DNA of 47,292 nucleotides from Chiloscyllium plagiosum (Eukaryota), in contig NC_057757.1 in the NCBI RefSeq assembly GCF_004010195.1, positions 7,907,845 to 7,955,136 of the forward strand, read 5' to 3'. Both the position numbers and the translations under genes were made by a program. Positions within the stretch are counted from its first letter, which is position 1; each line of letters starts with the position of its first letter. The notes below the pieces were generated by a model, which saw only the letters and a list, made by a program, of their open reading frames with translations, did not search any database and had not been told where the DNA came from. Positions 1-47,292 of the stretch are shown here, one piece after another.

Positions 1-655
1 CACTTTCAAGGAGCTATGAACCTGCACTCCAAGGTCTCTTTGTTCAGCAACACTCCCCAGGTACTTACCATTAAGTGTGTAAGTCCTGCCCTGATTGACT
101 TTTCCAAATTGCAGCACATCGCATTTATCTAGTCATAATATTATCCAGCATGGAAACAGACCCTTTGGTCCAACCAGTCCGTGCTGACCATAATCCCAAA
201 CTAAATTAGTCCCACCTGCCTGCTCCTGGCCCGTATCCCTCCAACCCTTTCCTATTCATCTATTTATCCAAAGTCTTTTAAACATTTTAATTGTCGTCAC
301 ATTCACCACTTCCTCAGGAAATGCATTCCACACTTGACCTGGCCTCTGTGTAAAACATTTGCCTCTCGTGTCGTTTTTAAATCTCTCTCCTCAAAAATGC
401 TCCCCCCAGTCATGAAACCCTTCGTCCTCGGGAAACGGCAATAATTCTATCTATACCTGTAATTGTGTCATAAAGGTCGCTTCTCAACCTCTGTCAGTCC
501 CAGCCTATCCAGCCTTTCTTTATAACGCAAGCCCCTCACACCCGGCAGCATCCTGGTAAGTCTCTTCTGATCCCTCTCCAGCTTAATAGTATCCTTCCGA
601 TGACGGGATGACCAGAACTGGAAGCATTACTCTAAACGAGGCCTCACCAATGTCA
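1..655 (-). mobile_element. CR1-type LINE ORF2/3' fragments (older, degenerate)
   Basis: Reverse complement resembles the CR1 3' copies at 16988-17480 and 44700-45472. Tail 'cagcatggaaacagaccctttgg' at ~146. Confidence 0.8.
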
Positions 656-957
656 TAGAATCATAGAGATGGAACAATTCATCCATGCCGACCAGATATC
701 CCAACCCAATCTATTCCCACCTGCCAGCACCCGGCCCATATCCCTCCAAACCCTTCCTATTCATATACCCATCCAAATGCCTCTTTAATGTTGCAATTGT
801 ACCAGCCTCCACCACATCCTCTGGCAGCTCATTCCATGCACATACCGCCCTCTGTGTGAAAAAGTTGCCCCTTAGGTTCCTTTTAAATCTTTCCCCTCTC
901 ACCCAAACCTATACCCTCTAGTTCTGGACTCCCCCCACCCCCAGAGAAAAGCCCCTG
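655..957 (-). mobile_element. CR1/HER1-type LINE 3' end
   Basis: ORF 711..902 (RGNFFTQRAVCAWNELPEDVVEAGTIATLKRHLDGYM) is the CR1 ORF2 C-terminus. Terminal ctatga repeats are present. Confidence 0.9.
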
Positions 958-1144
958 TACCATCTCGATATAACGTCCCCTAGTTATATTGAAAAGACTA
1001 AATTAAACTCCATCAGCCACACCTCTGATCAGGGTCCCGTTGTGCTCTGAGGTAACCTTCCTATCCACCACCAATCTGCAAATCGTTCCTCCAATATTCA
1101 CTTCTAAATCAGATGTATATGTAATCAAAACTCAAACGTGATTG

Positions 1145-1320
1145 GACGGGACTGGCTCAGGCAGGTTCCCCAATGCAAAAGGGCTTGGGGACTGCATTGT
1201 GAAGGACCCTCCACTGGGGAGCTGTGTCACTGGGGAACGAAACGGTGTCTGTGTGACGGGTGAAGGTGCAGAGGTGGAGAGTGTGCAACAGCAGCCCGTA
1301 CAGGAGGTGCCTCTGTGCAG
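1145..1320 (-). mobile_element. Tx1/L1-clade LINE ORF2 C-terminal relic
   Basis: My minus-strand translation AQRHLLYGLLLHTLHLCTFTRHTDT...PQWRVLHNAVPKPFCIGEP resembles the LYGLLLHTLH..DT.W..W..LY..GDL region of Tx1-type ORF2 (recall). Confidence 0.55.
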
Positions 1321-2125
1321 TGTTATGAAGCTGAAGGCGTGTACTGTACCTTTAAGAGAGCGCAAATGCTGTTTTGCTCTGAAAGCTTACAAGCACCTGT
1401 CATGTGACTAGCCAGCAGCCTCAGAGTGCACTGGAAAATTGGAAATATGTAACATTTGGCTGTGAAACAGATACCTGCATTGGTTGCAACAATTTCAATT
1501 TTACCAATCAGTTTAAATTATGCCCCAGGATACTAAAATCCAATTGCGGGTGAATTTATTGTTTTTGCCAACATTGAACCAATGAGACGATCTGATGTTG
1601 GGGGGATAAAACAACACGCATTTTGAAAGTCAGACAGAGAGTAAACAATCACTGAGAGAAACTGTTATTCCAAAACCCTCAGGTGGTACGGTGGCTCAGT
1701 GGTTAACATTGCTGCCTCACAGTATCATGGTCCCAGGTTCGATTCCAGCCTCAGGCGACTGTCTGTGGAGTTTGCCCATTCTTCCCGTGTCTGCCCGGGT
1801 ATCCTCTGGGGGCTCCAGTTTCCTCCCACAATCCAAAGATGTGCAGTTGGCCATGCTAAATTGCCCATAGTGTTACGTTCATTAGTCAGAGGGAAGTGGG
1901 TCTGGGTGGGTTACTCTTCGGTGTGGACTGGTTGGGCTGAAGGGCCTGTTTCCACACTGTAGGGGATCTAGTCTAATCTCTCTATCAAAAGGGTAGCCTT
2001 CTTGTATGAAACATCTTTGCAGCAAAACCCCGAAGATGACCCAGGGAGGTCTTCATCCAGAGGAAGACAGACACCTGAGATGAGAGCCGCTGTGTGGTTT
2101 TGAAATTTAAGTTGGTGTCACTTCA
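1321..2125 (+). mobile_element. LTR (same family as 6612-7769), interrupted by HE1 and 3'-truncated
   Basis: Starts tgttatgaag...gtgtactg...ttaagagag, like 6612. Shares 'ccaatcagtt.aaattat' with ~7197. Confidence 0.65.
1681..1978 (+). mobile_element. HE1-type SINE
   Basis: A-box ggtggctcagtggtta, B-box ggttcgattcc, LINE-like tail gaagggcctgtttcc. Confidence 0.9.
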
Positions 2126-2166
2126 ATATTGCATTGGAGTCTGAGAGTGTGGCGCTGGAAAAGCAC

Positions 2167-2666
2167 NNNNNNNNNNNNNNNNNNNNNNNNNNNNNNNNNN
2201 NNNNNNNNNNNNNNNNNNNNNNNNNNNNNNNNNNNNNNNNNNNNNNNNNNNNNNNNNNNNNNNNNNNNNNNNNNNNNNNNNNNNNNNNNNNNNNNNNNNN
2301 NNNNNNNNNNNNNNNNNNNNNNNNNNNNNNNNNNNNNNNNNNNNNNNNNNNNNNNNNNNNNNNNNNNNNNNNNNNNNNNNNNNNNNNNNNNNNNNNNNNN
2401 NNNNNNNNNNNNNNNNNNNNNNNNNNNNNNNNNNNNNNNNNNNNNNNNNNNNNNNNNNNNNNNNNNNNNNNNNNNNNNNNNNNNNNNNNNNNNNNNNNNN
2501 NNNNNNNNNNNNNNNNNNNNNNNNNNNNNNNNNNNNNNNNNNNNNNNNNNNNNNNNNNNNNNNNNNNNNNNNNNNNNNNNNNNNNNNNNNNNNNNNNNNN
2601 NNNNNNNNNNNNNNNNNNNNNNNNNNNNNNNNNNNNNNNNNNNNNNNNNNNNNNNNNNNNNNNNNN
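2167..2666. other. assembly gap (500 N)
   Basis: Run of N. Confidence 1.
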
Positions 2667-2915
2667 CAGTGCTGGAAACAGGTCGTTCGGCCCGACAAGT
2701 CCACACCGACCCTCCGTAATGTCTCCCACCCCAGCCCTTTCCCCCACCCAATTACTCTACATTTACTCCTAGCCTTCACATCCCTGGACAGTACGGGCAA
2801 TTTAGCATGGCCAATTCCCCCTGAGCTGCACATCTTTGGATTGTGGGAGGAAACCGGAGCACCCGGAGAAAACCCACGCAGACACGGGGAGAAGGTGAAA
2901 ACTCCACATATGTGG
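2667..2915 (-). mobile_element. HE1-type SINE, partial
   Basis: Reverse complement of the HE1 core (gtgggaggaaaccggagcacccgga) and tail. Confidence 0.85.
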
Positions 2916-2919
2916 ACCA

Positions 2920-3543
2920 ATCCACATCCTCTCAAAACACTTAGAGAAGGCAGCTGAGACCCTAAAGTTTTCTTATCTTAAAGAGAGATGTAATGTGCAT
3001 GTTGCAACTGGTCAAACTACTTGATAATAAGCAAAACGCAATTTATTTAAACACTGCAGTTAAAATTCAAACAAAAAGAAAGAGGAATTTAATATAACAA
3101 CTCTTGGAAAACATAACTGTATAATAGATACAGTACCTATAAGGAACTAACAGTTACAGTGTAATAACTTCCCATAACACACCCTTTGGTAGAAAGGCAA
3201 ATTCCCATACTGATTCTTACATGCAGTTCTCCAATGTGGGAGGAAGAAACATTGAGAGAAGATTCAGAGGGTAACAGAGACCCTGACTGAAGCTTCTAAG
3301 TCTTTCAAGAGCCAAACAGCTTCTGACGCTATTGAGCAAAAAAAACACAATACCCAGAAATCTGGGTCTGTGAGAGCTGACCACACCCATCCCGGCAGCT
3401 TCTATTGTTCGACCTTTGAAAACAACCCCAAGACCTCGCAAGTTGTTTACTCTTCAAGTAACCAATTCGGCACTTCCACCTCGCTTCAAAAACAAAACAA
3501 ACAGGGTGAAATAACATCTTGAAGTGATAGCATCATCGCAACA
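2920..3543 (-). mobile_element. probable LTR (related to 46610-47100)
   Basis: Minus strand begins tgttgcga. Its 'taaataaattgcgttttg...tttgaccagttgca' matches ~47022-47070 on the plus strand. Confidence 0.5.
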
Positions 3544-3575
3544 TGTAAAATTGGAATGGAGAAGGGTTACATTTA

Positions 3576-3893
3576 GGGTGGCACAGTGGCTCAGTGGTTA
3601 GCACTACTACCATACAGTACCATGGTCCCAGATTCGATTCTAGCCTTGGGTGACTGTCTGTGTGGAGTTTGCACATTCTCCCCGTGTCTGCCGGGGTGTG
3701 CTCTGATTCCCTCCCACAGTCCAAAGATGTGCAGATCAGGGTGAATTAGCCACACTAAGTTGCACATAGTGTTAGGTTCATTAGTCAGAGGGGAATGGGT
3801 CTGGGTGGGTTGCTCTTCGGAGGGTCGGTGTGGAGTTGTTGGACCGAAGAGCCTGTTTCCACACTGTAGGGAATCTAATCATCTAATCTAATC
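3576..3893 (+). mobile_element. HE1-type SINE
   Basis: A/B boxes, core, (taatc)n tail. Confidence 0.9.
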
Positions 3894-3894
3894 A

Positions 3895-4260
3895 GCTCAT
3901 TAGGCTTTAGAAGAACGAGAGGCAATCTCACTGAGACAGAAAGGGCTTGACAGACTCAATGCTGAGAGGTTGTTTCACCCTCATGGGAGAGCTCAGACTA
4001 GAGGACACAGTCTCAGTAAAAATAGGGGTGCCAATCTAAGACAGAGCAGAGAAATGTCTTCCCTCATGGAGGTCCTTGTCACAGAGAGCTGTGGGGGTAA
4101 GAGCCCTGGAGTGTATTGAAGGCCGAGATAGATACATTCGGGGAATCGAGGGTTAGAGGGAAAGGGCAGGAAACTGGATGTCAGGAATGTCGGATGATCC
4201 TATTGAATATCGGAGCAGGCTCGAGGGGCCGAAAGGCCTACTCCTGTTCCGCTTTCATAT
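3895..4260 (+). mobile_element. degenerate CR1 3' fragment
   Basis: Similar to the CR1 ORF2 end. Tail ggggccgaaaggcctactcctg. Confidence 0.7.
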
Positions 4261-4335
4261 GGACTCCGTCAACTAGACAGCAGAGTGAGAGGATAACCAG
4301 AACGGGACTCAAAGGGTGGGATGCATCGAGAGGGA

Positions 4336-5530
4336 GCGCCAGCGACCCAGGTTCGATTCCCGCCTCGGGCAACTGTCTGTGTGGAGTTTGCACATTCTCC
4401 CCCGTGTCTGCGTGGGTTTCCTCCGGGTGCTCCGGTTTCCTCCCACAGTCCAAAGATGTGCAGGTTAGGGTGGATTGGCCACGCTAAATTGCCCCGGAGT
4501 TTTCAGGGATGAGGAGGCTGGGTGGATTAGCCAGGGGAAGCAAAGGGTTAAAGGGATGGGGGTTGGGGGGGGGGGGTGCGGTACTTGATGGGCTGAATGG
4601 CCTGTCGGGATTGTCAGGAGGATGCATTCATTTTGAAACTGAGCTGCGAAGGGATTTCTTCGAGAGAGAGAGAGAGGAGTGAATGTTTGTGACTCTGTCC
4701 CCGAGTGGGTTACGGAGGCTACGTCAATGACGTAATTGAGAGGTGGTAGATTGATTTTTGAAATATCTGGGAGCTGAAGGACTAACAGGAGCTGGCTTGA
4801 ACGGCGAATGGAAGACTGGGGCAGTTTGCCCGCTAGCATGGCCAGGCCGGCACGAATGGCCTCCAACTGCTCCTTTTTCTTGAAGAACGGGACAAACATT
4901 GAAAGCGCTAGAGCAACTGTAGCACATCTTTCAGGGCTGAGAAAGCTGTGGTTCGTACACGGCTGGGAGAATCAGTGGTTAGCACTGCTGCCTCCCAGCG
5001 CCAGCCTCAGGGCGACTGTGTGTGGAGTTTGTACATTCTCCCCGTGTCTGCGGGGGTTTCCTCTGAGTACTCTGGTTTCCTCCCACAGTCCAAAGCTGTG
5101 CAGGTCAGGGTGGATTGGCCATGCTAGACTGCCCAGAGTGTTCAGGGATGTGTAGGTCAGGTGCATCAGTCAGGGGCAAATGTAGAGTAATAGGGGAATG
5201 GGTCTGGGTGGGTTACTCTTTGCAGGGTCGGTGTGGACTTGTTGGGCTGAGGTCTAGATTAGAGTGGTGCTGGAAAAGCACAGCAGGTCAGGCAGCATCC
5301 GAGGAGCAGGAAAATCGACGTTTTGGGCAAAAGCCCTTCATCAGGATTCCTGATGAAAGGCTTTTGCCCGAAACATCGATTTTCCTGCTCCTCAGATGCT
5401 GCCTGACCTGCTGTGCTTTTCCAGCACCACTCTAATCTAAACTCTGATCTCCAGCATCTGCACATCTCACTTATGCCTTGTTAGGCCGAAGGGCCTGTTT
5501 TCAAATTGTTGAGATTCTATGACTCTATTC
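4336..5530 (+). mobile_element. composite HE1 + CR1 tail + spacer + HE1 (copy 1)
   Basis: Near-identical inverted copy at 29831-30825 (ORF 4808..5155+ vs 29999..30304-; ORF 4465..4899- vs 30213..30497+). Confidence 0.85.
5251..5476. mobile_element. short Penelope-type element, inverted dimer with hammerhead-like cores
   Basis: ~92-bp arms (5255-5439) centred on 5347. ctgatga-aaggcttttgccc-gaaac at 5350-5374. Flanking duplication 5238-5250/5477-5489. Confidence 0.75.
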
Positions 5531-6611
5531 TAAAGGGGGAGGAGGAACAAGTGGAACAGCAGGTGAGGTACCCAGAGCAAAATGAAAGGGAGTATTAACA
5601 GTAGTGAAGGAGCGTTATGGGGAAAGAGTCGGTGTTAATAGCAGAGAATATGTGAGCCCTACAGAGGGCAAACTCACACATGCAAGGCACGAGGAGAGGA
5701 ATGGGCAGGTAACCGAAATGGATGACCAAGCTCATGCCTTGGCTCATTGTTGTGTCGTGAATGCTATAAATGGACAACGCGTCATCAGCTTTGAGTTGGG
5801 CTTTGTTGGCACACCACAGTGGACCCAGGACCGAAACCCTCGCTTGATAGCATGATGCTGTCCTCTACAGGTGAGCCAGCCGAAGGTCACGGGGCTCTTA
5901 AGGGATCAGTTTTGGAAGGAGATGAACATCAGCACCTACCCAACAGTTCAAATGTAGGCCAGTGCATAACTTAGCAAATTCAAAGCCCCTGTATTAAAGG
6001 TAATACAGTAATTAGCATATCTTTGATCTTTGCAACGCTTGAAGAAACCAAATTTGTTTTGCTCATGGAAGATACTTACGACATTAACACATGCAATTAG
6101 CAACTCGGGAAATGACTGTCTTGGTTCAGCCCATTGAGATGTACACCACAGGGAAAGGCAAAAACAAGTGCAGAATCATACCAATCCCATTCTCAATTTG
6201 CAAAATGGTTTAATTGTAGCAATGGGGCTTCCAAGGAAAAGAGACCATCAAAAGGTCCAGAACTTGACACTGACTCCGAAAATCATTTTGCGAACAGTGG
6301 TTAGCACTGCTGGAGTTGAATCAGGGTATATGTAAGGGATCGCATTTTGGTAAGTCAAACCAGGGCAGGACTTATCCTGTATGGTCTTGGGGCGTGTTAC
6401 AGAACAAACAGATCTAGGACTACTGTTTCATAGGCCACAGATCGACAGGGCGTGAGGAAGGCCTTTGGCATGTTTGCTCTCATCGGTCACAGCGTTGAGT
6501 ACAGGAGTTGGGACATCATGTTACAGCTGTACAAGATATCGGTGAGGCTACATTCAGAGTACTGTGTGCAGTTCTGGTCACCCCACCGTAGACAGGATAT
6601 AATTACACTGG

Positions 6612-7769
6612 TGTTATGAAGGTGTGGGTGTACTGCATCATTAAGAGAGTTAAAAGTGAACACAACTACCTGACACAGCACCAAATGTTCTGAAAAAGAT
6701 ACTAGAATTAGATTGCCTACAGCGTGGAAACAGGCCATTTGGCCCAACAAGTCCATACCGACCCTCCGAAAAGTAACCCACCCAGACCCATTCCCCCACC
6801 CTATGTTTACCCCTGACTTATGTATTTAACCTACACATCCCTGAACACTCTGGGCAATTTAGCATGGCCAATCCACCCTAACCTGCAATATCCCTGAACA
6901 CTCTGGGCAATTTAGCATGGCCAATCCACCCTAACCTGTATATCCCTGAACACTCTGGGCAATTTAGCATGGCCAATCCACCCTAACCTGCACATATTTG
7001 TAGTGTGGGAGGAAACCGGAGCATCCGGAAGAAGCCCACACAGTCACCCGAGGTGGGAATCGAACCCATTTCCTGGCACTGTGAGGCAGCAGTGCTAACC
7101 ACTGAGCCATTGTGCCACCCCTTAATAATGTAACACTTGGTCAAACAACTTGATTAGTTGGTTGCCTGGAGACGACAAAGCAGATTTGAATTAGACCAAT
7201 CAGTTCAAATTATACCACAAAAAGATACCAAACTCCAATCCAGTTTCAATTGAGTATATTGAACAATCTTAAAAGCTAATGACACAATCCGATGCTTTGG
7301 GGGGGGGGGGTGGTATAAGGCTGGGAAAATTTAACAGTTGAGGGGAGAACTGCCAAGCCACCAGTATCTTCAGCCTGCCCAGAGAATAGCTCTCTTAAAG
7401 GTACCTTTATCGATCAGTTACCTGTGAAACAGAAATCCCTAGGAAGAAGAAAAGAAGACTGACAAAGAGAAGATTCAACATCTGGCTGGTTTCAAAAACT
7501 TGAATTTTTGGTAAATCTTAATGGGGGGGGGGGAGTGGGTTTATTGGACTAGTATTGTAGAAGGGAAAGGTAAAAGATAGGTTAGAGGAAGGAGTTGTAA
7601 ATAGTTATTAGTTAATTATTCTCAGTCAGACTTTAAGAAATAAAGTTGTTACTTTTTATTTTAAATAGTTCTTGACCTCTTGAATTTTCACAGATTACTG
7701 TACGGGATAAATCTTTTCTGTGCTGCTGGTTTAAATTAAGCAAGAGGGTTTACCTCGTTTCTAGTAACA
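6612..7769 (+). mobile_element. solo LTR
   Basis: TGTTA...TAACA termini, 4-bp flanks ctgg/ctag, CCAAT boxes, aataaa near the 3' end. Confidence 0.8.
6706..7121 (-). mobile_element. HE1-type SINE with internal ~53-bp triplication
   Basis: HE1 reverse complement. ctgaacactctgggcaatttagcatggccaatccaccctaacctg at 6841, 6894 and 6946. Confidence 0.9.
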
Positions 7770-8254
7770 CTAGAAAGAGTGCAGAAAAGATTTACTAGGG
7801 TGCTTAATAGACTGGGAGGTATGAGTTATGAAGAGAGGCAAGATGGGCTGGGACTTTTTTTTCCTTGGAGCGTGGGAGACTGAGGGGTGACCTTACAGAG
7901 GTGTATAAAATCATGAGAGGCATAGATAAGGCTGACAGCTTTTCCCCAGGGCAGGGGAGTCTAAAACCAGAGGGCATAGGTTGAAGGTGAGAGGGGAGAG
8001 ATACAAAAGGGTCCAGAAGGGACAATGTTTTTTCACATGGAGGGTGGTGAGTGTCTGGAATAGGCTGCCCGAGGTTGTGGTGAAGCCAAGTACAATTCTG
8101 TAATTTAAGAACAATTCGCACATGGATGGGAGAGGTCGGGAAGGATATGGACCAGGCACAGGCAAAATGGGAATAGATTGGTTGTGGAAACTGGGCGGCA
8201 TGGGGAAGTTGGGCTGAAGGGCCTCTTTCTGTGTCTGTAAACATCTATGACCCA

Positions 8255-8490
8255 CAGCACCTGGGACTCAGGTTCGATCCCAGCCTTGGGCGACCGGCTG
8301 TGTGGAGTCTGCACATGAATTTCCTCACACAGTCCAAAGGTGTGCATGTTCGGCATCCACCCATGTGCCAATTAGCTGGGTTAGCCATGGTTAAAATCTC
8401 CATGTAGGGGTAAGGGGATGTTGTGGAGGTGGTGAGTCTAAGTGGGATGTTTGTGGAGATGAGCCAAATGGCCTCTTTCTGTACTGTGGG
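8255..8490 (+). mobile_element. degenerate HE1-type SINE
   Basis: B-box ggttcgatcc and core remnants. Confidence 0.7.
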
Positions 8491-9379
8491 GATGTAATGA
8501 TTTTATTTAAAAATTCAAAAATACAAAGTGAAATCTGGCTGGATGGCTGAGATTGCCTGGAAAAGGAAAACACGCACAAAAAGATATTATAACAGACAAA
8601 CACTGGTTAAGGAACTAATAGAAGTGGAAAATCCCTTTGGAATTTCTAACTTGCAAAAAAATGGCCTGACTGCGATTTTTTAGATTAGATTTTAGATTAG
8701 ATTCCTTGCAGTGTGGAAACAGGCCCTTCGGCCTGACAAGCCTATACCGACCCTTTTATATGCAGAGTAACAACTAGTCTTCGATGAAGGGAGGAAATCC
8801 AAGTTTCTCAGACTCACTGTAACCTCACTCTTGAGCTGATTGTATAATCTGGGAATCACTGGCTAGATCATTATTTATTGAGCGTGCTCATTCCCCTAGA
8901 GGGATGTTAAGAGTCGACGGCGCACGCAGGCATTGTTTTGACCAGCCAAGGGGACTTTCTGTGTGCTGTGGACTTCGATGACTCCATTGCTGTGGGGCCA
9001 TATGTAGGCCAGACTAGGCCAGGGTGGCAGATTCCCTTCCACTGGGGAAACAGATGGGCTTTTAATGACGTGTAGCTCTTTATTTCAGGTTTTTATTGAA
9101 TTTAAGTTTGTTATTACTGACTGTGGGGAGAGTCGACTGTAGTAAATGCGGGGCTGGTGAAATGATAAAGGGGAATAAAGAGGTATTAAAGAAATATTTA
9201 GTGTTGGTCAACAGAAATGTTTGCAACGCTGTGTTAAAACCTTGGACCTCACTCCCTAATGGCATTGTGTGTCCACATGTCTCAGATAAACTGTACTGAT
9301 TGAAGAAAGCTGCTCACCATCACCTTCTCAAGGGTAACTGGGAATGGGTTATAAGTACTGGCACAGCCAGCACGGAGTC

Positions 9380-9690
9380 ACAGAATCCCTTTCGGCCCAT
9401 CGAGTCCACACTGACCCACCAAATAGCATCCCACCCAGAGCCATCCCACTACCCTATTCCCTGCACTTACTCTGACCAACCCACCTCGCCTGCATACCCC
9501 TGGGCACTACGAGTGTTTTAGCCCAGCCAATCCACACTGACTTGCACATCTTTGGACTGTGAGAGGTAGCCAGAGCACCCACACAAGGGGGAAGTGCAAA
9601 CTCCACACAGACAGTCACCCATGGGTGGAATTGAACCCAGGTCCCTGGCGCTATGAGGCAGCTGTGCTAGCCACTGAGCCACTGTGCCAT
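9380..9690 (-). mobile_element. HE1-type SINE
   Basis: Reverse-complement A/B boxes and core. Confidence 0.85.
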
Positions 9691-9937
9691 CTGTACACTC
9701 CAGTATGTGGTATATCTCACCCCACCATGTGATGTACCACACCATAACATGTGATCTACCTCACTCCAGCAGGGGGAGGCAAGGACCGTGTGGTATTATC
9801 CCTGGACTGTTAATCCAGAGACCTGGGTAACGTTCCGAGGATGTGGTTTCAAATCCTTCCTGATGGTGGAATCCATTTTTTTAAAAATATGGAATTGAGA
9901 AAAGAGTCTAATGCTGATTAAGAATCCAATTGCCAAG

Positions 9938-10228
9938 GTGGTATGGTGGCTCAGTGGTTAGCACTGCTGCCTCACAGCACCAGGGACCTGGGTTCGAGTC
10001 CAGCCTCGGGCAACTGTCTGTGTGGGTTTCCTCCGGGTGCTCCAGTTTCCTCCCACAGCCCCACGGTATGCAGGTCAGGGTGAATTGGTCATGCCAAATT
10101 GCCCATAGTGTTCAGAGCGCAGTAGTCAGGGAAACGTAAAGTATTGGGAGATGGGTCTGGGTGGGATACTTTGGAGGGTCATTGTTGACTTCTTGGGCCT
10201 AATGTTTCCTCACTGTAGGGATTCTATT
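9938..10228 (+). mobile_element. HE1-type SINE
   Basis: A/B boxes, core, tail. Confidence 0.9.
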
Positions 10229-10241
10229 AAAGGGCAGAATC

Positions 10242-10586
10242 ATGGCTCAGTGGTTAGCACTGCTGCCTCCCAGCGCCAGGGACCTGGGTTCGATTCCAGC
10301 CTCAGGCGACTGTCTGCGTGGAGATTGCACGTTCTCCCCCTGTCTGTGTGGGTGCTCCTCTGGGTGCTCCAGTTTCCTCCCACACTCTAAAGATGTGCAG
10401 GTTAGGGTGGATTGGCCAGAGATGTTAGGATGAATTGGCCATGCTAAGTGTTCAGGGATGAGTCGTTAGGTGCATTAGCTAGGGGTAATTGTCGGAGAAT
10501 GGGTCTGGATTGGATACTCTTCGGAGGGTCAGTGTGGACTTGTTGGGCCGAAGGGCCTGTTTCCGCACTGTAGGGATGCTATGATT
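10242..10586 (+). mobile_element. HE1-type SINE
   Basis: A/B boxes, core, tail. Confidence 0.9.
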
Positions 10587-10799
10587 TCAGGAAAAACCCA
10601 TCTGGCTCAGCAATGCCCTTTTGAAAAGGAAACTGCCATCCTTACCCAGTCTGGCTTACATGTGATTCATGGCAATGTGGTTGACTGTTAACTGACCCCT
10701 GGGCAATTAGGGATGGGCAGTGAATGCTGGCCGAGCCAGCGATGCTCACACATTGTGCGTGAACAAGAAAAAATCAATGTCATAGATCTCACTCCAACG

Positions 10800-11320
10800 T
10801 GATGTACCTCATCCACGCGTGTGAGAAACTGCGCCTCAACCTTTTGATATTGTGAGTCGATCTTTGCAGAATATCCTTTCTGAAACTCCTTCAGTAAAGA
10901 CTGACAAGTCATTCATAATCCGAGATCTTTCATTCCTCAAAGAATGATTTCGACGTATTGCAGTTGGGCACCATGAGTTGACCATCCATCTCGCCAATAG
11001 CGCCGTCCCTATTCGACCTATAAGGTGTTACCTATCATGCTTTTCCATCGATGATTTATCTGTTTGAATTTCCGCTATGAATGCCAAAAACCTGTTTATC
11101 AGCCTCTGTCAGATAGGATTCTGCATAAAATATCTGCCGTTGCCTGGTATCTCCCTTGTCTGTGGTTAAACTGTATCTGATCGAATACGGTCTGAAGTAT
11201 TGAATGCAAGTTAGTGTTTTTGTAATTTTCTTCGAATTGCGAAGGGAAACTGACGGTTTGAGATCTGTTCCAAGCGTAAACCTTCGCCCCACAATCCAGG
11301 AGCTCCTCATGTGCACTCCT
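10800..11320 (-). mobile_element. Gypsy/Ty3 pol relic (RNase H C-terminus to integrase N-terminus), frameshifted
   Basis: WIVGRRFTLGTDLKPSVSL...CIQYFRPYSIRYS and QGRYQATADILCR correspond to the Gypsy motifs FTLETDHKPL...RIQRFRLRL.RY...PGK...ADALSR. Confidence 0.8.
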
Positions 11321-11429
11321 CGTTGCGAGGTTCTCTCGTTTGGACTGCAAGAGAATAAATCGCTGGCTTTCTAGATGGCATGAAGGGAGTGCACAGGGTG
11401 ACTCAGAAGCTCAGGCGAAAGGATCTCTA

Positions 11430-12220
11430 AAATACCACAAATAAATGCTGCAAATAATCAAGAAAGCTAATGGAATGCTGGCCTTTAAATTGAGAGAGTT
11501 GGAGTACCAGGATGCAGACATTATGCTGCAGTTATACAAAACCCTGGTTAGACCCCACTTGGACCACTGTGAAGGACATCACACCTTGGGAAGAACAGAT
11601 TGACCCTGGAGGGAGCCCAACATAGATTTATCCTATGGAACCTCAGGGATTAAGTTATGAAGAGAGGTGATATCAATTTTCTCCAGAATTTTAGTAGGTG
11701 AAGGGGTAATCTGATCGACGTCTTCAGGATATTAACGGGAAAGACAGGGTTGATAAAGACCAGTAGTTTCCACTGGTTGGGGAATCTGCACTGTCTGAGA
11801 ATTAGAGCCAAATGGTTCAGGGGAGATAAGGCAGAAGTGGGAGGTGCTGGAGATTAGAGTCAAGATGAGAGTGGTGCTGGAAAAGCACAGCAGGTCAGGC
11901 AGCATCTGAGGAGCAGGAGAATCAACGCTTCAGGCCGGGTCATGGGGACAGTGCTGAGCAGGAAGGTTGGAACTGGGGTAAGGTGGGGGGAGGGGAAATG
12001 AGGAAACTGCTGAAATCCAATTCCACGCACACACATCGATGTTTGGAGTGTCAGCAGATGCTGGATCAGTTGTTAGTTTTCAATCTGAGAGAGATACGTT
12101 TTTGTTCATCCAAGGTGTTAAGGGATATGGGTCAAAGACAGGTGTTAGGCCACACATCTGCCACAATGTCAGTGAATGCTAGAGCCTGAACCAGGCGCTA
12201 AATGGCCTCCCCGTCTTCCA
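11430..12220 (+). mobile_element. degenerate CR1 3' fragment containing a short Penelope-type insert (~11845-11940)
   Basis: aaagctaatggaatgctggcc...aaaaccctggttagacccca is CR1 ORF2-like. gtggtgctggaaaagcacagcaggtcaggcagc matches 5263 onward. Confidence 0.7.
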
Positions 12221-12700
12221 AAATTACGGCCAAGGCTTCCTTTTCAATGGCGACTTGCGTTTTCTCAGTTTCTGTTCGAGTCCTTAAAGAATATTTCATG
12301 GGTCTGCGCTATCCTGTAGCATCACAGTGGATGGTGCATCTGCAGTGATTAATCTCGGTAACTGTGTGCAGTAATGTGCTAATGCTTTGGATGAGGTTCA
12401 CAATCCTTTGATCTTTTTTGGCCAAATTTGCCTGGTTGACCTTCAGGTTTGACTTTCCGACTTGCCTCAGCTTGTTCATTGCTGTAGATTCGCTGAGGTG
12501 ATCATTATGTTTGACTAGACATAACTGCACTTGTCACATCCTTGCCAGACTCACAGAGCGATAGGCTCACAAATTGTAAAGTCTGTTAGCGACTGGTGAA
12601 CAGCCCCCAGCTTTGAGCAACTGGCGAGGAAAGAGAAATTGTCTTTCGTCAGGTTTCCCTTGTTTTTTGTACTGCTGACAAACAGATAGCATCTTCCTTT
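12220..12700 (-). mobile_element. Gypsy/Ty3 pol relic (RT end/RNase H N-terminus)
   Basis: Minus translation TSSKALAHYCTQLPRLITADA and RPMKYSLRTRTETEKTQVAIEKEALAVI corresponds to LAHYDP...ADAS / RPVAYASRTLTETEKRYAQIEKEALA. Confidence 0.8.
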
Positions 12701-12702
12701 CC

Positions 12703-12952
12703 CAAGAGACCTACAGGGCAACTTTTTCACGCTGAGGGTGGTACGTGTATGGAATGAGCTGCTAGAGGAAGTGGTGGAGGCTGGTACAATTGCAACATTT
12801 AAGAGGCATTTGGATGGGTATATGAATAGGAAGGATTTGGAGGGAAATGGGCCGGGGGCTGGCAGGTGGGACTAGATTGGATTGGGATATCTGGTCGGCA
12901 TGGACGGGTTGGGCCGAAGGGTCTGTTTCCATACTGTACATCTCTGTGACTC
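12703..12952 (+). mobile_element. CR1 3' end
   Basis: ggcaactttttcac...gggccgaagggtctgtttcc tail. Confidence 0.9.
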
Positions 12953-13391
12953 AGTCCGAAGGCTCTTGGCTATATCATTCACGCCCACAAGTTGTCCCAC
13001 AGACCACTCAGCTACTTGTTACCATCCGAACCTCGCTTTCCACACACCCCTTGGTGCCCATCCAGGGACTGCTTTAAAAAGCAGCAGTGTAAACAACACT
13101 CACAATGAGTGCCAGTGAATTGCATTTAACAATTGCGGCCGCTCCCTTTCACAATTCCTGCTGCTTTTCCCATTTCCGATAATCAGGAGTGTAGAAATAA
13201 TGATGATCCAGTTTAAAGGGGCAGGTGTCGAGTTAAAGATGTCGGGACTAGAGAAACATAGAGAGCACAGAGGGTTGGGGAGCTGGAGGAGGTTACAATA
13301 AAATGGAAGAGACACCTCCATAAAAGGATTCGCCAAATGAATGAAAATTAGAAAGTTAGTGCTTGAGCAGAAGGCAATCAAACTCAGGGAA

Positions 13392-13762
13392 CACAAGGCA
13401 TTTGGTACACTTTTTTTATTGGTCAGAGCATTGAGTACAGGAGTTGGACATTGGTTAGGCCACTGTTGGAATATTGTGTGCAATTCTGGTCTCCTTCCTA
13501 TCGGAAAGATGTNNNNNNNNNNNNNNNNNNNNNNNNNNNNNNNNNNNNNNNNNNNNNNNNNNNNNNNNNNNNNNNNNNNNNNNNNNNNNNNNNNNNNNNN
13601 NNNNNNNNNNNNNNNNNNNNNNNGCATTTGGATGGGTATATGAATAGGAAGGGTTTGGAGGGATATGGGCTGGGTGCTGGCTGGTGCGACTAGATTGGGT
13701 TGGGATATCTGGTCGGCATGGACGGGTTGGACAAAAGGATTCAATGACTCCACGACTCTGTG
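13392..13762 (+). mobile_element. CR1 3' end spanning gap 13513-13623
   Basis: VRPLLEYCVQFWSPSYRKD...HLDGYMNRKGLEGYG. Confidence 0.9.
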
Positions 13763-14239
13763 ACAAAGTCGATGGGATAAGGGGACTTGGTGCCAGTTGG
13801 AATGCAGGAGCCGAGTTTTAGATTACCTCAAGTTTATGGAGGGGAGGATGCGGGAACACAGCAAAGTGGGAAAAGTAGCGAGATACTGCCGATGTGGGAG
13901 ATTGGAAACAAAATCACAAAGTGCAGGAGAAACAAGGGTGTGGAGTGGGAAAGGGAGTGAACATTTTGAGTCCAGTGTGACTCCTGTTCAGAAGGCAGAT
14001 TGATTTTGGAGGGAACGAAGACATGGAGAAGGGTTTCGACAGCAGGAAATCAGGAGACGGGAATGAGGTGATCTTAATGGCGGGGGGGACAGGAATCGTT
14101 GTTCAGAATGGCAGAATGAAGGGTGACACTAAACTGTCTCAGTGTCAGATAGTTGAGACAGATGGAGTTGATAACTGGGAACCAACGCCTGAAGACAGGG
14201 GTTTTCAGTTCTCACTGGGTTTTAATGAGAACCTCATGT

Positions 14240-14640
14240 TGGCCTTTACTTCCACGTGCATCATGAATGACTCTGTTCCAGATTCCTCAGAGCCAGGTGC
14301 CAGACTGAGCAGAATTCCTGATATAGATCTGTCAGCCAGGACTCCCCGATCGGACAGTGTTAACAGCCCGAATCAGGGAACTCCGATCCTGTGAGGGCCA
14401 ACGGGCTGACCTCGTTACTATCATGGCATCCCACCCCCTTCCAGGTCTCGGGACGGAGGCCAGTTGTGTCTCCCGGAGCTTCTCCCCTTTGGCGCCTCCT
14501 TCGCTTCCTCAGATACGGGAGGCGTGTTCCAGACCATGACCCAAGTCTTGCACCTGGAGTGTCACCAGGCTGTAATATCAGCAGTGTCCATCTCATCCTC
14601 AGACGTGTCGCTAGCTGAGTGGAGGGTGAGGGGGGGGGAG
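14240..14640 (-). mobile_element. LTR-retrotransposon 3' internal end + PPT + LTR
   Basis: Reverse complement of 14330-14400 matches 15965-16035. Purine tract ggaagggggtggga precedes tgccatg (LTR start ~14428). Confidence 0.65.
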
Positions 14641-14659
14641 ACCACTCGAAAAAATAAAC

Positions 14660-14900
14660 AAGTTAGCAACACGGTTAACAAAATGGAGATGCAGGACCAG
14701 CGAATGCGTTGCATGTGCTGAGCTGCGGGAGCTGGAGGGCCCCATTGTGATTGGTGGCGACCACAACGTGCGGTACATGCTGGTTGCTTGTCAAATTCCG
14801 GCTCAGAGTTGGTGAGCTGGTGTCTGACCTATGACCGCTGTGACATTTCAGAAGGGGGAGGGTTACCTGGACGCTGTGTTTCAGGAAGCAGGCACACCCA
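14660..14900 (+). mobile_element. CR1 ORF1 5' relic (continues at 17733-17860)
   Basis: TCWLLVKFRLRVGELVSDL and KGEGYLDAVFQEAGTP resemble the CR1 ORF1 N-terminus (C..C/coiled-coil; recall). Confidence 0.55.
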
Positions 14901-14904
14901 CAAG

Positions 14905-15512
14905 AGACCAGAAGGCCACAGGAACAGAAATTAGGCCATTCAGCCCATCGATTCTGCTCCGCCATTCAATCATGGCTGTTAAGTTTCTCAACCCCATTCC
15001 CCCACTTTCTCCCTGGAGCCCTGGATCCCCTTGATGCTCAAGAGCCTATCTATCTCCATCTTATTATAGTCAATGACCTGGCCTCCACAGCCTTCTCCCA
15101 GAGATTCCTCACTCTCTGGATGAAGACGTTTCTCTTTATCTCTGTTTGGCACGGTGGCTCAGTGATTAGCACCTCAGCCTCACAACGCCAAGGACCCAGG
15201 TTTGATTCCTGCCTCGGGTGACTGTCTGCGTGGAGTTTGCACGTTCTCCCCCGTGTCTGCGTGGGTTTGCTCCGGTTTCCTCCCACAGTCCAATGATGTG
15301 CAGGTCAGGTGAACTGGCCAAGCTAAATTGCCCGTAATGTTAGGTGCATTAGTCAAGGGGTAAATATAGGGTATGGGAATGGGTTTGGGTGGGTTCCTCT
15401 TCAGAGGGTCGATTTGGGCTGAAGGGCCTGTTCCAATATTGTATGGAATCTAAAAAAAAATGCTCTTCCCTTTACTCTAAGGCCAGTCCCTCGGGTCCCT
15501 GTCTCTCCTACC
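14905..15512 (-). mobile_element. CR1 3' tail split by HE1 (15148-15452, +)
   Basis: ggaacagaaattaggccattcagccc tail. HE1 A/B boxes at ~15150-15210. Confidence 0.75.
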
Positions 15513-16364
15513 AATGTGCCATTTTCCAGAGGACCATGGAGAACTCTTTACAAGGTCTGCCCCAGATCTCCATTTCTCTGGATGGCGTGGTAATAACAGG
15601 GAAGACCAACAATGACCAACGAGGTCCCATAATGTACCCCCTCGCTAACAGGGCAGGAGAGAAACATCCCCGGCCCCTCAGAACCCCCGGCAAGGCAGTT
15701 AGAACCCGTGAGACACCCCCTCACCCACTAGCGTCAAAGAAACCTCTGAGGATGTCACACGCTGTTCCTGTCTGAAGAGGAAGTTGTGTTTCAGTGGGGG
15801 AAGGGGTGCACTCCCAGTGTAGGAGGTGGGCTACGCGAGTATCTGAGGCAACGATGAAGGAACCAGGCCTGATCCCAAAATGCCCCAGGGGCAGCTACCC
15901 CAGGGCCTCCATTGCAGGACTTAGAGAGGGGGGGTGGGAAATGCCGTAATTGCAATGCTGTCAGCTCATAGAATAGGAGTTCCCTGATTGGGGCTGTGAA
16001 CCGGGTCCGATCAGGGAGCCCTGGCTGACAGATACAGACAGGAGGTTCTGCTCGCTCTGAGAGCTGGGTCACTGTCATATACCACAGGTAGTTCTGCTAT
16101 AACATGCGTGTATTAAATGCAATTTGGCTCCAACGCGATTCGTAAATCGTGGACCTGTTTTGTTAAAAAACTATTTTTAAAAATTGCCGTCGTGCTACCT
16201 CACAGCACCATTTCCTCATGCCGAGTGGGACTAATCCCTGCTGCCTGTCCTTGCTCCATATCCCTCCGTCCATGTGTTTATCTAAAAGCCCCTTAAACAC
16301 CCCGATTGTATCTGCCTCCACCCCCACCTCTGGCAGCGTGCTCCAGACCTTTACCACTCTGTGA

Positions 16365-16695
16365 CTCAGTGGTTTGCACGGCTGCCTCACAGCGCCAGAG
16401 TCCCGGGTTCGATTCCAGCCTCGGGGCGTCTGTCTGTGTGGAGTTTCTCCCCGTGTCTGCGTGGGTTTCCTCCGGGTGCTCCGGTTTCCTCCCACAGTCC
16501 AAAGATGTGCAGGTTAGGGTGAATTGGTCACGCTAAATTGCCCCATAGTGTTCAGGTTCGGTGCATTAGTCAGGGGGAAATGTAGAGCAAGAGGGTAGGG
16601 GAATTGCTCTGGGTGGCTTACTCTTCAGAGGGTCAGTGTGGACTTGTTGGGCTGAAGGGCCTATTTCCACACTGTAGGGATTCTATTCTATGATT
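16365..16695 (+). mobile_element. HE1-type SINE
   Basis: A/B boxes, core, (attct)n tail. Confidence 0.9.
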
Positions 16696-16987
16696 CCATT
16701 CTTGGTGCTTACCGGGACAGCCAAACCCAGCCTCGGTGTACGCAGCACGCGCAGCTCAAATTGGAATGCAGTCAGCTCTGCAAAGCCTGGAAATTTAGCA
16801 TGGAACTGGGAATCATTGTCCACGTTCAGGAGGAGCTTTATCTCAAACCAGCGGGAGAATCTGGAGGAGGGCTGGACTTCCCCATCGGCATCACATGGTC
16901 AGTCAGCTCACTCGCTTTACTGAAGGTACAGTGTTGTAGTCACTGATTTTAGCATTAACATTCAGCGTTAAAGTTTCATTAAATATA

Positions 16988-17480
16988 TAGACTCATAGAG
17001 ATGTACAGCATGGAAACAGACCCTTCGGTCCAACCCGTCCATGCCGACCAGATATCCCAACCCAATCTAGTCCCACCTACCAGCAACCGGCCCATATCCC
17101 TCCAAACCCTTCCTATTCATATACCCATCCAGATGCCTCGAAAATGTTGCAATTGTACCAGTCTCCACCACATCCTCTGGCATCTCATTCCACACACGTA
17201 CCACCCTCTGTGTGAAAAAGTTGCCCCTTAGGTCTCTTTTATATCTTTCCCCTCTCACCCCAAACCTATACCCTCTAATTCTGGACTCCCCTCACCCCAG
17301 GGAAAAGAGTTTGTCCATTTACCCTATCCATGCCCCTCATGATCTTGTAAACCTCTATAAGGTCACCCCTCAGCCTCCGACGGTCCAGGGAAAACAGCCC
17401 CAGCCTGTTCAACCTCTCCCTGTAGCTCAGATCCTCTAACCCTGGCAACACCCTTGTAAATCTTTTCTGAACCATTTGAA
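16988..17480 (-). mobile_element. CR1 3' end (young)
   Basis: ORFs 17275..17475 and 17067..17258 are the CR1 ORF2 C-terminus. Confidence 0.92.
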
Positions 17481-17899
17481 GATTTACTTAGACTGTGCTA
17501 TCATTAGTGTGAGGCAAACTTTTATTTTTGTTTCCATTTTTTTCCGACAGCTTTGCGCGCTTCACTCCAACACTGTTTTTCCCGTATGGCACGTTATTTC
17601 AATTGCACGATAGTCTATGACACGGTGTCACACGGGAACGCAACTACTCTCTATAGGAGAGCTACCTGTGTGCACGTGGACATAAAGGGTGACTCGGTGA
17701 GGGGGAGTACGCCTGCTGTGGGACTATTTCAGGTCGGGGTGTGACGATGAGTGTGGCAGGTGGAGGGATCCGGCAGGTTATGCTGAAAGACCCTCAGCCC
17801 TTGAGGTTGTCTGTCAGGTTTGAGGTCATTGCTCCCTGTGTGGGCGAGGGCACAGCGTTAGTGTAAAAGGAAGACGCTTTAGAACAGAGATCAGGAGAA

Positions 17900-18185
17900 T
17901 GGGCGGTACGGTGGTTAGCACTGCTGCCTCACAGCACCAGAGACTTGGGTTCGATTCCCGCCTCAGGCAACTGTCTGTGTGGTGTTTGCACATTCTCCCC
18001 GTGTCTGCGTGGGTTTCCTCCAGGTGCTCCGGTTTCCTCCCACACTCCAAAGATGTGCAAGGTATGTGAATTGGCCATGCTAAATTACCCGTAGTGTTAG
18101 GTGTAGGGGAATAGGTCTGGGTGGGTTGTGGGTTGATGTGGACTTGTTGGGCCGAAGGGCCTTTTTCCGCACTGTCAGTAATCTA
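17900..18185 (+). mobile_element. HE1-type SINE
   Basis: B-box gggttcgattccc, core, tail. Confidence 0.9.
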
Positions 18186-18712
18186 AATTTCTTTACCTAG
18201 AGAGTGGTGAATCTGTGGAATTCATTGCCAGGTCATTGAGTGTATTTAAGACAGAGATAGATAAGTTCTTGATTGCCTAGGGGATCAAAGGTTACGGGGA
18301 GAAAGTGGGAAAGTAGGGACGAGAAACCGATCAGCCATGATCGAGTGGCAGAGCAGACACAATGGGCTGAATGGCCTAATTTCTGCTGCTATTGTTTCAT
18401 AAGGTAGATAGCCAACAGCTTTCCCCAGGGTAGGGGAGTCCAAAACCAGAGGGCATAGGTTTAAGGTGAGAGGGGAGAGATACCAAAGGGTCTGGAGGAG
18501 CAATTGTTTTCACACAGTGAATGTCCAGAAATGGGCTGCCAGATGTAGTGGTGGAAGCGAGTACAGTTTCTTCATTTAAGAAACATTTGGCTCGGTGCGT
18601 GGAGGGATATGGGCCAAATGCAGGCAAATGGGATTAGATTAATTGGGAAAACCAGGCGGCGTGAACAGGTTGGGCCAACGGGCCTGTGTAGATGTCTATG
18701 ACTGTATGACTG
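18186..18712 (+). mobile_element. two adjacent CR1 3' ends
   Basis: Two tails: gggctgaatggcctaatttctgc (~18365) and gggccaacgggcctg...ctatgact (~18675-18710). Confidence 0.8.
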
Positions 18713-18959
18713 GAAGGCCAGGGAATGAGTGATGTATGGTAGGACAGTGAGGAGTGGAGGAACCATAGCACGCATGTTCACCAAGATAAGGGATAAGGAT
18801 AAATGGGTAGAGTAGGTAAGAAGGCACGTGGTACACTACCCTTGGTGGGCTGAGGCTGGGAATCTAAGAGAGAGGAAGTCGTGTTGGGACTGTTCAAAAG
18901 CTTTGTAAGGCTACCATTGGAATATTGTGTGGAATCCACATTGTAGGAGGGATGTGGAA

Positions 18960-19740
18960 ACAAGGTGGCAGATGACTGTCGGAACGGCTGTACATTGGGA
19001 GAGGGGAGTGTGCAGTGGGACCTGGGTGCCCTTGTGTACCACTCACTGAAGGTGACCGAGCAGGGGGTAGTAGGAAGGCAAATGGGATGTTGGCCCTCGC
19101 TGTGGGAGGGTACAGGAGCAGAGGGATGTGTTGCTGTAGTCATACAGGGCCTTGGTGAGACCGCCCCGAGAATTGTGGGTGTTGCAGGTTTGGTCTCCTT
19201 TTCTGAGGAAGGATGCTCTCTCTCTCTCGAGGGAGGACAATGAAGGTTTCCCAGGCTGATTCCCGGGGGATGGCGGGAATGGTGTATGAGGAGAGATTGA
19301 CTCAGGATTGTTTTCACTGGAGTTCAGGTGAGCGAGGGAGGGATCTCATAGAGACGTATAAAATACTAACAGGGCTAGACAGGTTAGATGCAGGGAGGAT
19401 GTTCCCGATGGTGGGTGTGTCCAGGACCGGGGTCACCGTCTGAGGATTCAGGGTGGACTGTTTCGGACGGAGATGAGGAGACATTTCTTCACCCAAAGTG
19501 CGGGCAGCCTGTGGCATTCATTACCACAGGAAGCAGCTGGTGCCCAAAACATTGAATGTATTCAAGAGACGGCTGGATATAGCACTGGGGGGGGGGGGGG
19601 GGCGAATGGGGTCAAAGGTCAGGGGGAGAAAGCAGGGTGAGGGTCTTGAGTCAGATGATCAGCCAAGATGGTGGTGAATGGCGGAGCCAGGCCTGAAGGG
19701 CCGAATGGCCTCCTCCTGCTCCTGTCTTCGATGTTTCTGT
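18960..19740 (+). mobile_element. CR1 3' fragment (inverted near-identical copy at 37013-37677)
   Basis: GRDLIETYKILTGLDRLDAGRMFPMVGVSRT is CR1 ORF2. Tail gggccgaatggcctcctcctgc. Confidence 0.85.
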
Positions 19741-20053
19741 GTAGCACTGGAGGGGGGGGCAGAGGGAGATTGAGCCAGGATGTTGCCTGGGCTGGAGAGT
19801 TTCAGTTGTGAAGGAAGGTTGAACAGTGCAGTGGAGATTGAGAGGGGCTGTGATTGAGATGTCTACAATAATGAGGGGCATTGACAGGGTAGACATAAAG
19901 GAGCTGTTCCCCTTGATGGGGGGATCGCTGACCAGGGTGGGGCTGGGGTACAGATTAAGGGAACAGACAGGAGGTTTCGAGGAGATACAGAAATGTAAAT
20001 GATGGGAATCGGGATTTCAGAGCTGAAGCATTCAGATGCATATTCATGATGAT

Positions 20054-20258
20054 AAGTTAAAAATCACACAACACCAGGTTATAGTCCAACAGGTTTAATT
20101 GGCAGCACTAGCTTTCGGAGCGACGCTCATTCATCAGGTGGTGAAGGAGCGTTGCTCCGAAAGCTAGTGCTTCCAATTAAACCTGTTGGACTATAACCTG
20201 GGGTGTTGTGTGATTTTTAACTTTGTCCACCCCAGTCCAACACCAGCAACTCCAAATC
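20054..20258. mobile_element. Penelope pseudo-LTR inverted dimer with hammerhead-like core
   Basis: Inverted arms 20054-20223. The minus strand reads cctgatgaatgagcgtcgctccgaaagctagtgc. Same unit as 40381-40463. Confidence 0.75.
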
Positions 20259-20369
20259 AGGGCAATGAGGTTAGGCATCAAGTTGTGGAAATTGGGCTCA
20301 GAATAGTTGGATGATTGCTTTTGATGTGATGGGCTGAAGGGCCTCGTTCTATGTTGGAGATCGGCATAG

Positions 20370-20710
20370 TGGGCAACACAGTGGCTCAGTGGTTAGCACT
20401 GCTGCCTCCCAGCGCCAGGGACCCGGGTTCGATTCCAGCCTGTCCGTGTGGAGTTTGCACATTCTCCCCGTCTGCGTGGGTTTCCTCCGGGTGCTCCGGT
20501 TTCCTCCCACCCTCCAAAGATGTGCAGGTTAGGGTGAATCGGCCGTGCGAAATTGTCCGTAGTGTTCAGGGATGTGCAGGTTAGATGCATTAGTCAGGGG
20601 GAATGTAAAGTAACAGGAGACGGGAAGGGGTCTGGGTGGGATACTCTTCAGAGGGTCGGTGTGGACTTGTTGGGCCGAATGGCCTGTTTCCACACAGTAG
20701 GGATTGTTTG
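20370..20710 (+). mobile_element. HE1-type SINE
   Basis: A/B boxes, core, tail. Confidence 0.9.
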
Positions 20711-21240
20711 ACTGTGACCCTGGGCAGTGAGCGTGTGTAGGGTATTGTCAAAGAGTGAAACCTTGACCTTCCTTGCAATTTGTTGACAGACTCTGAGAAA
20801 GGGTGAGATTTTCTGTGTCCAAGCCCACAGCTGTGAGCTTGCTCATGCATTACCTACTGATAGGGCACGCAGCTGCGGCCTGCCTTATCGCCTCCTTAAC
20901 ACATTTGTTGATGCTCAGCTCATCACCTGCAGTGATTCTGGGCCCAGCACTACCTCTCCTGGGGATTCGGGTTAAATGAGCGATTGCTTAACCGAACACA
21001 AAGTGAAAGCTTTGGATCAGATACTCTGGGCAGCGACAAGAAAACCGGGGGTGGAAGGAAGGAGGGGGTGCTGAGGGGCTTTCTGCAGGACAGCAGTGGT
21101 GCAGAAAAATACTTGTAGAAATCGCACCACTATCACCCCCACCCTGTCCCCATCTTTTACAGTAGCGTGGGTTCGGTCGCCTCTGATTTGTATGTTCAGT
21201 AGCAATAGCCAGCTACTTCAGCAGGACCTCTGATCGGTTC

Positions 21241-21436
21241 AGAGCTGAAAATGTGTTGCTGGAAAAGCGCAGCAGGTCAGGCAGCATCCAGGGAACAGGA
21301 GAATCGACGTTTCGGGCATAAGCCCTTCTTCAGGAAACGCAATTCTCCTGTTCCCTGGATGCTGCCTGACCTGCTGCGCTTTTCGAGCAACACATTTTCA
21401 GCTCTGATCTTCAGCATCTGCAGCCCTCACTTTCTC
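21241..21436. mobile_element. short Penelope-type element, inverted dimer, 17-bp TSD
   Basis: Minus strand cctgaagaagggcttatgcccgaaacgtcgattc (21301-21334). cctctgatcggttcaga at 21227-21243 and 21436-21452. Confidence 0.8.
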
Positions 21437-21775
21437 CTCTGATCGGTTCAGACTTGAATGCAATAAATTTTGGGAAAGCAGAGAGCTCTCTTAGGGAATC
21501 CATGCTTCATCAACTTCATTGACTTCCTTTTACCCTTGTGGCAATTAACAATGTCCCGTTTCCAGACCTTTCCCGGCCACTGTAATCAAATTAACTGGCT
21601 GGGCTCTCTTCTTCAGAACAAAGGCATAACATTTGCAATTCTCCAGTCCCTGGAGATCGGACAATTACGGCCACTTCCGCCTCCTTCAATATCCGTGGAT
21701 TACCCCATTGTCCATGACAAGTACCAACAGTCCATCCAATTCCTCATCCTGATGGATTTGGAACCCTTCTCATGT

Positions 21776-21985
21776 CATAGAGTCATAGAGATGTACAGTA
21801 CGGAAACAGACCCTTCGGTCCAACCCGTCCATGCCGACCAGATATCCCAACCCAATCTAGTCCCACCTGCCAGCACCCGGCCCATATCCCTCCAAACCCT
21901 TCCTATTCATATACCCATCCAAATGCCTCTTAAATGTTGCAATTGTACCAGCCTCCACCACTTCCTGTGGCAACTCATTCCATCC
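21776..21985 (-). mobile_element. CR1 3' end (young)
   Basis: Near identical to 16990-17190. Confidence 0.9.
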
Positions 21986-22417
21986 TGCAAGATTAGTTGT
22001 GAATTTCACTGTTTGTTAAGTTTCCCAGATGCACTCCGATGTCCAGCGATACACAAATTCAAACAGCAAAGGCAGTAACTGTGCAGGTTCCCTCTCTCTC
22101 TCTCTCTCCTGCACTGTCCTCACCACGTGCTTCCTTTGCCTGTTCCCCTCCCTTTTAAACTGCTGTTGGTTTGACTTTTCTCCCCCCAAAGTTCCAGAAC
22201 AATGCAACAGCATATAAACCAGTAATTGCTGCTCCTGGAATTCGAGGAAATCACCTCCAACACCTAAAATACCTCAAAAAGAAGGAGCACCCTTCTCTGA
22301 CAGTGTGGCCAGGGTAGCTATCGATCTCTTTGGGAAAGACCGAGGCAATGTGTTCACACAACAGTACGGGACAGGAATGGGACAATGGGCCCACAATGTT
22401 GTGCCGAACTTTGATCA

Positions 22418-22725
22418 TTAGATTCTCTACAGAGTGGAAACAGGCCCTTCGGCCCAACCAGTCCACACCGACCCTCTGAAAAGTAACCCACCCACACCCA
22501 TTTCCCCTCTAACTAATTGACCTAACACTATGGGGCAATTTAGCAGGGCCAATCCACCCTGACCTGCACATCTTTGGAGTGTGGGAGGAAACCGGAGCAC
22601 CCGGAGGAAACCACACAAATACGGGGGATAATGTCCACACAGACAGTCGCCCGAGGCTGCAATCGAACCTGGGACCCTGGCGCTGTGAGACAGCAGTGCT
22701 AACCACTGAGCCACCGTGTCGCCCA
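22418..22725 (-). mobile_element. HE1-type SINE
   Basis: Full head-to-tail reverse complement. Confidence 0.9.
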
Positions 22726-22734
22726 ATGAAATTA

Positions 22735-22950
22735 CAGTAGTTCCCCCCCGCTATACCCACACAAGCTGAAACCGTGGATAGGAGCAAACCCACCCATTTA
22801 AACGGGAAACGTACCTTCCCAACAGCCTCCTGCACCCTGGTTGTAGAATGTTCCCTTTTATATGTTCCAGCGGCGGTAAACCGCGGGGAAAGGAAACCAT
22901 TCGGTGGACACCGGGGGGTAAGGGGGGGGGGGGGGCGCGGTTGGCCCTGT
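22735..22950. mobile_element. Tigger-like MITE relic
   Basis: ta|cagtagttccccc start, gaaaccgtggata/aaaccgcgg motifs, G-rich end. Confidence 0.45.
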
Positions 22951-23421
22951 GATCCCCTCTGCTTGCCAAATAAAAACCAAAGGAACTGAAGACGCTGCAA
23001 ATCAGAAACGAAGCGAAAACCCAGACGTTGCTGGGAAAGCTCAGTAGCATCTGAGGAAGGGTCACCAGACCGGAAACGTAAACTCTGATTTCTCTTCCCA
23101 GATGCTGCCAGACCTGCTGAGCTTTTCCAGCAACTTCAGCTTTTGTCCCTTCTGCCCGGCTTTGCCCCACATCCCTTGTGTACCCATGTGTTTATCCAAA
23201 AGCCCCTTAAACCTCATACCCGTCTCCACTACCGCCCCCTGGTAGTGCGTTGCAGACTCCTATCACTCTCTGTGATGAAAAACGTGCCCCTTCTCTGAAT
23301 GTCCACCCCACCCCACCTTAAATGCAATCCTCCTAATATTAGTATTTCAACTCTGGGGAAAGGTTTCTGACCGGCAACACTATCTCGTAATTTTATATGC
23401 ATTTGCTATCCTCCAAGCCGA

Positions 23422-23703
23422 TGGCCCAGTGGTTAGCACTGCTGCCTCACAGCGCCAGGGACCTGGGTTCAATCCCAGCCTCGGGGCAACTGTCTGTGTG
23501 GAGTTTGCACGTTCTTCCCCGTGTTTGCGTGCGTTTCCTCCGGGTGCTCCGGTTTCCTCCCACACTCCAAAGATGTGAGGGTGAATTGGCCGTGCTAAAT
23601 TGCCCAGAGTGTTAGGTGCATATAGGGTAGGGGAATGGGTCTGGGTGGGTTACTCTTCAGAGGGTCAGTGTTGGGCTGAAGGGCCTGTAGGGAATCTAAT
23701 CTA
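23422..23703 (+). mobile_element. HE1-type SINE
   Basis: A/B boxes, core, tail. Confidence 0.9.
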
Positions 23704-24101
23704 AAACCTCCTGCTTTCTCATATGGATCCCCTGCTAACTCCTACTCCTTTTAAGAAGCTTGTGGGCTCCCTGTATGTTTAACTGTTAGTTCCTTTTTCA
23801 CAAACCCCTTTCTGAGACCTGATGGAACCTGGCGAGCTCCTGGAAGACGCTGACCCATTGGGCGTTCAGTCGTACAGGACAGAAGCAACCCTGTGGCCTT
23901 TGGAGTCTTGCGCCACCGCAGTCTACTCTCGGCCTACTCTAGGCCCACAGCCTAGTGCTTGTCCAAGTAGCTTTTAAAGATTGTGGGGTTTCCCACCTCA
24001 ACGACCCTCCCAAGCAGTGCATTCTAGACTTTCATTACCTTCCAGGTTCAAGAAAATATTATCTTCAAGTCCCTCAAAACCTCCATCTTCAGGGTGTTTT
24101 T

Positions 24102-24435
24102 CATAGAATCCCTGCAGTGTGGAAACAGGCCATTAGGCCCAACAAGTCCACACTGACCCTCCAAAGAGTAACCCACCCAGACCCATTCCCCCTACCCTAT
24201 TACTCACCATTTACCCCTGACTAATGCACTGAACACTGTGGGTAATTTAGTATGGCCAATTCACCCTGACCTGCACATCTTTGGAGTGTGGGAGGAAACT
24301 GGAGCACCCGGAGGAAACCCACGCAGACGTGGAGGAGAATGTGCAAAGTCCACACAGACAGTCACCAGAGGGTGAGATCGAACCCGGGTCCCTGGTGCTG
24401 TGAGGTAGCAGTGCTAACCACTGAGCCACCGTGCT
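24102..24435 (-). mobile_element. HE1-type SINE
   Basis: Full reverse complement. Confidence 0.9.
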
Positions 24436-25319
24436 GCTGCCTTGTTACTGACCCTTCGACTGAGGGGTATGGCCGCTTTCCATTTCACCTTGCCCCATGC
24501 CCCTCTATCGGGTCCCCTGCTCTGCTCCAAGGAAAACAATCCGAGCTTATCCGGCCTCCATTCATCGCTGAGACATTCCCTCCCAGGCCATATCCTGGTG
24601 AGTCTCCCTTCCTGTGCAACCATATCCTCCCTATAGAGACTGGAACTGCACACAGTGCCCGAGTTGTGGGCTGACCAGAGTTCTGCCCAGCACCAATAAA
24701 ACCTCCCAGCTCTATGCCAGGACTCAATCCGTGGCACTCGCGACCTCAGACATTGAGTCAACGTGAGGAGGAGGTGGAGGGATTTTGAATCCGTGATGGT
24801 TTAGAGAATAATAGGGAGAGGGTAGGAAAGTGGGGCTGGGGACCAGCTGAAATCAGCCACGGAGGAGCAGGCTTGGGGGATGGTGGGCCGAATGGCCTAC
24901 TTCCGAAAGGTCCTGAACTGAATGGCTCACTCAGCCCTTTCAGAGGGCCGTTTCGAGTCGACCCCACAGGCTGGAGGTCTGGAGTCCCGTGTGGGCCAGA
25001 CCGGGTCAGGATGTTGAGTTTTATTCTCCCCTAGCGGTCATTCCTGAGCCAGATGGGGCTTCGATGGCCGTTCTCCTGGCTCCTCTCACTGAGACTGACT
25101 TTCATTCCAGATTCATTAGTTCAATGTAGATTCCACTTGTTGTGCAGTGAGCAACTCACCTCTTGACTCCCCAAAGCCAGTCCACCAGTCAGGGGTGTGA
25201 GGAAATACCGCCTCCTTGCCTGGATGAGTGCAGTTAACGACACACAAGAAATTTGACACTATCCAGGACAAAGCTGCCCGCTTGATTGGCACCACATCCA
25301 CCTCTCCCACCACCGACAC

Positions 25320-25538
25320 ATAACCTACACATCCCTGAACACTGAGGGCAATTTAGCATGACCAATTCACCCTGACCTGCACGTCTTTGGACTGTGGGAG
25401 GAAACCGGAGCACCCGGAGGAAACCCACGCAGACACGGGGAGAATGTGCAAACTCCACACAGACAGTCGCCCCGAGGCTGGAATCGAACCCGGGTCCCTG
25501 ACGCTGGGAGGCAGCAGCGCTAACCACTGAGCCACCAG
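25320..25538 (-). mobile_element. HE1-type SINE, 3'-truncated
   Basis: Head and core, reverse complement. Confidence 0.88.
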
Positions 25539-25971
25539 GCCCGCCCCAAGGCGACTCATAAAATCTTGAATGTTTTCATACGTTAGAATGTGACATATTC
25601 ACCAAAGCTAATCTGGGACAACACTGTCCAATCCCATGACCACTTCCACCAAGAAGGACCAGGGCAGCAGATACATGGGAACGCTACCTACTCCAAGTTG
25701 CCCTCCAAGCCACTCGCCATTCTGTCTGGAAGGAGCTGGGCACACGTGTATGAATAACACAGGACATTGGGATGCAGGAAGGAAATTAGCATTTTGGCCT
25801 TTGTTGGAAGGGGAATTGGGCTAAACAAGAATAAACAGATTTGTTACAGTTTGACAGGATTCAATTAGACCACATCGGGAATCCTGTTGGCATCTTCCCA
25901 TCGTAGGAATGGTTTATTTGCCTTGGAGATCCGTCTGATCGTTCCTTTGGACGGGCAGGGGTGGCCAGTGG

Positions 25972-26503
25972 TAGGAGTCACAGGTAGATAGGATAGTGAG
26001 GAAGGCTTTTGGTATGCTTTCCTTTATTGGTCAGAGTATTGAGTACAGGAGTTGGGAGGTCATGTTGTGGCTGTACAGGACGTTGGTTAGGCCACTGTTG
26101 GAATATTGCGTGCAATTCTGGTCTCCTTCCTATCGGAAAGATGTTGTGAAACTTGAAAGGGTTCAGAAAAGATTTACAAGGATGTTGCCAAGGTTGGAGG
26201 ATTTGAGCTATAAGAGGGCATAGGTTTAGGGTGAGAGGGGAAAGATATAAAAGGGAACTAAGAGGCAACTTTTTCACGCAGAGGATGGTGCGTGCATGGA
26301 ATGAGCTGCCAGAGGAAGTGGTGGAGGCTGGTACAATTGCAACATTTAAGAGGCATTTGGATGGGTATATGAATAGGAAGGGTTTGGAGGGATATGGGCT
26401 GGGTGCTGGCAGGTGGGACTCGATTGGGTTGGGATATCTGGTCGGCATGGATGGGTTGGACCAAAGGGTCTGTTTCCATGCTGTACATCTATATGTCTCT
26501 ATG
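25972..26503 (+). mobile_element. CR1 3' end with internal deletion
   Basis: RKAFGMLSFIGQSIEYRSWEVMLWLYRTLVRPLLEYCVQFWSP...; jumps gagctata|agagggcatagg. Confidence 0.92.
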
Positions 26504-27003
26504 NNNNNNNNNNNNNNNNNNNNNNNNNNNNNNNNNNNNNNNNNNNNNNNNNNNNNNNNNNNNNNNNNNNNNNNNNNNNNNNNNNNNNNNNNNNNNNNNN
26601 NNNNNNNNNNNNNNNNNNNNNNNNNNNNNNNNNNNNNNNNNNNNNNNNNNNNNNNNNNNNNNNNNNNNNNNNNNNNNNNNNNNNNNNNNNNNNNNNNNNN
26701 NNNNNNNNNNNNNNNNNNNNNNNNNNNNNNNNNNNNNNNNNNNNNNNNNNNNNNNNNNNNNNNNNNNNNNNNNNNNNNNNNNNNNNNNNNNNNNNNNNNN
26801 NNNNNNNNNNNNNNNNNNNNNNNNNNNNNNNNNNNNNNNNNNNNNNNNNNNNNNNNNNNNNNNNNNNNNNNNNNNNNNNNNNNNNNNNNNNNNNNNNNNN
26901 NNNNNNNNNNNNNNNNNNNNNNNNNNNNNNNNNNNNNNNNNNNNNNNNNNNNNNNNNNNNNNNNNNNNNNNNNNNNNNNNNNNNNNNNNNNNNNNNNNNN
27001 NNN
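26504..27003. other. assembly gap (500 N)
   Basis: Run of N, followed by a (TG)n-like tract to ~27057. Confidence 1.
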
Positions 27004-27216
27004 TGTGTGTGTGTGTCTGTGTGGGTGTGGTCTGTGTAAGTGTGTGCCTGTGTCTGTATAATTCTGTGTACTTTGACCAGTGACTAACTCGCTGGTAAAT
27101 GAAGTGGAAGACCCATCAATAGATAGCTGTGGTCAAGAGCAGGGAATGTGTCCATCTGTTATTTCGTTTAACTGTGCCCTAAGTTGAATTATTCGTTCAA
27201 TGTGCCACATGTTATG

Positions 27217-27527
27217 ATTAGATTAGATTCCCTACAGTGTAGAAACAGGCCCTTCGGCCCAACAAGTCCACACCAACCCTTCGAAGAACAACCCACCCAG
27301 ACCCATTTCCCTCTGACTAGTGCACCTAACACTATGGGCAATTTAGCATGGCCAATTCACCTAACCTGCACATCTTTGGAGTGTGGGAGGAAACCGGAGC
27401 ACCCGGAGGAAACCCACACATACAGGGGGAGAACATGCAAACTCCACACAGTTAGTCGCCCGAGGCTGGAATCGAACCCAGGTCCCTGGTGCTGTGAGGC
27501 AGCCGTGCTAACCACTGAGCCACCCCA
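27217..27527 (-). mobile_element. HE1-type SINE
   Basis: Full reverse complement with (gatta)n tail. Confidence 0.9.
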
Positions 27528-28302
27528 TGTTAAACGGGCTTGCGTTGGATTTGCTCCACGTCTCTGGATTGTTGAATACCTACATGAGGACAAGATAGTA
27601 GAGTCATTTCCCTATCACAAGGATGCATCAGTGTTTTGCTTCCTGTAACAGTAGCAAGCCCCTCTGTGCTATCCCACACTTGTTCAATAACAGCTTCTCA
27701 GTTCCTCTGTCGTTGCTTTCTGAAACTTCGATACATCACTCAGAGACTGTAATCACAAACAGCAGCAGAGCCAAATTCGTAGAAACTGCATTCGAGTAAA
27801 TGCAACGGTCTGTTTGTCATACTGTGCACAAGGATCTCTCCGTGAAGCCGAGGGAAGGCAATCAGTGCAGATACACTCCCTAAAGACGCTCCATTTTCCA
27901 GCAGGTTTTACTAACTCCCTGGGCCCAGCTCACCGATGGAGCAGTAGCGCTCCGAAAGCTAGTGCTTCCAAGTAAACTGGCTGGGCTGTAACCTGCTGTT
28001 GTGTGACGTTTAACTTTATCTGCTCTAATGAACACAGCCTTCCCAATACTAACCCCCTCCCCCCCACCCAATAGCATCATTTCAGGCTGGTACGCTGAGG
28101 ATTTGCTGATGCTTAATCCGTTTTTCCGTCTCCAATTATTCCCAGGTTTGTTCAAGGCCGGACACACATTTCCTGCTTCTTGCACATGAAGAGGCCAATG
28201 AGGAGACAGTCAGCCCTGCTCTCTCTGTAACCTCAAACCCTCGTTCTCACCTACCCCTGGTATACCTCCCCCCACTCCCCCTACTCCCACCGCCTTGTTT
28301 AA

Positions 28303-28930
28303 TAGAACATAGAACAATACACCGGCCCTCGATGTTGTGCTGACCTGTGAACTATCCTTAACTCGTCCCCCTACACTATCCCATCATCATCCATGTGCTT
28401 ATCTAAGGATTGTTTAAATCTCCCTAATGTGGCTGAGTTAACTACATTGGAAGGCAGGGCATTCCACACCCTTACCACTCCCTGAGTAAAGAACCTGCCT
28501 CTGACATCTGTCTTAAATCTTTCGTCCCTCAATTTGTAGTTATGCCCCCTCGTACAAGCTGACGTCATCATCCTAGGAAAAAGACTCTCACTGTCCACCC
28601 TATCTAATCCTCTGATCAGCTTGTATGTCTCTGTTAAATCCCCTCTTAGCTGCCTTTTCTCCAATGAGAACAGACCCAAGTCCCTCAGCCTTTCCTCATA
28701 AGACCTTCCCTCCAGACCAGGCAACATCCTGGTAAATCTCCTCTGCACCTTTTTCCAATGCTTCCACATCCTTCCCGAAATATGGGGACCAGAACTGTAT
28801 ACAATATTCCGAGTGCGGCCGCACCAGCGTTTTGTATAGTTGCAGCGTGATATTGCGGTTCCGGAACTCAATCCCTCTACCAATGAAACCTAACACACCG
28901 TATGCCTTCTTAACAGCACTATCTACCTGG
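28303..28930 (-). mobile_element. CR1 3' fragment (second subfamily, well preserved)
   Basis: ORFs 28696..28896 and 28371..28883 (LYKTLVRPHSEYCIQFWSP / VQRRFTRMLPGLEG...FFTQGVVRVWNALP), one frameshift. Confidence 0.92.
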
Positions 28931-29830
28931 GGTCAATGAGAATCGACCATCAGTCCATAAGAGTCAAAACACTCTAACTCTGTATTCCTCTCGACAGATA
29001 CTGCCAAACCTGCTGAGTTTCTCCAAGACTCTGCTTTTGTGGCGGAATCGATTGACCTCTGCCTCCCAACGTTTTCAGGACCCTGCTCCCCCCTCCTTTA
29101 CAGGAAGGACCCACAAACTCTTCGTGAAGTTATATTTTGCCTCGTTTTGCTGAAAAACTGGCACCGAATTCTAGAGTCTCCCACAAAGCGGAAACCTCTT
29201 TTCCATGTCCACCCTGTCAGACCCCCCTCAGGGGTCTTGGGTTTGAATGAAGTCACCGTGAACTCTGACCTCCAGCGGGTTCAAGCCAAACCTGTCCAAA
29301 CCTTCTCACTTACTCCAGGTATTAACCTGGTAAACCTTGTCTGAATGGCTTCCAATATATTGACGTGACCGATACTGTATGCTGTACCCCAGGTGTGACC
29401 TCACCAGTACGCTGATAGCCTGAAGCATAACCTCCCTGATTTTGCATTGAATTCCCTTACTTCTTGGTTACCATCGATCCTTGTAAAATTCCTCGGCATT
29501 CCTCCGGAATTCCAGCTAAGTGATCGCGCAGAAAGGAGATAGGTGTGGGAGTGGGGAGAGATATAGTGAGTGGACACAAGGGGTTTAATGGGGGGGGCTG
29601 GAGAGCCTGACTCTGATGCTGCAGGTTCATGACCAAGCGCGGACTCACCTCAAAACGCAGACGCACTGTGGGCGCGGTAAATCAGCAACAGAAGACAGAA
29701 GTTGCCGGAAACTGCAGAGAGAAATCAGGGAGAATGCTGCGGGTGCAATGACCCTTCCTCATAACTGGGAGTTCGGAGGGAAGGCCACTTCACCCGACGT
29801 GTGGTCTCACCTAACTTATATAAAAGAAAA

Positions 29831-30825
29831 TTAGATTCCCTACGGTGTGGAAACAGGCCCTTCGGCCCAACAAGTCCACACCCACCCTCCGAAGAGTAAC
29901 CCACCCAGACCCATTCCCCTATTACTCTACATTTACCCCTGACTGATGCACCTGACCTACACATCCCTGAACACTCTGGGCAGTCTAGCATGGCCAATTC
30001 ACTCTGACCTGCACAGCTTTGGACTGTGGGAGGAAACCAGAGTACTCAGAGGAAACCCCCGCAGACACGGGGAGAATGTACAAACTCCACACACAGTCGC
30101 CCTGAGGCTGGCGCTGGGAGGCAGCAGTGCTAACCACTGATTCTCCCAGCCGTGTACGAACCACAGCTTTCTCAGCCCTGAAAGATGTGCTACAGTTGCT
30201 CCAGCGCTTTCAATGTTTGTCCCGTTCTTCAAGAAAAAGGAGCAGTTGGAGGCCATTCGTGCCGGCCTGGCCATGCTAGCGGGCGAACTGCCCCAGTCTT
30301 CCATTCGCCGTTCAATCCAGCTCCTGTCAGTCCATCAGCTCCCAGATATTTCAAACATCAATCTACCACCTCTCAATTACTTCATTGACGTAGCCTCCGT
30401 AACCCACTCGGGGACAGAGTCACAAACATTCACTCCTCTCTCTCTCAAAGAAGAAATCCCTTCGCAGCTCAGTTACAAAAAGAATGCATCTTCCTGACAG
30501 GCCATTCAGCCCATCAAGTACCGCACCCCCCCCAACCCCAATCCCAATGCCAATCCCAATCCCCCCCATCCCCCTAACCCTTTGCTTCCCCTGGCTAATC
30601 CACCCAGCCTCCTCATCCCTGAAAACTACAGGGCAATTTAGCATGGCCAATCCACCCTGACCTGCACATCTTTGGACTGTGGGAGGAAACCGGAGCACCC
30701 GGAGGAAACCCACGCAGACACGGGGAGAATGTACAAACTCCACACACAGTCGCCCTGAGGCTGGAATCGAACCTGGGTCCCTGGCGCTGTGTGAGGCAGC
30801 AGTGCTAACCGCTGAGCCACCCCAA
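29831..30825 (-). mobile_element. composite HE1 + CR1 tail + spacer + HE1 (copy 2)
   Basis: Inverted near-identical copy of 4336-5530, without the 5251-5476 insert. Confidence 0.85.
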
Positions 30826-30829
30826 GTTG

Positions 30830-31420
30830 AGAAACGAACGTAATAGATGTTTATACACAAGAATAAGGGGCGTGGATGGAGTTCATGGTCACTGTTTTCT
30901 GTCCCTGAGGATGGGGGGATTTGAAGCCAAAGGGAGCACATTTTTGAAACGCGAGAGATTGGTAAAAAGATACGGAGAGCAATTTTTTAACGCAGAATGT
31001 GGTTTGTGTGTGCACTGAACTTCCTGAGGAAGCGGTGGGTGCGGGTACAGTGACAGCATTCAAAAGACATTTGGCTGCGTACATTGCAGAGAAATGCCTG
31101 GAGGATTAAGGGCCAGGAGCAGCGAGATGGGACTCGGTCAGTTTGGGATGACGGTCGTCATGTGGAAAGCACAGCCAGTCAGACACCATCCAGGGAGCAG
31201 GAGAGTCAATGTTTCCGGCACAAGCTACTCAACAGGAATCTTACGCCCAAAACGTCGACTCTCCCGTTCCTCGGATGCTGCCAGACCTGCTGTGCTTTTC
31301 CAGCAGCGCACTCTTGACGCTGACCTCCAGCAGCAGTAGTCCTCACTATCTCTCTGTTATGGTCGGTACATACGGGATGGGCCGAACATTCTGTTCCTGA
31401 GCTGTGCGAGTCTTTAAAAG
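30830..31420 (+). mobile_element. degenerate CR1 3' end with a short Penelope-type insert (~31160-31350)
   Basis: CR1 ORF2-end similarity. The tail resumes at ~31360 and runs directly into the satellite. Confidence 0.7.
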
Positions 31421-34400
31421 AGAGTCATAGAGATGGGGTCAGCATGGACGGGATGGGCCGAAGGGTCTGTTTCCGTGCTGTGTGACTCGAGAAGATAGAG
31501 TCATAGAGATGGGGTCCGCATGGACGGGATGGGCCAAAGGGAGTGTTTCCGTGTTGTGTGACTCTATAAGCTGGAATCATAGAGATGGGGTCAGCATGGA
31601 CGGGATGGGCCGAAGGGTCAGTTTCCGTGCTGCATGAATGTATAAGATGGAGTCATAGAGATGGGGTCAGCATGGACAGGATGGACCGAAGGGTCTGTTT
31701 CGGTGCAGTACGACTCTTTAAAAGAGAGTCATAGAGATGGGGTCAGCATGCACGGGATGGGCCAAAGGGAGTGTTTCCGTGTTGTGTGACTCTATAAGTT
31801 GGAATCATAGAGATGGGGTCAGCATGGATGGGATGGGCCGAAGGGTCAGTTTCCGTGCTGCATGAATGTATAAGATGGAGTCATAGAGATGGGGTCAGCA
31901 TGGACAGGATGGACCGAAGGGTCTGTTTCGGTGCAGTACGACTCGATAAGATGGAGTCATAGAGATGGGGTCAGTATGGACGGGATGGGCCGAAGGGTCT
32001 GTTTCCGTGCTGTATGACTGTATAAGATAGAGTCATAGAGAAGGGGTCAGTATGGCAGGATGGACCAAAGGGTCTGTTTCCGTGTTCTGTGACTCTATAA
32101 GATAGAGTCATAGAAATGGGGTCAGCATGGACAGGATGGGCCGACGGGTCTGTTTCCGTGTTGTGTGACTCTATAAGATACAGTCATAGAGATGGGGTCA
32201 GCATGGACGGGATGGGCCGAAGGGTCTGTTTCGTGCTGTAAGACACTATGAGATAGAGTCATAGAGATGGGGTCAGCATGGACGGGATGGGCTGAAGGGT
32301 CTGTTTCCGTGCTGTGCGACTCTATAATAGGTAGAGTCATAGAGATGGGGTCAGCATGGACGGGATGGACTGAAGGGTCTGTTTCCGTGTTGTGTGGCTC
32401 TATAAGATACAGTCATAGAGATGGGGTCAGCATGGACGGGATGGGCCGAAGGGTCTGTTTCGTGCTGTAAGACACTATGAGATAGAGTCATAGAGATGGG
32501 GTCAGCATGGACGGGATGGGCTGAAGGGTCTGTTTCCGTGCTGTGCGACTCTATAATAGGTAGAGTCATAGAGATGGGGTCAGCATGGACGGGATGGACT
32601 GAAGGGTCTGTTTCCGTGCTGTGTGACTGGATAAGATAGAGTCATAGAGATGGGGTCAGTATGGACAGGATGGGCGAAAGGGCCTGTTTCCGTGCTGTGT
32701 GGTGCTATAAGATAGAGTCATAGAGATGGGGTCAGTATGGACAGGATGGGCCGATGGGGCTGTTTCCGTGCTGTGTGATGCTACAAGATAGAGTCATAGA
32801 GATGGGGTCAGCATGGACGGGATGGGCCGAAGGGTCAGTTTCCGTGTTGTGTGGCTCTATAAGATGAAGTCATAAAGATGGGGTCAGCAGGGACGAGATG
32901 GGTCAAAGGGCCTGTTTCCGTGTTGTGTGAATCTATAAGATGGAGTCATAGAGATGGGGTCAGCATGGGCGGGATGGGCTGAAAGGTCTGTTTCCATGCT
33001 GTGCGACTCTATAAGATAAAGTCATAAAGATGGGGTCAGCATGGACGGGATGGGCCGAAAGGCCTGTTTCCATGCTGTAGGACTCTATTAGATAGTGCCA
33101 TAGAGATGGTGTCAGCATGGACGGGATGGGCCGAAGGGCCTGTTTCCGTGCTGTAGGACTCTATAATAGGTAGAGTCATAGAGATGGGGTCAGTATGGAC
33201 AGGATGGACCGAAGGGTATGTTTCCGTGCTGTGTGAATCTATAAGATGGAGTCATAGAGATGGGGTCAGCATGGAAAGAATGGGCTGAAGGGTCTGTTTC
33301 CATGTTGTGTGACTGTATAAGGTAGAGTCATAGAGATGGGGTCAGCATGGACGGGATGGGCTGAAGGGTCTGTTTCCGTGTTGTGTGACTCTATAAGATA
33401 GAGTCATAGAGATGGGGTCAGTATGGACAGGATGGGCCGAAGGGTCTGTTTCCGTGCTGTGTGACTCTATAAGATAGAGTCATAGAGATGGGGTCAGTAT
33501 GGACGGGATGGGCCGAAGAGTCTGTTTCCATGTTGTGTGACTGGATAAGATAGAGTCATAGAGATGGGGTCAGCATGGACGGGATGGGCCGAAGGGCCTG
33601 TTTCCGTGCTGTGCGACTCTATAAGATAGTGCCATAGAGATGGGGTCAGTATGGACAGGATGGGCCGAAGGGTCTGTTTCCCTGCTGTAAGAGTCTATAA
33701 GATAGAGCCATAGAGATGGGATCATTATGGACCGGATGGGCCGAAGGGCCTGTTTCCATGTTGTGCGACTCTATTAGGTAGTGCCATAGAGATGGGGTCA
33801 GCATGGACGGGATGGGCCAAAGGGTCTGTTTCCGTGCTGTGTGACTAGATATGATAGAGTCATAGAGATGGGGTCAGTATGGACGGGATGGTCCGAAGGG
33901 TCTGTTTCGTGCTGTAAGACTCTATGAGATAGAGTCATAGAGATGGGGTCAGCATGGACGGGATGGGCCGAAGGGTCTGTTTCCGTGCTGTGTTAATCTA
34001 TAAGATGGAGTCATAGAGATGGGATCAGTATGGACAGGATGGACCGAAGGGTCTGTTTCCGTCCTGTGTGACTGGATAAGATGGAGTCATAGAGATGGGG
34101 TCAGCATGGACGGGATGGGCCGAAGGGCCTGTTTCCGTGCTGTAGGATTCTATAAGAAGTAGAGTCATAGAGATGGGGTCAGTAAGGACGGGATGGGCTG
34201 AAGGGGCTGTTTCCATGCTGTGCGACTCTATAAGATAGTGCCATAGAGATGGGGTCAGTACGGACAGGATGGGCCGAATGGCCTGTTTTCGTGCTTGTGA
34301 CTGGATAAGATAGAGTATTAGAGATGGGGTCAGCATGGACAGGATGGGCCGAAGGGCTTGTTTCCGTGTTGTGTGACGCTATAAGATAGTGCCATAGAGA

Positions 34401-36878
34401 TGGGGTCAGATGGACGGGATGGGCCGAATGGCCTGTTTCTGTGCTGTGCGACTCTATACGATAGTGCCATAGAGATGGGGTCAGTATGGAGTGGATGGGC
34501 CGAATGGCCTGTTTTCGTGTTGTGTGACTGGATAAGGTAGAGTCATAGAGATGGGGTCAGCATGGATGGGATGGGCCGAAGGGTCTGTTTCCATGTTGTG
34601 TGACGATATAAGATAGAGTCATAGAGATGGGGTCAGCGTGGACAGGATGGGCCGAAGGGCCTGTTTCCGTGCTGTGTGACGCTATAAGATAGAGTCATAG
34701 AGATGGGGTCAGCATGGACGGGATGGGCCGAAGGGCCTGTTTCCGTGCTGTGTGACTCTATAATAGGTAGAGTCATAGAGATGGGGTCAGTATGGACGGG
34801 ATGGACTGAAGGGTCTGTTTCTGTGCTGTGTGACTGGATAAGATAGAGTCATAGAGATGGGGTCTGTATGGACAGGATGGGCCGAAGGGCCTGTTTCCGT
34901 GCTGTGTGACTCTATAAGATAGAGTCATAGAGATGGGGTCAGTATGGACGGGATGGACTGAAGGGTCTGTTTCCATGCTGTGTGACTGGATAAGATAGAG
35001 TCATAGAGATGGGGCCAGTATGGACAGGATGGGCCGAAGGGCCTGTTTCTGTGCTGTGTGGTGCTATATGATAGAGTCATAGAGATGGGGTCAGTATGGA
35101 GTGGATGGGCCGAAGGGCCTGTTTCCGTGTTGTGTGGCTCTATAAGATGAAGTCATAAAGATGGGGTCAGCAGGGTCGGGATGGGTCGAAGGGCCTGTTT
35201 CGGTGTTGTGTGAATCTATAAAATGGAGTCATAGAGATAGGGTCAGCATGGACGGGATGGGCTGAAGGGTCTGTTTCCATGCTGTGCGTCTCTATAAGAT
35301 AAAGTCATAAAGATGGAGTCAGCATGGACGGGATTGGCCGAAGGGCCTGTTTCCGTGCTGTAGGACTCTATTAGATAGTGCCACAGAGATGGTGTCAGCA
35401 TGGACAGGATGGGCCGAAGGGCCTGTTTCCTTGCTTTAGGACTCTATAATAGGTAGAGTCATAGAGATGGTGTCAGCATGGACGGGATGGGCCGAAGGGT
35501 ATGTTTCCGTGTTGTGCGAGTCTATAAGATGGAGTCATAGAGATGGGGTCAGCATGGACGGGATGGGCTGAAGGGTCTGTTTCCGTGCTGTGTGACTCTA
35601 TAAGATAGAGTCATAGAGATGGGGTCAGTATGGACAGAATGGGCCGAAAGGCCTGTTTCCGTGCTGTGTGACTGGATAAGATAGAGTCATAGAGATGGGG
35701 TCAGTATGGACGGGATGGGCTGAAGGGTCTTTTTCCGTGTTGTGCTGATGTATAAGATAGAGTCATAGAGATGGGGTCAGCATGGGCGGGATGGGCCGAA
35801 GGGCCTGTTTCCGTGCTGTAGGATTCTATAATAAGTAGAGTCATAGAGATGGGGTGAGTAAGGACGGGATGGGCTGAAGGGTCTGTTTCCATGCTGTGCG
35901 ACTCTATAAGATAGTGCCATAGAGATGGGGTCAGTATGGACGGGATGGGCCGAAGGGTCTGTTTCCGTGTTGTGTGACTGGATAAGATAGAGTCATAGAG
36001 ATGGGGTCAGCATGGACAGGATGGGCTGAAGGGCTTGTTTCCATGTTGTGTGACAATATAAGATAGAGTCATAGAGATGGAGTCAGCATGGACGGGATGG
36101 GCCGAAGGGTCTGTTTCCATGTTGTGTGACAATATAAGATAGAGTCATAGAGATGGGGTCAGTATGGACGGGATGGGCCGAAGGTCCTGTTTCCGTGCTG
36201 TGTGACTGGATAAGATAGAGTCATAGAGATGGGGTCAGCATGGACAAGATGGGCCGAAGGGCTTGTTTCCATGTTGTGTGACAATATAAGATAGAGTCAT
36301 AGAGATGGAGTCAGCATGGATGGGATGGGCCGAAGGGTCTGTTTCCATGTTGTGTGACAATATAAGATAGAGTCATAGAGATGGGGTCAGCATGGACGGG
36401 ATGGGCCGAAGGTCCTGTTTCCGTGCTGTGCGACTCTATAAAGATAGCGCCATAGAGATAGGGTCAGCATGGACACGATGGGCCGAAGGGTCTGTTTCCG
36501 TGCTGTAAGACTCTATAAGATAGAGCCATAGAGATGGGATCATTATGGACAGGATGGGCCGAAGGGCCTGTTTCCGTGTTCTGCGACTCTATTAGATAGT
36601 GCCATAGAGATGGGGTCAGCATGGACGGGATAGGCCGAAGGGTCTGTTTCCGTGTTGTGCTGATGTATAAGATAGAGTCATAGAGATGGGGTCAGCATGG
36701 ACCAGATGGGCCGAAGGGTCTGTTTCCTAGTTGTGTGACACTATAAGTTAGTGCCATAGAGATGGTGTCAGTATGGACGGGATGGGCTGAAGGGTCTGTT
36801 TCCGTGCTGTGTGACTCTATAATAGGTAGAGTCATAGAGATGGGGTCAGCATGGCTGGGATGGGCCGATGGGTCCGTG
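31421..36878 (+). repeat. tandem satellite, 76-bp unit (some 75/79), ~71 copies, CR1-3'-tail-derived
   Basis: Unit agagtcatagagatggggtcagcatggacgggatgggccgaagggtctgtttccgtgctgtgtgactctataagat, starting at 31421, 31497 and so on. The core matches the CR1 tail at 12893-12950. Confidence 0.97.
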
Positions 36879-37012
36879 TCGGGGAGGTAGTGTTGCGTCT
36901 TTGCTGTATTGAGGAGGTTAGATGCGAGCTCCCAGTCAATACGGGGTTTTACACTTGAAACGTTTTCCCTGTGTCTGTCTCTCAGATGCTGCCTGTCTGA
37001 ATGAATTTGAAA

Positions 37013-37677
37013 CACAGGAGCAGGAGGAGGCCATTCGGCCGTTCAGGCCTTGTTCTGCCATTCACCACCATCTTGGCTGATCATCCGACTCAAGAGCCTC
37101 ACCCTGCTTTCTCCCCCTGACCTTTGACTCCATTCGCCCTCCCCCCCAGTGCTATATCCAGCCGTCTGTTGAATACATTCAATGTTTTGGGCACCAGCTG
37201 CTTCCTGTGGTAATGAATGCCACAGGCTGCCCGCACTTTGGGTGAAGAAATGTCTCCTCATCTCCGTCCGAAACAGTCCACCCTGAATCCCCAGACGGTG
37301 ACCCCTGGTCCTGGACACACCCACCATCGGGAACATCCTCCCTGCATCTAACCTGTCTAGCCCTGTTAGTATTTTATACGTCTCTATGAGATCCCTCCCT
37401 CACTCACCTGGACTCCAGTGAAAACAATCCTGACTGAGTCAATCTCTCCTCATACACCATTCCCGCCATCCCCCGGGAATCAGCCTGGGAAACCTTCACT
37501 GCCCTCCCTCGAGAGAGAGAGAGCATCCTTCCTCAGAAAAGGAGACCAAACCTGCACACCCACAATTCTCTGGGCGGTCTCACCAAGGCCCTGTATGACT
37601 ACAGCAACACATCTCTCTGCTCCTGTACCCTCCCACAGCGAGGGCCAACATCACATTTGCCTTCCTGCTGCCCCCTG
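37013..37677 (-). mobile_element. CR1 3' fragment, inverted copy of 19061-19727
   Basis: Near-identical reverse complement, including idiosyncratic tracts. Confidence 0.85.
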
Positions 37678-37714
37678 TTTCTCCAACACTTTCATGAGGA
37701 AAGGCTGAGGGACT

Positions 37715-38068
37715 TGAGGCTGTTTTCATGAGAGAGAAGGTTAAGAGGTGACTTAATTGATACGTATTAGACAATCAGAGGGTTAGGGTGGGTGGACGGT
37801 GAGAGCCTTTTTCCTCAGATGGTGATGGCTAGCATGAGGGGACAGAGCTTTAAACCGAGAGGTGATAGATATAGGACGGTTGTCAGAGGTAGTTTCTTTA
37901 CTCAGAGAGTAGTAACAGTAGGAGACCCGCCAACTTTCAGGGCATTTAAATGTTTATAGGATAAACATATCGATGAGAATGGAATAGATGGGCTTCAGAT
38001 TGGTTCCACAGGTCAGCACAACATTGAGGGCCAAAGGGCCTGTGCTGCGCTGGAATGTTCTCTGTTCT
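37715..38068 (+). mobile_element. CR1 3' end
   Basis: gaaggttaagaggtgacttaattga...gagggccaaagggcctgtgctgcgctg tail. Confidence 0.8.
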
Positions 38069-38659
38069 AGCCGCTTCTGGTTTTGTATTATTACATGAAA
38101 GCAATTTCTCAGTCTGTATCGGGCAAATATCTAGGCGCTTTTGGTCCTGGGAGAGCAGGGCTGCATTGGGACTCTGCCTCAGTGCGTGCTGGGGGAGTGA
38201 CACTCTGTAACCATCACAAGGCAGAGAAAAAGGCCGCCTTGGAGAGCCACTTCCCCCTCCCAATGCGACACCCACAACAAAAGCTGAGTCTCGCATTACT
38301 GTACAACATAATTACCGCGCTTTCATCATGCCTCGAAGCCGTTAGAGGTGCCAACTGTGGTTTCTCGCCAGTTCCCGCAGGCAGCTGCAGCTCACTCTGA
38401 CGTGACTGAGATTCCCAGGCTCCATCCTCAAGCTGCCTTTGACTAGCTCCTGACCCTCCAAGTCCCCCCCCCCCCCCAATCATGCAGCGATCTGTACGAA
38501 GGGTCTGCTTTCGCCTTTTGTTTTGGGGTCAGCCCCGCGCAGTGGCAAATCAACAATCCTGCACTTTTGTCCGTCAAGCAGTCACTCATAGAATGTACAG
38601 CGCACAAGGAGATCATTTGACCCATCGTGTCTGGGCTAGGTATCCTGAAGGAGCTCGTT

Positions 38660-39020
38660 TTACAAGATAATGCGTGGCTTAGACAGGGTGGACGCTGGGA
38701 AGTTGTTTCTGGCAGGCGGGGAGACTAGGACCCGTGGGCACAGCCTTAAAATTAGAGGGGGTCAGTTTAGAACGGAAATGAGGAGACATTTCTTCAGCCA
38801 GAGAGTGGTGGGCCTGTGGAATTCATTGCCACAGAGCGCAGTGGAGGCCGGGACGGTAAGTGTCTTCAAGGCAGAGATTGATAAATTCTTGACCTCATAA
38901 GGAATTATGGGACACAGGCAGTGTGCGGGTAAGTGGAGTTGAAATGCCCATCAGCCGTGATTGAATGGCGGAGTGGACTCGATGGGCCGAATGGCCTTGC
39001 TTCCACTCCCTTGTCTTATG
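38660..39020 (+). mobile_element. CR1 3' end
   Basis: ORF 38670..38900 MRGLDRVDAGKLF...RTRGHSLKI...FFSQRVVGLWNSLP. Confidence 0.9.
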
Positions 39021-40019
39021 GTCCCATTCTCCAGCCTTATCTCTGTAACCCTCTAAACCCATCGCTTTCAAATATGTCTCCAGCTCTCTTGTACCTGCCT
39101 CCAATACGCATTCTCAGCAGCACGTCCCAAATCCTAATAAGTGAAGAAGTTTCTCATCATCTCACTCCCCACCCTCTGGCTGACAATCTGGAGGTTGTGA
39201 CCCTTAGTTACTGACCAGTGGAAACAAGATTGTTCTTTACCCTGTCAGACATTTTGAACATCTCAATCAGGTCACCCCTTACAGAATAAGGATCAATCGG
39301 CGTGGAGCTGGAAAAGCACCATACTCTTCTCCTGCCCCTCGGATGCTCTGCCTTTCCCCTCTGATCTCCAGTGTCTGCAGCCCTTACTTTCTCTGAGGAG
39401 AAATAGGTCAATCTCCTCTCTAATTATTCCTTGTAAAATCCGTCATTCCTGTTTTGGAGATGTCGGTGTTGGACTGGGGTGTACAAAGTTACATGGCATG
39501 GTACGTTGGGGAAACCGAGCAGAGGCTACGGCAATGGATGGGCACCGCACAACAATCAACAGACAGGAGGGTTCCCTCCCAGTTGGGGAACACTTCAGTG
39601 GTCCGGGACATTCGACCTCGGACCTTCGGGTGACCATCCTCCAAGGTGGACTTCGGGACAGGCAGCAGAGGAAAGTGGCCGAACAGAGGCTGATAGTTAA
39701 GTTCGCTACCCATAACACAGACACTCACACTCACACATGCATCCTCTCAGAGACTTAGACCACTCTACACTCACGCACACACATACTCTCTCTCTCACCC
39801 TCACAACCCCACCCCAGACAGACAGACACACACACACCCAAAGACCCACATGCACACATATACAAATATTTTGCGGGGTGAATTTGTACTTGGAGGGTTA
39901 CTTTGCTCAAAAACTGCATGAATTCATGTAAAACTCTGTTATCTCACTTTTTAGCTGAGAATCAATCTAAACATCATGGCATAGACAGAGAATACAAGGG
40001 GCTAACACCTTCAACATAT

Positions 40020-40148
40020 TCCTGAAGAAGGCCTTATGCCCGAAACGTCGATTCTCCTGCTCCTTGGATGCTGCCTGACCTGCTGCGCTTTTCCAGCAAC
40101 ACATTTTTCAGCTCTGATCTCCAGCATCTGCAGTCCTCACTTTCTCCT
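40020..40148 (+). mobile_element. short hammerhead-core element inserted in the Penelope relic
   Basis: cctgaagaaggccttatgcccgaaacgtcg. accttcaac is duplicated at 40007 and 40149. Confidence 0.7.
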
Positions 40149-40371
40149 ACCTTCAACCTGTCTAGCTAACACCAACTGTTACAGCTAACCCAAGAATGCA
40201 ACTTTTAAAAAAAAGATTTCGTGATTTACACATGAAAGAAGAGAAACTAACATGGTCATTCAAACAGATGAAAGACTCAACAAACAATCAAGGTCTTTTT
40301 CAGTGTATAATTTCAGTTACATCACACTGTAAACTTTAGCTATAAATTCTGTGCCTTACAATTGTGTCCTC

Positions 40372-40455
40372 CACAACCACCTGATGAAGGAGCGTCGCTC
40401 CGAAAGCTAGTGCGCTTCCAATTAAACCAGTTGGACTATAACCTGGTGTTGTGTG
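40372..40455 (+). ncRNA. candidate minimal hammerhead ribozyme
   Basis: CUGAUGA (40381), stem II GGAGC-guc-GCUCC, GAAA (40402), short GC...GC stem III. Activity untested. Confidence 0.55.
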
Positions 40456-40629
40456 ATTTTTAACCTCATTCCTGTTGTCATTCTAGTAAATCTCCTTTGG
40501 ATACTTTCACCGCGTTAGTGAGAGAGCCGATTCCAGTCTGGAATGAGCACATGAGAAAGCAGACCTTAAACACTGCATTACAGACGTGTATTGGAGACCA
40601 TCCAACACGCAACTGTAAAGTAATGTCCC

Positions 40630-41000
40630 TCTGGAGCGACAGACGCTGAGGGGAGACTTGATAGAAGTTCATATAATTATGAGATGGTCAGAATCGTTTC
40701 CCCCAGAGTTGAAAATGTCGAAAACAAGGGGCATGCATTTGAGGTGAGAGGGGAAAGGTCAAAGGAGATGTGAGGGGCACGTTTTTGACACAGAGTGGTA
40801 GGAATCTGTATTGCACGACCAAGGGTGGGGGTAAATATGATAGGGGCATTTAAGATGCATTTGGATAAGTGCACAAATAGGCACCAAGTGGAGGGATATG
40901 GAGCAAGGGCCGGCAGAAGAGATTAGTTTAATTTGCGTCATGTTTGGCCCAACATCATGGGCTGAAGGGGCCGTTCCTGTGCTGTACCATTCTATGTTGT
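40630..41000 (+). mobile_element. degenerate CR1 3' end
   Basis: gctgaggggagacttgatagaag...gggctgaaggggccgttcctgtgctg. Confidence 0.75.
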
Positions 41001-41207
41001 CAAATGCATAAAGAGGTGAACAGTCTGACTGAGAGATAAGCGAGCAACCCCACGAACAACTCACATGCATACCACCACAGTTCAAGACACCTCCAGACTG
41101 GGATCTCAATATGCAGGGGACAGCATTAGCTTCAGATAAAGCAATTGCTACGATGTAGACTATAACAATGATTATGATAGGCCAGGTGATGGTCAGAGAG
41201 ACTTCGA

Positions 41208-41580
41208 GACAGTACAGCACGGAAACAGACCCTTCGGTCCAACCCGTCCATGCTGATCAGATACCCCAACCCAATCTAGTCCCGTTTGCCAGCACTTGGC
41301 CCACATTCCTCCAAACCCTTCCTATTCATATACCCATCCAGATGCCTTTTAAATGTTGCAATTGTACCAGCCTCCACCACTTCGTCTGGCAGCTCATTCC
41401 ATACACGTATCACCCTCTGTGTGAAAAAGTTGCCCCTTAGGTCCCTTTTATATCTTTCCCCTCTCACCCTAAACCCTCTAGTTCTGGACTCCCCCACCCC
41501 AGGGAAAAGTCCTTGTCTATTTATCCTATCCATGCCCCTCGTGATTTTATAAACCTCGATAGGGTCACCCCTCAGCCTCT
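41208..41580 (-). mobile_element. CR1 3' end
   Basis: ORF 41276..41533 is the CR1 ORF2 C-terminus. Confidence 0.92.
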
Positions 41581-41956
41581 ATCTCACGAGGGAGCAGAGT
41601 TTATCTTGACTGGTTGTGAGATAAGTCCCTTTGCTTGTTCGGGTAGGGTGCTGATCAAGGTGCTAAGTCACGTCACCAAAGAGACTTTGAGGAGTGACTG
41701 AAGGAAGGGGAGGTGAGGTGGGGAGATACAGGGAGGCATGCCCAGAGCCTTGCAGTGCAGGCCACCTGATGGTCAACAAAGGTCAAAGGTCGCAAATGCT
41801 GGACATCTGACCCAAACACTGTCAAACTCAAAGCTGAACAAGATCAAATCAAAAACGGTGCCCCTGGTTCTGTCCGTCTCTCCACGGATGCTGCTGAGTT
41901 TACCGAGCGATCTCTGCGTTCAGCAGCCCCCGAGCGATTTCAAACAGACCAACCTG

Positions 41957-42322
41957 CTCTTGCTCTTATCGGAAAGATGTTGTGAAACTTGAAAGGGTTC
42001 AGAAAAGATTTACAAGGATGTTGCCAGGGTTGGAGGGTTTGAGTTATAGGGGGAGGCTGAACAGGCTGGGGCTGTTTTCCCTGGAGCGTCGGAGGCTGAG
42101 GGGTGAGGGAAAGATTTGAAAGGGAGCTAAGGGGCAACTTTTTCACACAGAGGGTGGTACGTGTATGGAATGAGCTGCCAGAGGATGTGGTGGAGGCTGG
42201 TACAATTATGGCATTTAAAAGGCATCTGGATGGGTATATGAATAGGAAGGGTTTAGAGGGTTCTGGGCTAAGCGCTAGCAAATGGGACTAGATTGGGTTG
42301 GGATATCTGGTCGGCATGGGCG
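41957..42322 (+). mobile_element. CR1 3' end with internal deletion
   Basis: ORF 42103..42291. Junction ggctgaggggtga|gggaaagat. Confidence 0.9.
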
Positions 42323-43629
42323 GGAAATCTTTTAAAAAACCCGATCAATCAGGAGGAGAACGTTTTGGCGTGGGTCTCCGACCACACTGCTGTTTGTATG
42401 ACCTTGCTGTTTCCTGTGATAACTAAATCAAGCCTCTGCTGCCTCTTCGGTCTAGTGGTGCTTGTGAAACGCGCTAAGCGAATGCAGGTTGTGGGATTAT
42501 CCTGTGTGCAGATTGCGTTGCCACTCTGAGCAAAGGCTGCAGAACTGCTTGCACATCACAAGTGTGAAATAATCAGCGCAGGTCTCTCTCTCTCTCTCTC
42601 TCTCTGACCTCGGCTTCGAGCGGCGAGAGATGCGACAAATAAGCAGCACGTTTGGGGTTTCAGTTCTTCGGTTTTGAGTCTGCAGATTGATGCCGAGAAA
42701 CTGCAGCCCACGCCCACGGTTTGGTGCCGATGCAGATCAGACCTTCGCTTCCCATCAGCGGGCGCTTTCCCGTGTCGCCATAGAGGTGACCCACCGTACG
42801 GGATGATGGGCATTCCTCGCAGGGCTGTTCGCCCATCCCCCACCCGGGGGGGAGGGCAGTCGCTGCTCCCTTCCACCCTCCTTCTGGGCCTCCCATCGCC
42901 CAGCAATCCCAAGCCACTCCCTGGCGATGACCCGACTCGGGCTTAAAGGGTGTGGGGCAGCAGGGTACTGTGAGGGGATGGCCAGCCATGTTGTAGCGAG
43001 TGGCGGAACAGGCTGGAAGGGCTGAGCGGCCAATTTCTGTTCCTATTTTGGATGTCCCTCCATTTGTCTGAATGGGGGAGCGGAGCTCAAAGGGCCGAAT
43101 GGCATACTCCCGGATGGAGGAGACCTGAAGCCCCAGACGGCTTTGACCTGTTCCTATTTTATATGTACCTACATTTCCATGAATGGCTGAGTTGGGGCCA
43201 AATGGCCTACATTTGCTCTCATTTTCTATGTATCTAATAAATGACCAAACAAGATGCAAAGGGCTGAGTGGCCTACTCTACCTCCTATAGTCTATGTTTC
43301 TAATGTTAGAAATCACGCCACAGGGAAGGTTAGTTGCTCCTGAAGGGGATGCAATGCGGGTTCGTTAAAACGCTCTCGCCGAACGGGAAACCCGAGGGCA
43401 AACTGGGTGAAGTCAATGTGGAGGTCGCTAAGATATTTTAAGAATGGTTAACGGAGCCGAGGGATTTGGAGGATTTCATACCTCGTGTCAAGGGAGACCT
43501 GCAGAAAGAATAACCATAAAAATCCCAGGAAGCCAGCAAATGGGACGAGATGAATTTCGCAAATCTGGTCAGAGTTGGACCGAAGGGTCTGTTGGTGTGC
43601 TGTACATCTCCGTGCCTTGAAGCCACTCA

Positions 43630-45472
43630 GCCTGATTTCAGTTCTGAGGAGCTATGGGCAGTAGGAGTATGCTCAAGAGGACAAAGAGGGGACATGCTTT
43701 GGCAAATCAGGTTAAGGAGAACCCCTTGCGACTCTACAAAGACATCAAGGACAAAAAGAGGAACTAGGGAGAGAATAGGGCCCCGTAAAAGTCGATGTGT
43801 GTGCAACCAGAGGAAATGGGTGAGACACTAAATGAGTATTTGGCGTCAGTACTGACTGTGGCAAAGGACATAGCAGCTTGAGAACATGGGGAAGTAGGCA
43901 GGGATGTCTTGAAAAGTGTCCGTATTACAGATCAGAGGGTGCTGGGTGTCTCAAAACGGATAAAGGTGGATAAATCCGCGGGACCTGGTCAGGTATATCC
44001 CAGAATTCTGTGGGAAGCTAAGGAAGACAGTGCTGGGCCCCTTGCTGAGATATTTGTCTCATCAACAGCCATCACTGAGGGACTGGAAGGGTGGCATTAT
44101 TTAAGGAAGGTGGAAAGGAAAAGCCAGGGAACTATAGACTGGTGAGCCTGACATCGGTGGTGAGCAAGTTGTTAGAGGGGATTCTGAGGGACAGGGTTTA
44201 CATGTATTTGGAAAGGCAAGGACTGATGAGAGATAGTCAACATGGCTGGGAGATTATGTCTCACAAACTTGATTGAGTTTTTTGAAAGAGTGACCAACGG
44301 GATTGATGAAGTCAGAGCAGTAGAGGTGATCCACCCAATAAGGGGTACAACAAGGGTCTACATTGGTAGCCTGGTTAGCAAGGTTAGCTCACACAGAATC
44401 CAGGCAGAGCGAGCCAATTGGATTCAAAATTGACTCGAAGCTATGAGACAGAGAATGGTGGTGGAGGGTTGCTTTTCAGACTGGAGGCCCGTGACTGGTG
44501 GAGTGCCACAAGGATCGGTGCTGGGCCCACTGCTTTTCATCAGTTATATAAATGGTTTGGATGTGAACCTAGCAGGTATGTTTGCAGACAACGCCAAAAT
44601 CGGAGGCGCAGTGAACAATGAGGAAGGTTTTCTCAGAGTATAACAGGACCTTGATCAGATGGGCCAATGTGCTGAGGAGTGACAGATGGAGTTTAATTTT
44701 AATTTAGATAAATGTGAGGCGCTGCATTTTGGAAAGACAAATTGGGGCAGGATTTCTCCACATAATGGGAAGATCCTGGGGAGTGTTGGCTAACAAAGAG
44801 ACTTTGGGTTCAGACTTTCTTGAAAGTGGAGTCGCAGGTGGACAGGGTGGTGTAGAAGGCATTTGATGCGTTTGCCTTTTTTGATCGGTGCATTGAATAC
44901 AGGAGTTGGGGGGTCATGTTGCAGCTGTACAGGACATTGGATAGGCAACTTTTAGAATGCAACATTCAGTTCTGGTCTCTCTGCTATAGGAAGGGTGTTT
45001 CGAAACTTGAAAAGGTTTCCAGTGTTGTGGCCAGAGTTAGAGGTTTTCAGCTATGGCGAGGGGCTGAATAGGCTGGGGCTGTTTTTTTTCTGGAGCTGAG
45101 GGGTGACCTTAGAGAGGTTTACAAAATTATGAGGGGCATGGATAGGGTAAATAGTCAAGGTCTTTTCCACAGAGTAGGGGGGACTCCAAAACTAGAGGGC
45201 ATGGGTTTAAGGTGAGAGGGGAAAGATATAAAAGAGACCTAAGGGGCAACGCTTTCACCCAGAGGGTGGTACGTGTGTGGGATAAGCTGCCGGAGGATGT
45301 GGTGGAGGCTGGTACAATTGCAACATTTAAGAGGCATTTGGATGGGTATATGAATAGGAAGAGATTAGAGGGATATGGGCCGGGTGCTGGCAGGTGGGAC
45401 TAGATTGAGGTGGATATCTGGTCGGAGTGAGTGAGTTGGACCGAAGGGTCTGTTTCTGTACTGTATAACTCT
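43630..45472 (+). mobile_element. 5'-truncated CR1 LINE, disrupted ORF2 reverse transcriptase and 3' tail
   Basis: PGNYRLVSLTSVVSKLLE, SQHG, CLTNLIEFFE, VTGGVPQGSVLGPLLF..YIN, FADN, FTQRVVRVWDKLP; many stops and frameshifts. Confidence 0.95.
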
Positions 45473-45894
45473 ATTTTGGTGAACGGTTCAGTGGAATTTA
45501 ACAGGCTGGATGATGAGAGGTTTGGCGGGGGAGGCGTGGGGTTGGTGAGCGGTTGGGAATTCTTAACCGAAGTAGGTGAAGGACTGAGGGATTTTATTAG
45601 GCCCAAGGCCAGGGAACGAGCCAGGGATCCTGATTTTCAATGTTCAAGCTCCCTGCTCTGCTCCCCCTCATGTCCCATCACTACTCCCTTTCCTGGCAAT
45701 GGAATCTCCAAATCAAACATGCGTTACCATGGCAGCAATATTACTGAAGTATTCAACACGCTTCGGGGAAACATAGAAATCAGGAGGAGGCCATTCAGCC
45801 CTTCGATGCCGCCCCACCATTTCATATGACCATGACTGATCATCCAGCTCGGAACTTTGTTCCTGCTTTCACCCCATGAGATCTGTTTCCCTCT

Positions 45895-46125
45895 GACCTA
45901 TCACCTTTACCCCCACCTCTATCCGCCAATTGCACTCTCAGCTACTTTCTCCCCAGCCCCACCCCCTCTCCCATTTACCTTTCCACCCCTGAGGCTCCCA
46001 GCCTCATTCCCGATGAAGGGCTTTTGTCCGAAATGTCGATTTTCCTGCTCCTCGGATGCTGCGCTTTTCCAGCGCCACTCTAATCTTGACTCTAATCTCC
46101 AGCATCTGCAGTCCTCACTTTTGTC
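45895..46125 (+). mobile_element. Penelope-type 3' piece with decayed hammerhead core
   Basis: ttcccgatgaagggcttttgtccgaaatgtcg followed by the same arm as 5380-5470. Confidence 0.65.
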
Positions 46126-46609
46126 TGGGTCCTCCCACTGAGCAGATCCAAGTACAGGAGCTGGGCCGTCCTGCTGTAATTTTACAGGGCCTTGGTGAGA
46201 CCATACCTGTGGGCAGGTTTGGTCTCCTTCTTGAGAGGGAGGATGTTCTGGTGATGGAGAGAGTGCAATGGTTTGTCAGACCCCTCTGTGGGATGGCAGG
46301 ACGGGCATATGAAGAGCAATTGAATCAGTTCAGGCCATACTCTGCTGTGCTTTTCCAGCACCACTCTAATCTTGTCACTATGGAGACAAGGCCTACTTCA
46401 AGGCCTACTGCACCTGCATGCTGACCTTCAGTGACCTCATTACACCTCCCCCTTTCCCAATCTATCGCCATTCAGATCGGCCTTCCCCATTTGGTAACCA
46501 AAGTGGATAACCACGTATCTGTCTACGTTACACTTCACCTGCCATGCATTTGCCCACCTACTCATTCTGTCCAAATCAATCTGAAGCATCTCTGTGCCCC
46601 TCTTCACAT

Positions 46610-47100
46610 AGTGACAACACTGTTCCTTTGTGTTGTCCTTGGCTTTGTCTTTTCAAAAGGGGTTGTAAAAGGCAGAGGCTGCGATTTGTCTGGGGTTAGG
46701 CCTCTTTGTTTACAGCTACTGCCTAAAGCAACAATCAGGGGAAAGGGCTTTTAGGGTTTTCTAAGACAATGAAAGGGGAACGGCCAGTTCAGGGATGTTT
46801 TGGTTAGAAACTGCTGGGGACAGAGACGCAGCCCTCTCTCTCTCTAACATCTCTCCTGTGAGACCCCGGATTTGAAGTTACCTTTTCTGCCGAGGGGTGT
46901 GTTTATGGGGATGTTGCCGGAAGTCAGAACAACATCATTAACTTGCGATAGAGTTGGTTGGGCTTTCAGATCGGTTATGTTATTCTATGTCCTGTTCTCT
47001 TTGTGTTTCATTCAATAGCCTGTAAATAAATTGTGTTTTGTTTAAAACTGTATGGTTTGACCAGCTGCATAACTCCTGGAATTCTACGTTTCAAACAGCT
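46610..47100 (+). mobile_element. probable LTR (related to 2920-3543)
   Basis: Shared aataaattg..tttg...tttgaccag.tgca block. Confidence 0.45.
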
Positions 47101-47104
47101 GCCA

Positions 47105-47292
47105 TACTTTTTGTTAAGGGTTCAGATGGAGAGGAATTTGTTAAGTGTGTACAAGAAAATGTTTTGATTCAGTAAGTGGATGTACCTACTAGAGAAGGTG
47201 CAAAACATGACCTACTCTTGGGAAATAAGGCAGGGCAGGTGACTGAGGTGTCAGTGGGGGAGCACTTTGGGGCCAGCGACCATAATTCTATT
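47105..47292 (+). mobile_element. CR1 ORF2 APE-endonuclease C-terminal relic (runs off the window)
   Basis: KGSDGEEFVKCVQEN..Q*VDVPTREGAKHDLLLGN...EHFGASDHNSI (SDH motif). Confidence 0.88.

What the first reader, a model, noticed from the sequence alone, without database searches (positions are those of the whole stretch)
31421..36878. 5.45-kb satellite built from the CR1/HE1 3' recognition tail, with two hairpins per 76-bp unit
Seen: ~71 tandem units. Each joins the forward LINE tail (ggtcagcatggacggg..gggccgaagggtctgtttccgtgctg..tgactctat) to the reverse complement of the LINE terminus (atagagtcatagagatg, compare 21779-21793). This gives hairpin A, cagcatgga...tcc(a/g)tgctg enclosing ggccgaagggcc, and hairpin B, tgactctat-aag-atagagtca. 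The array starts exactly where a CR1 relic's own tail ends (31360-31420). Established: LINE 3' stem-loops are the cis signals recognised by the RT and are shared by partner SINEs. Inference: a fold-back at a LINE 3' end seeded in-situ amplification. If transcribed, the RNA would present dozens of ORF2p docking sites (a decoy, a retrotransposition substrate or a small-RNA source).
Basis: partly seen in the sequence, partly recalled or inferred. Interest (0 to 1): 0.72.

Follow-up and report, generated by a model that had tools for sequence, protein, structure and literature searches.

The report
Shark minisatellite from a LINE tail
A 5.5-kb tandem repeat in a shark genome grew out of the hairpin-shaped end of a common jumping gene; it is real and also turns up in a second species, but it looks like an ordinary, probably neutral minisatellite rather than a working RNA decoy.

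Summary
The array is real: 71 full 76-bp units plus two edge units (31359-36878), 86% alike. Contigs across unit junctions occur in a DNA run of one species that also matches the left flank and in a run of a second species. Each unit is a forward CR1-type 3' tail plus 17 bases of reversed LINE terminus. That geometry fits one founding template switch, then slippage and unequal exchange (3- and 8-unit block duplications). Hairpin A is inherited from the LINE, but the array shows no compensatory change in it and has lost a U-U mismatch kept in 23 of 24 dispersed tails. Hairpin B is the most mutated part, fully paired in 7 of 71 units. No read of one poly(A) library ran through a junction (weak test). 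One oddity remains: pair-breaking transitions are rare in hairpin A (1 of 12 against 16 of 22, post hoc p 0.0008), pair-breaking transversions are not. Verdict: new member of a known kind, the transposon-derived minisatellite. The scan's notes hold no earlier report of this repeat.

The parts
30932..31156 (+). Old CR1-type LINE 3' relic, probable founder; breaks off just before or inside the 5' arm of its tail hairpin
   Evidence: 70.2% over 228 nt to the copy at 186-404; 151 of 217 columns to the copy at 26241-26503; covered by an organism-A contig with 4 differences over 30860-31264
31166..31352 (.). Palindromic dispersed repeat inserted between the relic's body and its tail; left boundary uncertain by about 13 bases
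   Evidence: 72.5% to 5275-5456, also matches in reverse; 82% to 40033-40146; alignment
31359..31434 (+). Unit 0: degenerate edge unit with a LINE-type 5' end, plausibly the relic's own tail
   Evidence: 58 of 76 to the consensus; carries the array-type A at position 19 and the reversed terminus
31435..36841 (+). 71 full tandem units of 75-78 bp, mosaic of recurring variants
   Evidence: four-gamete test positive in 89 of 105 pairs of common variants
31440..31480 (+). Hairpin A in unit 1 (unit positions 6-14 with 38-46, and 18-25 with 30-37, 4-base loop): the LINE/SINE tail stem-loop
   Evidence: folds; same stem, with compensatory pairs, in dispersed tails
31483..31503 (.). Hairpin B in unit 1 (positions 49-57 with 61-69): palindrome made by the forward and reversed termini; the array's mutation hot spot
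   Evidence: 12.8% variation per site; less paired than column-permuted null, p about 0.004
31495..31511 (-). Reversed LINE terminus, 17 bases, repeated at every junction
   Evidence: exact reverse-strand match at 21777-21793, one mismatch at 655 and 16987
32118..32575 (+). Recent 3-unit duplication (units 10-12 and 13-15)
   Evidence: mean distance 1.67 against a null minimum of 4.24, p 0.001
32728..33337 (+). 8-unit block (units 18-25) duplicated 30 units downstream
   Evidence: mean distance 5.4, p 0.009; unit-by-unit distances 3-7
35011..35620 (+). Partner block (units 48-55)
36842..36878 (+). Truncated last unit; no reverse-oriented LINE body follows
   Evidence: no self-BLAST hit over 36880-37010

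Best explanation
A probably single-locus, probably neutral minisatellite derived from a CR1-type LINE 3' tail. Step 1 (shown): the unit is a forward tail plus a reversed terminus, the same junction in every unit, next to an old LINE relic. Step 2 (inferred): one replication error at that tail founded the first dimer. The polymerase copied past the terminus, ran back along the other strand for 17 bases, then rejoined upstream of the hairpin at a 3-base microhomology (a four-point template switch with the return point upstream of the exit point). A tiny reverse insertion of a second LINE end followed by slippage would give the same result. Step 3 (inferred): the 17-bp palindrome so created was trimmed to 9 bp by loss of one 8-base terminal repeat and is still eroding, as DNA palindromes do. 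Step 4 (shown as a pattern, mechanism inferred): the dimer grew to about 72 units by slippage, unequal exchange and conversion, leaving block duplications and mosaic variants. Hairpin A is a passenger inherited from the LINE. Its shortage of pair-breaking transitions is more likely mutational (deamination or repair in folded single strands) than selective, because pair-breaking transversions are not depleted.
For: One phase and one junction in 71 of 71 units. 3-unit and 8-unit block duplications, p 0.001 and 0.009; neighbours at lag 3 closer than in any of 5000 shuffles. Four gametes in 89 of 105 variant pairs. Degenerate edge units. Stems not less variable than unpaired sites; hairpin B less paired than null. 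Excess pairing of hairpin A disappears when the hairpin-B columns leave the permutation pool (p 0.22-0.43). No compensatory double change in hairpin A, while 24 dispersed tails show C-G to T-A (11) and A-T to G-C (10) swaps. U-U mismatch lost. Junction bins about 2000- to 4000-fold below tail-core bins in summed contig depth in both species (a rough contrast only, the tool warns it is no copy number). No RNA read through a junction. No host exon found by Pfam (1 hit of 175 frames, a reverse transcriptase fragment) or by a micro-exon scan. The template-switch geometry with point 4 before point 1 is described in PMC7954356 (passages).
Against: Pair-breaking transitions in hairpin A: 1 of 12 possible seen, against 16 of 22 harmless ones at G and T (Fisher p 0.0008; stratified p 0.0002), and every common variant in hairpin A keeps pairing on the + strand. 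With all columns permuted, hairpin A is more paired than null (p 0.007). An organism-B contig differs from units 0/1 by 1 base in 95, so the unit has been stable across a species split of unknown age. A few RNA reads reach 31504-31526 (summed depth 2.8; ratio to the tail core about 24 times the ratio in DNA run X1); this is unexplained. The RNA test rests on 2% of one poly(A) single-cell library. The founding junction carries two extra G that neither origin model explains exactly.
Confidence: 0.77

Rival explanations
1. The array makes a + strand RNA whose repeated hairpin A is kept by selection and binds LINE ORF2 protein (decoy) or feeds small-RNA silencing of the host's most abundant LINE and SINE.
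For: Deficit of pair-breaking transitions. 95% of hairpin-A cells paired on the + strand against 78% on the - strand. The + strand folds far better (-33.3 against -18.4 kcal/mol). Unit present in two species. In zebrafish L2 elements ORF2 recognises stem and loop (PMC4176376, passages), and the 4-base loop is mostly kept here.
Against: Pair-breaking transversions are not depleted (26 of 68 against 10 of 42). No compensatory change. The paired-fraction signal vanishes under the stricter null. C-to-T and A-to-G changes keep + strand pairing by definition, so the strand asymmetry is partly built in. No junction-crossing read among 1748 laid. About 72 units would add little to the very large number of dispersed tails, which are themselves present in that RNA library.
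Confidence: 0.1
2. The repeat is spread or extended by the LINE's own reverse transcriptase: array RNA is copied back into the genome, so it is a mobile tandem element and the second species may carry it at other loci.
For: The unit holds the cis signal shared by LINE and SINE. No long organism-B piece was laid on the left flank, and three bins there had zero depth, so orthology is not shown.
Against: Junction form rare in both species. In-register block duplications and no poly-terminal tracts. The unit has one terminal 8-mer and lacks the U-U mismatch; in eel UnaL2, an L2-clade analogue, a U-U mismatch and the terminal repeat are needed for efficient retrotransposition (PMC1636434, abstract and passages). 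The organism-B contig shares rare unit-0/unit-1 letters (1 difference in 95), which points to the same locus.
Confidence: 0.06
3. Assembly artefact: a chimeric path through LINE tails or a mis-expanded repeat.
For: The window has N gaps elsewhere. No long read was available, and no contig spans more than about three units.
Against: Only 2 identical pairs among 71 units. Diverged block duplications. Junction-spanning contigs in two species, with tandem 'goes back' joints of period 75-77 in organism B.
Confidence: 0.03

Closest known systems
Transposon-derived minisatellites and satellites (Alu- and B1-derived minisatellites; chicken HinfI repeat and centromeric repeats from CR1; common cetacean satellite from the L1 3' end), as listed in PMC6947457 and PMC9659126 (passages and tables)
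   Same: A short piece of a retroposon, often its 3' end, duplicated between short repeats and expanded at the DNA level into a head-to-tail array with interspersed variants.
   Different: Here the unit is just the recognition stem-loop and includes a reversed copy of the terminus. It is 76 bp, and appears to be tens of units rather than a large heterochromatic family. No shark case came up in the searches run.
HE1 V-SINE / HER1 LINE shared 3' tail of sharks and rays (table rows in PMC3747384, passage in PMC4824008; the original 1999 paper seen only as a reference title)
   Same: The unit's first 57 bases match the tail shared in this window by LINE relics (one with a reverse transcriptase fragment upstream on the same strand) and by SINE-like copies.
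   Different: No tRNA-like head, no LINE body, one terminal 8-mer only, U-U mismatch closed, tandem instead of dispersed.
Short-range template-switch mutations, four-point model (PMC7954356, passages; PMC8794818, abstract)
   Same: A short reverse-complement segment next to its template, creating a hairpin; events with point 4 before point 1 also create a direct repeat.
   Different: Described as single events in apes and in RNA genes; here the product would have seeded a 72-unit array, and the forward arm has since lost 8 bases.
Eel UnaL2 and zebrafish ZfL2 3' tails (PMC1636434, PMC4176376, passages)
   Same: Stem-loop with an internal U-U mismatch followed by a short terminal repeat, as in the dispersed shark tails here.
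   Different: L2 clade, other loop sequence; the requirements were measured there, not for this shark element.

Membership tests
Transposon-derived minisatellite | Head-to-tail array of a 10-100 bp unit, tens of copies | tested here: met
   76 bp, 72.3 copies
Transposon-derived minisatellite | Unit homologous to part of a dispersed transposable element | tested here: met
   40-41 of the first 46 consensus positions match four LINE tails in the window; reversed terminus exact at 21777
Transposon-derived minisatellite | Turnover by slippage, unequal exchange or conversion (block duplications, mosaic variants) | tested here: met
Transposon-derived minisatellite | Length polymorphism between individuals (VNTR) | not testable with these tools
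   no long reads; contigs span about three units at most
High-copy satellite DNA family | Thousands of units or many loci | tested here: inconclusive
   junction bins 193-246 against 549,152-809,209 for the tail core in X1, and 1,112-1,600 against 3.6-5.6 million in X11; points to tens of units, but summed contig depth is not a copy number, and no whole genome was held
SINE (HE1 / V-SINE) | tRNA-derived head with polymerase III boxes and a central V domain | tested here: not met
   the whole unit is accounted for by tail and reversed terminus
SINE (HE1 / V-SINE) | 3' tail shared with the partner LINE | tested here: met
Functional stringent-type LINE 3' signal | Stem-loop with conserved internal mismatch | tested here: not met
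   T19 opposite T36 in 23 of 24 dispersed tails and about 98% of laid depth in both species, but A19 in 71 of 71 units
Functional stringent-type LINE 3' signal | Repeated terminal unit at the RNA 3' end | tested here: not met
   one 8-mer per unit, internal, often mutated
Functional stringent-type LINE 3' signal | Binding by ORF2 protein | not testable with these tools
   needs a binding or retrotransposition assay
Structured non-coding RNA | Compensatory base changes in stems | tested here: not met
   none in hairpin A; one two-sided Watson-Crick swap in hairpin B, in 1 of 71 units; no Rfam match in the window
Structured non-coding RNA | Transcription | tested here: inconclusive
   0 of 1748 laid reads run through a junction in X17 (2% of one poly(A) single-cell run); X18 gave 0 reads, no test
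CR1 clade (HER1) identity of the donor LINE | Reverse transcriptase phylogeny or match to a named consensus | tested here: inconclusive
   RVT_1 fragment, E 0.00029, below Pfam's cut-off; Atlas gave only unnamed chordate clusters; the clade name is recalled

The most novel reading that the evidence does not exclude
Hairpin A is actively kept foldable on the + strand across about 72 units and two shark species, so the locus is a host-kept array of LINE recognition hairpins that, when transcribed in germ cells or embryos, binds ORF2 protein without being a good template (closed U-U hinge, no terminal repeats) or seeds small RNAs against the dominant LINE/SINE pair. It would be a satellite-type decoy against retrotransposition.
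Probability: 0.09. Interest if true: 0.75.

Novelty: new member of a known kind. Interest (0 to 1): 0.27.

Why it matters
As read here it is a clean example of how a minisatellite is born: the founder relic, the inverted junction and the later block duplications can all be read in one place. It also shows a new palindrome eroding next to an inherited hairpin. It could serve as a polymorphic marker and as a natural test of how single-strand folding biases mutation. It would matter much more if the array were shown to make RNA that binds LINE protein, since a host decoy built from a retrotransposon's own recognition signal did not come up in the searches run; the evidence here gives that about one chance in ten.

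Tried and rejected
Whole-genome search: no genome is held for this window, so copy number and other loci could not be counted directly. Rfam: 0 matches in the window. Sequencing-run index: no RNA holder listed; this says nothing about expression. Run X18: 0 reads laid, no test. Simple fold-back of the present unit: rejected, the reversed part mirrors 8 bases that the forward part lacks. Tail-to-tail pair with a full second LINE: no reverse LINE body at the right edge; a very short insertion remains possible. Gene conversion from the dominant dispersed tails as the source of array variants: rejected for the 5' part, since 0 of 71 units have T19, including the 9 with A23. Host gene: 175 frames against Pfam gave 1 hit, a reverse transcriptase fragment; only frames of 50 residues or more, mostly outside self-repeats, were sent. 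A scan for micro-exons like those noted 44 kb away found 13 candidates and no Gly/Tyr/His series. So the direction of any transcription is unknown and the mutational explanation of the transition deficit is untested. G-quadruplex as driver: four G-runs in 28 of 71 units, mean G4Hunter-type score 0.55, 6% of windows at 1.2 or more; weak, not pursued. Fewer intact hairpin-B units than chance: not seen, 5 observed against 4.9 expected. ESM Atlas on a LINE ORF2 end: unnamed clusters only. A pre-array paralogue in the window: the two inverted duplications beside the array do not include the founder. Literature searches for this repeat: searches found no description; the library lacks most subscription journals, Repbase and Dfam were not available, and no supplementary files were read, so genome-paper repeat libraries may already hold it.
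Full report
Observation. Tandem Repeats Finder gives one array at 31372-36874, period 76, 72.3 copies, 86% matches, no indel excess. Splitting at the junction motif gives 71 full units from 31435 to 36841 (56 of 76 bp, 8 of 78, 6 of 75, 1 of 77), a degenerate unit 0 at 31359-31434 (58 of 76 to the consensus, counted on the alignment) and a truncated unit ending near 36878. Units are 91.7% identical to their consensus and 86.4% to each other, with 2 identical pairs. The + strand is strongly G-rich (GC skew about 0.4).

What the unit is made of. A search for the tail core found 30 sites outside the array interior: 28 dispersed and 2 at the array edges. Four LINE-type tails match 40-41 of the first 46 consensus positions. 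One LINE relic in the window has a reverse transcriptase fragment upstream of such a tail on the same strand (RVT_1, E 0.00029, below the curated cut-off). The last 16 bases of the unit plus the next G are the exact reverse complement of the LINE terminus at 21777-21793. An earlier, unchecked note calls this genome a bamboo shark.

Surroundings. An old LINE relic (30932-31156; 70% to the copy at 186-404) runs towards the array on the + strand. It is cut off from unit 0 by a palindromic dispersed repeat (31166-31352). No reverse LINE body follows the right edge. No host exon was found: 1 Pfam hit in 175 frames, 13 micro-exon candidates without a coherent series, 0 Rfam matches.

Is it real? I laid four runs on the left flank and the first units (30860-31530). 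In DNA run X1 (organism A) one contig matches 30860-31264 with 4 differences and five listed contigs cover unit junctions or hairpin B; X1 could be the assembly's own individual. In X11 (organism B, another study) contigs cover the junctions, one with 1 difference over 31420-31514, and joints go back by one period (68 plus 8 letters between, 71 plus 6, 74 plus 1). So the tandem form exists in a second species. Orthology is suggested by shared rare letters but not shown, as no long organism-B piece lay on the flank. Summed contig depth over junction bins is 193-246 against 549,152-809,209 over the tail core in X1, and 1,112-1,600 against 3.6-5.6 million in X11. The tool warns that this is no copy number; as a rough contrast it fits tens of units, not a large family. 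The true length is unverified.

How it grew. All units share one phase and one junction. Units 10-12 repeat as 13-15 (p 0.001), units 18-25 repeat as 48-55 with 3-7 differences each (p 0.009), and lag-3 neighbours are closer than in any of 5000 shuffles. Common variants recombine freely: four gametes in 89 of 105 pairs. This is the pattern of slippage, unequal exchange and conversion in minisatellites (PMC6947457, passages).

How it started (inferred). A direct repeat joined by a short reversed segment is what the four-point template-switch model gives when the return point lies upstream of the exit point (PMC7954356, passages). The model needs a founder with the longer terminus and a later loss of one 8-base repeat from the forward arm, because the reversed part mirrors bases that today's forward part lacks. 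A very short reverse insertion of a second LINE end followed by slippage gives the same product, and I cannot separate the two. The junction has a 3-base microhomology and two unexplained extra G.

A near-consensus unit folds as described (-33.3 kcal/mol, z -5.1). Variation per site is 8.2% in the outer stem of A, 12.1% in its 4-pair inner stem, 12.8% in stem B and 4.8% at the other sites. Hairpin B is fully paired in 7 of 71 units and is less paired than column-permuted nulls (p about 0.004). Hairpin A keeps 95% of cells paired when G-U is allowed (p 0.007 with all columns permuted, one of 12 tests), but p is 0.22-0.43 once the hairpin-B columns are left out of the pool. There is no compensatory double change in A. 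By contrast, 24 dispersed tails show two-sided swaps at two pairs (11 and 10 copies), so the stem was under selection in the mobile lineages. I left out 4 of the 28 dispersed sites as poor or N-cut matches. Position 19 is T, opposite T36, in 23 of those 24 (25 of 28 with the four, read off) and in about 98% of laid depth in both species, but A in 71 of 71 units. The array has thus closed a U-U mismatch; in eel UnaL2 a U-U mismatch and the terminal repeat are needed for efficient retrotransposition (PMC1636434, abstract and passages). That is an analogy from another clade, not a test.

The result against my reading. Using the full predicted hairpin A and leaving out CpG sites and positions 49-69, pair-breaking transitions are seen at 1 of 12 possible sites against 16 of 22 harmless sites at G and T (Fisher p 0.0008; stratified p 0.0002). 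The test was chosen after looking at the data. Pair-breaking transversions show no deficit (26 of 68 against 10 of 42, p 0.15). Selection on an RNA fold should remove both classes. A mutational cause fits better: the missing changes are deamination-type changes at bases that are Watson-Crick paired on the - strand too, so protection or repair in a folded - strand would give this pattern. That is inference; I could not find the direction of transcription or replication.

Expression. In X17 (poly(A) single-cell, about 2% read) 1748 reads were laid, 1745 only in part, with loose ends that continue as dispersed LINE or palindromic-repeat sequence. None ran over the end of the stretch, depth was 0 at 31527-31530 and 0.09 at 31412-31434, and the unique flank had none. 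A few reads reach 31504-31526 (summed depth 2.8, a ratio to the core about 24 times that in X1) without entering the next unit; they may be fold-back or tail-to-tail molecules and remain unexplained. One library of unknown tissue is a weak test. X18 gave no reads and is no test.

Comparison and verdict. It works like, and meets the tested features of, a transposon-derived minisatellite; CR1-derived repeats in chicken and an L1 3'-end satellite in cetaceans are listed precedents (PMC9659126 and PMC6947457, passages and tables). It is not a SINE and fails two features of a working 3' signal. Searches found no description of this repeat, and the scan's notes hold none; repeat libraries and supplements were not seen. 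New member of a known kind, interest 0.27; the decoy reading keeps about 9%.

Noticed in passing
window 29862-30788 and 4335-5250; window 37011-37677 and 19061-19728: Both flanks of the array have inverted duplicates elsewhere in the window (92.9% over 940 nt; 95.4% over 673 nt). They span several old repeats, so they are local segmental duplications; the region looks prone to rearrangement.
   Followed up: partly
window 31166-31352, 5263-5480, 11845-11930, 21257-21440, 40033-40146, about 45990-46125: A very abundant roughly 200-bp palindromic dispersed repeat; its core had the highest summed depth in both species and was present in the RNA run. Possibly linked to Penelope-type elements (recalled, not tested).
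   Followed up: no
window 39480-39720: A reading frame that resembles the end of a GIY-YIG endonuclease of Penelope-type elements (recalled resemblance; Pfam gave no hit).
   Followed up: partly
window 6837-6997: A 52-bp piece of a SINE-like element repeated three times at 95%: a second, very young tandem duplication inside a retroposon.
   Followed up: no
window 655-700: A reverse LINE tail in which most of the hairpin is missing right after the terminus, suggesting that this stem-loop is prone to deletion or switching.
   Followed up: no
array, unit positions 1-4, 16-18, 21-23, 29-31: The junction and the A19 change give four G-runs per unit (28 of 71 units keep all four), a weak G-quadruplex motif absent from the young LINE tail.
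   Followed up: partly
window 33140-33197 and 34129-34186: Array variants create an acceptor-like and a donor-like site 36 bases apart on the + strand; probably chance.
   Followed up: no
window 10790-11400: A stretch not repeated within the window, with CpG observed/expected 0.78 at 11001-11500 and an exon-like look on the - strand; frames of 63-104 residues gave no Pfam hit.
   Followed up: partly
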